Shown here piece by piece: positions 1 through 64,000 of a stretch of 64,000 nucleotides of DNA (positions are counted from its first letter, which is position 1; every line of letters starts with the position of its first letter). The stretch spans positions 1 to 64,000 of the forward strand of contig CAVQGX010000038.1 in assembly GCA_963712115.1 (NCBI GenBank), written 5' to 3'. Source of the DNA: an uncultured delta proteobacterium. Lineage in GTDB: Bacteria > Desulfobacterota > Syntrophobacteria > BM002. The position numbers and the translations under genes are program-made. The notes beneath the pieces are model-generated. The model was given only the letters and a program-made list of their open reading frames with translations. It was not told the DNA's origin and ran no database searches.

Positions 1-273
1 GAAACAATAGAGCTTGCCCACTGTGGCCACAAAGCTGATGCCGGAGTCCACAGGTTCGCGATCAACCACGTCCTTACAGATAGCTGCCACAGAAACCTCC
101 AGCTTATCAGTCTCCTGCGCCTGCATTGCAGGTTCTTGCATCTCGCCGGTGGGTTCTTTGGTCTGCATGGCAGGTTCTTGTGCCTGACCGCTAGACTGCT
201 GAGCCTGACAGATAGCGTGCAGGCCCATAAACATGGTTACCAGAACCAAAATGGGAATGATTAGCCTCTTCAT
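1..273 (-). CDS. Exported protein, DUF2914-like; 5' part only, runs off window edge
   Basis: Manual translation MKRLIIPILVLVTMFMGLHAICQAQQ...VAAICKDVVDREPVDSGISFVATVGKLYCF; signal peptide, QEPAM repeats; ggag RBS upstream of ATG at 273. Confidence 0.7.
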   Translation of the reverse strand, partial: MKRLIIPILVLVTMFMGLHAICQAQQSSGQAQEPAMQTKEPTGEMQEPAMQAQETDKLEVSVAAICKDVVDREPVDSGISFVATVGKLYCF

Positions 274-314
274 GTCGGTTATCTCCTTGCTTTGGAAGTT
301 TACCTTTTCATGAC

Positions 315-343
315 TAGCCCGGATGTTTGATGAATCCGGGCTA
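315..343. mobile_element. Minimal (internally deleted) copy of the TAGCCCGGAT-TIR MITE family
   Basis: tagcccggat...atccgggcta, same termini as 30455-30696 and 36390-36607. Confidence 0.6.
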
Positions 344-397
344 CTATTCGAGGCAAAATAGCACATGTTCATACAATATAGCAAATCAGTGGGCACC

Positions 398-655
398 AGC
401 GCTTCGCTCGAAACGAGCTTCGGCGTCATCAGGTCACTACGCTGCGCTGTCATTGGGCATGGAGCAGAGGGTAGATTGTAGATTGCGGATTTGGGAATTA
501 GAAAATTAGAGAATTAGTTAATTAGTAGCTTCGCCAGGTTATGGGTGATGGGTCGTTCAAGTCGTTGAAACCGTTGAAATCGTTCACACGGCTTACCGCT
601 TACCTTTACCGTTTACCGTTTACCAAAATAAAAAGCTAGATCGAAGCTCCTCCGT
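398..655 (+). repeat. Mosaic short-tandem-repeat array
   Basis: gtcatcaggtcactacgctgcgctgtcatt module, gattgcg, aattagag, gttgaaatc and ttaccgt runs. Confidence 0.85.
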
Positions 656-698
656 GTTCCTAGAGAAATGGATAACCACTGACTATCTTACTTATCAT

Positions 699-727
699 TT
701 GACAAAAACTTCTATATCTAATAGTTT
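699..727 (+). promoter_or_regulatory. Sigma-70-type promoter upstream of the hxlB operon
   Basis: TTGACA (699-704), 17 nt spacer, TAGTTT (722-727). Confidence 0.6.
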
Positions 728-737
728 TTAAGATAAT

Positions 738-950
738 CTCCCATTGCGGAGGTCAAACCGCTTGGATCCACTGGGGTTGGACTGAGACGGGAAGGCTTCT
801 CCCACTTAAAAGAACTTTTGAGTAAGCCCTCTCGACTTGGCCGAGAGGGCTTTAGTTCTTCTGGCTTTACTGCCTTTCACGAATCTATCCGCCTTTTCCC
901 TTCCGGTCTCAGCGTGGCGCCCATTTGACGGTGAAATGAATATGTGGGAA
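738..950 (+). ncRNA. Candidate rod-like structured RNA / 5' leader (unassigned)
   Basis: Nested complementary segments: 752-757/924-929, 782-795/899-912, 810-816/854-860, 824-834/842-852. Confidence 0.4.
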
Positions 951-1031
951 TTGGGCTCCAAGGTTGCTTGGGAGCTATCACAGTCAATTGAGACCCTGGT
1001 TTTTCTTGCTTATTATTGATGAGAGGTTCCA

Positions 1032-1634
1032 ATGAGGCGAAAACTGAAACCGACAGCCCACCCAAAGGTGGCAGGGCTGTCTATTCACCAAAAGGTCGAG
1101 GCCATCCTGGAAGAAAACCACCGTTTGCTGCAGGGCCTCAGCGACAAGACGGTGGAGGATTTTATCCACAGGATTCTGGGCGCCAGAGCCATTTTTTTCT
1201 CCGCTCAGGGAAGATCGGGTTTTATTCTTCGCTGTTTTTGCATGCGGCTGATGCATCTTGGCTACCAAGTCTATTTTTGCGGCGAAACCATCACACCCGC
1301 CATTGAACCGGAAGATATGCTCATCGTTCTCAGCGGCTCCGGAGAAACCCCCTCGACCCTCGAGGCGGTAAAGGTCGCCAAGAGACAGAAGGCTTTCACC
1401 TTCGGCGTCGTGGGAAACATAGAATCCCGGATAGCCTCGCTAGTGGACAGATATATCCATCTTCCCGGCACTACCAAGCTCCGCCGTGATTCTGAACCCT
1501 ACTCATTGCAAATGGCCGGCTCCCTGTTTGAACAAGCTGCTTTCATTTTCCTGGAGGCCATCATTTTGACCCTACACCAGGAAGGACTGGAAAGAGTCGA
1601 CAGTTTGTCTCCACGACACGCTGTGATCGAATAA
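1032..1634 (+). CDS. hxlB: 6-phospho-3-hexuloisomerase (SIS domain, RuMP pathway)
   Basis: GRSG...MRLMHLG, GETITPAI, SGSGET, GSLFEQ, C-terminal RHAVIE. Confidence 0.9.
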   Translation: MRRKLKPTAHPKVAGLSIHQKVEAILEENHRLLQGLSDKTVEDFIHRILGARAIFFSAQGRSGFILRCFCMRLMHLGYQVYFCGETITPAIEPEDMLIVLSGSGETPSTLEAVKVAKRQKAFTFGVVGNIESRIASLVDRYIHLPGTTKLRRDSEPYSLQMAGSLFEQAAFIFLEAIILTLHQEGLERVDSLSPRHAVIE

Positions 1635-1647
1635 GGAGGGGTATAGA

Positions 1648-2934
1648 ATGAAACCAATCCTGCAGTTGGCTCTGGATTTTGTGGACCTGAAACGGGCCTT
1701 AAAAAACGCGCAGGCCGGGATAGCGGGAGGAGTTGACTGGCTTGAGGCTGGGACCCCTCTTATCAAAAGTGAGGGACTCAAAGCTGTCCGGGAGTTGCGC
1801 GGGCTGTTTCCGCAGACCACCATCGTGGCAGATATGAAAATCATGGATACCGGGCGGGTTGAGGTTGAAGCCGCTGCCAAGGCCGGTGCCAATATCGTTG
1901 ATGTGCTCGGCGCAGCCAGCGATGCGACCATCCGGGAGTGCATCCAGGCTGGCAAGAATTATGGCGCCAAGATCGTGGTGGATATGATCGCAGTAGACGA
2001 TGTGCTCTCCAGGGCACAGTTCGTGGAGGAACTTGGGGCCGACTTTGTGACCATCCACTGCGCTGTTGACGAGCAGATGGAAGGAAAGGACCCTTTCGCC
2101 ATTTTAAGACAGGTCAGCAAGATATTGACCATCCCGGTGGGCGTGGCCGGCGGCATCAACTCTGAGACCGCTGCAGAGGCGGTGAAAGCCGGCGCTGCTA
2201 TTGTCATTGTCGGTGGTGCCATCAGCAAGGCCCTGGACCCGGAACAGGCGGCTCGTGAGATCCGTCAAGGACTCGACACCGGTGTGAGCATCAGCACCAC
2301 CCTGTTTAAGAGAAAGGGCGAGGCTGAGATCAGGGAAATTCTTGAACAGGTGTCTGCGGCCAATCTTTCCGATGCACTGCACCGCGGCGGAGTCCTTCAG
2401 GGAATTCGGCCACTTTTCCCTGGCATCCGCATGGTGGGACGAGCACTCACCGTTAGGACCTATCCAGGAGATTGGGCCAAACCTGTCCAGGCCATTGACC
2501 TGGCCGAACCAGGAGACGTGATCGTGATAGACGCCGGGGGTGTGGGTCCTGCCCTTTGGGGAGAGTTGGCTACCCATTCCGCTGTGCAAAAGGGGTTGGC
2601 CGGGGTAGTCATCGATGGTGCCCTGCGAGATAGTGATGAGATCACAGCCCTCAAATTTCCAGCCTTTAGCAGGCTGGTCATGCCTAATGCCGGCGAGCCC
2701 AAAGGTTTTGGGGAAATTGGGGTGCCAGTGACAGTTGGCAATATGCGGGTGGAGTCTGGAGACTGGTTATTGGGTGATGGCGATGGTGTGGTGGTGTTGC
2801 CCCGAGCCATGTCAGTTGAGTACGCGAACCGTGGGATGGATGTGCTGGAGAAAGAAAATCGCATCCGTGAGGAGATCAAAGAGGGGAGCACTTTGAGTAA
2901 AGTAACCGAATTGCTGCGCTGGGAAAAGAAGTAG
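1648..2934 (+). CDS. hxlA: 3-hexulose-6-phosphate synthase fused to a C-terminal RraA/HMG-aldolase-like domain
   Basis: LQLALD, EAGTPLIKSEG, ADMKIMDTG, VAGGI; C-terminal WGELA...DGALRD and GDGDGVVV. Confidence 0.9.
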   Translation: MKPILQLALDFVDLKRALKNAQAGIAGGVDWLEAGTPLIKSEGLKAVRELRGLFPQTTIVADMKIMDTGRVEVEAAAKAGANIVDVLGAASDATIRECIQAGKNYGAKIVVDMIAVDDVLSRAQFVEELGADFVTIHCAVDEQMEGKDPFAILRQVSKILTIPVGVAGGINSETAAEAVKAGAAIVIVGGAISKALDPEQAAREIRQGLDTGVSISTTLFKRKGEAEIREILEQVSAANLSDALHRGGVLQGIRPLFPGIRMVGRALTVRTYPGDWAKPVQAIDLAEPGDVIVIDAGGVGPALWGELATHSAVQKGLAGVVIDGALRDSDEITALKFPAFSRLVMPNAGEPKGFGEIGVPVTVGNMRVESGDWLLGDGDGVVVLPRAMSVEYANRGMDVLEKENRIREEIKEGSTLSKVTELLRWEKK

Positions 2935-2949
2935 ACGAGTATTTGAGAC

Positions 2950-3885
2950 ATGGAAATTGTGGTCGTAGGCCCCGGAGCTATTGGTTGTCTATTCGCCGCG
3001 TACCTGGCCAGGGCTGGCAGTGCGGTCTGGCTGCTTGATCATCGGCCCGAACGGGCCAAGCAGATCGGGGAAAGAGGAATTACGGTCGAGTCAGAGAGAG
3101 GTGACTTCCATGCCCAAATGAAAGTGACGGCGAAACCAGCCGAGATCAGATCGGCAGATTTGCTGATTCTGTGCGTCAAGGCCAATAACACCGCAGATGC
3201 TGCGGCTAGGCTGCAGGGCACAATTGCTCCCCAGGGTCACCTCTTAACCCTGCAAAATGGCCTGGGCAATGTAGAGAGACTTGGCGAGTTTTTTGACAGT
3301 TCTCGGATTCTTGCCGGAGCAACGTCCCATGGTGCCACCTTGCTGGATGTGGGACGTGTCCGCCATGCTGGCTACGGAGAGATATGGATAGGAGAGACGG
3401 GTGGGACCAGTTCGAGCCTGGCGGGCAGGGAGAAGCTCCAAAATCTGGCGGCCACCTTGAACAGGGCTGAATTACAAGCTCAAGTGGTTGATGACATTGA
3501 AGCGGTTTTGTGGCGAAAGTTGGTGGTGAATGTTGGCATTAACGCTCTTACCGCTATTCTGGGCGTGCCAAATGGCGAGCTGCTGAGAATCCACGACTGC
3601 GCGAGTTTGATGAATGGAGCGGTGGCAGAAGCTGTCGAGGTGGCGCGCCATTGCGGCATCAATCTGAACCCGACGGAAGAGATTGAAAGGGTCAGAGCCG
3701 TGTGCCGCTCCACCACCAGCAATATCTCTTCCATGCTCCAGGATGTAAGGCGGAAAAAGAAGACAGAAATAGACCAACTCAACGGTGTCGTGGTCAAAAT
3801 GGCCGCCATTTATGGAACGACGGCCCCGGTTAACGAAGTACTTACCGCCCTAGTCCGGAGCCTCGAGGCAGGATACAGTGGTTGA
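2950..3885 (+). CDS. panE: 2-dehydropantoate 2-reductase (ketopantoate reductase)
   Basis: GPGAIG, LQNGLG, WRKLVVNVGINAL, SSMLQD, TEIDQLNG. Confidence 0.9.
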   Translation: MEIVVVGPGAIGCLFAAYLARAGSAVWLLDHRPERAKQIGERGITVESERGDFHAQMKVTAKPAEIRSADLLILCVKANNTADAAARLQGTIAPQGHLLTLQNGLGNVERLGEFFDSSRILAGATSHGATLLDVGRVRHAGYGEIWIGETGGTSSSLAGREKLQNLAATLNRAELQAQVVDDIEAVLWRKLVVNVGINALTAILGVPNGELLRIHDCASLMNGAVAEAVEVARHCGINLNPTEEIERVRAVCRSTTSNISSMLQDVRRKKKTEIDQLNGVVVKMAAIYGTTAPVNEVLTALVRSLEAGYSG

Positions 3886-3906
3886 GCAAACGGGATTCAT
3901 GAATTT

Positions 3907-4581
3907 TTAGAAACGGAATGATATCCCAGTCAAGAAATGATGGGTATCTAGAGGGGTCTCCACTTTCAGCCTGGTACGGGGCTCAAACCCAAGAATCCAT
4001 TCCTCGGTTTCATCTTTATAATTTATTTTATAGTGGGTGTAGCGATACTCCCCGAATATGCCTAAGTTTCTGTGGAACTGCCACAGGAGACCCGCCCGAA
4101 AGTCCCAGCCGTTCTCCAAACTCCAATCGGAAACTCTCTCCGAAACTGCCGGTCGAAAATCTACCTTCATATCATAGTAGATTAGGCTCGGACCCCCAGC
4201 CAGGTAAGGCTGAAGTTTGCCGTGAGGATAATCTTCACTAGTTAGTAAGGGCCATCGGAACATAAACAAGAGTGACAAGGGAACTATGGAGAAGTCCACT
4301 TTTTCGGAATCTGCTTGGAAATAAGACAAGTCCCACGCAAGGCCAAGATAGTATAAAGAATCCGGCCAGTAGGCAATCCGACCTCCAAAGGTAAATGAGG
4401 TGTCGTAGCTTGTTTTTTCAGAAGCGCTTTCCCTAGGAAAGTAACTGTCAACCTTTACCTCAGAGCCATCAGTAATTGCTGCCCCAAGGTAAAAGTCCGT
4501 AGACAATTCGGCTCGTATAAGAGTGGGGGTTACACCTATAAGAGCAAACACAGTAACTGACAAGAACAGTTTATAACTCAA
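3907..4581 (-). CDS. Outer membrane beta-barrel protein
   Basis: Signal peptide, alternating aromatic strands, PYLAGG, C-terminal ISFRF. Confidence 0.75.
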   Translation of the reverse strand: MSYKLFLSVTVFALIGVTPTLIRAELSTDFYLGAAITDGSEVKVDSYFPRESASEKTSYDTSFTFGGRIAYWPDSLYYLGLAWDLSYFQADSEKVDFSIVPLSLLFMFRWPLLTSEDYPHGKLQPYLAGGPSLIYYDMKVDFRPAVSERVSDWSLENGWDFRAGLLWQFHRNLGIFGEYRYTHYKINYKDETEEWILGFEPRTRLKVETPLDTHHFLTGISFRF

Positions 4582-5009
4582 CTGTTACCCTCCGTTGGTT
4601 GGTTTCCCCTCTATGGCAAGTGACCATCTGCCTGGATTTAAGTATGTTGCGGGCTTGCTCGTAACTCCTGTGTTGCTTTGTCATTATGGCAATCCACATG
4701 CCACGAGCGGTCTTTCTCTTCCATTCAAGTTTCGGTTCGTCATCTCTGGTCAATCTGCAACCAGTTTGCAAGTATAATAATGCTGTAAACACAAGGTTTT
4801 ATGTTGGATCCGGTAGAAACAAGTCTTAGTTGAATAATGTTCAGACTCTTTTTATGAATTACGATACAAGATTGAGGAATAGAAAGGTGAAGGGTGCAAT
4901 AAATATTGACAGGATTTTCGGTAATTCTGAGATAACTAATTAAATAAGATGTTTCCAGCATAGCAAGGAATTTTGACAGTGCAAGAAAAGTTGCGTTGTC
5001 ATGTGCCTG

Positions 5010-5140
5010 CGGTGTCATTTGGCTACGCCGTCATTAGGTCACTACGCTTCGCTGTCATTGGGCAGAGGGTTGGAGGTTGGAGGAGCGCTACGCTCGAGGT
5101 TGGAGGCAGATCTCTGCGGATTGCGGATTTGGGATGTGGG
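5010..5140 (+). repeat. Mosaic repeat array
   Basis: gtcattaggtcactacgcttcgctgtcatt, ggttgga and gcggatt runs. Confidence 0.8.
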
Positions 5141-5241
5141 GCCGTCCTCAGTTTTACTTGACAGGCTCGTAGGATCCGTGCCAGAGTCTGCCAACTTTTC
5201 CTCACTGGATAAACAGCTTTCATTAACTACGGGAGTAGATC

Positions 5242-6300
5242 GTGTCAGAGGATATCTATCGGGAGTTGGCTCAGCACTTGGACGACCTGCCAGGCGGCTT
5301 TCCCTCCACGGAGAGCGGCGTAGAACTGCGCATATTGCGGCGGCTTTTCACCCCGGAAGAAGCGGAACTGGCTTTACACCTGACCCTGTTTCCTGAAGAG
5401 TCTGAAATCATCGCCGGCCGGGCCGGGATTGACCAGGAGGAGGCTGCTCAACGTCTGGACAAGATGGCAAAAAAGGGACTTATCTACAGCATTGAACGAG
5501 ACGGCAAGCTGCCGAAATACAGAGCCAGCCAGTACATGGTTGGCATCTGGGAATTCCATGTCAATAGTCTCGACCTGGACCTTATCCGGGACACCAACGA
5601 ATACTTTCCCGCCCTCTTTCGTGAGGCCTGGAAGGTTCCCCAGTTACGTACCATCCCCGTGGGCCAAAGTCTTACCCCCCAGCACGAGGTGCTGCCCTAT
5701 GAGCAGGCAGAGGAACTGGTGCGGGCGCAGGACAAGATTGCGGTGGCTCCCTGCATATGTCGGCGGGAACACACCATGGTGGAAAAAGGTTGCGATCGAC
5801 CCAAGGAGACCTGCCTGGTATTTGGGTCGGGGGCGGACTACTATGTGAGAAATGGGTTGGGCCGATCGATCGACCTCGATGAAACCCTAAAAATCCTTAA
5901 CCTGGCTGAAGAAGCCGGATTAGTGCTGCAGCCGAGCAACTCCAAAAAGGCGGCATTTATCTGCCTTTGTTGCGGCTGCTGTTGTCAGGTCCTCAAAAAC
6001 ATCAAACTTCAACCCAAACCCGCCAGCTTCGTCTGTTCACCATTTGTGGCTGCCGTCAACCTCGACACCTGTGAAGGTTGTGGCGACTGTGTAGACCGCT
6101 GCCAGATGGAAGCATTAGAGTTGGGTGAGAACACGGTAGCCCTGGATCTGGACCGCTGCATTGGCTGCGGCCTTTGCGTTACCACCTGCCCTACTGAGTC
6201 TCTTTCTATGGTGCGCAAGCCCGAGTCAGAACAGCCAGAGGTACCGAAAAACATGATTGAGGCTTCCTTGAAGCTGGGCAAGGCTCGAGAGAAGATCTGA
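5242..6300 (+). CDS. 4Fe-4S dicluster iron-sulfur protein with N-terminal HTH-like region
   Basis: CICR, CLCCGCCC, CEGCGDCVDRC, CIGCGLCVTTCP. Confidence 0.8.
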   Translation: MSEDIYRELAQHLDDLPGGFPSTESGVELRILRRLFTPEEAELALHLTLFPEESEIIAGRAGIDQEEAAQRLDKMAKKGLIYSIERDGKLPKYRASQYMVGIWEFHVNSLDLDLIRDTNEYFPALFREAWKVPQLRTIPVGQSLTPQHEVLPYEQAEELVRAQDKIAVAPCICRREHTMVEKGCDRPKETCLVFGSGADYYVRNGLGRSIDLDETLKILNLAEEAGLVLQPSNSKKAAFICLCCGCCCQVLKNIKLQPKPASFVCSPFVAAVNLDTCEGCGDCVDRCQMEALELGENTVALDLDRCIGCGLCVTTCPTESLSMVRKPESEQPEVPKNMIEASLKLGKAREKI

Positions 6301-6307
6301 GGGATAA

Positions 6308-6575
6308 AAGGCAGCGGGCAGCTAGCGCTTCGCGTCACTTGCCTTCGGCGTCATTAGGTCAATACGCTTCGCTGTCATTTGTTGTAAGAGGTAGGGGTCA
6401 GAGGTCGGAGAGTCACTAGGCACTAAGGACTAGGCACTGGGCACCAAAGCTCAGAGTCATTACGCTTCGCTGTCATTGGGTAAGAGCAAAGAGCATAGAG
6501 CAAAGGGCATAGAGTGAAGGATTTCGAATTTACCCTATGCCCCATGCCCTATGCCCCATGCCCAGTTCTACTGGC
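6308..6575 (+). repeat. Mosaic repeat array overlapping the larA 3' end
   Basis: gtcatt module x2, tcagagg, cactagg, agcatag and inverted ctatgcc runs. Confidence 0.85.
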
Positions 6576-7871
6576 AACAGGCAACGTCAGGAGCGCTTGA
6601 GGCACAATAAGCACGTCCAGTTCGTAGCGACCTATTTTCGATGCAGCCATACGGAAGGCTTCGTCCATGTCTGCAGCCGGGGTCATATGCAGCTGGCGCA
6701 CCACATCAGGTGTCACAGTTCCTGCGATGATGACCTGGGTCTTTTCCAGTACCTTGGCCATAATAAAAGCCCGTTGTCCCCCTGGAGGATAGCCGGTGCT
6801 ACGCAGTTCAGCTAGTAGAGAGTCCATATTGACGGCACCTTTCATCGTTTCCAGAAAAGACCGCTCACCGAAACCCTGACCGGCCCCTTCCTCCGTAGGG
6901 GCCGGGACAATAAAGACGCCTCCTTCCTTGACCACGCAAAGGGGAGCGAAAAAGAGCTGACTGGCGGCCCGGCTGGCCTGATAGATGTTTGTATCTTTTG
7001 GAAAGCCGACTCCGGCCACGGCCACGTCGTATTGTTGAGGAATAGGGACTTCGTATAGCTGTCTTGCAACCTTGACCAACTTCTCAAAGGTCGCTTCCGG
7101 TTCGCCAGCAAGAATTGCAACTGCCCGTTTGTGGTTATCCTGAACCACGTTGAGGATGAAGCTCAAGCCTGCACGGCGGGCAGCTTCTGTGATCGCTTGG
7201 TGGAAGGGATTGTCCTCGATCTTGCCCAGCCGTGTCCCGGGATTATCAACCATCTGGGGACCGTGTGTACTGGCGATCATTTGCTCACCTCCAGCACCAA
7301 TGGCCGCAGTCTTTCGGCCCCCTGAATAGCCGGCATACTGGTGCGGCTCGACAATCCCGGTAGCAATGAGCAAATCAGCTTCGCAAGCAATCTTATTTAC
7401 TGAAAGTGGGATACCCTTCTCAGTGGAACCCAAGTCTTTGAGTCCGGTCCGGTTTAACGGCTCGTGGTCCACCACCCTGTAGCGGTCGACGACTGCCTGC
7501 CCGAGCTTGACAACCTTCTCCTTCTGGGTGCTTGGCCTGTGCATGCCGATACCGCAGAGTAGGGTGATATCCTCATCACGCACCCCAGCCGTTTGTAACT
7601 CGGCCAAAAGGGCGGGTACCAGCAGATGATCTGGGCTATCCCGGGTGATATCGGTGAAAACAATGCAGACGGTATGGCCCGGTTTAGCCATTTTGCTCAA
7701 CGGTGGGGAATTGATGGGATTGGCTAATGCTTCAGCGATGGCCTCCTCCAAGTCGGCCAGCGGCTCCATCAACCGAGATTTTACGTAGGTGCCACGCATT
7801 TTTGCTGGCAACTCAAAATCCAGATAGGATTTGCCGAAAGGGATGCGGTACAGGGTTGTATTATTCTTCAT
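6549..7871 (-). CDS. larA: Nickel-pincer-dependent lactate racemase (LarA) family protein
   Basis: DITR, GMHR, EPHQYAGYSGGRK, NIYQASRA, C-terminal TLP. Confidence 0.8.
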   Translation of the reverse strand: MKNNTTLYRIPFGKSYLDFELPAKMRGTYVKSRLMEPLADLEEAIAEALANPINSPPLSKMAKPGHTVCIVFTDITRDSPDHLLVPALLAELQTAGVRDEDITLLCGIGMHRPSTQKEKVVKLGQAVVDRYRVVDHEPLNRTGLKDLGSTEKGIPLSVNKIACEADLLIATGIVEPHQYAGYSGGRKTAAIGAGGEQMIASTHGPQMVDNPGTRLGKIEDNPFHQAITEAARRAGLSFILNVVQDNHKRAVAILAGEPEATFEKLVKVARQLYEVPIPQQYDVAVAGVGFPKDTNIYQASRAASQLFFAPLCVVKEGGVFIVPAPTEEGAGQGFGERSFLETMKGAVNMDSLLAELRSTGYPPGGQRAFIMAKVLEKTQVIIAGTVTPDVVRQLHMTPAADMDEAFRMAASKIGRYELDVLIVPQALLTLPVASRTGHGA

Positions 7872-7914
7872 AAGTGGGTCGCTGAGCTTGAAAGTAATAA
7901 GAATCTTAACATAA

Positions 7915-8078
7915 GGTTGATTAGTTGATTCGTCAAATGGTCAAATCGTTGAAGTCGTCCAGTCCAGAGGTCAGAGGCCAGATGTCAGAAAACAGAGAGC
8001 AATTTACCGTTTACTGTTTACCGCTCACTGTTTACCGTATACCGCTTACCAAAATAAAAAATAAAAAAGCGGAGCCGA
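7915..8078 (+). repeat. Mosaic repeat array overlapping the 3' end of the PKD gene
   Basis: attagttg, gtcaaat, cagagg and ttaccgt runs; aaaaaagcggagccga. Confidence 0.8.
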
Positions 8079-10337
8079 GGGTGCGGCAGTGGCAATGAAG
8101 CACACGCCGCCGCCGCCACCCCCTCGACTGCTCGAGACGGTTACATAACTATCTTTGGTCTCTGTATCCGAACCTCCAGGATTCGTGACCCTAAGGCTTA
8201 CCCTGTAGCTGCCAGCGGCAGTGTAGGTATGTGTAGGATTTTGGTTAGTGCTGGAGGTAGCATCGCCGAAATCCCATAACCATTCGGTGGCAAAACCAGT
8301 GGATTGATCGGCGAAGGCTACAGTAAGAGGCGCTTCTCCGCTAGTGCGATTGGCAGTGAAATTAGCCGTCGGAACAGGGTATTCTACTTTAATATAGTCT
8401 GTCTTGGTTTCTGTGTCCGAACCTTCAGGACCTGTGACCGTAAGGCTTACCGTATAGTTTCCAGGAACAATGTAGGTATGTGTAGGATTTTGCTCAGTGC
8501 TGGTGGTAGCATCGCCAAAATTCCACTGCCAGGAGGTGACCGCCGCCGCAGTTTGGTCAGTGAAATTGACTTGCAGTGGAAGCATTCCACTAACAACATC
8601 GGCAGTAAAGTCAGCTTGGATATATTTCAGCTGTGCCCACCAAGTCCCCCAGCGGTCATCGTCAGGGTCAGGTCCTACATCGGTCGCGGCATATTGCTGA
8701 ATGGTCCAGAAAGTGAGGTCGTCATCCGGGTCCACCACCGTAGCGCTGTAATCTCCCCAACGAACCTGACCGGAGCCGAAATCCTTGACGTAGCTGTCCT
8801 CGCCCCCCTTGATGACGGTGATAGCATCCATGCTACCTGCTGGGTCACTGCTCTTGCGCCCGGTCACCACACCCTCCACGAATCTGGTGGAATCCGAGCG
8901 GGAAAAACCCAAGGCCACGTCATTTATGGAGTTCACAGCAATGGAAGGGAAGAAGTGATGTACACCCGAGCCGCCGTCAAGGACGCCAGACTGGACGATG
9001 GGGTCACCGGTGGTGTTCAACAGGTCAGGGTCGAGTTCGTACCAAAAAACCGCTGTCCGGTCGGCAGCCCCGCCGGCTGGTAAGCCGCCGCTGTGTGTAG
9101 TCCAGAGGCGGCCGTCTCGCAACACCGCGTTCAACAGACGGGGGTCATTGGTGCTCACCCTGGTTGCTGTTCCCAGCTGGGAAGCATCTATCTGAGATAA
9201 GTTAAAGTTGTTAGAAACCAAGAAGAATCCGGTTCCCGGAAAAAAGCCTGCAGCGTCGGGAACCACCGACCAGGAGGGCGAGTCTGCCGGCCCGGTGATC
9301 ATCGAAAGTCTCAGCAAAACCACGCCGCCGAAAATCAAGAATCCATTATCCGCGATATAGAGATTCTCTTCTGCCGCATCCAAGGTAGCGGCCGGTCTCA
9401 AGGTGAAGCCATTTGAACCACCGGCCGTATCAAAGCCGGTATCAAAAGGAGTGAAGACCAAGGGGTCTTGCCCGAGGCTGCTCTTTTCAATGACCCACAT
9501 TTTGACCCCGGATAAACTGTCGTCAAATACGGTGAACATGTTATTGGTGATGGCCACCCACTTCGAGTTGAATCCGATGTCAGGAAAATCAGCCCAGTCT
9601 GCGTCGGTTGGGTCCGCATCAATAGCATAAAATGTCCAGTTGCCGGTGGGGTCTGAGTTGTCACTTACAGCAAACCACACCGCAGAGTCTGCTGATCTCG
9701 AATCCGCATCCACCGTGGCCAGCCAGCGGTTGGCAAGGGAGTCATAGACCAGTCGAGGGTCGAAGGGGTTTCCACTCAGCCCGGTGCCGGGAGATGTCCA
9801 GAAGGTGTCCAGGGTCACAGTGCTGAGGTTGTTGCCCGACTTGTCCTGAATGCGGACCTGGGTGTTGAGCATGGTCATCAGGTGGTTTGGTCCGGCGGCC
9901 CCCATGGTATCGGGAGGAATCGCGGCGTTGTTGTCCGGGAGGGCTTGGAAGTCATCCTCCACTGGGATAAGGGGTTCACCTCCCCTGCCGACAAATTCCT
10001 GCACTTGGGGTGCCAACGGTCTCAAGGTCCCTTCGGCCACACCGAGGGACCGCGATCCTGGTGCTGGCATAAGAGGAATAACCCGCGGTTGTTTAGCGTA
10101 GATGGCTCTTGACTGCTGGAAGGTCAAAAGCTCATCCCAGGTGACAACCCCAGCGGGACTGATTTTTACCTGCTCCTGGGCCCCCAGTGGCTGCGCAGCC
10201 ATGACCGCTAAACACACAAAAAACTGGAGAAGGCTGCGCTCGACCAGGCGGTGACTATACCGTGTGGTGACGAAACAAAGGGTGGCTTGCAGCGATGAAG
10301 CTGCGATGGAGAGGTAAGATATAAGCTTAGCGAACAC
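8046..10337 (-). CDS. Secreted surface protein with two PKD domains and a truncated CFI-box-CTERM
   Basis: IPPDTMGAAGPNH, RWGDYS; PKD motifs WNFGD...NPTHTY and WDFGD...NPTHTY; GGGGGVCFIATAA; true start uncertain. Confidence 0.8.
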   Translation of the reverse strand: MFAKLISYLSIAASSLQATLCFVTTRYSHRLVERSLLQFFVCLAVMAAQPLGAQEQVKISPAGVVTWDELLTFQQSRAIYAKQPRVIPLMPAPGSRSLGVAEGTLRPLAPQVQEFVGRGGEPLIPVEDDFQALPDNNAAIPPDTMGAAGPNHLMTMLNTQVRIQDKSGNNLSTVTLDTFWTSPGTGLSGNPFDPRLVYDSLANRWLATVDADSRSADSAVWFAVSDNSDPTGNWTFYAIDADPTDADWADFPDIGFNSKWVAITNNMFTVFDDSLSGVKMWVIEKSSLGQDPLVFTPFDTGFDTAGGSNGFTLRPAATLDAAEENLYIADNGFLIFGGVVLLRLSMITGPADSPSWSVVPDAAGFFPGTGFFLVSNNFNLSQIDASQLGTATRVSTNDPRLLNAVLRDGRLWTTHSGGLPAGGAADRTAVFWYELDPDLLNTTGDPIVQSGVLDGGSGVHHFFPSIAVNSINDVALGFSRSDSTRFVEGVVTGRKSSDPAGSMDAITVIKGGEDSYVKDFGSGQVRWGDYSATVVDPDDDLTFWTIQQYAATDVGPDPDDDRWGTWWAQLKYIQADFTADVVSGMLPLQVNFTDQTAAAVTSWQWNFGDATTSTEQNPTHTYIVPGNYTVSLTVTGPEGSDTETKTDYIKVEYPVPTANFTANRTSGEAPLTVAFADQSTGFATEWLWDFGDATSSTNQNPTHTYTAAGSYRVSLRVTNPGGSDTETKDSYVTVSSSRGGGGGGVCFIATAAPSAPLFYFLFW

Positions 10338-10569
10338 AGAAGAATCCTGCTTTGAGAAAAATCATGGTCTACCAGATATCGTCTTTTTTTCCATTACAAC
10401 GCAATGCCAACTATGATTAAAGCTCTTCCCGGTTCCTTTGCACCGCTAAGCTTTGGTGTGCAAGTGGAGCGCTTCTGCAGCAGCTTACTTATAACATGCC
10501 GGCTCAATATAGAAAAGCAAACCCAAAACTGTCAACGGAGGTTACCTCGTTTTTGATTTAGTCTGGTTT

Positions 10570-10830
10570 TAGAGGAGAGGCGCAGGGCGCAAGGCGATTT
10601 ATGTCACTTGGCTTCGCTGTCATTAGGTCACTACGCTGCGCTGTCATTTGTTGTAAGAGGAAGAGCATATGCGGCGAGAAAGGCGAGACGGGGATTTAAA
10701 CGGGGAAGTCGGAACGGAGAACGTGGAATTCTTTTCTTTGCTAATGGCCAACGGGCAAAGCTGGCTCAAATGGCTAAACAGACGACAGGCAGCTCATCGC
10801 TCATGGCTTAAAGCATGTCCTGAGCGACTC
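10570..10830 (+). repeat. Mosaic repeat array
   Basis: ggcgcag, gtcatt module, ggcgaga, gaacgga and gctcat runs. Confidence 0.75.
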
Positions 10831-10874
10831 GACCTGAGCTCCATAAGGTTAAAAGAACCGATGTATGAATTATA

Positions 10875-11861
10875 TTATTTTGCCACTACCAGGAGTATGG
10901 AGCCTTCTATGCGCTCCGCCAGGGTTTCCAGGCTACCAGAATCCCGCGACAGGACCTCAACGGCTGAGGTTCGCTTTGGCAGCAAAGGGAAGAGCTTTTC
11001 AACACTGGATATCTTCAGCACACAGCTGGCATTCTGCAGCATGCGTATATCCCCGTTTTCTTTATCTCTGAGGCCGAGCATGGATGTGACCAGGCCAACT
11101 ACTTCACCGTTCATATTCAACAATGGACCGCCGCTATTGCCGGGTTGGATCGGCACTGTAGTATGATAGCTTGCCGGATCGTCGTGCAGCCCGTTGACGC
11201 TGCTAATCACACCGGTGAAAAGTTTCGGGGATCTCCCCATGTAGTTCACCCGGGGAAAGCCTATGGTAAATACAGCGGTACCCAATCTCGGTTTCTTTTT
11301 TGCCAAAGGTAATGCCGGCGGCAGTTTCCGTGCATCACTGACTTCTAATATTGCAATATCCTTGACCTGATCTCGAAGTGCCAGCCGAGCAGGGAGTTCT
11401 TCGCCCAGTGTGTTGATTACCACCACGTCATTGCAACCCGCAACAACATGGTTGCTCGTTATCACATAGCCGTCTACGATGGGCCAGCCTGTGCCAACTG
11501 ACGCACCCTCCAATGTCATTGATGGATTCTCAACTGGTGTTTCGATCTTTAAGGTGGATTGCTTGGTCTCAATTTGTGCAAGGTATATAAACCTGTGCCA
11601 AATCGTCTGAGATTCAGTGAACTTTTTCGCACCAGAGGTTGGCTCAGCACTAATCGACTGGCAGGAAAGTGAAGGGCTCACTGCCAGAGAATCGGCAGAA
11701 AGGAGAATGGACAAAATCAAAGCCAAAACAAACACCCAGGCGGTAGGGTTTTGAAGACATTTCTTCAGCCCTTGCCCTTTTCCGGGGTGTATGTGCCTGG
11801 CATATGGTGACAAATTGGCCTCCTGAGGTTGAAGCCGTGACCCGGGTTGAGAGTAACTCAT
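10875..11861 (-). CDS. Trypsin-like (S1C) serine protease, exported or membrane-anchored
   Basis: TSNHVV, DIAIL, PGNSGGPL catalytic triad motifs. Confidence 0.9.
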   Translation of the reverse strand: MSYSQPGSRLQPQEANLSPYARHIHPGKGQGLKKCLQNPTAWVFVLALILSILLSADSLAVSPSLSCQSISAEPTSGAKKFTESQTIWHRFIYLAQIETKQSTLKIETPVENPSMTLEGASVGTGWPIVDGYVITSNHVVAGCNDVVVINTLGEELPARLALRDQVKDIAILEVSDARKLPPALPLAKKKPRLGTAVFTIGFPRVNYMGRSPKLFTGVISSVNGLHDDPASYHTTVPIQPGNSGGPLLNMNGEVVGLVTSMLGLRDKENGDIRMLQNASCVLKISSVEKLFPLLPKRTSAVEVLSRDSGSLETLAERIEGSILLVVAK

Positions 11862-11888
11862 TAGGCCAAATGGCCATCACTATTTTTA

Positions 11889-11903
11889 GCAAGAAGCATG
11901 CCC
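11889..11903 (-). promoter_or_regulatory. Possible sigma-54 (-24/-12) promoter
   Basis: GGGCAT-gcttc-TTGC on minus strand just upstream of the protease. Confidence 0.4.
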
Positions 11904-11910
11904 CTAAACA

Positions 11911-11952
11911 AAAAGCCCCCGAGGGACCCGATCTTGGTCCCTCAGGGGCTTT
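11911..11952 (-). terminator. Intrinsic terminator-like hairpin downstream of the vWA-OmpA gene
   Basis: aaaagccccc gagggacc...ggtccctc aggggcttt. Confidence 0.55.
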
Positions 11953-12030
11953 CCGGTAAGAAACCCCAGAGGCTTAGCCTCCGGTTCTAATCTGCAACCT
12001 TTTCAATTAGATAGCCATTCACCCTTGTGA

Positions 12031-13152
12031 CTAAGGCACAGGAGTGATCTCTGCTCGCCGATTCAAAGCTCTCCCTTGAGCTGTGCTGTTGTCAGTAACC
12101 GGGTGGGACTCACCGTAGCCGAGAGTTTTCATGCGCTCGGCACTAACACCTCTCGAGGAAAGGTAGTCATACACTGCCTGCGCCCGTCGCTCGGAGAGCA
12201 TCTGATTGTAGTCCTCTGGTCCGGTTGAATCAGTATAGCCCTTTATAACGATGGGCAGATTAGGCTGACCGCTCAACCTCTGCAAATTCTCATCCAGACT
12301 CATCTTCGCCTCGGGAGAGAGCTCGTGCTTGTCGAAGGCAAAGGTTATGGTGTCCAACTGGATGGCTTCAGGAATCACTGCAGCTGCCTCTACTGGCACC
12401 ACTTCTGCCATAACTATAACTTCCCGCACTTCCGTAGTGTAGAAAATGTTTTCTGCCAGCCTGTCGGTTGCCGCCGGATCCGCTGATAGTTCACTCGCTT
12501 CGATATATACGCAATCACCTAGCTGGCTGATACCTTTGAGTGTCGCTCTTCCCTTCTCATCTTCAGACAAAGAGACGGCATGGAAACACACATCAGGATA
12601 CTTTTCGTGCATTGTTCTTGCTGCTTGCAGTGCATCCCTTCCGACATTTTTCTCGCCGTCAGAGACGATCAACACCGCAGTCTTGCCAGCAGTCTTACTC
12701 AACGCTCCGTCCAGCTGCAAAATCGCATCCCCCAGCGGAGTTTGGTTGCCAAATACTCTACCGGTCTCAGGCAATCCCTCAATCGTTTCCTTGAACATTT
12801 CCCTGTTGTACTCGCTAGGGCCAATCAGAGTTTTGCCAGGGGAAAACACTGCCAGTGAACCTTTATAACCCAGCTCTGGAATGCGCTCGTTTAGAGCAGT
12901 CATTAGATTCTTCGCCATCTCGGCCTTGGCCTGAGTTTTGCCCTGGTCTTTGATGAACATCGATCCAGATTGATCCAGCAGAATGATAAAGTTGTCAATC
13001 TTCGGGGTGACTCTGACTTCTTTGTCAGCTGAATAAGCAGCCCTAATTTCCTCTACTACCTTGTCGCCAGACTCCGCTGTGAACGCTCCCACTAAGAGGA
13101 TCGCACTCACAATGCCTAGCAGCGTACCAAAACCCTTCAACAAACCTTTCAT
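12031..13152 (-). CDS. vWA domain + OmpA-like peptidoglycan-binding protein
   Basis: LDQSGSM MIDAS, TPLGDA, SDG; GYTDSTG...LSERRA...NRRAE. Confidence 0.9.
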   Translation of the reverse strand: MKGLLKGFGTLLGIVSAILLVGAFTAESGDKVVEEIRAAYSADKEVRVTPKIDNFIILLDQSGSMFIKDQGKTQAKAEMAKNLMTALNERIPELGYKGSLAVFSPGKTLIGPSEYNREMFKETIEGLPETGRVFGNQTPLGDAILQLDGALSKTAGKTAVLIVSDGEKNVGRDALQAARTMHEKYPDVCFHAVSLSEDEKGRATLKGISQLGDCVYIEASELSADPAATDRLAENIFYTTEVREVIVMAEVVPVEAAAVIPEAIQLDTITFAFDKHELSPEAKMSLDENLQRLSGQPNLPIVIKGYTDSTGPEDYNQMLSERRAQAVYDYLSSRGVSAERMKTLGYGESHPVTDNSTAQGRALNRRAEITPVP

Positions 13153-13307
13153 ACCATTTCCCTCCTTCTGGCTGCATTTTTACATGCAGCACACCTTGAC
13201 CTCATTGAGGACCCCGGAAACATCCAGTCTGCTTGAACCAGCGTGTTGATAGATGCTGGAAAAAGCTAGAATTATGTTCACTGTGTCACTCGTGATTTCT
13301 CCTTTTA

Positions 13308-13427
13308 GCCTCTACGTCTTTACCAGTCATGGCAGATAGTTCTTTGCCAGCAACATATTAATGCTAACCATCATCACCCATGATGTCAAAACCGGTATCA
13401 CTATGTTCAACCAGCCTCGGTATCAAT
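13308..13427 (-). pseudogene. Decayed partial duplicate of the 95-aa gene at 13696-13983
   Basis: Near-identical to ~13770-13890 (tacgtctttacca...ccatcatcacccatgat...aaaaccggtatca...tgttcaac); TAC>TAA stop in the copy. Confidence 0.75.
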
Positions 13428-13451
13428 AACCACGCACAAATATCGTATCAC

Positions 13452-13649
13452 TCAAGCTCCGGCGATACGGTGCCTGCACTTTTCGCAGAATTTCTCGGAA
13501 AACTTATTCACCCATTCGGAGGATGGCTGACGCAGGGTAATACCGCGAGACAGTATCCACTTGCCGCAATGAGTGAGATGTTTCACCTTTCCATTGTTGT
13601 CGTTTAGACGGGTGCGTTGGGTCGACCAGTGTAAAAGACTTTTTCTCAT
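13452..13649 (-). CDS. Small hypothetical protein with possible Zn-binding motifs
   Basis: H..HCGK and CEKC; gaagga RBS. Confidence 0.45.
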   Translation of the reverse strand: MRKSLLHWSTQRTRLNDNNGKVKHLTHCGKWILSRGITLRQPSSEWVNKFSEKFCEKCRHRIAGA

Positions 13650-13695
13650 AGGAATATCCTTCGTACTCTCAGTTATATAACCTTGGGGGAATTAC

Positions 13696-13983
13696 CTACT
13701 CAACCTCTTTCACTGTAATCAAACGCAGCGTTTTCACCCCTTCGTTTTCTGTAACGGTACCGATAGCTTCTACGTCTTTACCAATCATGGCGGATAGGTC
13801 TTTGCCAGCAACATAGTAATCTTCCCCATCATCACCCATGATCACAAAACCGGTATCAGTTTGTTCAACTGTTCCGGTGATAGCAATTTTTTCTTCTTCC
13901 TGCGCCACAACAATAGTTGATCCCACCAGTACAAACGCTAATGCGCAAATAATCATGATCATTAGCTTTCTATTAAACTTCAT
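13696..13983 (-). CDS. Small exported beta-rich (OB-fold-like) protein
   Basis: Signal peptide, ITGTVEQ...GKDVEAIGTV; aggagg RBS; sigma-54 box upstream. Confidence 0.75.
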   Translation of the reverse strand: MKFNRKLMIMIICALAFVLVGSTIVVAQEEEKIAITGTVEQTDTGFVIMGDDGEDYYVAGKDLSAMIGKDVEAIGTVTENEGVKTLRLITVKEVE

Positions 13984-14031
13984 CTCTCTCCTCCTTTGAA
14001 TTTGGGTGAATTAATTGGTCCAGTCAATACA

Positions 14032-14046
14032 GCAACGAAGGTGCCA
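14032..14046 (-). promoter_or_regulatory. Sigma-54 promoter
   Basis: Consensus TGGCAC-cttcg-TTGC on minus strand. Confidence 0.75.
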
Positions 14047-14274
14047 AACAAATAACATATTGATATTACTGAATTAAAATTTTTCTTCAGGGTATAAATG
14101 GGAACAGAAAGTTCCGATTTTTTCAGAAAAAACATCTGCTTTCCGTCAGTCATGAAATGGCCAAGTGTTTATAGAAACTGTAGAAATCAGTCTAAAATCT
14201 GGGATAGGAACTCCCAGGACCGAAATTTAGAGGCTCGGAACTGCTATTTCCGATTCGGAAAAAATGGGACAGGG

Positions 14275-14850
14275 GGATTGGTGATTGGAGATTTTAGATT
14301 GTAGATTGCAGATTTGGGATGTGAGATTTGGCAAAGAGCATAGAGCATGAGAGTCCGATTGCGGATTTCGGATTGCGGATTTGGGATTGAGGAGAGGCTC
14401 AAGGCGTAGGGCGCAGGGCGATTTGGGTCATTTGGCTTCGCCGTCATTAGGTCATTACGCTTCGCTGCCATTTGTTGTAATAGGTAGGGGTCAGAGGTCG
14501 GAGGACAGAGATCAGAGGTCGGAAGTTAACTAGGCACTAAGGACTAGGCACTAGGCACCAAAGCTCAGAGTCAGTACGCTACGCTGTCATTGGGCTTCGC
14601 GTCATTTGCCTTCGGCGTCATTGGGTCATTACGCTGCGCTGTCATTTGTTGTAAGAGGTAGGGGTCAGAGGTCGGAGGACAGAGATCAGAGGACGGAGAG
14701 TCACTAGGCACTAAGGACTAGGCACTAGGCACTACAAAGAAGTAGTCAGTAGTAAGCGGTAAACGGTGAGCGGTAAGCGGTGAGCAGTAAGCCGTGCAAA
14801 CGATTTCAACGGTTTTAACGCTTTTAACGAATTAACTAATTAACTAATCA
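14275..14850 (+). repeat. Largest mosaic repeat array, with an internal ~110 bp direct duplication
   Basis: ~14450-14560 and ~14625-14732 both read gtcattacgct.cgctg.catttgttgtaa.aggtaggggtcagaggtcggaggacagagatcagagg...actaggcactaaggactaggcactaggcac. Confidence 0.9.
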
Positions 14851-14881
14851 ACAAAACGCTATGCCTTCTCAGTAAGTCCCC

Positions 14882-15955
14882 TTATTGTTTTTTCTTCATG
14901 TGGCATTTCATACATAAATCAAAGCTCCTGGTGTCATATTCGGTGATGAATTTGGGGGAGTCGGATGCATGCGGATCGTGGCAGCTTGCACAGGTGAGTT
15001 CATGCCCCTTTCTTGAAGGGTCTGGGACCCCGTGGGTTGGATGCCTGCGATGCCTGGTTCCCCAGAAATAAGCTGCAATGACATGCCTGCCGTCACCCTG
15101 ATCAGGATGACAGCTTACACAGAGAAGCCAGATAGGTTGGTCGAGCCTACAAGGGTTTTCTGATGCATGCGGGTTGTGACACATACCGCATTTGTCAGTA
15201 ATATACGGCGCATGATAGCTCTTTTTGCCGCTCCTTTGTTGTTTTTGCTCTACATGACATTTGTAGCATAATTCTGGAACCGGGTATTTAAGGGAATACT
15301 TTGGCGACCCCTGGAAATCGTGACATGTGAGGCAACTCCAGACGAAATCAGGCCCGTGAACAAATGAGTAGGAGGTGATCCGCCGGTGACACGAGTAGCA
15401 GGTTGATTCGGTGGGGACAACAGCCTTTTTTTCTGAAACTTCAGCAGCGTAGGTCTCGATATTTATGGTCTTGTTGTCCGCTTCCGTGGGTTCCAATACA
15501 TGATGACAGGTGGCACACTGTGAGCGGTCCACCATATGAAAATAATCTTTTTGAAAACCGGCCGGAGGCTTCGCATATTTGCTGACAAGATCCGACCTGC
15601 GAAAAACATCTAAAGCAACTTCATCTACAATTCTATCTTCTTTCTTGGCTCTTATATTTATCTCATTTATGCCAAGCTCCAATGGAACAGAGAAACATTC
15701 GAATTTCCGGCGTGGAACGATACTCGCCTTAATCTTGTTATTCACCTCTACTTCTATTAAATCAGCAGAACCTTGAGGTAAGCTTAAAGAAATACTTAGA
15801 AGGTCGAATTCCATGACTGCCAGATCGGCAGGATAACTCACAGTGACAATATTTTGACCGGATTCAGCAGGCAGGCTGAAGATCAAGAAAAAGACAAAAG
15901 CATAAGAGATTAATCTCATTCTCATTGATATATCCGGTGGAGCAGCGGACTCCAC
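14882..15955 (-). CDS. Multiheme cytochrome c (8 CxxCH, doubled-CXXCH type); start probably ATG 15925
   Basis: CATCH, CYSCH, CLTCH, CYKCH, CGMCH, CVSCH, CASCH, CMKCH; CHxPH motifs. Confidence 0.85.
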   Translation of the reverse strand: MESAAPPDISMRMRLISYAFVFFLIFSLPAESGQNIVTVSYPADLAVMEFDLLSISLSLPQGSADLIEVEVNNKIKASIVPRRKFECFSVPLELGINEINIRAKKEDRIVDEVALDVFRRSDLVSKYAKPPAGFQKDYFHMVDRSQCATCHHVLEPTEADNKTINIETYAAEVSEKKAVVPTESTCYSCHRRITSYSFVHGPDFVWSCLTCHDFQGSPKYSLKYPVPELCYKCHVEQKQQRSGKKSYHAPYITDKCGMCHNPHASENPCRLDQPIWLLCVSCHPDQGDGRHVIAAYFWGTRHRRHPTHGVPDPSRKGHELTCASCHDPHASDSPKFITEYDTRSFDLCMKCHMKKKQ

Positions 15956-15986
15956 TACTCCACCACTCCATTTGAGCCAGGATTCT

Positions 15987-16988
15987 TTATTTGGCGCGGA
16001 GGAGTTCCAGGGCCGTCTGATAAGCTGCCAGTGCTTCGGAGGTCTTCTTTTGTTTCTCGCAAATCTTGCCTATCTGATAGTAGGCCTCAGGTGGTGGTTG
16101 AGGATTGTTTTCTACCAGCTCCTGCAAAATGGCTATGGCCAGGTCATCCTCCCCCTGACCGGCATAGGTTAACCCCTGGAGCAGTTTTCCTTCCTTTGGG
16201 CTTGGATTCAGTTCTAAGGCCTGCTCCAGCTCAGTCCCGACCCCACTGACCTCTTTATCCTCCAAGCATAGGGTGGCCAAAAGCAGATGGGGCTCCGGAA
16301 ATGAGGGGTCGGCCTCCACCGCCTTTTTCAAAGCCTCCCGGGCCTTGGCTTTTTCCTTTAGATCCAAAAGTACCTGGGCCATATTGACGTATCTCTCAGC
16401 TTTTATTCTGGCCGGTGATACTTTTACGGACTCGCCAGGATCAAGCTCAGCGTTCAGCTGGTCCTGGCTGATTTCCCCGAGAAGAAACTTTACATAGGCT
16501 GTTGTCTGGGTATAAAAATTTCGTGAGTAGAGGTCCTCTACGAATGCCAGCTTACCGTCTGGCCCGACGATCAGAGTGGTGGGCAGCACCAAGATGCCCA
16601 AAGTGCTGTATGCGGTCAGATCGGGGTCACTGGCGAAAAAACAGCTAAGTTTTCTTGCAAGGGCAATTTCTCGTATCTGCTGATCTGAGGCTTTATCTCC
16701 ATTGATTGCCAGAAAGGTGACGTCCTTGTCCTGGAACTCCTGACTGATCCGGGACAGGTCGGTCAACATTTTGCTTGATTTGTCATCGTCTTGCTTCCAG
16801 AAGGCCAGAACTATTATCTTTCCTTTTTGCTCATCTAAGCTGATCTGGTTGCCGTCAATAGTGCGGATAGCAAGGTTCGGCACGCTGTCCCCTTGCTTGT
16901 GATGCCCAATATCAGTGGCCAAGGATAGGTGTGAGCCAATGATAAGGAGAGTGAGAATAATCCAAGAAAGAACTTTTGCCTTCCTCAT
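15987..16988 (-). CDS. Exported redoxin-fold (TlpA-like, no CxxC) + TPR repeat protein
   Basis: GKIIVLAFW, LPTTLIVGPDGKL; TPR-like helices in C-terminal half. Confidence 0.75.
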   Translation of the reverse strand: MRKAKVLSWIILTLLIIGSHLSLATDIGHHKQGDSVPNLAIRTIDGNQISLDEQKGKIIVLAFWKQDDDKSSKMLTDLSRISQEFQDKDVTFLAINGDKASDQQIREIALARKLSCFFASDPDLTAYSTLGILVLPTTLIVGPDGKLAFVEDLYSRNFYTQTTAYVKFLLGEISQDQLNAELDPGESVKVSPARIKAERYVNMAQVLLDLKEKAKAREALKKAVEADPSFPEPHLLLATLCLEDKEVSGVGTELEQALELNPSPKEGKLLQGLTYAGQGEDDLAIAILQELVENNPQPPPEAYYQIGKICEKQKKTSEALAAYQTALELLRAK

Positions 16989-17009
16989 AAAGTGTGCCCT
17001 TTTACAAAA

Positions 17010-17120
17010 ATGGTTTCAGGTTTCAGTGTTCAGGGTTCAAGTTTAGCCTTTGTGCTTTGTCTTCCTGACACCTGAAACCTGACACCCGACACCTCAAACT
17101 CTGACACCTGACACCTAAAC
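17010..17120. repeat. Heptamer array (tcaggtt / cctgaca, partly inverted) inside the cytochrome operon
   Basis: ggtttcaggtttcagtgttcagg...cctgacacctgaaacctgacacccgacacct; similar block at ~40950-41045. Confidence 0.8.
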
Positions 17121-17121
17121 C

Positions 17122-18588
17122 CTACTTTTTCACCATCTCAAGGTTTTTCTCTTCTTCATCTATCATCAGCTTTACAGGGTTTTCCCGATCATATTCTTTG
17201 GGAATGTGGCAATTGGCAGAACACTTTCCACCTGTGGGCGTCAGGGTAAAATTTATAGGAATCTCCCAGGTGCCGAAGGGGGTGAGTTTGCGAATGTGGC
17301 GCCTCTGAGAACCCATATGAACCTCGTGGCAGGCAACACAAGTCCGACCCTTTTCGCGGTTGACGTGAAGGAAGTGAAGGTTCCGGTCTCCATTGCGAAA
17401 ATTGGTCAGGTATGTCGTGCGTTTGTCCAAAACCACGGTTTCCTTGTGGCATTTGAAACAAAGGGAGTACACCTCGAGATCAAAGGGATTGTAAAACTTC
17501 TTATCAAAATTGTACTTCAAATTCTTGGCCACATATCCCGCGTGGGGTTCGTGGCAGGTGCTGCAAATCTCTTGCTGGACCGGACCGTGCTTATAAAGAG
17601 CATTTTTCGTCTGTTGCTCCATTTTTTTGTGGCAGCTGAAACAAAGGGCCACATCTTTGGGCCCTCCTTTCAAAAGCTTGTTGTAATTGGAGGCATGGGG
17701 AGCGTGGCAACCAGCGCACCTGCCCTCGGCCACAGGTTTGTGAACTACCGTGGCACTGGCAATCTGTTTCATCACTTTTTCCGTTTTCTTCTTGTGGCAG
17801 TCGACACACAGGGTAAGTTCGTCTTTATTGAGGAGGAACTTGGTCGTCTTGGAGCCGTGAGAGTCATGACAGCCGATGCATCCTTCATCTTTAACGATCT
17901 TGTGCAGATACTTGGATTGGCCGATCAAGAGCTTCTGGTTTTTGTGGCATCTCCAGCATAAATCCACCCCCGTGCTGACAAGTCCGAAAGGAGGATCTTT
18001 CTTGATATTGGTATGGCAAATCAAACAGGCTCCAGTGGCCACCGGAGCGTGAACATATCTTACCTTGACCATCTCAATGTGACATTTTGCCGAGACACAG
18101 GATTCGCCTTCCTTTATAGGTGAATGGACGGGATGGTACATCTTTGATTTGGCCGCCAATTCGGCCACTCTCTGGGGCATTTTGGTTTCCATTGTCTGAT
18201 CTTCAAGGATCTTAGGAGAAACCGTGGTCTTCTCCGGTTCTTGCGGGGTCAGTTCTTCAATCGCTTTCAGGTGAAACGCTCTCTCCTCGACACTTTTCAG
18301 CGACCTTGGAGCAGGAGACTTTTCTTTGATTGCAGCAGGCTCAGGTTCAGCGGTTGCAGGCACCGCTGCCTCCACCACAGGGGTGGCCGCTGCGGAGGTT
18401 TCTTGCTCGATCTTCGAGGCTATGGGGGCTTTAGACTCTGGTGATGTGATGTCCTCCTGAGGAACGGTCTTTACACACCCGACCAGGTACAAAAGAAATA
18501 GCAGCGAAGCCCCGATGGCCATCGCCCCGCAAGAGTTAAGACATCTCAGCACTCCCATTTTCCGTTTTTCCTTTTTTTCCACTCCCAT
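17122..18588 (-). CDS. Multiheme cytochrome c lipoprotein (9 CxxCH + CX4CH + CX3CH)
   Basis: Lipobox LVGC; heme motifs counted in translation; TNFRNG..NLHFLHV. Confidence 0.85.
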   Translation of the reverse strand: MGVEKKEKRKMGVLRCLNSCGAMAIGASLLFLLYLVGCVKTVPQEDITSPESKAPIASKIEQETSAAATPVVEAAVPATAEPEPAAIKEKSPAPRSLKSVEERAFHLKAIEELTPQEPEKTTVSPKILEDQTMETKMPQRVAELAAKSKMYHPVHSPIKEGESCVSAKCHIEMVKVRYVHAPVATGACLICHTNIKKDPPFGLVSTGVDLCWRCHKNQKLLIGQSKYLHKIVKDEGCIGCHDSHGSKTTKFLLNKDELTLCVDCHKKKTEKVMKQIASATVVHKPVAEGRCAGCHAPHASNYNKLLKGGPKDVALCFSCHKKMEQQTKNALYKHGPVQQEICSTCHEPHAGYVAKNLKYNFDKKFYNPFDLEVYSLCFKCHKETVVLDKRTTYLTNFRNGDRNLHFLHVNREKGRTCVACHEVHMGSQRRHIRKLTPFGTWEIPINFTLTPTGGKCSANCHIPKEYDRENPVKLMIDEEEKNLEMVKK

Positions 18589-18601
18589 AATGCACCCGTA
18601 T

Positions 18602-18666
18602 TAACCCGGATATTTCACCAGTTGCCTGCTGCGACCGTGACGGCAATTCATGAAGCATCCGGGTTG
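18602..18666. mobile_element. Short MITE copy (AACCCGGAT...ATCCGGGTT)
   Basis: Termini and ttcatgaa/gttgc segments match 30455-30696. Confidence 0.6.
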
Positions 18667-18707
18667 GAGTTAGAGTTTACGAGACAGAATCCGCAAGACT
18701 TCCTTCC

Positions 18708-20882
18708 CTATTTCTCTTGTGAGGCCACTTTCAAGCCAAGAGGCAGTTTCTTGAAGCGGCCTCCGTATATTATTGGATCACCCTTGTAACCAAGAGCCTT
18801 GAAGTCGAGCCAATCGGTTGCGTTAATCTGACTCCGATCAGCTTTTCGGGTGAGATGTATCAATTTTTCGTCGATGCCAGAAAAAGCCAGTTCCTTAAAA
18901 TCCACCCCGCCCTTCTTCTGATGGCAGCGCCCACAGGAAAGTTGGTTCCTCAGACTTTCATGGCACTGAACACAGGAAAGGGCAAACACCTTGGGTAGGA
19001 CTTCATGATTGAGGCTGAGGTACATGACGGTCTCTACCCACTTATACTCGCCGCTGTAGGCCAGTCCGGAAGCCGCGGCTCCGGAGGCAAAGGATCTCTG
19101 CCAATCCAGGGTTTGCCAAAAACCACCAACCCCCGCCAGATGCGGCACCAGGAGGTAGTTGTACTTGGCATCGGCGGCCTGAGTGCCACCCATGATTTTA
19201 AAAGGATAAATCTTTGACTCCTGATCTCTCATATCGCCTACAGGTTCATTGAGGCTGGTAACACCTTCGGAATTGATCTGGTCGCCTAAAAGGTAACGCT
19301 TTACTTGGCCGTTGTACCAGGCATAAACCGGCTTGATTTCATGACCCCAGGTAAAGTCCCCTGCCTGCCAGGAGTAATCCGGCATGCCAAATTCGTCCCG
19401 TTTGACTTCGCGGTCTTTGTCTCCTGCAGTGGACCAATCCCAATAGGTCTTCACCGGGGTGTACTTGGCGTATACGGGGTGATGACAGGTCACACAGGCT
19501 ATGTGGTCTGAGTGTTTGTTCAGGTGATGGGTCAATAAGGAATTTTCCTGGTGTGGAGCATCTGTGTGACAGTGGTTACAAGATCGGCTGCCTTCAGCCA
19601 CAGGCAGGGCGATACTGCGGCCGCTGATCTTGTGGTTGCTTGTCTTGTGGCAATCATGGCACTGAAAACCCAAGCCTCCCATGTGGACATCGCAACTGCT
19701 GCCGTGAAAATCAAGAAGGGCGTTTAGTTTGCCGTGCCTGACAAAGTCCTGGTCACCACCTGAGAAATGACAGTTGCCGCAGCTTTTTCGACTGGGCTTG
19801 CCTACTTTTTTGGCAACCAGGACCAAATCCACTGAAGGGTCTGGCATACCTGCGGCTTTGAGATCTTTACTGTAAGTTCCGGTGGTATCGTGGCACACGA
19901 GGCAGTCGATCCTGGTTTGGTCGGCAAAGTCAAAGGTTGCGTCTTTCCAACCATAACCGGCATGACAGCCCGTACAACGAGGCCAGTTGCTGAAAACGCT
20001 CACGCAGAAATTGTTGACGGTTACAGTGGCCTTGCCCATATCTACCCGCTTGTCTTTACCCAGGGTGAATGGAGAAGGACCTTTCCACAGCCAGTGAGTG
20101 GAGCTGAGCATCTCCTCGCCTTGTGCAGGGTGGCAACGGAGGCACTCTTTTGTTACTTGGATTGGATCAGGCTTTCCGGAAAGCTCCACGAGGTCGGTAT
20201 GGTCCCTGACTCTCTTTTCGTGGCAACCGCTCGAGCACCGGATGGGGCCCCTATGGAGCTGCTTGTGGCAGCCCGTGCACTGGCGGTGAATAGCACCTTT
20301 GAGCCCTACACGGTCCGGTGCTATGGGGTGGAAGGAATTCTGATGGCAGGCCGAACAACGCATGGTCTCCGAACCATCAGGCGCGTTTGGCCGATAATGA
20401 TGACACACGGTACAATCATTTGAAATACTTGCATGCTTTCTGTGCATGAAGCGAACCGGCCCATAAAAATCATCTTCCTCGTTGATCAGAGGACTATTTA
20501 TGACAAAGAAGTTGTACTCAGGAGGAATATCTTTGGGCCTCAGCCTGTAGGCAAGGCGGGCACGTCTTTCTGAAGCTGTTTCCTTGTAGACATCCTTGAC
20601 CAGAGGTATTGTCTCCTTGGCTCGTTTTCTTGCCGAGGCCTCCCGATCATGCCATGCCCTGTGAACCGGCGGATTGGTCTTGACTACCGCATGTTTTGAC
20701 TCGTCACCCCTATCTCTTTCAAAGATACTGTCAATAACACCTACCAAAACCTCTCTAAAGTCGGTTTTGTCAGCCCTATCAGCTTCAGCTTCAGCCCGCG
20801 CAATTGCCAGAACCGTTAGCAGCGACAGGGCAATCAAGCTTATCAACACAATTGTCGGTTTGCTTTTGCTCGAGCGCTTCAT
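18708..20882 (-). CDS. Octaheme tetrathionate-reductase-family cytochrome fused to an N-terminal cytochrome c3-like domain (12 CxxCH + 1 CX3CH)
   Basis: HWLW, NNFC, CTGCHAGYGW, CLVCHDTTGTY, KIYPFK, NHEV; c3-like VRFMHRKH, LKGAIHRQC. Confidence 0.85.
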   Translation of the reverse strand: MKRSSKSKPTIVLISLIALSLLTVLAIARAEAEADRADKTDFREVLVGVIDSIFERDRGDESKHAVVKTNPPVHRAWHDREASARKRAKETIPLVKDVYKETASERRARLAYRLRPKDIPPEYNFFVINSPLINEEDDFYGPVRFMHRKHASISNDCTVCHHYRPNAPDGSETMRCSACHQNSFHPIAPDRVGLKGAIHRQCTGCHKQLHRGPIRCSSGCHEKRVRDHTDLVELSGKPDPIQVTKECLRCHPAQGEEMLSSTHWLWKGPSPFTLGKDKRVDMGKATVTVNNFCVSVFSNWPRCTGCHAGYGWKDATFDFADQTRIDCLVCHDTTGTYSKDLKAAGMPDPSVDLVLVAKKVGKPSRKSCGNCHFSGGDQDFVRHGKLNALLDFHGSSCDVHMGGLGFQCHDCHKTSNHKISGRSIALPVAEGSRSCNHCHTDAPHQENSLLTHHLNKHSDHIACVTCHHPVYAKYTPVKTYWDWSTAGDKDREVKRDEFGMPDYSWQAGDFTWGHEIKPVYAWYNGQVKRYLLGDQINSEGVTSLNEPVGDMRDQESKIYPFKIMGGTQAADAKYNYLLVPHLAGVGGFWQTLDWQRSFASGAAASGLAYSGEYKWVETVMYLSLNHEVLPKVFALSCVQCHESLRNQLSCGRCHQKKGGVDFKELAFSGIDEKLIHLTRKADRSQINATDWLDFKALGYKGDPIIYGGRFKKLPLGLKVASQEK

Positions 20883-22105
20883 GATGACTCCTTTTCCATG
20901 CTGGCAAGACTGGGAGCGCTTAGCACAGGAAGATAGGTAACAGCCAGGCGATAAAAAAATGTGATACTGCAGAGCAAGCAGGCTGTTATCGCTATCTCGC
21001 TGATGGAGGGGAAGTAGGATTTGACCGCATAAGGAGGGTTGAATCCGATAAGAAAAACATTACAGCGATTCAGGGCAATTCCCAGTACGACAGTGGTGCA
21101 GGCGACAAACAGAGTATGCCTTTTTGCGCGCAGTCGCTGGCTCATCAACATAAACCAGGGAATGATCATTGCCAGCATCTCCACAATAAAGGAGCGGCTT
21201 TCAATTGAGCCATCAAATAAATAGACGTAGGTTCCCCGGAAAAGCATATCGCCGATTTTCAGGGTTATGTAGAATCCCAGCAAGTATTTGGTGACTCCCG
21301 TGAGGGGGGCCAAAACCTCCATTTCATCTGCCCGTTTAAATGAGGCGGTGGCCACTGTGGTTTCAAAAACAACCATGGGATAACCCGCAGCAATGGCCGA
21401 AGTAAGAAAGAGCAGGGGCAAAATGGGAGTGTACCAGAGGGGATGCAGCTTGGTCGGGGCGATGAGCATGAGCGATCCCAGCCCCGACTGGTGCATACAG
21501 GAGAGGACCACCCCGGCAATGATGAAGACCCACATGGTCTTGCCGAGTATCCCGTCGGCCAATGCCAAAAGACGCTCAAGCCGATCATTGAGAATGGCAA
21601 ATGGCCCCGGGAGGTTCACCCTTCCTTTAAAACGCTCTACCACAATAGGAATGAATTCGATATAGAGAACGTGCGTATAGACCACCACGCACATGGCCAC
21701 TTCAAAAAGAACCGAGTTTCCCTGCCAGAACAGTAGGGGTTTCGGCAGGGCCCAAGAACGTCCCACATCAATGGCAAGACCGATTGCCACAAAGGTGTAG
21801 CCCAGGGTGGCGGTCAACAAAGCCGGTCGAGTTACTGCCTCATACTGGTGCCTGCCAAAGATGTGGGCTATAGCTGCCGTGGTAAATCCACCAGCGGCGA
21901 GAGCCACACCCGTGGCTACATCGATGCCAATCCATAATCCCCAGGGATGCTGATTGTCCAGGTTGCTAACCACCGCTAAGCCTCCGATGTAGCGGGCAAC
22001 GATAAAACAAAATCCCATCAACATGACAGCAAACAGGACCAGGACACCCGGGGTCCAGAACCTCATTTCAAGGGGGGCAGGTTTGGGGTGAGCATGAGAA
22101 CTCAT
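20879..22105 (-). CDS. NrfD/HybB/HmcC-family quinone-interacting membrane subunit
   Basis: [44 protein letters not shown]. Confidence 0.88.
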
Positions 22106-23043
22106 ACGTATTCCTCCTGTGCAAGCAGTTCCGGAGCATGGTTGTTGATCTGCGCAGGATTAATTTTCCACATGACCCCTGCGAGAATGGTAAACAAGGT
22201 AATGGGCGCCCACATATAGGCAAAAATCGAGTGCTGGATGGTCTCGGTAAGATGGGGCATGGGATAATGGGGCAAACTCAGAAAGCCCAGCTTTTCAAAT
22301 GGCTCCTTTGAAATGTACATCCAGGATGTTCCGCCCACTTCAGACTCGCCGTAAATTTTGTTGAGATAACGCATAGGGTTAGCTGCTATCTTCCGGCGGG
22401 TCACTTCCAGCAGCATCTGGCGGTTGCCAAAGGTGATTGCCTCCATGGGGCAAGCAGCAGCACAGCCGGGTTTTCCTCCCGTGCTGATGCGATCGTAACA
22501 AAAGGTACATTTTCGCACCCGGGGTGTGAGAGGATCAAAATACTCATAAGCAGGGATCTGGAAAGGACAGGCCACCAGGCAGTAACGACAACCAACACAC
22601 TTGGATTTGTCATAGTTGACTGCGCCGTTGTCTTTCTTGTGCAAGGCGCCGGTGATACAGGCCGAAGCACAAGCCGGATCCTGACAGTGCATGCACTGGA
22701 CTTTGACATAGGTGGGTATCAATTCGTTTTGCTCATCAAGCCTACCGGAGTAGTAGCGGTTTATTACCGTAAAAGCGCTGGTGCCGGGCCTGCGCTTTTG
22801 GTCGAGAACAGTCCGATCGTCGAGCCGTTCCTTTGGTGGCGGCAGATGGTTCACGCGATTGCAGGCCTGTTCGCAGGTTCGACAGCCAACGCAAGCAGTT
22901 AGATCCACTACGCAGCCGTAAGGATTCGGAGGGGCTTTCGGCTCCCGTGCAGCAAATGCGTTTCTGGCACTGCCTGTGGCAGCAGAGCTTATCATGGCTC
23001 CTGCAACACCTAAAAAATGGCGCCTGCTAATGTTCATCTTCAA
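22102..23043 (-). CDS. Tat-exported 4x[4Fe-4S] subunit (HybA/HmcB-like)
   Basis: SRRHFL; [28 protein letters not shown]; C-terminal TM. Confidence 0.88.
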
Positions 23044-23148
23044 TCCTTTGGTTCCATGGTTGTCAGGAAAGTTTGATAATTTATATGAGGAAATGGCCTC
23101 TGTGCTTTACATAGTGCAAGTAAGTCTCATTTCAAGATTTGCTAATAT

Positions 23149-24207
23149 TTACTTTTTGGCTAGGCCGGATTGTAAAAGCCCCACATGGAGATAGCCAGGT
23201 TTCCAGCCTCTCCAGCCGCGGTGACAGTCGAAGCACCGCGCAGTGGGTTTGGCGACATGCTCCGCATGCATCAGCTTTTTGTTGTCTTTTTCTTTAAGGT
23301 CTTTTTCCTGGAGGTGACACTGTTGACAATTCTCTTTTACGCCGCCAGCTCCCATTATCAAGGCGATGTTCATGGTTCTATTTTCGAAGTATTCCCGGTA
23401 CGAAGCGCCTCCCACCGCCTTCAGCAGGTCAAGATGACACCCGGCGCACGAAACCTTTTCTCTCTTAAGCATGGCATGGGTAACCCGCTTTCCGCCGGTT
23501 TCCTGGATGGGCTTTGCAGGAAGGGTGTGGCATAGCTCACATTTGCCTCGGCCCTGGTTATATTCGGCGTTCTTGAAATGACAAAGGGTGCAGGATGCCT
23601 TGCTCACTTCAAAGTGTTTGTCTTCGGTCAAATGCTGGTGGCAGGAAGTACAACCCATCTTCATGCCCTCGATCTGTTTTTTCTCGTCGAAATGGGGTTT
23701 ATGGACAAACTTTATTTTTTTCTCGCCCATCTCGATTCCTTTGGTCATGAAATCGTCCCCAGGCTTGCCGTGGCAGTCAGGTGTCAGGCAACTGGCATCA
23801 ACGATAGTCGACCTTGTTTGAATTGATTCACCACCAATAGGAAGATAGCTGAAACGGTCTTGCATGTCGGCTGAGATGTTTTTGGGGATATGTTTGTCCT
23901 TTGCTGCTCCATTCATTTGGTGGGCTTGCTGCACCTTTTCATCGTATTGAGGCGGGTAATGACAGTCCACACAACTCGCTTTAATGTGTTTGCTCTTTTT
24001 CCAGAGTTCGTACCCCTTATTAAAGATGGCTGGATAGGTGAGCAGATGGCAATAGCCGCAGTAATACTGAGGTTTAGAGATTGCAGGCTGCGGCAGTTCA
24101 GTGACCACTGCTGCCTCTTGGTCGGCCCCCAAAGCAGAGACGGACAAGATCAGGCTCGCCACCACGGCCAGGACAACAAGCTGATGGATTCTTTTATCAC
24201 TGCACAT
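23149..24207 (-). CDS. Multiheme cytochrome c (8 CxxCH + 1 CX4CH)
   Basis: CGYCH, CVDCH, CLTPDCH, CTSCH, CTLCH, CELCH, CAGCH, CQQCH, CFDCH; signal peptide. Confidence 0.85.
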   Translation of the reverse strand: MCSDKRIHQLVVLAVVASLILSVSALGADQEAAVVTELPQPAISKPQYYCGYCHLLTYPAIFNKGYELWKKSKHIKASCVDCHYPPQYDEKVQQAHQMNGAAKDKHIPKNISADMQDRFSYLPIGGESIQTRSTIVDASCLTPDCHGKPGDDFMTKGIEMGEKKIKFVHKPHFDEKKQIEGMKMGCTSCHQHLTEDKHFEVSKASCTLCHFKNAEYNQGRGKCELCHTLPAKPIQETGGKRVTHAMLKREKVSCAGCHLDLLKAVGGASYREYFENRTMNIALIMGAGGVKENCQQCHLQEKDLKEKDNKKLMHAEHVAKPTARCFDCHRGWRGWKPGYLHVGLLQSGLAKK

Positions 24208-24289
24208 GGTCAGATACCTCTTTCTTATGATGGGTGCAAGGTCTCCCCTGCTAAGACTTTAGGTGGATATGGAAGAAGAACTTGAGCCT

Positions 24290-24661
24290 TCATACTTCTA
24301 AGGAGCTCTTCACCCAAAAGACCAACTCTTCCTCGTCAACCGGTGTGCCGAGACAGGCGTAAATGTGACTGCTCATGGCTTCTTGCAATTCAGGATGAAA
24401 AGAGCGACTAGAAAAACCTATGATGCGAAGTGAGGGGTTTTTTCTCTTGAGTTTCCTGATGAGTCTGTTATCTACGTGCAGGCTGTCCAGATCCAGAATT
24501 GCCAGGCGACAATCGCATCCCTTTATCCCCCCCGCTAAGTGCTCAAGTGAATCCAACAGCTCGATTGGATAATCCTCTCCTTCCAGGGCAGCGCAAAGCT
24601 CGAGGCAATTTTGTTCATTGGCACTTACAACTAAAATCGGATCTTGCATCCAGATCTCCAA
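24290..24661 (-). CDS. Stand-alone atypical receiver (CheY-like) domain
   Basis: ILVV...LAILDLD...IIGFS; lacks the N-terminal acidic pair and the KP lysine. Confidence 0.7.
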   Translation of the reverse strand: MEIWMQDPILVVSANEQNCLELCAALEGEDYPIELLDSLEHLAGGIKGCDCRLAILDLDSLHVDNRLIRKLKRKNPSLRIIGFSSRSFHPELQEAMSSHIYACLGTPVDEEELVFWVKSSLEV

Positions 24662-24706
24662 AGGAATAACACTCTGTCCTGGTCACCTTACTGCCACCCT
24701 TATTGC

Positions 24707-24721
24707 GCAAATCCTGTGCCA
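24707..24721 (-). promoter_or_regulatory. Sigma-54 promoter heading the cytochrome locus
   Basis: Consensus TGGCAC-aggat-TTGC on minus strand; bEBP gene directly upstream. Confidence 0.8.
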
Positions 24722-25128
24722 GCAAAAAAGATTCGAAGGTTAAAGTCGGCCCGTTATTGGGAAGGGTCGAAGGAGATTTGTAGACAAATAATTGAAAACA
24801 TTAGACAAAGCTGCTTAGATTAATGGAGGGTTAAATGTTGAAAAAAGCAAAACAGCTTCGTAGTTTAGAGAGGACTTGGTCCGGATGCTCGAGGTCGTCT
24901 GTAAAGATAGCTAACAGCATTTTTTTGAAATCAGATTTGCCATCTAATTTGTCATGAAATAATAATGCCTTAGCTTTGTAAGGAATCCTTACACGCAATT
25001 TTGCCTGTCAACTAACAGATGAGAATGGAAGGACTGGTCTAGTCTGGCGCTCAGCCGTCAGCAAAATATCATAAAAAACAAGGGTTTAAGCTGCTAGCTG
25101 ATTGTCTCGCCGCGGCGGGACTGACTGC

Positions 25129-25159
25129 TCCATCCGGAAATCTACGATTTCCGGATGGA
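25129..25159. repeat. Perfect 14-bp inverted repeat
   Basis: tccatccggaaatc-tac-gatttccggatgga. Confidence 0.8.
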
Positions 25160-25169
25160 AACTTTCTGG

Positions 25170-25317
25170 AGTTTCCAATTCATAAATGAGGAATTTGTCG
25201 CAAGGTCGAGGAGATCAAGGGATTGCGCGGAGGCGTACTGTATAGTACGTCGCACAAGAAATCCCGCAGATTGATCCGCCTGCGGCGGAGTAAAGGCCCA
25301 TTTATGGATGGAAACTA
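25170..25317. mobile_element. MITE-like element with different TIRs but the same AGGCGTAC..GTACGTCGCA core
   Basis: TIR agtttccaattcataaatg / catttatggatggaaact; core gggattgcgcggaggcgtactgtatagtacgtcgca. Confidence 0.6.
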
Positions 25318-28266
25318 GTGAGTGGTAGGCTTAGTAATCTGATACCTCTTGAGCTTGTCATAAAGGGCGGTCCGGCTGATCCCTAGATGTTGGGCCGCCT
25401 CTTTTTTGACCCAACCGCACTTCTCCAGGGTTTCCAGCAGCAGATTCTTTTCCTGTTCCTCAATGGTGGGCAGTCGGTCAGTCAGAATGTGACTCCCATG
25501 GGCCTGGACTGTGGCGGGCAGGTCTGAGGCCTCAACTTGGCCTCCCTTGGCCAGTACGGTTGCGTGCTCAATACTGTTTTCCAACTCCCGGACATTGCCC
25601 GGCCAGTTGTAATCTAGGAGCAATCGCATGGCCTCGGGGGTAAATCCTTGAATCTCCTTTTCCTGTTCCTTGATGAACCTGCTGAGAAAATGGCGGGCCA
25701 GCAGGGGGATATCATTGCGCCGCTCCCTGAGTGCCGGCAAGTGGATAGGAATGACGTTGAGACGGTAGTAGAGATCCTCGCGGAAATTACCATTTTTCAC
25801 CTCCTGGAGGAGGTCCTTGTTTGTAGCTGCAAGTATGTGCACGTCCACGGACAGAGTCTTTTCGCCTCCCAAGCGCTCAAATCTTTGCGACTGAATCACG
25901 CGAAGAAGCTTGATCTGGGCCGATGGAGCAATTTCGCCAATCTCATCCAAAAATACAGTGCCCCCATGGGCCTGCTCGAAGCGCCCGATCTTTTGGCGGA
26001 TGGCTCCGGTGAAGGCGCCTCTCTCGTGGCCGAAGAGTTCGCTTTCCAGAAGGGTAGCTGGGTAGGCTGAGCAATTGATTACCACAAAAGGCTTGCTATG
26101 GCGAGGACTTCGTCGGTGAATGGCCCGGGCCACCAACTCTTTGCCGGTGCCGCTCTCACCCTCAATGAGGACGGTGGCGTCTGTGGGAGCAATGTCCTCA
26201 ATCAGCTTGTAGATCACCTGCATTTTGGGATCCTTGCCAGTAAGGCCGCTGAATTCTGCCGTAGTCTCCACCCGTTTCTCTAGATCGCGTATTTCTTCTT
26301 CGTAGGATACGGCCTTTTTTATTGTTTCGGATGCATACTCCAGGACCAGTGCAACCATCTCGAGTGCCTTTTCGTCGCACAGGCAGTCCGCTTGACAGGT
26401 AATGACAAAAGCGCCTTCGAGCTGATCTCGAATTCGTAAGGGAATGATGGTCTGCCGGGCTGCCGGAAAGTAATCGGGTATGAGTGGGGGGTTGAACTTA
26501 CTTTTGGGTGCTATAGTCATGCCATCCAGATCTTTCAGGATAGTCTGAGCGGTTTTAATCAGCTCTGGGTCTTCATTGGTAGAGATTCCCGCCTCCATCA
26601 AGGTGAAGAGCATATTGCGCTCGCTATTGAAAATATGAAGCAGGGTGTACTGGCTGCCCACAATGTTTTGCACTGCCTTCATGAGCAAAGAGCCCACTCC
26701 GTTGAGCGTCCGATAGGAGCCGATCTGTTTGAGCATACTGCAAAATGTGTCCATCTCGCTGTGTGCCCGTTCGAGATCCTCTTCGGCCTGCTTACGGTCG
26801 GTTACATCTGCGGCAATCTGCAACACAACCGTACGGCCGTCCACCCAGCGGATTGCTCGATCACGAACTTCGTACCATTTTCCGGTTGCCTGCTTTTGAA
26901 ATTCTCGGAGATTCACTCCGGCTGGCTCACCATCAGGGGTGAGCAGTCTTTCCTTTGTACAGAAATCGCAAGGACCGGATTGACCATCCTGCATAACCTG
27001 CCAGCAGACCTTCCCGTCCACCTCGCCAAAAAGATCTCGAACATACTTGTTCCCATAAAGGATTTCGTACGTTTCCACATCCGCCACATAAACAGCGGCA
27101 TCCAGGCTGTCCAAAACAGTAAGAAGTCTGCGATGAGATTCTTGAAAGTCCCTGGTCTTAACCTCGACCTGAGCTTCCAGAGTCTTGTTATAGCGAAAAG
27201 ACATTGCCACGGCATAGGAACAGCCAAGAAGGATGGATATGGTAACGAGTGCTACCAGCAAAAGGTGTTTAACATAGGCTGAGCGGATCGACCTGGTTGC
27301 ATCTTTCTTGGGTGCCCATACCCCTAATGTCCACATCTGTGGACCGAGGCGTACCGGCATATAGGCCATAAGCTTGTCTTCATTGTCTCTTGAATACTGA
27401 CCAGTAGAATAATCGAACCGGTAGTAGGAATATTCTGCTGTGCCGGTATCTCCGGCAGTCATCTTCTCCAATATCTGTTGAAATGACGGAGACCCCTCGG
27501 CCTCTTTCAAAAGGTTTTTTCTGAAGAGCGAGCTGTCAGGCTCCCAGATTACCTTAGATCCGCTGTCGATGAGAAAAGCGTGTCCTCCCCCGGTAGACTT
27601 GACAGGGGCAACCAACTTGTCAATCAGGTAGTCTAAATCGAGGCTGCAGAAGGCCACTCCGGCAAATCGGCCAAATGGAGATGGTTGGCTCTTGTCCTTT
27701 CGGGCCGCAAACATAGGCACGGCTACTACCATCCCTGCTTGATCCGTGTCAACGGGCTTGGAGTCGATGAACCGGATGATGTAGTTTTCGGAGGAGGTCA
27801 TCTCCTTTGCTTCCAGATAATACCTTCGCTGTGAGAAATCAGCACCCTCGGAATGAGGAGCACTTGCACTGAATCTCAAAACTCCATTTGCATCCAACAC
27901 TCCAATGTCCTTTACTCCCAACCGTTCAAGTTCATGGATTTCCAGCGCCAACACATGTCTGGTTGTGATTTCATCAAAGCGAAGAACCCCTTCCATTCTC
28001 GCCATGGCGTGCATGGCCTCTGCCAGATTTCTGAAGTAGAGCTCGACCCCGCCAACTGCCCCTTTTGCCATAACCAATTGCCGCTGGTTGAACTCTTTCA
28101 AAGTCGCCTGCTCTGTGGCTTTAAAAGATTGATAGCCAGCTACTAGAATAACAGCTACCAGTAGAAGGCCACTAATGGCGATAAGCCATGGCCTCTCATT
28201 AAGTACCGTTATAACTTTATTTAGGTTCATGGTTTTTCCATAGCAAATAGTAAAGCGATGGCGCAA
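25315..28266 (-). CDS. Membrane-anchored sigma-54 enhancer-binding protein (Cache-PAS-GAF-like-AAA+-Fis HTH); start probably ATG 28230
   Basis: [49 protein letters not shown]; two TM segments. Confidence 0.9.
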
Positions 28267-28529
28267 AACACCGACGGCGCCGTGAGACTGCTGAAAGCAG
28301 TCAGAGTTTGGCGGTGATTGACAAATTCTCCCTAGAAATGGAGTGGAGTAATTAATTTGATAATTAGAGAAAAATTACTACTAGTACCTCACCTATATAT
28401 CAATATATATGCCAGAAAATCTGTGACTTGATACATTACTAAAAACAATAGGTTAGATATTTTTGCCCTTCCTCTACCTTGGTGATACTTGGTGAAATGA
28501 CCAAATGTGATCGGTGATTTCACCCGGTG

Positions 28530-28900
28530 CGAAGGAAGAGCGCTAAGCGTAAGTTTCGAGGCGGATCATTGCGGATCTGGGATGTGGGATATGGCAGAGA
28601 GCATAGGGCATGGTGCATGGAGCATGGGGCCAAGGGTTGGAGGTTGGAGGAGCGCTACACTTGGGTTGGAAAGGCCAATCCAGCAGGCAGCTGGCAGCTA
28701 GCGGGCTTCGCGTCACTTGCAATCAAGGAGTCAGGAGGTCAGAATCCATAATTCAGACTGTGACTACGTTGTAAATTGGTAGTGGTGTCAGGAGGTCGGA
28801 GGTCAGAGATCAGATGTCAGAAAACAGAGAACAAGCTACCGTTTACCATTTACCGTTTACCGTTTGCCAAAATAAAAAAGCGGAGCCGAAGCTCCGCATG
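28530..28900 (+). repeat. Mosaic repeat array ending in a gcggagccgaagctccgc hairpin
   Basis: ggcatag, ggttgga, ggcagct, ggagtca, tcagagg and ttaccgt runs. Confidence 0.85.
28875..28897 (-). terminator. Terminator-like hairpin after the PilZ gene
   Basis: aaaaaagcggagc-cgaa-gctccgc; same motif at ~29800 and ~31225. Confidence 0.6.
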
Positions 28901-28927
28901 TTCCGTGAAAGACGAGTGGTGAACTCC

Positions 28928-29335
28928 TCACTCATTTCCATTGGGATCAATTATTAAGGTCTCTAAACGCTGCAACTTCTTTGAATCTATCTTTGCTTTG
29001 TCCGATCGCAGGTGATGGAGGATTTCCTTGGCTATAATCTGTCGGCTTTGGCTAGAAATTTTCAGAAAACGAACGCCCATACCACGGGGCGAAATAGCGT
29101 CGTCAGGCCCATAGATATTGGAGAAGACCACTTCAACTGTGGCTTGTATGGAAGAGTCCGAATTGGGGACGTCAATGGTCACATCGAATACTTCATGAAG
29201 CCGAAGTGGATTCGCGCATCCAATATAGGCTCCAGTTGGACTTAGGTTTAAGGTTACTCCATCTGCGGAGCATTCTTCAGTACTCATCGAGACTGGCCAC
29301 TTGATCTTGGCTCTGGCGAAATGGCGATTGTCCAT
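28928..29335 (-). CDS. PilZ domain protein
   Basis: RHFAR and NLSPTG c-di-GMP motifs; GMGVRF. Confidence 0.85.
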   Translation of the reverse strand: MDNRHFARAKIKWPVSMSTEECSADGVTLNLSPTGAYIGCANPLRLHEVFDVTIDVPNSDSSIQATVEVVFSNIYGPDDAISPRGMGVRFLKISSQSRQIIAKEILHHLRSDKAKIDSKKLQRLETLIIDPNGNE

Positions 29336-29374
29336 TTGTTATCCTCCTAAGCTATATGCTTGGATGCTCATACT

Positions 29375-29389
29375 GAAATAATCGTGCCA
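29375..29389 (-). promoter_or_regulatory. Probable sigma-54 promoter
   Basis: TGGCAC-gatta-TTTC (one mismatch in -12 box). Confidence 0.45.
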
Positions 29390-29504
29390 AATCATCTGGG
29401 CAACTAATTTTATATACCTTACAACTACTTAACTATAAATTAACAAAGAAATCCACCGAAGAATGGTGGAAAATAAATTCCACTTTTACCCAAATAAAGT
29501 AACA

Positions 29505-29825
29505 CCAAGGAGACAGAGGTCAGAGGTCGGAAGTCAGAGGTCGGAGAGTCACTAGGAACTAAGGACTAGGCACTAGGCACGGCAGGACGACGCGGGGAGA
29601 CGGTGAGACGGAGACGCGGAGATTTGGAATTGCGGATTTGGGATTTGGGAAGGCATAGGGCATGGGGCATGGAGCATAGAGTGAGAAGTCAGGAGTCAGA
29701 TATAGTAATTTCGAATTTCGAAATTTTAACTCTATGCCCTATGCCCCTTGCTCAGTTCTACTGGCTACTGGCTACTGGATTCTTTGCTTTTTGAAACAAA
29801 AAAGCAGAGCCGAAGCTCCGCAATG
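29505..29825 (+). repeat. Mosaic repeat array
   Basis: cagaggt, cactagg, gagacg, gatttgg, ggcatgg, ctatgcc and ctactgg runs. Confidence 0.85.
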
Positions 29826-29851
29826 TTTTGTCGTAAACGATGGCCCGTCCT

Positions 29852-30019
29852 TTAGCGACTTACTATAACTTCAGAATCCATCGCCTCCTCTGCAGGATAC
29901 AACCAGTTTTGCTTACACTCTCTGGTACAGAAGAAATACATTCCATCGTCGCTGAGATGAACCGTCACAGGATCTTCTCTGGTAAAAGTCTTCCTGCACG
30001 CCACGCAAGTAAGCATCAT
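29852..30019 (-). CDS. 55-aa YHS/TRASH-like metal-binding microprotein (not in ORF track)
   Basis: MMLTCVACRKTFTREDPVTVHLSDDGMYFFCTRECKQNWLYPAEEAMDSEVIVSR; agggag RBS. Confidence 0.6.
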   Translation of the reverse strand: MMLTCVACRKTFTREDPVTVHLSDDGMYFFCTRECKQNWLYPAEEAMDSEVIVSR

Positions 30020-30081
30020 TTTAGGTAACTCCCTATTTCATCGGCCTTCTACTATCTATCCACTAAGACTGTACCAAACTG

Positions 30082-30396
30082 CTAAAACTGGCCACCAGTG
30101 ACAACTGGCTCTCGCAGTCCTCTGCGTAGCCGTGTCCACCACACATTGACGGTCAAGGTACGGTATGCTTCTCCACCCTCGCACAGGCAGAACAAGATCT
30201 GGCCATGACACTGGGGGCATTGTTCTACACCGCAACCAAGATGATGAAATCCACCTGTACCGACTAGGCACTCCGGGCAATTGTGGGGCAAGAGACTGAG
30301 CTGTGTTTCGTCTCCGAAGGGAATTTGCCCTTCTATTCTTTTCATACATGAATATGCTTTTTCTTTGTCCTGCTCACAAAGATCACAGACTCTCAC
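30082..30396 (-). CDS. Small Cys-rich hypothetical protein
   Basis: CDLC, CPEC..GGFHHLGC..EQCPQCHGQILFCLC; gggag RBS. Confidence 0.65.
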   Translation of the reverse strand: MRVCDLCEQDKEKAYSCMKRIEGQIPFGDETQLSLLPHNCPECLVGTGGFHHLGCGVEQCPQCHGQILFCLCEGGEAYRTLTVNVWWTRLRRGLREPVVTGGQF

Positions 30397-30454
30397 CTTA
30401 GGGACTCCCTTTCTGTCGCCGTATTAAAAATGTGCTTGTTGAAATTTATACCCC

Positions 30455-30696
30455 TAGCCCGGATATTTCATGAGTTGCTGTCGCGAGACCACGAAGATGG
30501 CCGTGCCTGCCCGACATCGCGAGCCTGCTCGCTCAGGCGAGGCGGGCGGGCCACCTGGCAACCGTACCGCGGGATTGGTCCCAAGGCGTACCTGAACGGT
30601 ACGTCGCAGGGGCCCACACCCGAGGACTCCAGGAAGGACGGCCAGATCCGTGGTCGCAGTCACGCCAGGGCGTGAATTCATGAAATATCCGGGCTA
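30455..30696. mobile_element. MITE-like non-autonomous element with 19-bp perfect TIR
   Basis: tagcccggatatttcatga ... tcatgaaatatccgggcta; CTAG/CTAA ends; homolog at 36390-36607. Confidence 0.8.
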
Positions 30697-31004
30697 AAGT
30701 ACCGATTATCAATCGAGGCAGATTCAGTCAAATTCGATTAGACCTGAAAAACGGTTTTCACATTCCCAAGTTATGCACAAGGACTAACTCAAGGTGAGCA
30801 CAAGGAAATTTTGACTGGATCTGTGCAACATCTGGAAATAAATGTACATTTTCTTAACCTGTCATAAACTGAGAGATATTCTTACCTTAAATTTGTTATC
30901 TACATTTTGATTATTGCCGCATATCTTGGCTTTTCTTTTATTTTCTTTCTATTTCATACAAAATCAGCCCTTCAGACAAAAACAGAAAAACGGAGGCATC
31001 TCAG

Positions 31005-31255
31005 ATTTTAGATTGCGGATTTGGGATCTCGGATTGCGGATTTGGAAAGGCATAGGGCATAGGGCATAGGGCAAGGAGTCAGGAGACAGGAGTCAGAATC
31101 CAGAATTCAGTAGGGACTACTTTGAATTTGATCAGTTTTGTCATTAGTGGTTTTTACCCTATGCTCTATGCTCCATGCCCTATGCTAAGCTACTGGCTAG
31201 TGGATTCTTTGCTTTTTGAAACAAAAAAGCGGAGCCAAAGCTCCGCTTTTTTGTT
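31005..31255 (+). repeat. Mosaic repeat array ending in a bidirectional terminator-like hairpin
   Basis: gcggatt, ggcatag, ggagtca and ctatgct runs; aaaaaagcggagccaaagctccgctttttt. Confidence 0.85.
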
Positions 31256-31269
31256 TTGTCACTCATTCT

Positions 31270-31731
31270 TTATGCCGGTTCTGCTGACAACTCCGAAGTG
31301 CAGTGTCCACAACGTATGGCTTTGATGGGTATCGTCGATAGACAGTGAGGACACTCTTTGGTTGTGGGTTCCGCTGGCGGAGCCTCTTCTTGGCGCTTCA
31401 TTTTGTTGAGGCCACGAATCAGCAGAAAAACCGAAAAGGCGACAATGATAAAGCTTATGACAGTATTTGCGAACATACCGTAGTTGATTGTGACCGCACC
31501 GGCCTTCTGTGCATCTACAAGGGCAGCATAGGGTCCAGCGGTGGCGCCTTGTTTTAGAACGATGAAGAGGTTGCTGAAATCAACATTGCCCAAGAGCAAG
31601 CCAATTGGCGGCATGATGATATCGGCGACGAGTGATTTAACAATTGTACCAAAGGCCGCACCAATGATGATACCTACAGCCATGTCAACTACGTTGCCTC
31701 TCATGGCAAACTCTTTGAATTCTTTTAGCAT
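31270..31731 (-). CDS. mscL: Large-conductance mechanosensitive channel with C-terminal Zn ribbon
   Basis: [24 protein letters not shown]; CPHC...CGHC. Confidence 0.95.
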
Positions 31732-31909
31732 CTTTTACTCCTCTTTTTTCAGATTCTTGAGATTGTCCACTGAACCTCATCTAGCCTATATTAGACTGTT
31801 AATCGCATACTCCACTAGTAAAAATTATAGCTTGTTAATGATAAGGTTGACCACACAATGTTCAATACGAAAAACCACCATTTTTTTCGGGTAGAGGAGA
31901 AAAAGGTAC

Positions 31910-32110
31910 GGATTGAGGAGAGGCACAAGGCACAGGGCGCAAGGCTCAGGGCTATTTGGGTCACTACGCTTCGCTGTCATTAGGCTGCGCCGTCATTACG
32001 CTACGCTGTCACTTGTTGTAAGAGGAACAGCGCAGAGCGCATAGTGTTTTGTTGATTAGTTGATTAGAGAATTAGTTGATTCGTTAAAGTCTTTGAAAGC
32101 GTTCACACGG
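31910..32110 (+). repeat. Mosaic repeat array
   Basis: ggcacaa, gtcatt module, agcgcat and gattagtt runs. Confidence 0.8.
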
Positions 32111-32142
32111 CGAAATAATAGGAAAGTTTCTATAACAACGAT

Positions 32143-34293
32143 TTAATTTTGCCTTCTCCTGTGAAACTCATTGTACGGCCATGATGCCAGAACAAATGTA
32201 CCCCTTCCTTTGGCTGAATTGATAACAAAAGTTCCACCCGAGAGTTCTGTTCGCTCTTTCATACTGCCAAGCCCAAATCCCCTTTCTGAACTTTCAACAG
32301 AGCGGGCCTCCTCCACATCGAAGCCGCAGCCGTTATCCTCTATGGCCAATTGGATGGTATTGTCTTTTTTCGCCAGAGAGATAGTGACCATGTTTGCCCC
32401 ACTGTGTTTTGCCACGTTATTCAAGGCCTCTTGCAGGACTCTGTAGAGTACGATTTTCAGGGGATTAGGAACGTCACTTTCTTCTGCGCTTATCTCTCTC
32501 TTGATTTCCACGGTTGAGTAGGTTGCTTGAAATTCACGGCATAACCAGGCAATGGTGGCCAAGATACCAAGGTCATCCAGGGTCGAGGGCCGCAGGTCCA
32601 TTGTTATTCTTCGAACTTCTTCAACGGTGCTTTGAATAACGGGAATGAGGTTGACCAAGTTACTGACACTCGACTCGGTAGAACCTTTGGCCAGTTGCCC
32701 GAGGGCATCTTCGACTCTAAACTTGATGGCACTCAATGATTGGCCAATACCATCATGGAGTTCTCGGGCTATCCTTCCCCTTTCCGTCTCCTGAGCTGTG
32801 AGAAGTTGGGATGAGAGAAGTCTTAGTTCCTCCCCTGATTTACGGAAAGCCTCCTCCGCCCTCTGGCGCCGAATACCCAGGGCAATCTGATCCGCCACTG
32901 ATGCCAGTGCGTTAAGGGTAAACTCACTAAACGGTTCTCCGGCGAACATCGCCATCACCCCAACTAGGCTGTCTGCAAAAACAAGAGGATAGCCTGCAAA
33001 AGCAACCATCCCCGTCCTTTTTGCCCAGTCGTGGTCAACAATGTGAGGGTCACTTAGGATGGCATTGGAGATCTGCGGTTGGCGTTCCTGGGCAATGATG
33101 CCGACCTTTGATTCCCCCATAGCCACACGGCTATAGGAGCCGTCAATACTGGTGTAAAGCCCAGCGCTGGCTTGCAACTCAAGCATTTTTTCCACTTCAT
33201 TATATGCCCAGATGCGAGCGAATGCCGCACCAAGGTGCTCAATCAATGCCTCTGTGCATGGCTGCAGGAGCGTCCTCAAAGTGTCGCCCTTGGCGAGGGC
33301 CACACCCACCTCTCCCCTCAACCCTTCTAGTCGAATCCGTTCAGCCAGTCCCTCTTCTGCCTTCTTGCGCTCCTCTATTTCCTGCTTCAGTTGTTCGTTA
33401 GCTTTCATCAGGTCGGCAGTGCGCTCTTCCACACGTCTTTCAAGCTCAAAGTGGGACTCCCTCAGTGCAGCTTCTTTTCCCCGCAATGCCTCCTCGCTTT
33501 GCTTCAAATCCCTGAAAAGCAAGTCATAAGGTTTTGTCAGACCAGTTTCGATTATGGCCTTGTAGATGAGATAGAACGATATGATCTTGCAAAAATGGCC
33601 GAACAAATTGGAAATGCCATAAACGCTGATGTAAAAGGTGAAGGCTAATTCAGCAGCAATGGTCAAAAAAATCGAGGCAACCAACAATTTCAAGACGACC
33701 TTGTCAAACTCTTCCTGTTTTCTGACCAATAGGGCTATGGAGCAAATGAGTATGAGGCAGATGATGTATTCACTACTCTTTTTAAAAGGGGTCAATCCGA
33801 CCCCTTCAACAAAACAGTCAGGAAAAATCCGCCAATGGAAGATGGATGACAGCAGCATGACAACTACAAGAAAGTAACCCATTAATACGAAGCTCGATCT
33901 CAATTTGCGGCCCAAGACTAGGGGCGCAATGAGAAGAGAAAAGCTTTCGATGTATCTAGCTGCAATCCATAACTGAGTCGGTAAATTGGCGCCATGAGCT
34001 TGAAACACGCCCATACCTTTGTAGGCCAATGTGTGGAGCAAATCGAGACCGCCCACGAACAGGTAGGCTATGCCGATAAATAGAAGGTAGTTGTTGTCTA
34101 AAAACTGCCTAGAATTCCAGGCAATCATGAAAATCCCACAGGCCACGACAATACTGAAGATCTCAGATAGGCTGTGGAAAAGAAGGTAGCTATAGAGGCT
34201 TGTGAGGTAAAGTCCTGACAAGAGCAAAACCCAGGAAAAGACAATTATAAATGGGTTTGGAATAACAACTTCTCTTTTCATAATTGTCCTCAA
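32143..34293 (-). CDS. Sensor histidine kinase (MASE3-like membrane domain, GAF, HisKA_3, HATPase)
   Basis: YLLFHS..E, DLLHTLAYKGMGVF; RIARELHDGIGQ, QEALNNVAKHS, DNGCGF, GFGL. Confidence 0.9.
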   Translation of the reverse strand: MRTIMKREVVIPNPFIIVFSWVLLLSGLYLTSLYSYLLFHSLSEIFSIVVACGIFMIAWNSRQFLDNNYLLFIGIAYLFVGGLDLLHTLAYKGMGVFQAHGANLPTQLWIAARYIESFSLLIAPLVLGRKLRSSFVLMGYFLVVVMLLSSIFHWRIFPDCFVEGVGLTPFKKSSEYIICLILICSIALLVRKQEEFDKVVLKLLVASIFLTIAAELAFTFYISVYGISNLFGHFCKIISFYLIYKAIIETGLTKPYDLLFRDLKQSEEALRGKEAALRESHFELERRVEERTADLMKANEQLKQEIEERKKAEEGLAERIRLEGLRGEVGVALAKGDTLRTLLQPCTEALIEHLGAAFARIWAYNEVEKMLELQASAGLYTSIDGSYSRVAMGESKVGIIAQERQPQISNAILSDPHIVDHDWAKRTGMVAFAGYPLVFADSLVGVMAMFAGEPFSEFTLNALASVADQIALGIRRQRAEEAFRKSGEELRLLSSQLLTAQETERGRIARELHDGIGQSLSAIKFRVEDALGQLAKGSTESSVSNLVNLIPVIQSTVEEVRRITMDLRPSTLDDLGILATIAWLCREFQATYSTVEIKREISAEESDVPNPLKIVLYRVLQEALNNVAKHSGANMVTISLAKKDNTIQLAIEDNGCGFDVEEARSVESSERGFGLGSMKERTELSGGTFVINSAKGRGTFVLASWPYNEFHRRRQN

Positions 34294-34444
34294 TTGAGCA
34301 ATTAGTCAAAGGTATTAATGTTAATCCTGTGAGGAGTAAAACCTCAGGACTGTCGCTTTGGTTTTCTTAAGGGAACTCTTGACTAAGTATCAGATTACAA
34401 CACTGTGGTCGGAGGTGCAAGGGGAACGGTTCCACCCTTAAAGG

Positions 34445-34635
34445 CAGAGAGCATGGGGCATGGAGTAAAGCGAGACGAGCGAGACGAGAGGTCGGGCGAG
34501 ACGGGGGAAGAAGAAAGAGGTCAGAGGTCAGAGGTCGGAAGGCAACTAGGCACTAGGGACTATGCACTAGGCACCACAAAGTAAGAAGTCAGGAGTCAGA
34601 ATCCAGGAGCCAGGAGTTAGGGGTTAGAGGTCGGC
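34445..34635 (+). repeat. Mosaic repeat array
   Basis: gcgagacg, tcagagg, cactagg and ggagtca runs. Confidence 0.8.
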
Positions 34636-34645
34636 AATGCATCAT

Positions 34646-35224
34646 CTACCAAGTAGGGTCGTATGGAAAAAGTCGGGGAGGATAAGGAGGATCCCCATAG
34701 GGATAATATCTTGGTCGATGGTAATAGTATTCAGGCCATAGGTGTATTTCCCGGCTCTCTATGTTCAGACACTTATTTGGACAGCGTTCATCATCTGCAA
34801 TGGTGAGGCCGACAACAATTCCAGCCACAGTAATCTTGCGGTATTTTTTGTAGACTGCAGGATCGAGATAATCTTTGTGCAAAACAATAAATCTTCCCTC
34901 TGACTTATCCTTGGATTTGGGTTCATACCGAAAACCCAAAGGTGCTTGCAAGGCCAAAATGCTCGTTTTATCAGCCAGCTTCTCTGTCTGCAAAATGTAG
35001 CCACCCACAATTACAGTCTTGCCAACATAAGAATTTGTTTCCCTCATTAGTGTTTTGAATTCTACAGGTGGTTCGGCTTCTTTCCTCACCTGGCTGGATA
35101 TGACCGAACATGAGGCGGTGAAAAGCAGCATTGTCACAAATACAGCAGTTTTCAGTTCGCGCATAATTGTAAAAGCGGGACCTCCATAGAATATTAACCA
35201 GGATAACGTTGCCGAAGTTGCCAC
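34646..35224 (-). CDS. Slp-family outer membrane lipoprotein; start probably ATG 35164
   Basis: TASC lipobox, GKTVIVGG, SEGRF, YLDPAVY, IHLWP. Confidence 0.85.
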   Translation of the reverse strand: MATSATLSWLIFYGGPAFTIMRELKTAVFVTMLLFTASCSVISSQVRKEAEPPVEFKTLMRETNSYVGKTVIVGGYILQTEKLADKTSILALQAPLGFRYEPKSKDKSEGRFIVLHKDYLDPAVYKKYRKITVAGIVVGLTIADDERCPNKCLNIESREIHLWPEYYYHRPRYYPYGDPPYPPRLFPYDPTW

Positions 35225-35249
35225 ACGAGAGTGGGATCAGTCCCTGTTA

Positions 35250-36212
35250 TCAGACCGCTTCGATGGTAGAGGGAGGCTTCGATGTTATGTTGTAGGTAAC
35301 GCTGACGATTCCAGGCACCTCGCTAACTATCTCGTGGGCGATCTTTTCAAGAATTTCAAACGAGATCAGCGTGGGTGTTGCGGTTCGCGCGTCGACGCTG
35401 TCCCAGCACCGCACCTCGATCTGCTGACCGAAATCGCGCTTGCCGTCTCGCATACCGGTGACGCGGTCTTCATGAAGAATCGCCATATACTGAAATGCAT
35501 CCGTGTCTTTGAGCAAACGCTCCACAACGATGGTAGCCTTGCGGACCGTCTCGATACGCTCTTGGGTCACCTCGCCTATCACCCGTGCCGCCAGCGCCGG
35601 CCCCGGGAACGGGATGCGCTGGAATAGCGCGGTTGGAAGCCCGAGGGCCTTGCCTATCTTTCTAACACCGTCCTTGCGAAGTTGAATGAGTGGCTCGACG
35701 ATGCGGTAGCCAAAAGCCTCCTCCGGGTCGATCCCAAGTTGCTCGAAGACATTGTGCTGCCGCTTGATCCCTGCAACGGTCTCGTCCACATCCGTTAGAA
35801 TGGTCCCCTGGAGAAGGTATTTCGCTCCACTTGCTTTGACGAGCCGGCCGAAAACGTCTCGATAGAAGGCCTGGGTAATTGCCTCGCGCTTCTCTTCGGG
35901 GTCAGTTACTTGCTTGAGAGCCGCGAAAAACTCTTTGCGCGCATCGACTACTTCGACCGTGACGCCGAGCTTTCGGAAAAAACCCACGACCTGCTCGGCC
36001 TCTCCCTCGCGCATGAGACCATTTTCAATAAACACGGTCTTAAGTTGATTACCCAAGGCTCGATGGCCGAGCATCGTTACCGTAGACGAATCAACTCCTC
36101 CCGAAAGGGCGTTGATCGCCATTCCGTTTCCAACAACGGTCTTGATCTCTTTTACCTTCTCATCTATAAAGTTATCCGTTTTAAGCTCCCGCGCCGTGAT
36201 CTCCTTAATCAT
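35250..36212 (-). CDS. GMP synthase ATP-pyrophosphatase subunit B, without glutaminase domain
   Basis: SGGVDS PP-loop, DPEEKR, LQGTI, PFPGPALA, SKPPSTIE; 320 aa. Confidence 0.9.
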   Translation of the reverse strand: MIKEITARELKTDNFIDEKVKEIKTVVGNGMAINALSGGVDSSTVTMLGHRALGNQLKTVFIENGLMREGEAEQVVGFFRKLGVTVEVVDARKEFFAALKQVTDPEEKREAITQAFYRDVFGRLVKASGAKYLLQGTILTDVDETVAGIKRQHNVFEQLGIDPEEAFGYRIVEPLIQLRKDGVRKIGKALGLPTALFQRIPFPGPALAARVIGEVTQERIETVRKATIVVERLLKDTDAFQYMAILHEDRVTGMRDGKRDFGQQIEVRCWDSVDARTATPTLISFEILEKIAHEIVSEVPGIVSVTYNITSKPPSTIEAV

Positions 36213-36389
36213 GGGACAACCTCCTTTGCATCTGTAGCCTTAGGTGACGCCTGACTATGAGTCAGGTTATTCTATCCTCAACCCGATAGCAGGCAACTTT
36301 AACCCACCACCATAAATGTCATGTGGAAAAACCTCTGAGTAGGCAATATTGGCATCTCTGGCGAGCCAATTCAACAAAAAATCATCACC

Positions 36390-36607
36390 TAGCCCGGATG
36401 TTTTATGAATTGCTGTCGCGAGACAATGAAGATGGGCGTGCCACCGGGTAACCGTCCCGCGGTACCGCGGGATTGGTTCCGAGGCGTACCTGAAAGGTAC
36501 GTCGCAGGGTGAGCTTGTCCTGAGCCTGCCGAAGGAACACCCGAGGACACCCGGAAGGACGGCCATATCTAGGGTCGCAGCAAGCGAGTCATGAAACATC
36601 CGGGCTA
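36390..36607. mobile_element. MITE-like element, second full copy
   Basis: TIR 18/19 match; internal sequence aligns with 30455-30696. Confidence 0.8.
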
Positions 36608-36760
36608 AATTTGGATTGGGTAACTCAAAAGGAAGGAACTCCTATAGGCCGGACACACTTTTTCAGGCGACCTAAAGAATAGGTTTGCCTTGCACTTGGC
36701 GCATTTGACCGGGTGGACCTCGACTCGCCTGATTTCTGCGGAAGCCCTATAGCCACTCAT
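36605..36760 (-). CDS. Possible 51-aa Zn-ribbon-like microprotein; stop codon supplied by the MITE end
   Basis: MSGYRASAEIRRVEVHPVKCAKCKANLFFRSPEKVCPAY... Confidence 0.3.
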   Translation of the reverse strand: MSGYRASAEIRRVEVHPVKCAKCKANLFFRSPEKVCPAYRSSFLLSYPIQI

Positions 36761-36797
36761 TAGTAAATGTATTTGATCTTAGGAATATCTTTCGGTT

Positions 36798-37184
36798 TCA
36801 GATGTATTGCGAAATTGTTTTTATAATAGTCTGAGCTTCACCAACAGAAGGTCTCATAAAACAAACTCTCAATTCACGGGATTTTGTTTCAGCCTCAGAG
36901 GTCCCAGTATTTGCCCAAACAACCCTGGCGATAACAGATACTAACCGACTTTCATCGTATAGCCCTTCGCTATTCAACCTGATCCAGAGTGAATAGTATT
37001 TACCAACACTAATAACCGGAAAACCATTACCAGACTTTGCCCCCTTTGGCAGTTCAATAAGTGCGCCTCCCAGACTAAGGTTTATAATCTCACCTTGTAT
37101 GAGGCCATAGGGCGTCATCAATACAAGTGGCAATTTGATGTCTACTCTTAGATGGCGGCGTTTTTCAGTTTGCATATGTAGCAT
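36798..37184 (-). CDS. PilZ domain protein
   Basis: EKRRHLR, NLSLGGA, ARVVW. Confidence 0.8.
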   Translation of the reverse strand: MLHMQTEKRRHLRVDIKLPLVLMTPYGLIQGEIINLSLGGALIELPKGAKSGNGFPVISVGKYYSLWIRLNSEGLYDESRLVSVIARVVWANTGTSEAETKSRELRVCFMRPSVGEAQTIIKTISQYI

Positions 37185-37271
37185 GTGAAGGACTATTGGT
37201 CGGTAGCGTAATTTTGTTACTTCAGTATAAGGTATTAGATTCGCAGTGGATTACTATGATGGGAAAAATAT

Positions 37272-37286
37272 GCAAGAAAAATGCCC
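37272..37286 (-). promoter_or_regulatory. Probable sigma-54 promoter
   Basis: GGGCAT-ttttc-TTGC. Confidence 0.45.
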
Positions 37287-37424
37287 CCGCTGACCAACCA
37301 AGCAGTTGAAGCCAACAGGGGCTACCCGCAAGGAGCAAAGAAGGTAACCCTTACAAATAAGCCACTTTCTTATTTTTCAACCAAGTTAAATTTAGAAGCA
37401 AACCACCGCGGAAAAAATTACAGC

Positions 37425-37598
37425 TCACCAACCTAAGACGGCACTGCCAAAAAGCTTATCCCATTTATTCAACAGCTCTTCATCCATGATAAAAGCAGCT
37501 ACCAATACAAAGAGAATTGCTATGGTAATAAGAAAAGGAAAAAGTATGTCATCCAAAGATTTTACCTTGTTCTTGTTATCTTTGGATTCTGATTTCAT
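37425..37598 (-). CDS. 57-aa single-TM membrane microprotein (not in ORF track)
   Basis: MKSESKDNKNKVKSLDDILFPFLITIAILFVLVAAFIMDEELLNKWDKLFGSAVLGW; aaggtg RBS. Confidence 0.5.
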   Translation of the reverse strand: MKSESKDNKNKVKSLDDILFPFLITIAILFVLVAAFIMDEELLNKWDKLFGSAVLGW

Positions 37599-37679
37599 GG
37601 CCACACCTTTTCTATATATTTCGTATTATTATCTCTTTTTAGATTGATAGAAGGCAAGGGAAAAAAGCCCAGGTGAGTA

Positions 37680-37990
37680 TAGCTGGCAGCTAGCGCTGCG
37701 CTGTCATTTGCCTTCGGCGTCATTAAGTCATTACGCTTCGCTGTCATTGGGCATAGAGCATAGGGCATGGGGCATAGGGTAGATTGCAGATTGTAGATTG
37801 CGGATTTCGGATTGCGGATTGGGGAAGGCATGGAGCATGGGGCATGGAGTAAAGCGAGACTGGAGGTCGGGCGAGACGGGCGAGACGGGCGAGACGGGGC
37901 AGAAGACAGAGGACAGATTGCGGATTGCGGAATTTTTAGCTGACAGCTGAGCGCTGATAGCTGACGGCTGAATAGAACCGGCTAAAACAA
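37680..37990 (+). repeat. Mosaic repeat array
   Basis: gtcatt module, ggcatag, gattgcg, ggcgagacg x3 and gctgaca runs. Confidence 0.9.
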
Positions 37991-38167
37991 GCAGCGGTTT
38001 ATGATAGCACAGTGGGACGGAAATGAGACTACAATTGAGTAAGGATTCTATTAGAAGTATAGCTAAAGAATCTTGAAGCATTCTCAAGAGGCTGTGTTAC
38101 TATGGCGTATAGACAATAATACCATCTGAAGTTCCCCTTTAGAAAAATCGGCACGGAGGTTACAGCG

Positions 38168-38401
38168 ATGAAAGAATTGGTCAAAATCATGGCGCAGGCA
38201 CTGGTGGACTATCCAGATCAGGTGGAAGTAACTGAGATCGCTGGAAGAGATACTTCAGTGATTGAATTGAAAGCAGCGAAGGAGGACATGGGCAAGATAA
38301 TCGGCAAAAAAGGGCATAATGCCCAGGCCATGCGAACTATCTTGAATGCTGCGTCGAGGAAACTCAACAAGCGTGTGGTTCTTGAGATTATTGACCGGTG
38401 A
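38168..38401 (+). CDS. khpA: KH-domain RNA-binding protein (KhpA family)
   Basis: MKELV...ALVD.PD.V, DMGKIIGKKG, RVVLEI. Confidence 0.9.
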   Translation: MKELVKIMAQALVDYPDQVEVTEIAGRDTSVIELKAAKEDMGKIIGKKGHNAQAMRTILNAASRKLNKRVVLEIIDR

Positions 38402-38510
38402 TGACGAGTACAGGCCGAATAGCGGAAAAAGGGGAAGTAGTTTAGATGGCCAAGGTGATGGGAAAGTGGCTTTGCTTTAACTTTACCTGCGACTGTAAAG
38501 AAAGTGTGCC

Positions 38511-38723
38511 ATGGGAGAACAAAGCAAGACTAAGAAGGCGCAAGGAACATCCTTGAAACGAGTTCCGCTTATTTGCACAGATTGTGGTTGCGATCTGGGC
38601 CGCTCGTCCGCTGATAATATATTTCTTCTAAAGGACAAGGTTTATTGCCGTGGATGCAAGGCAAGTTATCTTCACGCTAAGAGTTTGGAGGATCTAACGG
38701 TAAATTCGCTAAAAACCAGATAG
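38511..38723 (+). CDS. Small Zn-finger-like hypothetical protein
   Basis: CTDCG...YCRGC. Confidence 0.5.
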   Translation: MGEQSKTKKAQGTSLKRVPLICTDCGCDLGRSSADNIFLLKDKVYCRGCKASYLHAKSLEDLTVNSLKTR

Positions 38724-38779
38724 ACGGGGAGAAAGTGAGACGAGATCGATGGGGAAAGGGTAACAAGTCCTTAAGAGGG

Positions 38780-38992
38780 TTAAGACTGAGACTGCTTGTC
38801 TTGAAGTAGCCGCCGCAGGAAGGGCTGCCAGAAACAAATTTCATACAACTTAAAAATCTTGGTCCAGTGACCGCCAAGCCGACACCACACATGTAAGGGA
38901 TGCAAATTGTGCTGTAGCTGCTTTTTCATTCGAGATCTCTCTACCCTACCCTTTTCCCCGGTCATATTACTCAAGGCAAGGTAGTGTCTCAA
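38780..38992 (-). CDS. Small hypothetical protein; start probably MKKQLQH (~38929)
   Basis: QHNLHPLHVWCRL...YE. Confidence 0.45.
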   Translation of the reverse strand: MRHYLALSNMTGEKGRVERSRMKKQLQHNLHPLHVWCRLGGHWTKIFKLYEICFWQPFLRRLLQDKQSQS

Positions 38993-39054
38993 TAGGGCAA
39001 AGTGTGTATTTTTTACAGATATACGCAGTATTTAGTATGGAGATTTACTAGAAG

Positions 39055-39235
39055 AATGGGGCAGAGGGTTGGAGGTTGGAGGAGCGCTGCGCTTTAGGTT
39101 GGAGGCAGGGGTCAGAGGTCAGAGGACGGAGGACAGACGACAGAGGTCGGAGGTCAGAGGTCGGAAAGTAACTAGGCACTAGGCACCAAAGCTTAGGCTC
39201 ACTATGCTGCGCTGTCATTTGTTGTGAGAGGTGTT
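39055..39235 (+). repeat. Mosaic repeat array
   Basis: ggttgga, tcagagg/acagagg and cactagg runs, gtcatt module. Confidence 0.85.
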
Positions 39236-39246
39236 AGGAGCTGATC

Positions 39247-40176
39247 TTATCCACTCATCTGCGACCATGGAGCTCCCGCGGTCCATTCAAATTGGAAGTC
39301 TACTCCGCGAGCGGCGGCATTTAGTGGAGGGATGAGAAACACTCTTATTTCGTCAATGATCTGCGGCAGCTCGAGTGCTATGTCCTCCAGTCCACTGCGA
39401 TTCAGAAATGCCTTCCACTGCGTCCCCTTTTCAATATCCATAGCGAATTCATTGCTCAGCGCTGTAGGGATCGACTTGGGAATCTTGGTCCGGCGCCGTT
39501 TAAATGTTGCCCTGATGGCCTCAGCAAGCTTTGGCCCTTCAAAGCTAAATTGCCTCAAGATCATCCTGATTTCGTAGAAGTCCTTCATGCGACTGTTCAA
39601 CATTCCCAAAGCAACCATGGCCTGGAGTTTCTCAGCAATGACTGTCTCGACCGGATAGGCAAGGATTCTGGGCGCCGGCAAGTCCAGAAGCGTTGGATAA
39701 GTGATTTTCAGTGCCCCCGGGGTTACCGCATCGCCGAGACCTATATCAACTTGGACACTGATACGAGCATTTCCCAGATTGGCGCTCAGTCTTATACGCT
39801 GACCCTGATACTCATGAGTTTCACGGATCTCAGTCACCTGAATGCTCTCGGGGTCAAACTCGAGACCATCAGGCTCAACCTTCACCTGGCAGATTTCCTG
39901 GAATATGCTGACCAACTGCTCTGGAGAAGCATCTCCTTGTCCTGCAAAGCCGATATCCCGGGTCGGTCGATGAGAACGATCCATCCAGATATTCAAGAGC
40001 ATGGCTCCTTTGAGGATGAACTCCCCTGAATGCTTTGAACGAGACAATCGATAGAGGAGTCTCTCTGCTGCGTACCAATTAAGTACCAGCTGGAAATCAT
40101 CTCCCCTCTCTCGGCTCAAGTCGTAAAGTCTCCGCCGAATCGAAGCGGTAATGTTTGCTGGGCTTTCTTTACTCAC
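39247..40176 (-). CDS. AbiEii/AbiGii-family nucleotidyltransferase toxin (type IV TA)
   Basis: ERLLYRL, FILKGA, RPTRD, ETVIAEK, NSRMKDFY; overlaps antitoxin stop. Confidence 0.88.
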   Translation of the reverse strand: MSKESPANITASIRRRLYDLSRERGDDFQLVLNWYAAERLLYRLSRSKHSGEFILKGAMLLNIWMDRSHRPTRDIGFAGQGDASPEQLVSIFQEICQVKVEPDGLEFDPESIQVTEIRETHEYQGQRIRLSANLGNARISVQVDIGLGDAVTPGALKITYPTLLDLPAPRILAYPVETVIAEKLQAMVALGMLNSRMKDFYEIRMILRQFSFEGPKLAEAIRATFKRRRTKIPKSIPTALSNEFAMDIEKGTQWKAFLNRSGLEDIALELPQIIDEIRVFLIPPLNAAARGVDFQFEWTAGAPWSQMSG

Positions 40177-40780
40177 AGTAGGCCTCCAGATAAGGCTTCA
40201 TCACCTTTGCAACCCGGCAGACTTTAGCGTATTGCCACAGTGCGTCATTGGTACATTTTCTCTGGCCGCGACAATCGCGAAGAGCCTCCATGGCAAGGTC
40301 AAGGCCGATCTTGTTCCTGTATTTGAAACAATCCGCCACTGTCTTGGCGGGGCAGTACACCTTGACCGGAACCCCTTCAATTATGTGCTCCTCAAAGCCC
40401 TCGCTGAGGGCCTTTCCGGAAAAGCGCACGATACGAAGCGGTGGGTAATCAATGCGGGGACGGGCGGCCCTACGGTCAAGGGCCATCCATATCTCACGCG
40501 GTGCTTGCGTCCCTATCCCATGAAACTGCAGCGCCGTAAGCAGACATGCCACCCCCTGTGGCATCCACTTTGCCGCTTGCGCGAGAGCGTGATGTTCTGA
40601 GATATCGGCATCAGCTGCTATGTAAAGCCCACGGCTCGTGCGGATTAGGAGTCCTTGCTGGTGAAGCCGACGGAGGTACTCAGAATGTATACCCCGTGAA
40701 GCCAGATCACTGACCCGCAGGACACCCATCTCTTGAGCTAGCTGCAGCACCTGCTCTTTCTTTGTCGAGTTTTCTGTCAT
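40169..40780 (-). CDS. AbiEi-family antitoxin / transcriptional regulator
   Basis: SRGLY, ACLLTALQFHG, AKTVADCFKYRNKIG, VMKPYLE. Confidence 0.9.
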   Translation of the reverse strand: MTENSTKKEQVLQLAQEMGVLRVSDLASRGIHSEYLRRLHQQGLLIRTSRGLYIAADADISEHHALAQAAKWMPQGVACLLTALQFHGIGTQAPREIWMALDRRAARPRIDYPPLRIVRFSGKALSEGFEEHIIEGVPVKVYCPAKTVADCFKYRNKIGLDLAMEALRDCRGQRKCTNDALWQYAKVCRVAKVMKPYLEAYCE

Positions 40781-40828
40781 GTGTAAAACTATATATGTTT
40801 ATATAAAAATGTAAAGCTTTTTACACAT
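40779..40828. promoter_or_regulatory. Inverted-repeat operator at the TA promoter
   Basis: atgtgtaaaa ... ttttacacat flanking an AT-rich promoter; AbiEi proteins are known to autorepress through IRs. Confidence 0.55.
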
Positions 40829-40844
40829 TTTTTTGAAGTAATAA

Positions 40845-41125
40845 GACGGGAGACAGAGGTCGGAGGACAGAGGTCGGAGAGTCACTAGGCACTAAGGACT
40901 AGGCACTAGGCACCACAAAGAAGTAGTCAGGAGACAGGAGACAGAATTCAGGTTTCAGCTTTTGTGTTTCTCTTCCCTGACACCTGACACCCGACACCTA
41001 ATACTCTGACACCTGATCCGCCTCCGGCGGAAAACCTGACACCCTGAGATTTGTTTCTTGAGATGGCTAGTTGCGGAATTGAAACAGGCAAAACTGACGA
41101 AACCGGCTAACCGGCTAAACCTGGA
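40845..41125 (+). repeat. Mosaic repeat array
   Basis: cagaggt, cactagg, ctgacac and accggcta runs; embedded tccgcctccggcgga. Confidence 0.85.
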
Positions 41126-41284
41126 TGTCCAGTCATCTGGATTTCCAACGCCCCGGATCTTTTTTCTCAGGCTGCAAATGAGATATGGCCCGAGATGGAA
41201 TTAGCCGTTATAGTTTCTGCAGCTGATTTGATATAATTCGTTGGCGATTATTCGAAAGTAACATTACCAGAGCGAGGGATATCC

Positions 41285-43792
41285 ATGGCAACAGCAAAAC
41301 GAGCAAAGGCAAGGAAGCCAAAAGGTGAGAAGAGCCGCACCGGCCTAAAGGTAGAGACTCTCAAGCGCGCTTTCGAAGAGAACCTCTTTTACACTCAATT
41401 CAGAATTGCCAGAGTCGCAACACCCAACGACCGCTACATGGCTTTGGCTTTCACTTTGCGGGACCGCTTGGCACACCGCTGGATCAACACTGTTGAAAGC
41501 TTTTTAAAAGAAGACGTCAAGATTGTCTGCTATCTATCGGCAGAATTTCTCCTGGGGCCTCACCTGGGGAACAATCTGATCAACCTGGGCATTTATGACA
41601 TCGCGCGCCAGGCTGTGGAGGAAGCGGGGTTCGACCTCACGGAGCTTATCAACCAGGAGGAGGAGCCCGGCCTGGGGAATGGTGGCTTGGGGAGACTGGC
41701 CGCCTGTTATCTTGACTCTCTGGCCACCCTGGAAATACCTGCTGTTGGATACGGTATTCGCTATGAGTTCGGCATCTTTGATCAGGAAATCCGCAACGGC
41801 TGGCAGGTCGAGATTACTGACAAATGGCTGCGTTTTGGCAACCCCTGGGAGATACCCCGATCGGAGATCACCTTTAATATCAACTTTGGCGGGCACACGG
41901 AAGACTACTACGACGCGGAAGGTCGCCTGCGGGTCCGCTGGTTGCCCCATAGAGTTGTCAAGGGTGTCGCCTATGATACGCCCATTTTGGGGTACAGGGT
42001 AAACACCTGCAACACCCTGCGCCTCTGGAAGGCAGAGGCGTGTGAATCCTTCGACTTTCAGGCTTTCAACCTGGGCGATTACTATGGTGCCGTGGACGAG
42101 AAGCTCTACTCCGAAAACATTACCAAAGTCCTCTACCCCAATGATGAGCCGATTGCGGGCAAGCAACTTCGCCTGGAGCAGCAATACTTCTTTGTCTCCT
42201 GTTCTCTCCAGGACTTGATCCGAATGCACCTTCTCAGAGGTAAAAGCCTCGATACCTTCCATGAGAAGTGCGCAGTGCAACTGAATGATACTCACCCATC
42301 CATCGCCGTAGCCGAATTGATGCGCCTTCTCATGGACGAGCATCAAATGGATTGGGACAAGGCCTGGGATGTAACCCGAAACACCTTTGCTTACACCAAC
42401 CACACCTTGTTGCCGGAAGCTCTGGAGAAGTGGCCCCTCCCTCTGTTTCGCAGCGTTCTGCCAAGGCACCTGGATATCATTTACGAAATCAATCGACGAT
42501 TTCTCAATGAAGTTCGAGTGAGATATCCTGGCGATGGAGGGGTTGCCTCACGGTTATCGCTGATTGACGAAGGTGGAGAAAAGTACGTGAGGATGGCCAA
42601 TCTGGCATGCGTCGGCAGCCACGCCATCAATGGAGTTGCCGCACTTCATACAGAGCTGCTCACACAAGATGTCCTCAGAGACTTCCACCAACTCTGGCCC
42701 GAAAAATTCAGCAACAAAACCAACGGGGTCACCCCGCGAAGATTCATGGTCCTGAGCAACCCCCGCCTCAGTCAACTAATCACCGATAAGATTGGCGACA
42801 CCTGGGTCAAGCACCTGGATGAACTCAGGAAGCTAGAACCCTTCGCTGACGACAAAGACTTCCGTAACAAATGGCAGCAAGTGAAACTCGAGAACAAGCG
42901 CGTCCTTGCCGGTCTCATCCAGGACCGCACCGGTATCTTGGTTGATCCTGACTCCCTTTTTGACATCTTGGTGAAGAGGATCCATGAATACAAGCGACAA
43001 CACCTGAATGTGCTGCACATTATCAGCCTTTTTAACCGGATCAAGAAGGACCCATCAATCCAGATTACACCCAGGACTTTCATCTTCGGCGGCAAGGCCG
43101 CACCAGGGTATTTTATGGCAAAGTTGATCATCAAGCTCATCAACTCGGTAGCAGCCGTGGTGAACAAGGACCCTGATGTGGCCGGTCGACTGAAAGTGGT
43201 CTTTTTCCCAGATTTCAACGTGAAGAACGCCCAACCAATCTACCCGGCCGCCGACCTTTCAGAACAGATCTCTACTGCCGGCAAAGAGGCCTCGGGCACA
43301 GGGAACATGAAGTTTTCCATGAATGGTGCCTTGACTATCGGGACGCTCGATGGTGCCAACGTCGAGATCAGGGAGGAAGTTGGAGCGGATAATTTCTTCC
43401 TTTTCGGGCTAACAGCCGAGGAGGTCCATAAAGTAAAAACCAAGGGTTACAACCCTCAGGAATACTACAATTCCAACACTGAGCTCAAAAAAGCGATCGA
43501 CCTCATTGCCTCGGGCTATTTCTCTCGAGGTGATTTAGGCCTGTTCAAACCGCTGGTTGATTCGCTGCTCCATCACGATGACTATCTGGTTCTTGCCGAC
43601 TATCAATCGTATGTTGAATGTCAGGAAAGAGTGAGCCAGGCTTATGTGGACAAGGAAAAGTGGACGAGAATGTCCATACTGAATGTAGCTCGGATGGGCA
43701 AATTCTCCTCGGACCGATCTATAAGGGAATACTGTGAGGACATCTGGAAGGTCAAGCCTGTTCCAGTAGACTTGCACGAATACGAGCTGTAG
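41285..43792 (+). CDS. glgP: Glycogen/maltodextrin phosphorylase
   Basis: LGNGGLGRLAAC, QLNDTHP, KRIHEYKRQ, EASGTGNMK. Confidence 0.97.
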   Translation: MATAKRAKARKPKGEKSRTGLKVETLKRAFEENLFYTQFRIARVATPNDRYMALAFTLRDRLAHRWINTVESFLKEDVKIVCYLSAEFLLGPHLGNNLINLGIYDIARQAVEEAGFDLTELINQEEEPGLGNGGLGRLAACYLDSLATLEIPAVGYGIRYEFGIFDQEIRNGWQVEITDKWLRFGNPWEIPRSEITFNINFGGHTEDYYDAEGRLRVRWLPHRVVKGVAYDTPILGYRVNTCNTLRLWKAEACESFDFQAFNLGDYYGAVDEKLYSENITKVLYPNDEPIAGKQLRLEQQYFFVSCSLQDLIRMHLLRGKSLDTFHEKCAVQLNDTHPSIAVAELMRLLMDEHQMDWDKAWDVTRNTFAYTNHTLLPEALEKWPLPLFRSVLPRHLDIIYEINRRFLNEVRVRYPGDGGVASRLSLIDEGGEKYVRMANLACVGSHAINGVAALHTELLTQDVLRDFHQLWPEKFSNKTNGVTPRRFMVLSNPRLSQLITDKIGDTWVKHLDELRKLEPFADDKDFRNKWQQVKLENKRVLAGLIQDRTGILVDPDSLFDILVKRIHEYKRQHLNVLHIISLFNRIKKDPSIQITPRTFIFGGKAAPGYFMAKLIIKLINSVAAVVNKDPDVAGRLKVVFFPDFNVKNAQPIYPAADLSEQISTAGKEASGTGNMKFSMNGALTIGTLDGANVEIREEVGADNFFLFGLTAEEVHKVKTKGYNPQEYYNSNTELKKAIDLIASGYFSRGDLGLFKPLVDSLLHHDDYLVLADYQSYVECQERVSQAYVDKEKWTRMSILNVARMGKFSSDRSIREYCEDIWKVKPVPVDLHEYEL

Positions 43793-43804
43793 AGTTTGTG
43801 TTAG

Positions 43805-44030
43805 CAGATTTGGGATTGCGGATTGCGGAGAGGCACAAGGCACAGGGCGCAAGGCTCAGGGCTCTTTGTTGATTAGTTGATTAGGGAATTAGTTAATTCG
43901 TTAAATTCATTAAATCCTTCAACCGCAGACCCACGCAGACGGACGCAGACTGTTTTATCTACCGCCCGCTCCCCTTTCCCGCTATAGCGGGACTCAGGGT
44001 CGCTCGAGACCACAGAGCACGCAGAGAAAA
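43805..44030 (+). repeat. Mosaic repeat array
   Basis: gattgcg, ggcacaa, gattagtt and cgcagac runs; embedded tcccgctatagcggga. Confidence 0.75.
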
Positions 44031-44044
44031 TCTTTACAGTACAT

Positions 44045-44186
44045 GTGGTAAGACCGCTCCAAGGTTCCCGCCGAGCGGGGATTCCGATAAATCGGAATCT
44101 GTAGGTAGCCCTTTAGAGCCAATAAAAAGTCAGCTTATTATTGGCTCTAAAGGACTCCCCACCAAACCTTCGAGCGTTCCCACCAG
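44045..44186. other. Multi-branched palindromic element between convergent genes
   Basis: 16-bp perfect IR 44110-44125/44138-44153 plus two small hairpins, enclosed by an imperfect outer stem. Confidence 0.55.
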
Positions 44187-44315
44187 GACTCGTAATGCTA
44201 CCTCACTTCTTTTATTGAGAGACCGCGGAGGGTACTGAGCGCACTGCGACAATTAATCTCTTTGCAAACAACAACGTCGTGAGTCGTGCCAAGTTCCAGT
44301 ATGGGAAGCGCACGC

Positions 44316-44768
44316 CTACCTTTTGACCACAATAACCGGTTTTTTGCAGTGCCGAATGACGTGTTCTGAAACTGAGCCCAGAAGCATTTCTGCGATATTA
44401 CTTCTGCCATGAGACCCCAGGACGATGACGGATACGTCCTCTTGCTGTTCCACCTCCAGGATCTTCAACTTGGGAACCCCTTTTTCAACCCTTAGTTTGA
44501 CAGAGAACCCTGCTGCCCTAAGTTTTGACTTTACAGGTTTCAGTTCCTCTTTCGCCTCTTGCTCCAGTTGCTTACGGACGCTGTCAAAAAACTTAATCTC
44601 ATCTTTGCCGGCCCAGGAGATGCCATGTGTAAGCTCGGTTCTTTTCTGGTCGATCACCCGCAAGACAACCACCTCTTTCACGCCGGTTTCTCGCATACCC
44701 ATAATGAAGGCCAAAGCTTTTTTTGACACATCAGAGAAATCTGTTGGGTAAAGTATTTTTTCGAACAT
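44316..44768 (-). CDS. Universal stress protein
   Basis: KILYPTDFS, GSHGRS, LLGSVSE, PVIVVK. Confidence 0.93.
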   Translation of the reverse strand: MFEKILYPTDFSDVSKKALAFIMGMRETGVKEVVVLRVIDQKRTELTHGISWAGKDEIKFFDSVRKQLEQEAKEELKPVKSKLRAAGFSVKLRVEKGVPKLKILEVEQQEDVSVIVLGSHGRSNIAEMLLGSVSEHVIRHCKKPVIVVKR

Positions 44769-44879
44769 CTGTTGCCTCCTGCTAATTGGAGTATTTTCTC
44801 GAGGTCATTTTCCTGGCAATTATTCTCAAAAACTTAGCTGCACCATGATTTATCCTTGCCTATTCCAATATAAGCTGAG

Positions 44880-44894
44880 GCAAGGGATGTGCCA
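44880..44894 (-). promoter_or_regulatory. Sigma-54 promoter
   Basis: Consensus TGGCAC-atccc-TTGC. Confidence 0.7.
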
Positions 44895-45024
44895 GAAACG
44901 ACAGCACCCATAAGGTGAGATTAACCAATTAATATGACGGCGAATTCCTGGATGACTGCGGGATTAACCCTCCTGGTCAAGGATGAAAATCTGTCAGAAT
45001 TTCTTACAGACTGTAAAAGAGAAT

Positions 45025-45230
45025 TTGTCAATTAGTTGATTCGTCAAATGGTCAAATCGTAGAAGTCGTCCGGTCCAGAGGTCAGAAGTCAGAGGTCGGA
45101 GGTCAGAAGGCAGAAGACAGAGGGCAGAAGTCAGAGGTCGGAGGTCGGTTTGCGGAATTTTTAGCTGACAGCTGAGCGCTGATAGCTGACGGCTGAATAG
45201 AACCGTCCAAACTGGCGAAACCGGCTAAAC
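45025..45230 (+). repeat. Mosaic repeat array
   Basis: Shares blocks with ~7920-7975 and 37925-37980. Confidence 0.85.
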
Positions 45231-45433
45231 AGTCAGTGGGGAATGATACGCTAAAGTGGTAATTCTCTTCCCACAATCGACATATTATTACCTATATTTC
45301 TCGCCCGAGCATTTACTCCTCTTCCGCTAAGTATTAGAAAACAAAAGAGATATTTGATACACGCAAGAAGGCACGCTTTTTGTTTACCAAGTGTGAATCA
45401 TGGCTTCGGTTCACTACGGCGCACAAATACTAA

Positions 45434-46942
45434 ATGCTTGCGGGTGCCGAGAACAGAAGGCTCATGTACCTATCTCACTACAATTTGAGAGAAAAACCCT
45501 TTCAGCTTTCTCCAGACCCCAAGTTCCTCTGGCTTGGCGAGCAGCATAAGGAGGCCCTTGCTACTCTGGAATATGGGATACGTGCCACCAAGGGTTTCAT
45601 CCTTCTCACCGGTGACGTCGGCACCGGTAAAACCACACTTATAAATGCCATAATCCGCCGCTGGAAAGAAAACAGCGTCATCGCCTCAGTATCTGATCCT
45701 CAAATGGAAATTATAGATTTTTACAACTTCCTTGCTCACTCGTTTAAGATGGGCAGGCGGTTCGAGAGTAAAGGAGATTTTTTAGTAAAATTTAGCCATT
45801 TACTTTTTACTATATACAGAAACAACAAAAAGTTGGTGCTGATAATTGATGAAGCACAGAGATTGAATCATGAACTTCTCGAAGAAATACGCCATTTATC
45901 TAATATTGAACTACAAAATAACAAGCTTTTGTCAATTATTCTGGCCGGGCAGAATGAATTAAATGATATTTTGCGGCAGGATATCAACCGGGCCATAAGG
46001 CAAAGGATAGCCATCAATTACCATCTCAAACCTCTGACTAAAAACGATACCAAAGACTACCTCAGACACCGTCTCAAAATTGCGGGCACAGAAAGGAAGA
46101 TTTTTAAAGCTGATGCTCTGCCTGAAATTATGTTTTTTTCAAAAGGCTATCCCCGTTTGATTAACAGCATTTGCGATCATTCCCTTTTGACGGGATACGT
46201 CAAGGGCGTACATGAAATCGATGCAAAGATCGTAAAAGAGTGCTCTAAGGAACTCCTTTTGCCAAGCGAGCGAGAAGAGCAACCTGCGCATATATTTAAA
46301 CGGGCGGCAAACAAAACAACAACCTATGACTACAAGAGCACCTTTGCCTATGCTCTCGTATCTGTGCTGCTCCTGTTACTTTTGGGATATTTTTTTCACT
46401 CGAGGGGATACATCACAACCCTAGATAAAAGTCCAAAAACAGACTCTGGCCACTTAATAGTGCAGGCGCAGAAAGACAGAGGACAGACGGCAGAAGACAG
46501 AGGTCGGAGGTCAGAGGTCAGAGGTCGGAGGACAGATGACGAAGCCAAAAGACGTGTGATCGAACCCATACGGTTCCCACTTTCAGAAGATCATAAACTA
46601 ATCATCTATTTCGATTTTGACTCAACCCAGCTTTCCAATGATGCCTTTGAAAAGCTGGAGCAGTTTGCTGCTGCTCTGCTTCAGAGACCTGAGTTCAGGA
46701 TAATAATCAAAGGCTTCACTGATGGATCGGGAATATACAGTTACAACAAGTTGCTTTCCGAATACAGGGCAAACGTTGTGAAAAGTTATCTCATCGGCAA
46801 GAGAATTGAACCCGTTAGAATCAAAACAATCGGCATTGGGCCAGCGGAGTCAAGCGCGGCGAACACAGCAGCAAAATTGAATCGCCGAGTAGAAATTGAA
46901 TTGTATAGGAAAGAACTCACAGACACAGGTGGAGGAAAATGA
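45434..46942 (+). CDS. ExeA/GspA-like AAA ATPase with TM and C-terminal OmpA-like domain; start probably ATG 45464
   Basis: PF...PDP.F, GDVGTGKT, IIDEAQ, GYPRLIN; GFTD..G...LSEYRA...NRRVEI. Confidence 0.88.
   Translation: MLAGAENRRLMYLSHYNLREKPFQLSPDPKFLWLGEQHKEALATLEYGIRATKGFILLTGDVGTGKTTLINAIIRRWKENSVIASVSDPQMEIIDFYNFLAHSFKMGRRFESKGDFLVKFSHLLFTIYRNNKKLVLIIDEAQRLNHELLEEIRHLSNIELQNNKLLSIILAGQNELNDILRQDINRAIRQRIAINYHLKPLTKNDTKDYLRHRLKIAGTERKIFKADALPEIMFFSKGYPRLINSICDHSLLTGYVKGVHEIDAKIVKECSKELLLPSEREEQPAHIFKRAANKTTTYDYKSTFAYALVSVLLLLLLGYFFHSRGYITTLDKSPKTDSGHLIVQAQKDRGQTAEDRGRRSEVRGRRTDDEAKRRVIEPIRFPLSEDHKLIIYFDFDSTQLSNDAFEKLEQFAAALLQRPEFRIIIKGFTDGSGIYSYNKLLSEYRANVVKSYLIGKRIEPVRIKTIGIGPAESSAANTAAKLNRRVEIELYRKELTDTGGGK
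46476..46538 (+). repeat. In-frame block of nine heptamers inside the ExeA-OmpA gene
   Basis: acagagg acagacg gcagaag acagagg tcggagg tcagagg tcagagg tcggagg acagatg (63 bp). Confidence 0.85.
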
Positions 46943-47790
46943 AGGACAACAAGATCAAAAAAATAATACTGAGTGCGGTGGTCATAGCGATAGTTCTGGG
47001 CTCCGGTATAGACGGCTATAGAGCTTCTGTAGTTGACGCTTCCACAGAAGGCAAAGTCAGGGGTGCTGTAGGGAAAATTCCCCAAAAGGAGTTTAAGCAA
47101 GCGGAACTCGACATTGTCTTCGTGCTCGACAACTCAGGGAGCATGAGGAAGAACGACCCCAATTTTATAACTAGAGAAGTTGTAACGAATTTTGCAAGTG
47201 ACCTTGGAGAAACAGCACGTCTGGGAATGGTCATTTTTGATGAGACTGCAGAACTCATCGAACCACTGACCTCGTTAGACAATTCAGAAATCCGGGCAAG
47301 CTTTCTCAAAGGTCTAGATTTGATCGATTTCAGGGGCAAATTCACCAACAGCCCCGCAGGTATTGAAAGGGCGGTTTACGAACTCAAGACTAACGGCCGA
47401 CAGGATGCTGAAAAAATAATTATTTTCTTGACCGACGGAATCGTAGATACAGGAAACAAAAATCAGGATCTCGAAAAAGAAAATTGGCTGAAGGAAGATC
47501 TCACCCAAGACAGCAAAAACGCGGGCATCCGTATTTTTGGTATCGCCTTTACTGAAAATGCTGATTTCCGTCTGATCCAGACCCTGGCGGTTAGGACAGA
47601 GGGGGAATATTTCAGGGTATTCGAGGTGGGTGATCTTCAGGTGGTCTTCACCAAGATCAAGGGAATCATCGCTAAAGCACCCGCTACGAAAACGGACGTG
47701 TCCCTTGCAGAAGCAAAGCCTGTCGCACCTGCAGTAAAAAAGGGGCCATCAGGAAGAACAACTTCAAACCAGAGCCACAATGGCCAGTAA
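46939..47790 (+). CDS. vWA domain protein (possibly the N-half of a split vWA-TM-FHA gene)
   Basis: LDNSGSM, FLTDG. Confidence 0.8.
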   Translation: MKDNKIKKIILSAVVIAIVLGSGIDGYRASVVDASTEGKVRGAVGKIPQKEFKQAELDIVFVLDNSGSMRKNDPNFITREVVTNFASDLGETARLGMVIFDETAELIEPLTSLDNSEIRASFLKGLDLIDFRGKFTNSPAGIERAVYELKTNGRQDAEKIIIFLTDGIVDTGNKNQDLEKENWLKEDLTQDSKNAGIRIFGIAFTENADFRLIQTLAVRTEGEYFRVFEVGDLQVVFTKIKGIIAKAPATKTDVSLAEAKPVAPAVKKGPSGRTTSNQSHNGQ

Positions 47791-48286
47791 GCAATACAAT
47801 TGGTTATTTTTGATCCTCTCCGGCGTTGTTGTTGTGATGGGATTAGCCGTCTTGGTGCAGGTGGCAAGAAGGAAGAAGGTCCACGCTCCAGGGCCCATGA
47901 CGACCAAAGGGACAGCTGGGAGCATTCTCGACTCAGTACCTCCAATGCCTCAGGCAGTATTGATCGACGTGGGAAAGGCTGTTTCACCAGAATCCTTAAC
48001 CTTGCCTTTGAAAAAAGATGTCCTGAGAATTGGTCGTGACAAAGGTAATGACATCATAATCTCCAGGGAGACCGTGTCGAGCTTTCATGCCACGATTCAA
48101 TATAAAGATGGCTACTTTTACTTAGAAGATCTGAGGAGTACAAACGGCACCCGCTTAAACAACGACAAGCTCAGGCACAATGAGCCTGTTAGACTGAAAA
48201 GCGGGGACAGAATCGATTTTTCCATCCATGAATTCAGATTTCTCATTCCCGACCAGACGCCTCTCGGCGAAACAGTGAGGGTGTAG
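47780..48286 (+). CDS. TM + FHA domain protein
   Basis: IGRD..NDI, VSSFHA, DLRSTNGT. Confidence 0.85.
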   Translation: MASKQYNWLFLILSGVVVVMGLAVLVQVARRKKVHAPGPMTTKGTAGSILDSVPPMPQAVLIDVGKAVSPESLTLPLKKDVLRIGRDKGNDIIISRETVSSFHATIQYKDGYFYLEDLRSTNGTRLNNDKLRHNEPVRLKSGDRIDFSIHEFRFLIPDQTPLGETVRV

Positions 48287-48287
48287 G

Positions 48288-48395
48288 ACGATTGCGGATT
48301 GTGGAAAGGCACAAGGCTCAGGGCGCAAGGTTCAAGGCGATTTGGGTCAATCGGCTTCGCCGTCATTAGGTCACTACGCTGCGCTGTCATTAAGT
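48288..48395 (+). repeat. Mosaic repeat array starting right after the FHA stop
   Basis: gattgcg and ggcgcaa runs, gtcatt module. Confidence 0.8.
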
Positions 48396-48771
48396 TCACT
48401 TCACCTTGTAAGCCCATAAAGCATATCTAAATTTTTATTTATCACCCCCAGCCGATCTGAAAATAAGGCTATTTGATTGCAGCAATTTGGCCCCCTGAAA
48501 AGATGTGGACAAAGTTTGTTAATTTTTTGCTAGACATTTATATCCTGTTTATGCAATAATATCAGCAGATTATGTGTAACATCATTCCAACTCTTGGCAA
48601 ATTATTTCACATTTTAGCTTCAAACTAGTCTGGGGCTCAGTGTTTTAAGAGACTTGGAACATTCGATTATCAAGAAAACACTATTTTTCCGAGTAGTAGT
48701 CATTTTGTGAGCATTCGCAGCCTTTTTATCCTCTTTTTTATAATAAATAAACTTATGGAAAGGAAGAAACC

Positions 48772-51700
48772 ATGAAAAAAGACGGGGCTTTAAACCTGCT
48801 TCGGTTCACGGGCCGCTTGGCCCTCTTCGCCATAGCCGCATCATTCATCTTGCCAGTGGCCGGTGCCGCTGCCCAGAGTAATAGTGTCCCAAGCACTGAA
48901 CTCTACTTCGTCCCAAATGTGGTGGCTCAGTTTCAAGCGCTGTCGGAGCGAGGGGATGCCCTTGGTTTAGGCATCGGTGACTCGCCGGATCCTTCGGTGT
49001 CAAATCACTATCAAGGTATCGCTCGCTCCCATGGTCCCGGAAGACCGTATTTCTTTATTACACGCAATGACCATGACACCGCGGCAAATCTCCTCGTCGT
49101 TTCCATGGAATCCCGGCCTACGAATGGGGAGCGCCTTCGCTCAAACCGCTTACAGCGCGGCAAGGACACTGATGATAGTCCTCCTCCTTCGGAGGACAAG
49201 GTTACCGCCTGGTATCCGTTTTACACACCGTTCGACGGATGGCCGAACTACAAGCATGCGGGGGGCATGCAACTTTTAGGAGATGTCCTCGCAGTGCCCC
49301 TAGAAGATCCCTTTCTTCCAGAGACTCGGCAGAAGCTTATCGTATTTTTCGATGTGTCAGATCCTCTAAATCCACAAATTATCAACGAGTTATCTATTGA
49401 TGGCTATCCTGGCGGCCTTACCGGGTTGGTAGCATTCACAAAAACTCGGGACGACAAATACCTCTTGCTGGTTACGGGTGGCGATAACGACATCCTTTGG
49501 CTCTTTTATTCGACCTCGCTGGATTTCGCCGATCAGAACTTCCAATGGATTCCTCTTGACGTATGGATTGTAAATGACGATGAACAATACCTGGGTTTTA
49601 ATCACAAATGGCCGTCCGATATGTGCTCACCCGGAGACTTATTGGATTGCGACCATCCACATCAAACCCTCAATTTTGTGCGTGAGGGAAACCTTGACGG
49701 AGACCTCTATCTAATCGGGACAAGAAACAAAGGAGGGGGGGCCGGCGGCTGCAGGGATTGACGAGGACTACTTCGACCTTTACAAGGTCGAGTGGTGCAA
49801 CAGTAGATCGATCTGTTTGTCGGGCCGACCCTGAAGAACGGCTACCTTCAGTTCACGCTGCGGTTTAGAATGACCAAGGACATTGTCGCCAAATCGAAAT
49901 CTGATGGAGATGACATTACAAATTTCGCTGCATCTGGCGGGGTATACGTCAGCCCGACTGGAGAACTCATTATCTACGGCACCGAACATGACAACGATGG
50001 CCCAAAAGATGAAACCGGCAAAGGAACAATCAAGGCCGGCGAATGGCGCCACCGCGATGTCAATTACACCGGCACCTGCACCCGGGGTACGGGATGGGCA
50101 GAGTTGTATGACGATAATGATTTTAAGGGCCGAAGCATTGTGTTTGATTGGCCGGACCGAAGCATTGTAAACGAGGACTTCGATAACCTGGATAATCATG
50201 ACGGTTTCGGTAACAAAACGAACTCGTTGAGATGGTGCGCCCCTCTGGATTGTAATATCATAGTTTATGCAGAACCTGCCTATAATAGTCCTATCTATAC
50301 TCTCCAGGGAACCGGCGTCGCATCAGGGTGGCCATCATTTTGTAACGGTTGCATCAAATCGATACAGTTCGATCCATACTCAATATGTGAAAACTCTGTT
50401 CCATTCGCAGAAGCCGGCCCAGATCAAACTGTCTCCGCAGGCCCAAATTGTACGGCTACTGTAGCCCTTGATGGTTCCGCCTCGTCTGACCCTAATGGAG
50501 ATCCACTGACTTATATGTGGACCTGGGATGGCAACACGGCTACAGGAGTAAGCCCAACCATTCTATTGCCATTGGGCACTACCACCATCACCCTTGTGGT
50601 CAACGACGGATTTCAAGATTCCGAGCCCGACTACGTTACCATAACCGTTGCCGATGATACCCCACCAGGGATGTGCCTTTCAGCTAATCCACAAACTCTC
50701 TGGCCACCGAACCACAAAATGGTACCTGTAACCATCGCTGTCTCTGCATCCGACAACTACGATCCAGCGCCCAGTTGTAAGATCATTTCAGTGGCAAGCA
50801 ATGAGCCGGTGAACGGTACGGGTGATGGTAACACGGCACCAGATTGGGTAATTACATGGGGACTTGACAGTTGATCTCAGAGCTGAACGCTCAGGTAATG
50901 GTAATGGCCGTGTGTATACCATCGATGTGGAGTGCACTGATGCCTCCGATAATAGTTCAGAAGACACTGTGGAGGTTCACGTACCTCATGATCAAGGCGA
51001 CCGACCTGATATTAACGACGACGATGGCGACGGTCACTCGGAAAACCAGGGTGACTGCAACGACAATGACAAGACCATCTACCCTGGCGCGGAGGAAATC
51101 TGTGGCGATGGTATAGATCAAAATTGTAACGGAAGGGATTTACCGTGTGGTGATGACTCAGACGAAGACGGTATCCCGAACGACCAAGACAATTGCCCTG
51201 ACTCTGACATGAGTGCGACGGTCGTAATTGACGGCTGTGATTCAGGGGTGAGCAATGCAGTCCTTTCGAAGGGCTGCACCATCTCCGATGAGATTGCGAG
51301 ATGCGGAGCCGAGTCGAGAAACCACGGCCAGTATGTAAGCTGTGTATCCCATCTGACCAACGATCTGAAGCACGACGGCATTCTTACGGGTAGAGAAAAA
51401 GGTGCGATCCAAAGCTGTGTGGCGAGCGATGGCGATATAGACGGAGTGCCAGATCCAGTAGAGCACGGACCTCAAGGAAGCGATCCTAACTATGACGGCA
51501 ACAAGGATGGCATGTCTGATTCTCAGCAAGGAAACGTAGCCTCATGCCACACTCATGACCGAAAGCACTATGTGACAATGGCTTGTTCCGAGCCGATAAC
51601 TGATGCTGCTGCAGTGGAAAAACCTGCGGCGGCTGTTTCTCCATCAAGCGTGGAGTTCCCATACGGATTCTTCGAGTTTGCTATACATGTCCTCAACCCT

Positions 51701-52316
51701 GGTGACACCACCAAGATGATCATATACCTCCCTGTTGATGCAAAGCCCAACACTTACTACAAGTATGGACCAACTCCTGATGACCCCACTAATCACTGGT
51801 ACGAGTTCATGTATGATGACCAAACACTAACAGGAGCTGAAATCAGTGGTAATGTCGTTACTTTGCACTTTGTCGATGGCCAACGGGGAGATGATGATCT
51901 CACCGCTAACGGCACCATTGTTGACCAGGGAGGGCCAGGAATTACCAGTAGCCAGCACAACTTCCTCTTCCAGTGGTGGCGGTGGGTGTTTTGTAGCCAC
52001 AGCAGCTTACGGCTCACCCATGGAGCCAAAAGTAAAATTGTTGAGTGACTTCCGTGACAGGTTCCTGCTCACCAACAAAATGGGTACGGCTTTGGTGAGC
52101 TTCTACTGCAAACACTCCCCGCTGTTGGTGAAGTTCGTTGCAGAGGACGGGAGCTTGCGGGCTCTGCTTCGCTGGGCTCTAATGCCGGTCGTGTGCCTGA
52201 GCTGGTTGGCTTTGAACATAGGTCTGATACCCACATTGGTACTCATACTCTTTTCTCTTGCTGCCATGTGCGCTGCAATGCCGCGGTTGTATCGGAAATG
52301 GCGTCTTTACGCCTAG
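48772..52316 (+). pseudogene. Large multidomain surface protein broken by about 4 frameshifts (crystallin-like, PKD, MopE-like, choice-of-anchor-U-like, CFI-box-CTERM)
   Basis: ORFs 48772-49761, 49870-50874, 50864-52048 and 51846-52316 join into one logical protein: LYDDNDFKGR, AEAGPDQ, LWPPNHKM, GDCND..IYPGA.EICGDGIDQNC, FPYGFF, GGGGCFVATAAYGS. Could be assembly error. Confidence 0.75.
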
Positions 52317-52374
52317 AATCTAAAAGACCTGGAGATTACGGAGGGTATTGAGTTCGCTGAGAACCAACTTATTT

Positions 52375-52668
52375 GCGATGTGAGACTTGGCATAGGGCAG
52401 AGAGCATGGGGCATGGAGTAAAGCGAGACGGGAGGTCGGGCGAGACGGGCGAGACGGGGCAGAAGACAGAGGACAGATTGCGGATTGCGGAAAGGCGCAG
52501 GGCACACGGCGCAAGGCGCAGGGCGATTTGGGTCAATTGGCTTCGCCGTCATTACGCTACGCTGTCATTTGTTGTAAGAGGAACAGTGCATAGCGCATAG
52601 CGTTTTGTTGATTAGTTGATTAGTGGCTTCGCAAGGTTATGGGTTGTGGGTCATTGGTAATTAGTTAA
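52375..52668 (+). repeat. Mosaic repeat array
   Basis: ~90 bp composite block shared with ~37833-37932. Confidence 0.88.
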
Positions 52669-53224
52669 GGGTCATGACTAGAACAGCGGGTACTGTCTGC
52701 GCATTCTAAGTAGGATTGCGGAGAGATTTTCACCTCTATGGTTGAATCTAAACTCGCACTCCTTTAAGTGCAAATAAAAGGTGGATTTACTCATACCCCT
52801 GAACTTAGAGAGTCTGGTTTTTGAATAACCCCAAAAGCTTTCGATTCCGTTGATATGAGATTTGCCCTGAACGAACTGATCAGTGGCATGTTGAACCCGA
52901 AAATGTTTTTTGTAACCCAAGTCAACGAGGCCGTTGTAGCCACGCCAGTAATCGGAATGGATAACACTATCAGGACTCACACGGCCCCTGATAACCGCCT
53001 GAAGGGTCTTGCGTCTACAGTCAGGAACAATTTCCGTGTAGACTTTACCATTTCGTTGGAAAATGCCAAATACAATGGTTTTACCACCCGCCCCGCGGCC
53101 TCTTCGGCCTTTGAAGCGGCGGGCACCGAAATAGGACTCGTCAACCTCAACTACGCCAGAAAAGGGTGATTGTTCTTCACAATGCTGAGCAATCCTCTTT
53201 CGAATTTCATTGAGGTAACGGTTG
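52669..53224 (-). mobile_element. 5'-truncated IS1595-family (ISXO2-like DDE) element
   Basis: Minus frame NRYLNEIRKRIA...VEVDESYFG...GRGAGGKTIVFG...IHSD...HINGIESFW...LKECEFRFNHR; candidate end gggtcatgactaga. Confidence 0.85.
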
Positions 53225-53234
53225 GATTGAACAG

Positions 53235-53430
53235 TCTCTAATTAGATAATTAGAGAATTAGTTAATTCGTTGAAGTCGTAGAAGTCGTTTACGGCGAGAA
53301 AGGCAATTGCAGACTGGGTGTCCTTTCTCGCATAGTGCCATTGCTTACCTTTTACCGTTCACCGCTTACCCTTCACTACTTACTGCTCACTGATTACTTC
53401 TCACCGTTTACCGTCACCATTACCAACTGA
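53235..53430 (+). repeat. Mosaic repeat array
   Basis: aattaga, gaagtcgt and ttaccg/tcaccg runs. Confidence 0.75.
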
Positions 53431-53522
53431 ATTCCAGCAGAAGTTTTAAACGTAGGGATGATATGTGATGTTTCACGGCCATCGAGCTAAGATTACGGAA
53501 GCTTGAAATCGAAGACAAATCA

Positions 53523-53551
53523 TTGACAAATGTTGGCAAGTGATGTATAAA
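53523..53551 (+). promoter_or_regulatory. Sigma-70 promoter
   Basis: TTGACA-17 nt-TATAAA. Confidence 0.55.
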
Positions 53552-53717
53552 AAACGCTAATTGAATGCTTTTCTCATTTAATAGGCAAATCTGTTGAGAA
53601 ATCCTGACAGTTATCCAAGGCGGCACCTTCCCTAAGCACGAACCTATGCTCCACCCATAGTTGTCTTCGAGAGCTATCATAGAATTCGGCGCGCAAAATC
53701 TGACTTCAAGGAGAAGG

Positions 53718-55279
53718 ATGATGCGAGGTAAAGTTCTTACCGTAATGTGCGCAATATTACTGGTCGCCATGCCGATAACCTTACTCTTGGTGAGCTGCGG
53801 TGGCGGAGGCTCGGGAGGCTCCCAATCTACTACGGGTTCGTCGGGCTCTGGCTCAGTTGCTTTACTCCTAGCTGATGGCCCCGCAGACGACTACGATCAG
53901 ATTTTCATAACCATAACTGAAGTGTCGCTCATACCCCAAGAAGGACGCGGCCGAAGCCCGGTTGTCATTTTCCGAAACTCGGCTGGAATCGAAGTTGATC
54001 TCCTCGATTTACGGGATGAAGACTATCTCCTAACAGTCAATAGGCGTGTCCCAGCTGGTGTTTACGAAAAAATTAGACTGCAGATCTCGGGAATCAGGCC
54101 TGCTGGAGGGCCTTGCGACAGTTTACGTCTTCCCAGTGGCAAAATTGATCTCAATCCTCGTGGACTCATAGAGGTTGCCCTAATCGTACATTATCAATTC
54201 GTCTGGACGTGGACGCCAACAAATCAATTAACGTCTCGGCAAGTTGCAATTTTCGGCCGGTCGTCTTTGTTGACATAGAACATGGCGCACCGGTCCAGGC
54301 CTGCCCTCGCATCCTCAGCGGGACCATATCTAGTATCGTCAAAAGAGGTGAAGTCATTGTAGGTTTTGACCTCGAGCTCGCAGGGCGGCGGGGTGAAATC
54401 GAAGTGCGGGTTACGGACGATACTGCTGTTTTTGACCAAAACGGAGAATTTGGAGGTAGGGAGATTCTTAATAACCAAGAGAATGAGCAGGTAAAGGTAA
54501 GGGGACGACTGGATGACGATGGAAGATTGCAGGCATCTGTCGTAGTCCTGGGTCAGGTTCTGGAGGTTAAAGGCAAAGTCGACGGCCCGGTGGACGATGG
54601 TACGGACCTGTTTCCCTTTTCGCCGTTTTCAGGGGAGGAACTCGTTGGCCCTCACGATGTAGAGGTTGTAAATGAGACGCTCGTTCTCATTGGCTGTGAC
54701 ACTGAGGTCGGAAAGGAAGCCATCCAGGCTGGAATGACCGCCAGAGTAATCGGCAAGTTGGTAAGAATAGATAATACGGACGTTTTACGCTCGGTGGTAG
54801 TTTTTCTACAAGCTCGGGAGGTCTCGGGGCAAATCACCTTCATAGAGGATGAAATTGACGGCAAGATAGTCACAGTGGAGCAGGAAACAGGCGTTGAGGT
54901 TGGAGTCTTCGTTCCTTCGGGTACGCCCATTAACATCGAGGGAGATGGTTCCGTACCGAAGGAACTTTTCTGTGAGGGACGACAAGTTCGCATATTACTC
55001 GATCCAGACACCCTGGACCCCATAACGGCTACCTTAGTTCTTGTGCAAGCAGAAGGTCGACAGGGAATGGTGGAAGCATTAGGCTATTATATGCTCATGG
55101 TAGATGGTGAGACTGTAAACGTTCAGCCGACCGCAACAATCCTGGATACCAGCGGGACGGTTGACGCTTTGGTAAACTTTGACGAGATCGAACTAGGAGA
55201 CCAACTGGAGTACTTTGGTCTAGAAGCCTGCCCAGGGGACATGGATTTTACGGCCTTTGTAATTTTGATCACCAGCTAA
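53718..55279 (+). pseudogene. DUF4382/DUF5666-type lipoprotein split by one frameshift near 54180
   Basis: LVSCGGG lipobox, LADGP, VDLLDL, LPSGKI; adding one C at gttgccctaat gives EVAPNRTLSIRLDVDANKS continuous with 54209-55279. Confidence 0.75.
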
Positions 55280-55331
55280 TAGTGGTTCCCCGTTCAGACA
55301 GACTAACTTTTACTCATTGAAAAATTAACGG

Positions 55332-55359
55332 CAGGGTCATCATTGGCCCTGCTTTTTTG
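55332..55359 (+). terminator. Intrinsic terminator
   Basis: gcagggtca-tcat-tggccctgc-tttttt. Confidence 0.75.
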
Positions 55360-55432
55360 TTTTGGAAACTGTTATCTAAAACCTTCACCTTGACCACTTT
55401 TACTAGGTTGGCACTTTCAATTCCTACTAATT

Positions 55433-55447
55433 TGGCATGAGTTTTGC
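55433..55447 (+). promoter_or_regulatory. Sigma-54 promoter, orphaned and facing the IS
   Basis: TGGCAT-gagtt-TTGC. Confidence 0.55.
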
Positions 55448-55631
55448 TCTTTGAATTTAGTTAAAGAGCCAAAGAATTTGATACAATTTTTATCGTAAAA
55501 ACAAAGAGTTATTTACATGTTAACAAATCTCGCAGTGGCGGGTGCAGCGTTTCAGAGGAAAGTGGACAGATTCAGGGGATGAAATAAGAGACGGTTTTAG
55601 GTAATAACATCTGCTGTGAGAGGAGTAAGAA

Positions 55632-55985
55632 ATGAAACCTAAAACCAACCAGAGCCCTGAATCTGTTGTTCGTGAGATCAAGCGAAAAACCCGCCGAAAA
55701 TTCAACTCAGAAGAAAAAATCAGAATCATTCTGGAAGGCCTAAAGGGTGAAGAGAGCATTGCCAACATCTGCCGCAGAGAAGGCATTGCCCCCAGTATGT
55801 ACTATGCGTGGAGCAAAGCGTTTCTGGAGGCAGGCAAGCAGCGTTTGCAGGGCGATACTCTCCGAGAGGCCAGTAGCAGCGAGGTGGCTGAGCTTCGCAA
55901 AGAGAACGAGCAGCTCAAGCAGCTTGTAGCCGAATTGAGTTTGCGCAACCGGGTGCTGAAAAAAAGTCTGAGTGGTCTGGATTGA
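55632..55985 (+). CDS. IS3-family OrfA (HTH)
   Basis: RRKFNSEEKIRIILEGL, ICRREGI, leucine-zipper-like tail LKKS. Confidence 0.9.
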   Translation: MKPKTNQSPESVVREIKRKTRRKFNSEEKIRIILEGLKGEESIANICRREGIAPSMYYAWSKAFLEAGKQRLQGDTLREASSSEVAELRKENEQLKQLVAELSLRNRVLKKSLSGLD

Positions 55986-56983
55986 AGTGGAGGCGCTACA
56001 TGCGCTACAGCCAATCAGAAAAGATGGAAATCATCCGGTTGGTAGAGCAATCACCGCTCAGTGTAAAGCAGACGCTTGTCGAGTTCAACATCAACCGGAG
56101 CACGTTTTACAAATGGTATCGCAGGTACCAGGAGGGAGGTTACCAGGCACTGGCGAACCGCTACCGACCTCCGAAGCAGTTCTGGAACCAGATACCGCCG
56201 TGGGAGCGACTGCGTGTGGTTGAGATCGCTCTTGAGCACCCTGAGAAGTCACCGCGTGAGCTGGCTTGGTACATCACCGACAAACAAGGTTTTTATATCT
56301 CGGAGTCATCGGTATACCGGATCCTAAAAGCCCATGATCTGGTAACCAGCCCAGTCTATACAGTTATAACGGCACAGGATAAGTTCCCGCATCCGAGCAA
56401 AGAGCCAAATGAACTGTGGCAGACGGACTTTACCTGGTTCAAAGTAGTGCACTGGGGCTGGTACTATCTGTGCAACATTCTGGATGATTATTCACGATAT
56501 ATTCTTGCCTGGCAATTATGTACCGGTATGTCCGCCGAGGAGGTGAAACAAACGATTGAGGCGGCCATCGGTTTCACCGGTACTAGGAATCCAACCGTAT
56601 GGCATCGCCCCCGGCTACTTTCGGATAATGGCCCCTGCTATGTTTCCAAAGCTCTAAGAGAATATCTCGAAGCAGAAGGGATCCACCATATTCGTGGCAA
56701 GCCGTATCACCCGATGACACAGGGGAAGATTGAGCGATACCACCGTTCGATGAAAAACCTGTTGTTGCTTGAGCATTACCACAGCCCCTTGGAACTCGAA
56801 AATCAAATCGGGAGGTTTGTCGACTACTACAACAACTATCGATACCATGAAGCGCTGAACAATGTAACACCGGCTGATGTTTACTATCGCAGAGAGCGGG
56901 AGATACTGACTAGGCGTGAGCAGATTAAGAAAAACACTATGTGGTTACGTAGAAGACATAATTGCTCTTTGAGGATTGCATGA
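55982..56983 (+). CDS. IS3-family OrfB DDE transposase (-1 frame)
   Basis: WQTDFT, DDYSRY, SDNG, GKIERYHR. Confidence 0.92.
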   Translation: MKWRRYMRYSQSEKMEIIRLVEQSPLSVKQTLVEFNINRSTFYKWYRRYQEGGYQALANRYRPPKQFWNQIPPWERLRVVEIALEHPEKSPRELAWYITDKQGFYISESSVYRILKAHDLVTSPVYTVITAQDKFPHPSKEPNELWQTDFTWFKVVHWGWYYLCNILDDYSRYILAWQLCTGMSAEEVKQTIEAAIGFTGTRNPTVWHRPRLLSDNGPCYVSKALREYLEAEGIHHIRGKPYHPMTQGKIERYHRSMKNLLLLEHYHSPLELENQIGRFVDYYNNYRYHEALNNVTPADVYYRREREILTRREQIKKNTMWLRRRHNCSLRIA

Positions 56984-57061
56984 ACACTTAAAAAAGGATA
57001 TACGGAAGACAGAAACCCTCTCTTAATTTCATACCTGATTTGTCCACAACCCTTTGAAGAC

Positions 57062-57697
57062 CTACAACCTCAGGTTGCTCGAAAGTGTACGGGCAACCAT
57101 CATCAACACTCTGTCTCCCACATTGTGCCCATAGGTATCGTTGACGATTTTGAAGTTGTCTATATCTAGAAAAAGTACCCCACATGGCCAGCCGTATCGT
57201 TGCATCTCATCTATTCTAGAATGCAGCTTCATGTCGATGCAGCGTCTGTTCGCCAATCCAGTTAGCTGGTCTACCAGGGACTCCTTCTGGAGTTCGTCAA
57301 TTCTATGAAGAAGTGCAGCCTTTGAAGAGTTGTCGCTGAAGGTCTCAACAGCGCCTACTATGTTGCCCCTGGCATCTCGCAGGGGAGACACACGAATTAA
57401 AACTGGCAAGCGGTGGCCGTCCTTGTGTTGCAGGTAGGCCTCTGTCTCCCGCACACGGCCATCCATGAGAGTCTGGGCCAGGGGACACCCTGTTTTACAG
57501 AGATTCATACCTTTGTCGTCGATATGCACGAGCAGATTGTCCGAGCAGCTTATGCCTACCGCTTCAGAACCCTCATAGCCGGTAATCCTTTCTGCACCTT
57601 TGTTCCAGTAGGTTATCCTTTTGTTCACGTCAACAAAATAGACACCGTCGTGGAGGCTATCGAGGATACCTCTGAAGAAACTGTCCTTTGTGCTCAT
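57062..57697 (-). pseudogene. PAS-GGDEF diguanylate cyclase truncated by the IS before the GGDEF motif
   Basis: PAS (WNKGAERITGY); DQLTGLANRR, DIDNFK.VND.YGH..GD; ends at the IS right end. Confidence 0.88.
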
Positions 57698-57760
57698 TAC
57701 CCTACCCTATCCCAAAAAATGTTCATCGTTTCCCGAACAGTTCGGGATAGGATTTAATTA

Positions 57761-57775
57761 GCAAGAAAAATGCCT
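57761..57775 (-). promoter_or_regulatory. Possible sigma-54 promoter
   Basis: AGGCAT-ttttc-TTGC, near-identical to the box at 37272-37286. Confidence 0.4.
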
Positions 57776-57784
57776 ATTCCTGTG

Positions 57785-58125
57785 AGATGTGCGATTTGGC
57801 ATAGGGCATAGGGCATGGGGCATAGCGGTTGGAGGAGCGCTTCGCTTGAGGTTGAAGGCCAATTCAGCTGGCAGGAGGCAGTTGGCAGCTCGCGCTTCGA
57901 GTCACTTGCCTTTGGCGTCATTAGGTCAATACGCTTCGCTGTCATTTGTTGTAAGAGGTAAGGAGTGAGAAGTCAGGAGTTAGAATCCAGAATTCAGGAG
58001 AAAAACAATCAAAATTTAGTTCCTTTCAACAATTCCTACTGACTACTGCATACTGGATACTTGATATTCTGATTGCGATTGGAGACAGGCAAACCTGACA
58101 AAACTGGCGAAACCGGCTAAACACC
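57785..58125 (+). repeat. Mosaic repeat array
   Basis: ggcatag, ggcag, gtcatt module, ggagt, ctactg and aaaccggct runs. Confidence 0.85.
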
Positions 58126-58131
58126 TGATGT

Positions 58132-58701
58132 TTATATCCTCCGGCGATAGCTCACGAAGTTGTGCATCTCGTCCATTACCGCTGCGTAATCCTCTTTGAT
58201 TGCCTCGTGCATCCTGGCATTTTCAATGGCAAGGGCTCCCACCTCTGCCAGAGCTTCGGCAAAATTCATCTCAGGTTCCGGGAATTCACGAGGCTCCCCT
58301 GTATACAATCGCAGCACCCCGATCACCCGCTCCCTGCAGGAGAGCGGCACGGAGACAATACTGGCAATTCCCTCTTGGACAGCCTCTTTGGGATACTGGA
58401 TCCTGGGGTCGTCACTAGCCTTATAAACGTTGACAGTTTTTCCATCCATAGCATCGGCAATACTTTTATCTGCGTCCAAGGGACCCTTGTTGATATAGCT
58501 CTCACTCAATCCGTGGGAGGCGAGCAGCTCCAGTGTTCTTTTCTTGCCGTGCAGCATGCATATGGCGCACGCCTTCAGATCCATGACCTCAGCTACATTG
58601 CTGACCAGCAGATCCAAAACTTGTCGGCGGTCGAGTGTTGAATTGACCGCCTTGACCACCTCTTTAAACGAATCAAAATATATTTTATCTCGGCTCTTCA
58701 T
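58132..58701 (-). CDS. Stand-alone GAF domain protein
   Basis: ASHGLSESY..KGP, EGIASIVSVPL, IGVLRLY, ALAIENAR. Confidence 0.88.
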   Translation of the reverse strand: MKSRDKIYFDSFKEVVKAVNSTLDRRQVLDLLVSNVAEVMDLKACAICMLHGKKRTLELLASHGLSESYINKGPLDADKSIADAMDGKTVNVYKASDDPRIQYPKEAVQEGIASIVSVPLSCRERVIGVLRLYTGEPREFPEPEMNFAEALAEVGALAIENARMHEAIKEDYAAVMDEMHNFVSYRRRI

Positions 58702-59174
58702 AACACACCTCTTTGGTTCATGGCCAAGCCCGCTCTGGTTTTCACTGCTGCCTTTTCATGGCGGTCCTTTTCTTGAATTGAGTTACCTTTCCTTGGAGCC
58801 TGACCACTCTTTGCGGGAAAACAGGAGAGTTAAAGCATCTGTGGGGTACCATACAGGGAAGAACAGTAACAGGATACGGGCCGGAATTTGCCGCAGATTT
58901 TCGAGGACGACGTTTAAGTGTGAGGAAAGGCAGGTTTGGCGGTTGAAGAGATTCTCATTCCTTTCGAACAAGATCATCCGAACGCTTTACCGTAGACTCC
59001 CAACAGAACAAATCTAGTCCTGTTGGGAGCGAATTATGCACAATTTGAGGTTCATTAAAAACCCGGATATTCAGTATATATTGGGGTATTAGACAATTGG
59101 ACAGCTTATATAGTGGTAGCTTAAGTCACAGATTGTAAGGCTGTCAATAAAAAAAAATTACCATTTTGCCCGTT

Positions 59175-61772
59175 TCATGGTGACTTTTTTCCATAAGGCT
59201 TCAGCCTTTCAAGGAGCAGGGGCAACACGGTAAAATTAGCAGCCAGGGCGATCATCATTGCTAAGGCAGTAAGCATTCCAAAATAGATGGTGGGGACGAA
59301 TTTGGAGAGGACCAGAATGGAAAAACCTATGGTGATGGTAACCGTGGTGTAGTACATGGCCCGGCCGATGCTTCCATGGGAACGGCGCACTGCCGCCTGG
59401 TAGTCCCAGTCCACCACCACTTCCTCACCAAAGCGATGCACGTAATGAATGGTATCGTCCACTCCAATGCCGATGCTGATGGCCGCGATGGTGATGGTCA
59501 TGAAGTTTAGGGGGATATCGAGCCAGCCCATGAGGCCAAGGACCAGCGGCACGGAGACTAGGTTGGGCACGATGGCGATTAAGGCCAGTTTCACTGAGTG
59601 AAAAAGAAAGAAGAACATGACAAGAATGGCCAGGAACACCGCCCCCAGGGTCAGAATTTGAGAGCGGAACAGGCTCTGCAGCATATTATTGTAGAGGACC
59701 AGCATACCCGACAGGTGCACCTGGTCGTCCGAAAGTCCCAACTCCCCGGTCAGGTGGTGGCGAATCTTCTTCAGCAGAACCTGACGTTTAAGCTTCACAT
59801 CAGATTCATAAACCCGCACCTCAAAGCGAAGCTGATTTCCATCCGGTGAGAGGTAGGGCGCAATCAGGCTCTCCTTGACTTCATCGGGTAACCGCTTGTA
59901 GATAAGGGACAGCGCAAAATTATCCGGCAGTTCGCCGCCGTTGATCTGCTTTAACACCTCCATGGTGGTGGAAAGGGAGAGGACCTTGCCGGTCTCAGGG
60001 AGCCCATCCAGGAAGGCTTGGATGGAATTCACCTCATCCACTTTGAAGACGTTAAACCAGTAACTGGTGCCGGTGATCCCCGCCTCTCCCTCGAAGTCGG
60101 CGTCATCCCAGGAGGGTTCTTCATCCCCTTCCTTATTAGCCTCATCCCCTTTCTTAGCAAGTGGTTTCTTTTTCTCCTTCAAAAAATCTGCCGGCGCGTC
60201 GATCACCACGTCCAGGGGGATGGTGCCCCCCAGTTTGCGGTCCATGAGATACATGCCCTGATAAATCTCTGTGGACTTATGGAAGTGGTCAATGAAGCGG
60301 TTCTCCACCGTAAGCTTGAACATGCCAATTACGCCGAATACCACCGCCAGCATGGCTACCCCCAGCACCAGGTTGCCGTGGCGCTCGATCAAAGGCGGGA
60401 AAATAGAGGTTACGGCGGTGGTTAAATCCCGCGGTTTATGCGGTATTCCGGGCTTGAGCAACATGAGCGCCGCGGGAAACAGAGTGAAAGAGAGAACCAA
60501 GGCCGCAGTCAGACTGATGCCCATAATCCAGCCAAAGTCGATGACCGGTCGGATGCCGCTCACTACCAGCGAGCCGAAGGCCACCATGGTGGTGATGACC
60601 ATGTAGAAACAGGGGACGAACTTGCTGCGAACCATTTCCTGTACCAGATAACGCTGCTCTCCCTCCGGATTTCGCACATGCAGCTCGCGGTAGCGGACAA
60701 TGAGATGAATGGTAAGGGAGAGGACAAAGATCAGCAGCAGGGCGAGGAAATTGGATGACACCACCGTCAGCCGCCACTCGGCCAAACCCAGGAAGCCCAT
60801 GGTCACCACGCTTGTGGCAAGAGCAGTGAGCAGGGACAGAATAACCCAGCGTGGCTGACGGAAGGCAATGATCAAAAGCAGTGCCAGCACCGCGACTACC
60901 CCTATGCCGAATACCTTGATATCGTGGCGGACGAAATCTACCATGTCGGCCACAACCATGGGCTTCCCCCCCAGGTGCAATTCGGCACGATCCCGATACT
61001 GATCCAGTATGGCACGGATGCGGGCTATATCCGCCTCCTCTTGCGCCATCAGCTCAGCTTTGTATCTCTTGAACTCATTGGTAAAACGTTCTAGTTCCTT
61101 AGCCTCCCCCGGTGTCAGCTTCGCCTCTAGCTCTTTCTCGCGCAAGGCATCTCGACTCTTGCGCAGGCTCTCATATTTTGGGTCGCGACGAAAAACCACC
61201 TGCATTGCAGTCGTATCGCCGCTAGCCCCCACCAAACGATCACGATAGAGCGGGCTGTCGCGCAGCTCCCGTTCGGCCAGAGCGACGTTGGTGTCCGGGT
61301 CTGCCAAGGTGCGTATGTGTTGTTCCAATTCCTCCAGCGACGTTGGTGGACTCTGAACCAGGGGCACGTCAAGGATGCTCATTACCGATTCAACCCGCTC
61401 GATGGCAGCCAAGCTATCATGCAGCTTGCGCAGATCAGCTAAGGTGTCGGCTTCGAACAGTCCCCTTTTCGGCGTATAGGTGACTATCAGGTAGTCGTCA
61501 GATCCGTAGCGGGCCCGAATGGAGTAGTAGTAGCGCAGGTCTTGGTCGTTCTCCAAAACCAGCGAATCGGGAGAGATGTCTATTTTGAGGTCGGGAACAA
61601 ACCAGCCGAAAAAACCGGTGATGAGAAGAACCAGCAGCAGGGTGACGAGGGGTTTTCCGAGAACCAGTCCGTAGTATAAAGATAGCAGCCGTAATTTCAT
61701 AGAAAATTTTTTCAGTACTCCTCGAGTAAGTTGAATTCTAGTTATAAAAACTCCTTTTTGCAAGTATGGCAA
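59175..61772 (-). CDS. MMPL/RND-superfamily transporter; start probably ATG 61700
   Basis: Two TM clusters, TTMVAFGSL, GIGVDDTIHY, large periplasmic loops. Confidence 0.88.
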   Translation of the reverse strand: MPYLQKGVFITRIQLTRGVLKKFSMKLRLLSLYYGLVLGKPLVTLLLVLLITGFFGWFVPDLKIDISPDSLVLENDQDLRYYYSIRARYGSDDYLIVTYTPKRGLFEADTLADLRKLHDSLAAIERVESVMSILDVPLVQSPPTSLEELEQHIRTLADPDTNVALAERELRDSPLYRDRLVGASGDTTAMQVVFRRDPKYESLRKSRDALREKELEAKLTPGEAKELERFTNEFKRYKAELMAQEEADIARIRAILDQYRDRAELHLGGKPMVVADMVDFVRHDIKVFGIGVVAVLALLLIIAFRQPRWVILSLLTALATSVVTMGFLGLAEWRLTVVSSNFLALLLIFVLSLTIHLIVRYRELHVRNPEGEQRYLVQEMVRSKFVPCFYMVITTMVAFGSLVVSGIRPVIDFGWIMGISLTAALVLSFTLFPAALMLLKPGIPHKPRDLTTAVTSIFPPLIERHGNLVLGVAMLAVVFGVIGMFKLTVENRFIDHFHKSTEIYQGMYLMDRKLGGTIPLDVVIDAPADFLKEKKKPLAKKGDEANKEGDEEPSWDDADFEGEAGITGTSYWFNVFKVDEVNSIQAFLDGLPETGKVLSLSTTMEVLKQINGGELPDNFALSLIYKRLPDEVKESLIAPYLSPDGNQLRFEVRVYESDVKLKRQVLLKKIRHHLTGELGLSDDQVHLSGMLVLYNNMLQSLFRSQILTLGAVFLAILVMFFFLFHSVKLALIAIVPNLVSVPLVLGLMGWLDIPLNFMTITIAAISIGIGVDDTIHYVHRFGEEVVVDWDYQAAVRRSHGSIGRAMYYTTVTITIGFSILVLSKFVPTIYFGMLTALAMMIALAANFTVLPLLLERLKPYGKKSP

Positions 61773-61779
61773 AGATTTT

Positions 61780-62020
61780 TGTTGAAATCGTTCAAGCCGT
61801 TGAACTCGTTTAAACCGTTCAAATCGTTCAAGTCGTTGAAGTAGTAAATGGTAAATGGTAAACGGTAAACCGTTAAAGGCAAGCAGTAAAAAATAAAATG
61901 CTCCCAGTTTTCTGACCTCTGACCTCCGACCTCTGATCTCTGGACCGGACGAATTCTAGGGCTTCTACGAATTAACTAATTCTCTAATTGACCAACCTGC
62001 CTGCAGAGAAAGCCGGCTAA
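61780..62020 (-). repeat. Mosaic repeat array, partly in the opposite orientation
   Basis: tctgacctctgacctccgacctctgatctctggaccggac is the reverse complement of the ~45068-45105 type block. Confidence 0.8.
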
Positions 62021-62037
62021 CCTGTGCAAAAATATTT

Positions 62038-62065
62038 GTGACCAAAAGGTCCATTGCCACGTATA
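62038..62065 (+). promoter_or_regulatory. Candidate ECF-sigma autoregulatory promoter
   Basis: GTGACC-16 nt-CGTATA about 105 nt upstream of the ECF gene. Confidence 0.45.
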
Positions 62066-62159
62066 TATAATGTGGTAAACTCCATTCCCTCAAGGCCAGG
62101 TTTTCAACCGAGTAGCTCAAGAGAGCTGCCGATGAATAGTCAGACACACTAGAGACCAT

Positions 62160-62729
62160 TTGATTTTCTCCATGGACGGTAACGACGAACAGCTCTGTAT
62201 TGATAGGGTCTTACGGGGAGAGGTGAACGCTTTCGGTACTCTGGTAGAGCGCTACCAGAAGCCCATTTTCAATCTCATGTACCGGCTGGCGGGCTCGTCC
62301 GACAAGGCGGCCGACCTAACCCAGGAAACCTTCATTAGAGCTTATCAGAAATTGGAGCGTTTTCATCCGGGCAAGAGATTCTTCCCCTGGCTCTATTCCA
62401 TCGGGTTGAACCTTGCCAGAGACTTTGCCCGGAAAAACGCCTGCAACCCTGAGACGGGATCAACACTGAACCCTGAATTATTCTCCGGTTGCAACTCCCC
62501 CGGCGACCAGCACGACCGTATGTGCGAAAGCCTGGAGTTCCTTCGGCTGGAGAAAGCGCTGGACCAGCTTCCCGTTATCTACCGTGAGGCCCTGATTCTC
62601 CGCTACCATGATGAGTGTTCCATTCGTGACATTGCTGCAGCCTTGAATCTTTCGGTGAGCGCAGCCAAAATGCGCGTGCACCGTGGCCTGGATATGTTAC
62701 GGGAGCACTATAAAGGAGGGACCATATGA
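62160..62729 (+). CDS. ECF RNA polymerase sigma factor; start probably ATG 62172
   Basis: DLTQETFIRAY, FFPWLYSI, YREALILRY, IAAALNLS..AAKMRVHRG. Confidence 0.93.
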   Translation: MIFSMDGNDEQLCIDRVLRGEVNAFGTLVERYQKPIFNLMYRLAGSSDKAADLTQETFIRAYQKLERFHPGKRFFPWLYSIGLNLARDFARKNACNPETGSTLNPELFSGCNSPGDQHDRMCESLEFLRLEKALDQLPVIYREALILRYHDECSIRDIAAALNLSVSAAKMRVHRGLDMLREHYKGGTI

Positions 62730-63370
62730 GCCGCAAAAAAGATCCTTCTGAGCAACCTTTTCGCGACTCATCTGCCGAGTTGGACAAGACCGCCTACGGG
62801 AACGACGAGGACCAAGCGCTTCTCGCCCTGAAACGTTTGATTTACCGCATGCCGGACAGGGAAGCCCCGGCCGGGCTGACTGAATCCATCCTCAGTTCAC
62901 TGGAGCCCAAAACCGTCCCGGGTTGGCTGCGTTTCTATCGCTGGGTCCTCAAGCCTCGAACAGTTACCTTGCAGCCCCTCAAGCTGATTCCCGCTGCCAT
63001 GGTTCTCGTTCTGGTCCTGGCCATTGCCTTTCAGCTCGGCAGGTGGCGACAAGACCCAGGGTCCATGGATCCGCGCCAGGCAAATCTCATTCCCGTGACT
63101 TTTACCCTCAGCTACCCAAAAGCTGACTCAGTGAGCCTGATCGGCTCCTTCAATCAGTGGAACCCTGCCGGCCACAAGATGCGCCAGTCTGGTGACCAAA
63201 ACACCTGGGTGCTCGAGCTCCGGCTGCCCGAAGGCCGTCACGAGTATGCCTTTCTGGTGGATGGCAAGATGGTGGTGCCCGACCAGAGTTCCCCCTTTTA
63301 CCAGAGTGATGGTTTCGGCAATAGAAACTCCGTACTTTTTGTAAGTAGAGATGAACCGGCAAATATTTAG
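62726..63370 (+). CDS. Putative anti-sigma factor with TM and C-terminal glycogen-binding (CBM48/AMPK-beta-like) domain
   Basis: VSLIGSFNQWNP, LPEGRHEYAFLVDG, DGFGNRNSV; ATGA overlap with the sigma gene. Confidence 0.8.
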   Translation: MSRKKDPSEQPFRDSSAELDKTAYGNDEDQALLALKRLIYRMPDREAPAGLTESILSSLEPKTVPGWLRFYRWVLKPRTVTLQPLKLIPAAMVLVLVLAIAFQLGRWRQDPGSMDPRQANLIPVTFTLSYPKADSVSLIGSFNQWNPAGHKMRQSGDQNTWVLELRLPEGRHEYAFLVDGKMVVPDQSSPFYQSDGFGNRNSVLFVSRDEPANI

Positions 63371-64000
63371 AAATAACTTCACTATCTTTTTCGCTGCTTT
63401 CCTGGTTGCTGCTTCAGTTTCACTTTCTTATGGGCAAGGGCAACCAGGGGACCAGAGTGTTACTGCCTCGGTCCGGGCGGCGCGCAAGGCAGGCGTATCT
63501 GAAACCGCTCTCAACCGGCTGTTGATCCTGGCCGTCGATCACCGTCTCGAAGACGATGGTGTGGTGCTGTTGGTCAACTTTCTGCAGACGGTGCAGACAG
63601 AGGACTTTCCCGTTGACCCCTTTATGGGAAAGATAGAAGAGGGGCTGGCAAAACAAATACCCCTGAACACCATAGCTGCTGTGCTGGGTCACAAGCTCGA
63701 CGACTACCGCTTCGTCATAAGAGTCCTGAAGAGAAAAATTGGAGAGCAAGAGATCTCCCATCAGGACTTGAGCCGAATGGTGGGCAGTCTCGATGGCGGG
63801 ATCACCAGGGAGGAGTTTGCTCGGTTTGTTTTGGAAGCATCCGGGCAGGATCTTTCCATGCTGGCCAGGGCAACCGAGATTCTGGCACTGCTGAAACAGG
63901 TGCAGTTCAACGAGTCCCTGACCGAGGAAATCCTTTTTACCGGGTTAAGCAAAAACAGCCTATCCCAATCGTGGGATTACCTCGCCAGAGTCGTAGTCGC
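63351..64000 (+). CDS. Exported hypothetical protein, partial (runs off window)
   Basis: MNRQIFRNNFTIFFAAFLVAASVSLSYGQG...PFMGKIEEGLAKQ; overlaps the upstream gene end. Confidence 0.65.
   Translation, partial: MNRQIFRNNFTIFFAAFLVAASVSLSYGQGQPGDQSVTASVRAARKAGVSETALNRLLILAVDHRLEDDGVVLLVNFLQTVQTEDFPVDPFMGKIEEGLAKQIPLNTIAAVLGHKLDDYRFVIRVLKRKIGEQEISHQDLSRMVGSLDGGITREEFARFVLEASGQDLSMLARATEILALLKQVQFNESLTEEILFTGLSKNSLSQSWDYLARVVV

What the first reader, a model, noticed from the sequence alone, without database searches (positions are those of the whole stretch)
1032..3885. hxlB - HPS::RraA-aldolase - panE operon: possible folate-independent ketopantoate synthesis from RuMP formaldehyde
Seen: three genes with 13 and 15 nt gaps; the RraA-like domain has E-X20-R-D. 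Known: reverse RuMP (PHI + HPS) yields ribulose-5-P plus formaldehyde; RraA-like proteins include class II 2-oxoacid aldolases; ketopantoate is the aldol product of formaldehyde and 2-ketoisovalerate, normally made by PanB from methylene-THF; PanE reduces ketopantoate. The HPS-RraA fusion itself is known, mostly from archaea. Inference: the fusion may channel released formaldehyde onto ketoisovalerate (or pyruvate) for PanE to reduce, coupling pentose supply and formaldehyde detoxification to CoA precursor synthesis.
Basis: partly seen in the sequence, partly recalled or inferred. Interest (0 to 1): 0.75.

Follow-up and report, generated by a model that had tools for sequence, protein, structure and literature searches.

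The report
Likely PanB-free ketopantoate synthesis operon
Three adjacent genes appear to make the vitamin B5 precursor pantoate without the usual folate-dependent enzyme PanB, by releasing formaldehyde from a sugar phosphate and adding it to ketoisovalerate; this could fill a gap in CoA biosynthesis in methanogens and many anaerobic bacteria.

Summary
hxlB (1032-1634), an HPS::RraA-like fusion (1648-2934) and panE (2950-3885) lie on one strand with 13- and 15-nt gaps.

1. Anticorrelation with panB. The window's genome (94.4% complete) has panC, panD and this single panE, but no panB and no PanG. In even samples of three phyla (Thermodesulfobacteriota 301 genomes, the Methanosarcina phylum 251, Planctomycetota 201), 263 of 266 fusion-bearing genomes lack panB, while 425 of 487 fusion-less genomes have it. 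All 24 Thermodesulfobacteriota and 66 Planctomycetota fusion genomes tested carry panC.

2. Linkage. panE follows the fusion in only 8 of the 80 nearest loci. It recurs, with 30-44% identical PanEs, in Armatimonadota, Ca. Zipacnadia and two archaeal lineages. A sister clade carries a non-homologous PanG-type (DUF2520) reductase beside hxlB instead.

The RraA-like domain keeps the Arg-Asp pair that aligns to R123-D124 of HMG/CHA aldolase.

The fusion is known as "HPS-MenG". HPS activity was measured for it in Methanospirillum, and the second domain's function was stated to be unknown. I found no paper linking it to pantoate.

Most likely (about 0.68), PHI, the fusion and PanE replace PanB. No enzymology exists.

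The parts
988..1016 (+). sigma-70-like promoter candidate (TTGAGA-17-TATTAT) just upstream of hxlB
   Evidence: 10 of 12 matches. Promoter-like sites in the region (3) are no more frequent than in shuffles (mean 2.4), so this is only a candidate.
1032..1634 (+). hxlB, 6-phospho-3-hexuloisomerase (PHI), SIS domain, 200 aa
   Evidence: TIGR03127, 175.9 bits (cut-off 160). PF01380 SIS; a homologue lies upstream of the fusion on the same strand in 74 of 80 related loci; a homologue lies downstream of the fusion in 15 loci, most of them labelled Planctomycetota.
1648..2934 (+). HPS::RraA-like fusion gene, 428 aa (NF005442 family; called 'HPS-MenG' in the literature)
   Evidence: NF005442, 584.4 bits over residues 2-428 (cut-off 593). 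AlphaFold2 model with pLDDT 92.7 and pTM 0.79; full-length relatives in 24 of 301, 171 of 251 and 70 of 201 genomes of three phyla.
1648..2271 (+). 3-hexulose-6-phosphate synthase domain (residues 1-208), taken here as the formaldehyde-releasing half
   Evidence: TIGR03128, 221.4 bits (cut-off 200). TM-score 0.95 and 0.94 to the solved HPS structures 3f4w and 3ajx. D10, E33, D62, K64, H137 and D141 are invariant in 38 fusions; the M. hungatei orthologue has measured HPS activity.
2359..2796 (+). RraA-like class II (metal-dependent) 2-oxoacid aldolase domain (residues 238-383), proposed ketopantoate-forming aldolase
   Evidence: PF03737, 156 bits; best solved relatives are 3k4i (98 bits) and HMG/CHA aldolase 3noj (70 bits); R327-D328 align to 3noj R123-D124. 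TM-score 0.87 and 0.81. R327 and D328 are invariant.
2950..3885 (+). panE, 2-dehydropantoate 2-reductase, 311 aa; the only PanE-family gene in this genome
   Evidence: TIGR00745, 302 bits (cut-off 141); no second PanE in the genome; no DUF2520/PanG in the genome. RNA-library contigs bridge the fusion-panE junction in runs from 3 studies.

Best explanation
The three genes form an operon that makes pantoate without PanB and without a folate one-carbon donor. The proposed steps are:
1. HxlB (PHI) isomerises fructose-6-P to 3-hexulose-6-P.
2. The HPS domain of the fusion cleaves 3-hexulose-6-P to ribulose-5-P and formaldehyde.
3. The fused RraA-like, metal-dependent class II aldolase domain binds 2-ketoisovalerate through its 2-oxo-acid group, enolises it and adds it to the formaldehyde. 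The product is ketopantoate, the chemistry of the old orphan 'ketopantoaldolase' (recalled as EC 4.1.2.12).
4. PanE reduces ketopantoate to pantoate, which feeds PanC.

Fusing the two domains would keep free formaldehyde low. This parallels the Fae-HPS fusion of methanogens.

What is shown and what is inferred:
- Shown here: gene content, domain families, conserved catalytic residues, the phyletic pattern and the gene neighbourhoods.
- Shown in print for an orthologue: HPS activity of the fusion.
- Inferred: the direction of the HPS reaction, the aldol step and its substrate, and channelling between the domains.
For: 1. A pathway hole. The window's genome (94.4% complete) has panC, panD and one panE, the gene in this operon. 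It has no panB and no PanG/DUF2520.

2. Complementary distribution with panB in three phyla, each an even sample:
- Thermodesulfobacteriota, 301 genomes. Of the 24 full-length fusion genomes plus 1 fragment, 0 of 25 have panB. Of the 276 without the fusion, 259 have it.
- The Methanosarcina phylum, 251 genomes. 1 of 171 fusion genomes has panB, against 48 of 80 without the fusion.
- Planctomycetota, 201 genomes. 2 of 70 fusion genomes have panB, one of them only a partial 140-bit match, against 118 of 131 without the fusion.
- Genomes picked because they carry the fusion: panB in 5 of 50, 0 of 5 and 2 of 50. Four records labelled chromosome lack it.

3. The pattern belongs to the fusion, not to its parts. 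The 12 Thermodesulfobacteriota genomes with matches to the HPS part only, and those with stand-alone RraA-like genes, all have panB.

4. Fusion genomes still need pantoate. panC is present in 24 of 24 Thermodesulfobacteriota fusion genomes and in 66 of 66 Planctomycetota ones. PanE is present in 24 of 24.

5. Neighbourhoods.
- panE lies directly downstream in the window and in 8 of 80 near loci, which form one clade.
- It also lies downstream in 3 Armatimonadota loci, 1 Ca. Zipacnadia locus, 1 Nitrososphaerota locus and 1 Nezhaarchaeales locus. Those PanEs are only 30-44% identical to the window's, and all score 231-272 bits on TIGR00745.
- A non-homologous DUF2520/PanG-type reductase is divergently placed beside hxlB in 12 to 14 of 80 loci of the sister clade. 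The family assignment rests on a passage in PMC4572677.
- PHI is linked to the fusion in two gene orders, in 74 of 80 loci and in 15 of 77 loci.

6. Catalytic competence. R327-D328 align to R123-D124 of HMG/CHA aldolase and are invariant. The HPS residues are invariant. Both folds match solved enzymes.

7. This genome has a split transketolase and a transaldolase-family gene. It therefore does not need PHI and HPS to make pentoses.

8. Kono et al. 2017 (PMC5241800, passages read). The M. hungatei fusion has HPS activity of 0.21 U/mg, about 30-fold below Fae-HPS, and its MenG-like domain is described as of unknown function. A low rate would suit a vitamin-level flux, but that is my inference.

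9. RNA-library contigs from 3 studies bridge the gene junctions.
Against: - No enzyme assay, complementation or labelling exists for the aldol step.
- I know of no RraA-like enzyme shown to use formaldehyde or ketoisovalerate (recall, plus literature searches that found nothing).
- Exceptions to the pattern. Genomes with both the fusion and panB: G584, G668, G607 (partial match), G622, and 5 of 50, three of which sit in one small clade that also has the PanG-like neighbour.
- 62 of 487 fusion-less genomes lack panB too, and at least 15 of them have panC. Either assembly gaps or a further route must exist.
- In methanogens and Archaeoglobales the fusion has no pantothenate gene or PHI next to it, in 0 of 80 loci.
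- Related genomes are not independent. Within each phylum the number of separate gain or loss events is much smaller than the genome counts, and I could not count events because the handles carry no taxonomy.
- The genome is a 70-contig assembly with 6% contamination.
- The RNA contigs come from libraries that can hold DNA, and a contig spanning two genes does not prove a single transcript.
Confidence: 0.68

Rival explanations
1. The fusion is a reverse-RuMP pentose module with built-in formaldehyde disposal. PHI and HPS make ribulose-5-P from fructose-6-P. The RraA-like domain merely scavenges the toxic formaldehyde onto pyruvate, giving 4-hydroxy-2-oxobutanoate, or onto another 2-oxoacid. 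Pantoate is made by some other, unidentified enzyme, and the panB pattern reflects shared ancestry and lifestyle.
For: Archaea are reported to make pentoses by the reverse RuMP pathway, and in Fae-HPS the partner domain is thought to capture the formaldehyde (PMC5241800). The closest characterised relatives of the RraA-like domain are pyruvate aldolases (3noj). Archaeal neighbourhoods give no link to pantothenate.
Against: This does not explain why 263 of 266 fusion genomes in three phyla lack panB while keeping panC and panE. It does not explain why two unrelated ketopantoate reductase families have been placed next to the fusion. The window's genome has a transketolase and a transaldolase-family gene. 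Per Kono et al., M. hungatei carries Fae-HPS as well as this fusion, so a second formaldehyde-capturing HPS there needs a separate reason.
Confidence: 0.14
2. The cluster works in the forward direction, as formaldehyde detoxification or assimilation (HPS then PHI). The RraA-like domain is an oxaloacetate decarboxylase or a regulatory module, as the database name 'ribonuclease regulator' suggests. panE is an unrelated neighbour.
For: HPS and PHI are reversible, and the assay in PMC5241800 measured the forward reaction. NCBIfam names the family 'hexulose-6-phosphate synthase/ribonuclease regulator'. panE adjacency is absent in most loci.
Against: The domain scores 64 bits on the RraA equivalog model against a cut-off of 136. 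It keeps the aldolase Arg-Asp pair invariantly. Archaea, where the fusion is commonest, have no RNase E (recalled). The complementarity with panB and the recurrent reductase neighbours are left unexplained.
Confidence: 0.06
3. The fusion is involved in pantoate synthesis but by different chemistry. It might transfer the hydroxymethyl group directly from hexulose-6-P to ketoisovalerate without free formaldehyde, or it might form a different intermediate that PanE reduces.
For: The same comparative evidence as for the best explanation. The high-confidence single-chain model (pTM 0.79) would allow a fixed arrangement of the two domains.
Against: Nothing found here separates this from the best explanation. 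No precedent is known to me (recalled).
Confidence: 0.1

Closest known systems
HPS-MenG (Mhun0647) of Methanospirillum hungatei; NCBIfam NF005442 'bifunctional hexulose-6-phosphate synthase/ribonuclease regulator'
   Same: The architecture is the same over the full length: HPS at the N-terminus and an RraA/MenG-like domain at the C-terminus. The window protein aligns to model positions 3-429 of 430. It is about 50% identical to Methanomicrobiales members.
   Different: The window protein scores 584.4 bits, just under the 593-bit cut-off. It belongs to a bacterial clade in which hxlB is adjacent, and in this subclade panE as well. The archaeal genes have neither neighbour. The published work measured only HPS activity and left the second domain's function open.
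PanB, ketopantoate hydroxymethyltransferase (PF02548)
   Same: The proposed product is the same: ketopantoate, from 2-ketoisovalerate plus a C1 unit. The metal-assisted enolisation of a 2-oxoacid is also the same in outline (PanB chemistry is recalled). The two occupy the same place in the pathway, as shown by the complementary distribution.
   Different: There is no sequence or fold relationship. The proposed C1 donor is formaldehyde released from hexulose-6-P, not 5,10-methylene-tetrahydrofolate.
HMG/CHA aldolase (LigK/ProA type; PDB 3noj) and other RraA-like class II aldolases
   Same: The fold is the same (TM-score 0.81). The Arg-Asp pair is the same: R327-D328 align to R123-D124.
   Different: The score is only 111 bits against the CHA-aldolase equivalog cut-off of 179. 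The domain is fused to HPS. The proposed nucleophile is ketoisovalerate rather than pyruvate, and the proposed electrophile is formaldehyde.
Fae-HPS fusion of methanogens
   Same: HPS is fused to a domain that consumes formaldehyde, so that the aldehyde released from hexulose-6-P is captured at once (PMC5241800).
   Different: The partner domain there is formaldehyde-activating enzyme, with tetrahydromethanopterin as acceptor. Here it is a 2-oxoacid aldolase. NF009833, the Fae-HPS model, matches only the HPS half of this protein.
PanG (DUF2520-type ketopantoate reductase; FTT1388 of Francisella)
   Same: It is another case of non-orthologous replacement in the pantoate branch. A PanG-family gene sits beside hxlB and the fusion in 12 to 14 of 80 loci.
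   Different: It replaces the reductase step, not the C-C bond-forming step. It is absent from the window's genome. The link between DUF2520 and PanG rests on a passage in PMC4572677. The original paper was not held.

Membership tests
6-phospho-3-hexuloisomerase (HxlB/PHI, TIGR03127) | Score above the curated equivalog-domain cut-off, with a SIS fold | tested here: met
   175.9 bits against a cut-off of 160, covering model positions 2-178 of 178. PF01380 SIS domain.
3-hexulose-6-phosphate synthase (HxlA/HPS, TIGR03128) | Score above the curated cut-off, and a fold like solved HPS structures | tested here: met
   221.4 bits against a cut-off of 200. TM-score 0.95 to 3f4w and 0.94 to 3ajx, rmsd 1.4-1.7 A.
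3-hexulose-6-phosphate synthase (HxlA/HPS, TIGR03128) | Catalytic activity (hexulose-6-P = ribulose-5-P + formaldehyde) | not testable with these tools
   Measured only for the M. hungatei orthologue: 0.21 U/mg in the forward assay (PMC5241800).
HPS/RraA-like fusion (NF005442, PRK07028) | Whole-protein score above the equivalog cut-off of 593 bits | tested here: not met
   584.4 bits, which is 9 bits short, although the alignment is end to end (residues 2-428). In one search only 4 of the 24 Thermodesulfobacteriota fusions exceed the cut-off. In one search, 165 of the 171 archaeal ones do. The window protein is a bacterial branch of the same architecture.
RraA-like / class II 2-oxoacid aldolase superfamily (PF03737) | Pfam gathering score, and a fold like solved members | tested here: met
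   156.2 bits against a cut-off of 24.5. TM-score 0.87 to 3k4i and 0.81 to 3noj.
RraA-like / class II 2-oxoacid aldolase superfamily (PF03737) | The Arg-Asp pair of HMG/CHA aldolase (R123, D124). Their roles as enolate-stabilising Arg and metal-ligand Asp are recalled. | tested here: met
   the alignment puts R327-D328 on 3noj R123-D124; both are invariant in 38 fusions.
4-carboxy-4-hydroxy-2-oxoadipate (CHA/HMG) aldolase equivalog (NF006731, TIGR02798) | Score above the equivalog cut-off | tested here: not met
   111.4 bits against 179, and 97.9 bits against 304.5. It is a relative, not a member.
RraA, ribonuclease E regulator (NF006875, TIGR02998) | Score above the equivalog cut-off | tested here: not met
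   64.4 bits against 136, and 31.3 bits against 241.
2-dehydropantoate 2-reductase (PanE/ApbA, TIGR00745) | Score above the curated cut-off, with both ApbA domains present | tested here: met
   302 bits against 141.35. PF02558 and PF08546 both present. This is a subfamily-level model, and substrate specificity was not tested.
PanB / ketopantoate hydroxymethyltransferase (PF02548) | Homology to the PanB family | tested here: not met
   no PanB-family match for any of the three proteins; no match anywhere in the genome. The claim is 'works in place of PanB', not 'is a PanB'.
Ketopantoaldolase (2-dehydropantoate formaldehyde-lyase; EC number recalled as 4.1.2.12) | Formation or cleavage of ketopantoate from formaldehyde and 2-ketoisovalerate | not testable with these tools
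   Inference only. The literature search for this name returned nothing usable.

The most novel reading that the evidence does not exclude
The HPS::RraA-like fusion, together with PHI, is the missing ketopantoate-forming enzyme of Methanosarcinales, Methanomicrobiales, Archaeoglobales, anammox and other Planctomycetota, and many sulfate-reducing and syntrophic Thermodesulfobacteriota, Armatimonadota and Omnitrophota. It would be a pterin-independent route in which a sugar phosphate (hexulose-6-P) is the one-carbon donor for vitamin B5, and it would have displaced PanB repeatedly in anaerobes. Unfused RraA-like aldolases might do the same job in methanogens that lack both the fusion and PanB, such as Methanocaldococcus.
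Probability: 0.6. Interest if true: 0.88.

Novelty: new variant of a known kind. Interest (0 to 1): 0.8.

Why it matters
Pantoate is needed for coenzyme A in organisms that make their own pantothenate. The step that builds its carbon skeleton is known from one enzyme family, PanB. Hundreds of the genomes sampled here keep the rest of the pathway (panC, panE) without PanB. They include methanogens, Brocadiia and Kuenenia, and sulfate reducers.

If the fusion fills that step, three things follow:
- It closes a pathway hole that affects metabolic models and auxotrophy predictions for major anaerobic groups.
- It gives a physiological role to a widespread protein whose second domain is described in print as of unknown function, and whose database name ('ribonuclease regulator') would then be misleading.
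- It adds a folate-independent, formaldehyde-channelling C-C bond-forming enzyme of interest to biocatalysis and synthetic C1 assimilation.

The proposal can be tested directly by complementing a panB mutant and by a three-enzyme assay.

Tried and rejected
- Archaeal neighbourhoods. The 80 methanogen and Archaeoglobales loci show nitroreductase, DUF3821, TraB, TPR, DUF1538, ACT and AMP-binding genes, or pyrB/pyrI, DUF5788 and RecQ next to the fusion. There is no PHI and no pantothenate gene, so they say nothing either way.
- The search for homologous proteins returned only near-identical relatives (86-95% identity) and gave no taxonomic breadth. The 50%-representative search and cluster look-up were used instead.
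- Rfam scan of 1-5400: no riboswitch or other RNA family at E <= 0.1.
- Promoter and terminator scan: counts no higher than in shuffled sequence. Only the 988-1016 site is worth noting.
- The second RraA-like gene of the genome (C3:85001-85495) is a stand-alone 220-aa protein beside an alkaline-phosphatase-like gene and two unnamed ORFs. Nothing marks it as a better candidate.
- A distant group of fusion-like proteins at 25-29% identity (P0173, P0183, P0205, P0207, P0294) lacks R327 and the HPS H-x-x-x-D-x-Q stretch. I left it out of alignment A2 and of all conclusions.
- Literature searches linking ketopantoate or pantoate with RraA, methanogens or an aldolase found nothing relevant. The EC-number search matched only unrelated text.
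- RNA-library contigs are 92-99% alike, so they come from relatives rather than this strain, and the libraries may contain DNA. I take them as consistent with expression and co-transcription, no more.
- I considered complex prediction and the ESM Atlas and did not use them.


Full report
**What is there**

The window is contig C38 of a 4.9-Mb, 70-contig genome that is 94.4% complete with 6% contamination. Its closest relatives are labelled Desulfobacterales, Syntrophobacterales or 'Deltaproteobacteria', all Thermodesulfobacteriota.

Three same-strand ORFs lie at 1032-1634, 1648-2934 and 2950-3885, with 13- and 15-nt gaps. A convergent outer-membrane beta-barrel gene at 3907-4581 follows them.

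- ORF1 is a 6-phospho-3-hexuloisomerase: TIGR03127, 175.9 bits against a cut-off of 160.
- ORF2 is a two-domain protein. Residues 5-207 are a 3-hexulose-6-phosphate synthase (TIGR03128, 221.4 bits against 200). Residues 238-383 are RraA-like (PF03737, 156 bits). The whole protein aligns end to end to NF005442, the 'hexulose-6-phosphate synthase/ribonuclease regulator' fusion model, at 584.4 bits against a cut-off of 593.
- ORF3 is a PanE/ApbA 2-dehydropantoate 2-reductase: TIGR00745, 302 bits against 141.

A GGAGG precedes the fusion's start codon and a GAGG precedes hxlB's. panE has only a weak ribosome-binding match. A 10-of-12 promoter-like site lies at 988-1016. No Rfam family matches 1-5400.

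Contigs from RNA libraries of three studies, 92-99% alike, cover the locus. One 1,955-nt contig spans 1501-3455, across both junctions, and four shorter ones bridge one junction each. This is consistent with co-transcription in close relatives and no more than that.

**The domains look catalytically competent**

The best solved relatives of the RraA-like half are the uncharacterised 3k4i (98 bits) and HMG/CHA aldolase 3noj (70 bits). R327-D328 align to 3noj R123-D124.

In 38 fusion proteins from bacteria and archaea (43-93% identical to the window's), several residues are invariant. In the aldolase half these are R327, D328, D242, G274-D275-W276 and K278. In the HPS half they are D10, E33, D62, K64, H137 and D141.

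An AlphaFold2 model (pLDDT 92.7, pTM 0.79) matches solved HPS structures at TM 0.94-0.95, and matches 3k4i and 3noj at 0.87 and 0.81. The domain fails the curated cut-offs for both CHA aldolase (111 bits against 179) and RraA proper (64 bits against 136). It is therefore a distinct branch of the RraA-like aldolases.

**A pathway hole in this genome**

The genome has panC and panD. It has exactly one PanE-family gene, the one in this cluster. It has no panB and no DUF2520/PanG.

It also has a split transketolase and a transaldolase-family gene. PHI and HPS are therefore not needed here to make pentoses.

**Test 1: anticorrelation with panB**

I searched the same even samples of three phyla for the fusion model and for PF02548.

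| Phylum sample | Genomes | Fusion genomes with panB | Fusion-less genomes with panB |
|---|---|---|---|
| Thermodesulfobacteriota | 301 | 0 of 25 | 259 of 276 |
| The Methanosarcina phylum | 251 | 1 of 171 (G584) | 48 of 80 |
| Planctomycetota | 201 | 2 of 70 (G668; G607, a partial 140-bit match) | 118 of 131 |
| Together | 753 | 3 of 266 | 425 of 487 |

In the Thermodesulfobacteriota sample, the 25 are 24 genomes with a full-length fusion (E < 1e-100, including the window's) and one with a contig-end fragment.

Further details from that sample:
- The window's eight same-class relatives without the fusion all have panB. The other fusion families lie in other classes.
- In family f48, the five genomes of one genus have the fusion and no panB. 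Another genus has a member with panB and no fusion.
- Genomes with matches to the HPS part only (12) or with stand-alone RraA-like genes all have panB. The pattern therefore belongs to the fusion.

Genomes chosen because they carry the fusion gave panB in 5 of 50 (I gave 50 of the 80 loci), 0 of 5 and 2 of 50 (50 of 77 loci). These spanned Planctomycetota, Armatimonadota, Omnitrophota, an Actinomycetes MAG, Altiarchaeota, Thermoplasmata and Nitrososphaerota. Some genomes occur in both a chosen set and a sample. Four of the panB-less records are labelled chromosome.

Fusion genomes still use pantoate. panC is present in 24 of 24 Thermodesulfobacteriota fusion genomes and in 66 of 66 Planctomycetota ones. 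For one search, four genomes with truncated fusion matches were left out to fit the 80-handle limit. PanE is above its cut-off in 24 of 24.

Of the genomes with neither gene, 8 of 17 Thermodesulfobacteriota and 7 of 13 Planctomycetota also lack panC. Of the nine Thermodesulfobacteriota that keep panC, eight are 61-91% complete and one (G146) is 99% complete; completeness was not given for the Planctomycetota.

**Test 2: linkage**

Among the 80 nearest loci (73-93% identical fusions), hxlB lies upstream on the same strand in 74. Five of the six misses have under 700 nt of upstream sequence.

panE lies downstream in only 8 of the 80. Ten loci have under 1 kb downstream and cannot be judged. On a FastTree of the fusion, the window and these eight form one clade with support 96.

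The sister clade carries a different gene instead. It is divergent from hxlB and has the Rossmann-like PF10727 and DUF2520 PF10728 domains. It was found in 12 loci by clustering and in 14 by tblastn. A passage in PMC4572677 equates DUF2520 oxidoreductases with PanG, the alternative ketopantoate reductase of Francisella. I could not read the original paper.

Further afield, panE follows the fusion on the same strand in six more loci:
- two Armatimonadota loci, with gaps of about 58 nt, and a third about 900 nt away;
- one Ca. Zipacnadia locus (85 nt);
- one Nitrososphaerota archaeon (23 nt);
- one Nezhaarchaeales archaeon (24 nt).

Their PanEs are only 30-44% identical to the window's, and all score 231-272 bits on TIGR00745.

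In 15 loci, most of them labelled Planctomycetota, hxlB lies downstream of the fusion, which is the opposite order. In 80 methanogen and Archaeoglobales loci neither PHI nor any pantothenate gene is adjacent.

A ketopantoate reductase has nevertheless been placed next to this gene pair several times, and from two unrelated families.

**What is in print**

Kono et al. 2017 (PMC5241800; passages read) describe the M. hungatei orthologue Mhun0647 as 'HPS-MenG'. They measured HPS activity of 0.21 U/mg, against 6.05 U/mg for Fae-HPS. [quoted passage not shown]

Full-text searches found no paper proposing a role in pantoate synthesis. The term combinations were:
- ketopantoate + RraA;
- hexulose + RraA;
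- KPHMT + methanogens;
- ketopantoate + formaldehyde + aldolase + ketoisovalerate;
- pantoate + methanogens;
- hexulose + demethylmenaquinone methyltransferase;
- HPS-MenG, Mhun0647 or Hps-RraA.

The library lacks most subscription journals, and supplements were closed, so I cannot exclude prior work.

**Reading**

The simplest account of a gene that (i) replaces panB in the phyletic pattern of three phyla, (ii) travels with PHI and repeatedly with a ketopantoate reductase, and (iii) joins a formaldehyde-releasing lyase to a metal-dependent 2-oxoacid aldolase is this: the fusion makes ketopantoate from ketoisovalerate and hexulose-6-P-derived formaldehyde. I put this at about 0.68.

The rivals are:
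- a pentose-and-scavenger module unrelated to pantoate (0.14);
- a forward-direction detoxification or regulator reading (0.06);
- a pantoate role with different chemistry (0.10).

Against the main reading stand several points. There is no biochemistry. A handful of genomes have both genes. 62 genomes have neither. Related genomes are not independent, and I could not count independent events because the handles carry no taxonomy.

**Novelty and verdict**

The fusion and each of its domains belong to known families. The proposed function is a non-orthologous, folate-independent replacement of PanB with a sugar phosphate as C1 source, and it appears to be new. I file it as a new variant of a known kind and score interest at 0.8. 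It would close a pathway hole in methanogens, anammox bacteria and many other anaerobes, and it can be tested directly by panB complementation and a three-enzyme assay.

Noticed in passing
window 6549-7871 (-): A LarA-family nickel-pincer-cofactor racemase gene (Lar_N plus LarA_C). Its best NCBIfam match is the LarAH6 malate racemase family at 360 bits, below the 500-bit cut-off, so the substrate is open.
   Followed up: no
window 5242-6300 (+): A 352-aa protein with a C-terminal 2x[4Fe-4S] ferredoxin domain (residues 270-325) and a Cys-rich N-terminal two-thirds that has no family match.
   Followed up: no
window 8046-10337 (-): A 763-aa ORF with a hydrophobic N-terminal stretch, two similar segments near the C-terminus and a C-terminal Gly run followed by a hydrophobic tail. 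Not scanned against any family library.
   Followed up: no
G000:C3:85001-85495 (-) = L006:1369-2031: A second, stand-alone RraA-like gene (220 aa) in the same genome. Its best match is PRK08245, 'hypothetical protein', at 100 bits. It lies beside an alkaline-phosphatase-like gene. The context gives no clue to its function.
   Followed up: partly
G000:C21:12626-14603 (+): The transketolase is encoded as two adjacent genes, N- and C-terminal halves scoring 469 and 424 bits on TIGR00232. Further transketolase-like pairs lie on C63 and C32.
   Followed up: no
proteins P0173, P0183, P0205, P0207, P0294: A divergent group with the same two-domain length (410-433 aa, 25-29% identity). It has lost the aldolase Arg (T/S-D instead of R-D) and the HPS H-x-x-x-D-x-Q stretch. 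It may be a non-catalytic or re-purposed paralogue of the fusion.
   Followed up: partly
L010:2968-6219 and 22 other loci: In 23 of the 80 Thermodesulfobacteriota loci, hisS and aspS (histidyl- and aspartyl-tRNA synthetase genes) directly follow the fusion on the same strand, in the position panE holds in the window.
   Followed up: partly
L212, L219, L222, L225, L227, L229-L232, L235, L236, L240, L241, L243, L246: In these loci, most of them labelled Planctomycetota, the PHI gene lies downstream of the fusion, the reverse of the Thermodesulfobacteriota order. It is only 26-50% identical to the window's HxlB.
   Followed up: partly
genomes G022, G024, G028 (loci L028, L030, L034): A small clade of Desulfobacterales MAGs carries the fusion and panB together. 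L028 and L030 also have the PanG-like neighbour. This could be redundancy, re-acquisition of panB or bin contamination.
   Followed up: no
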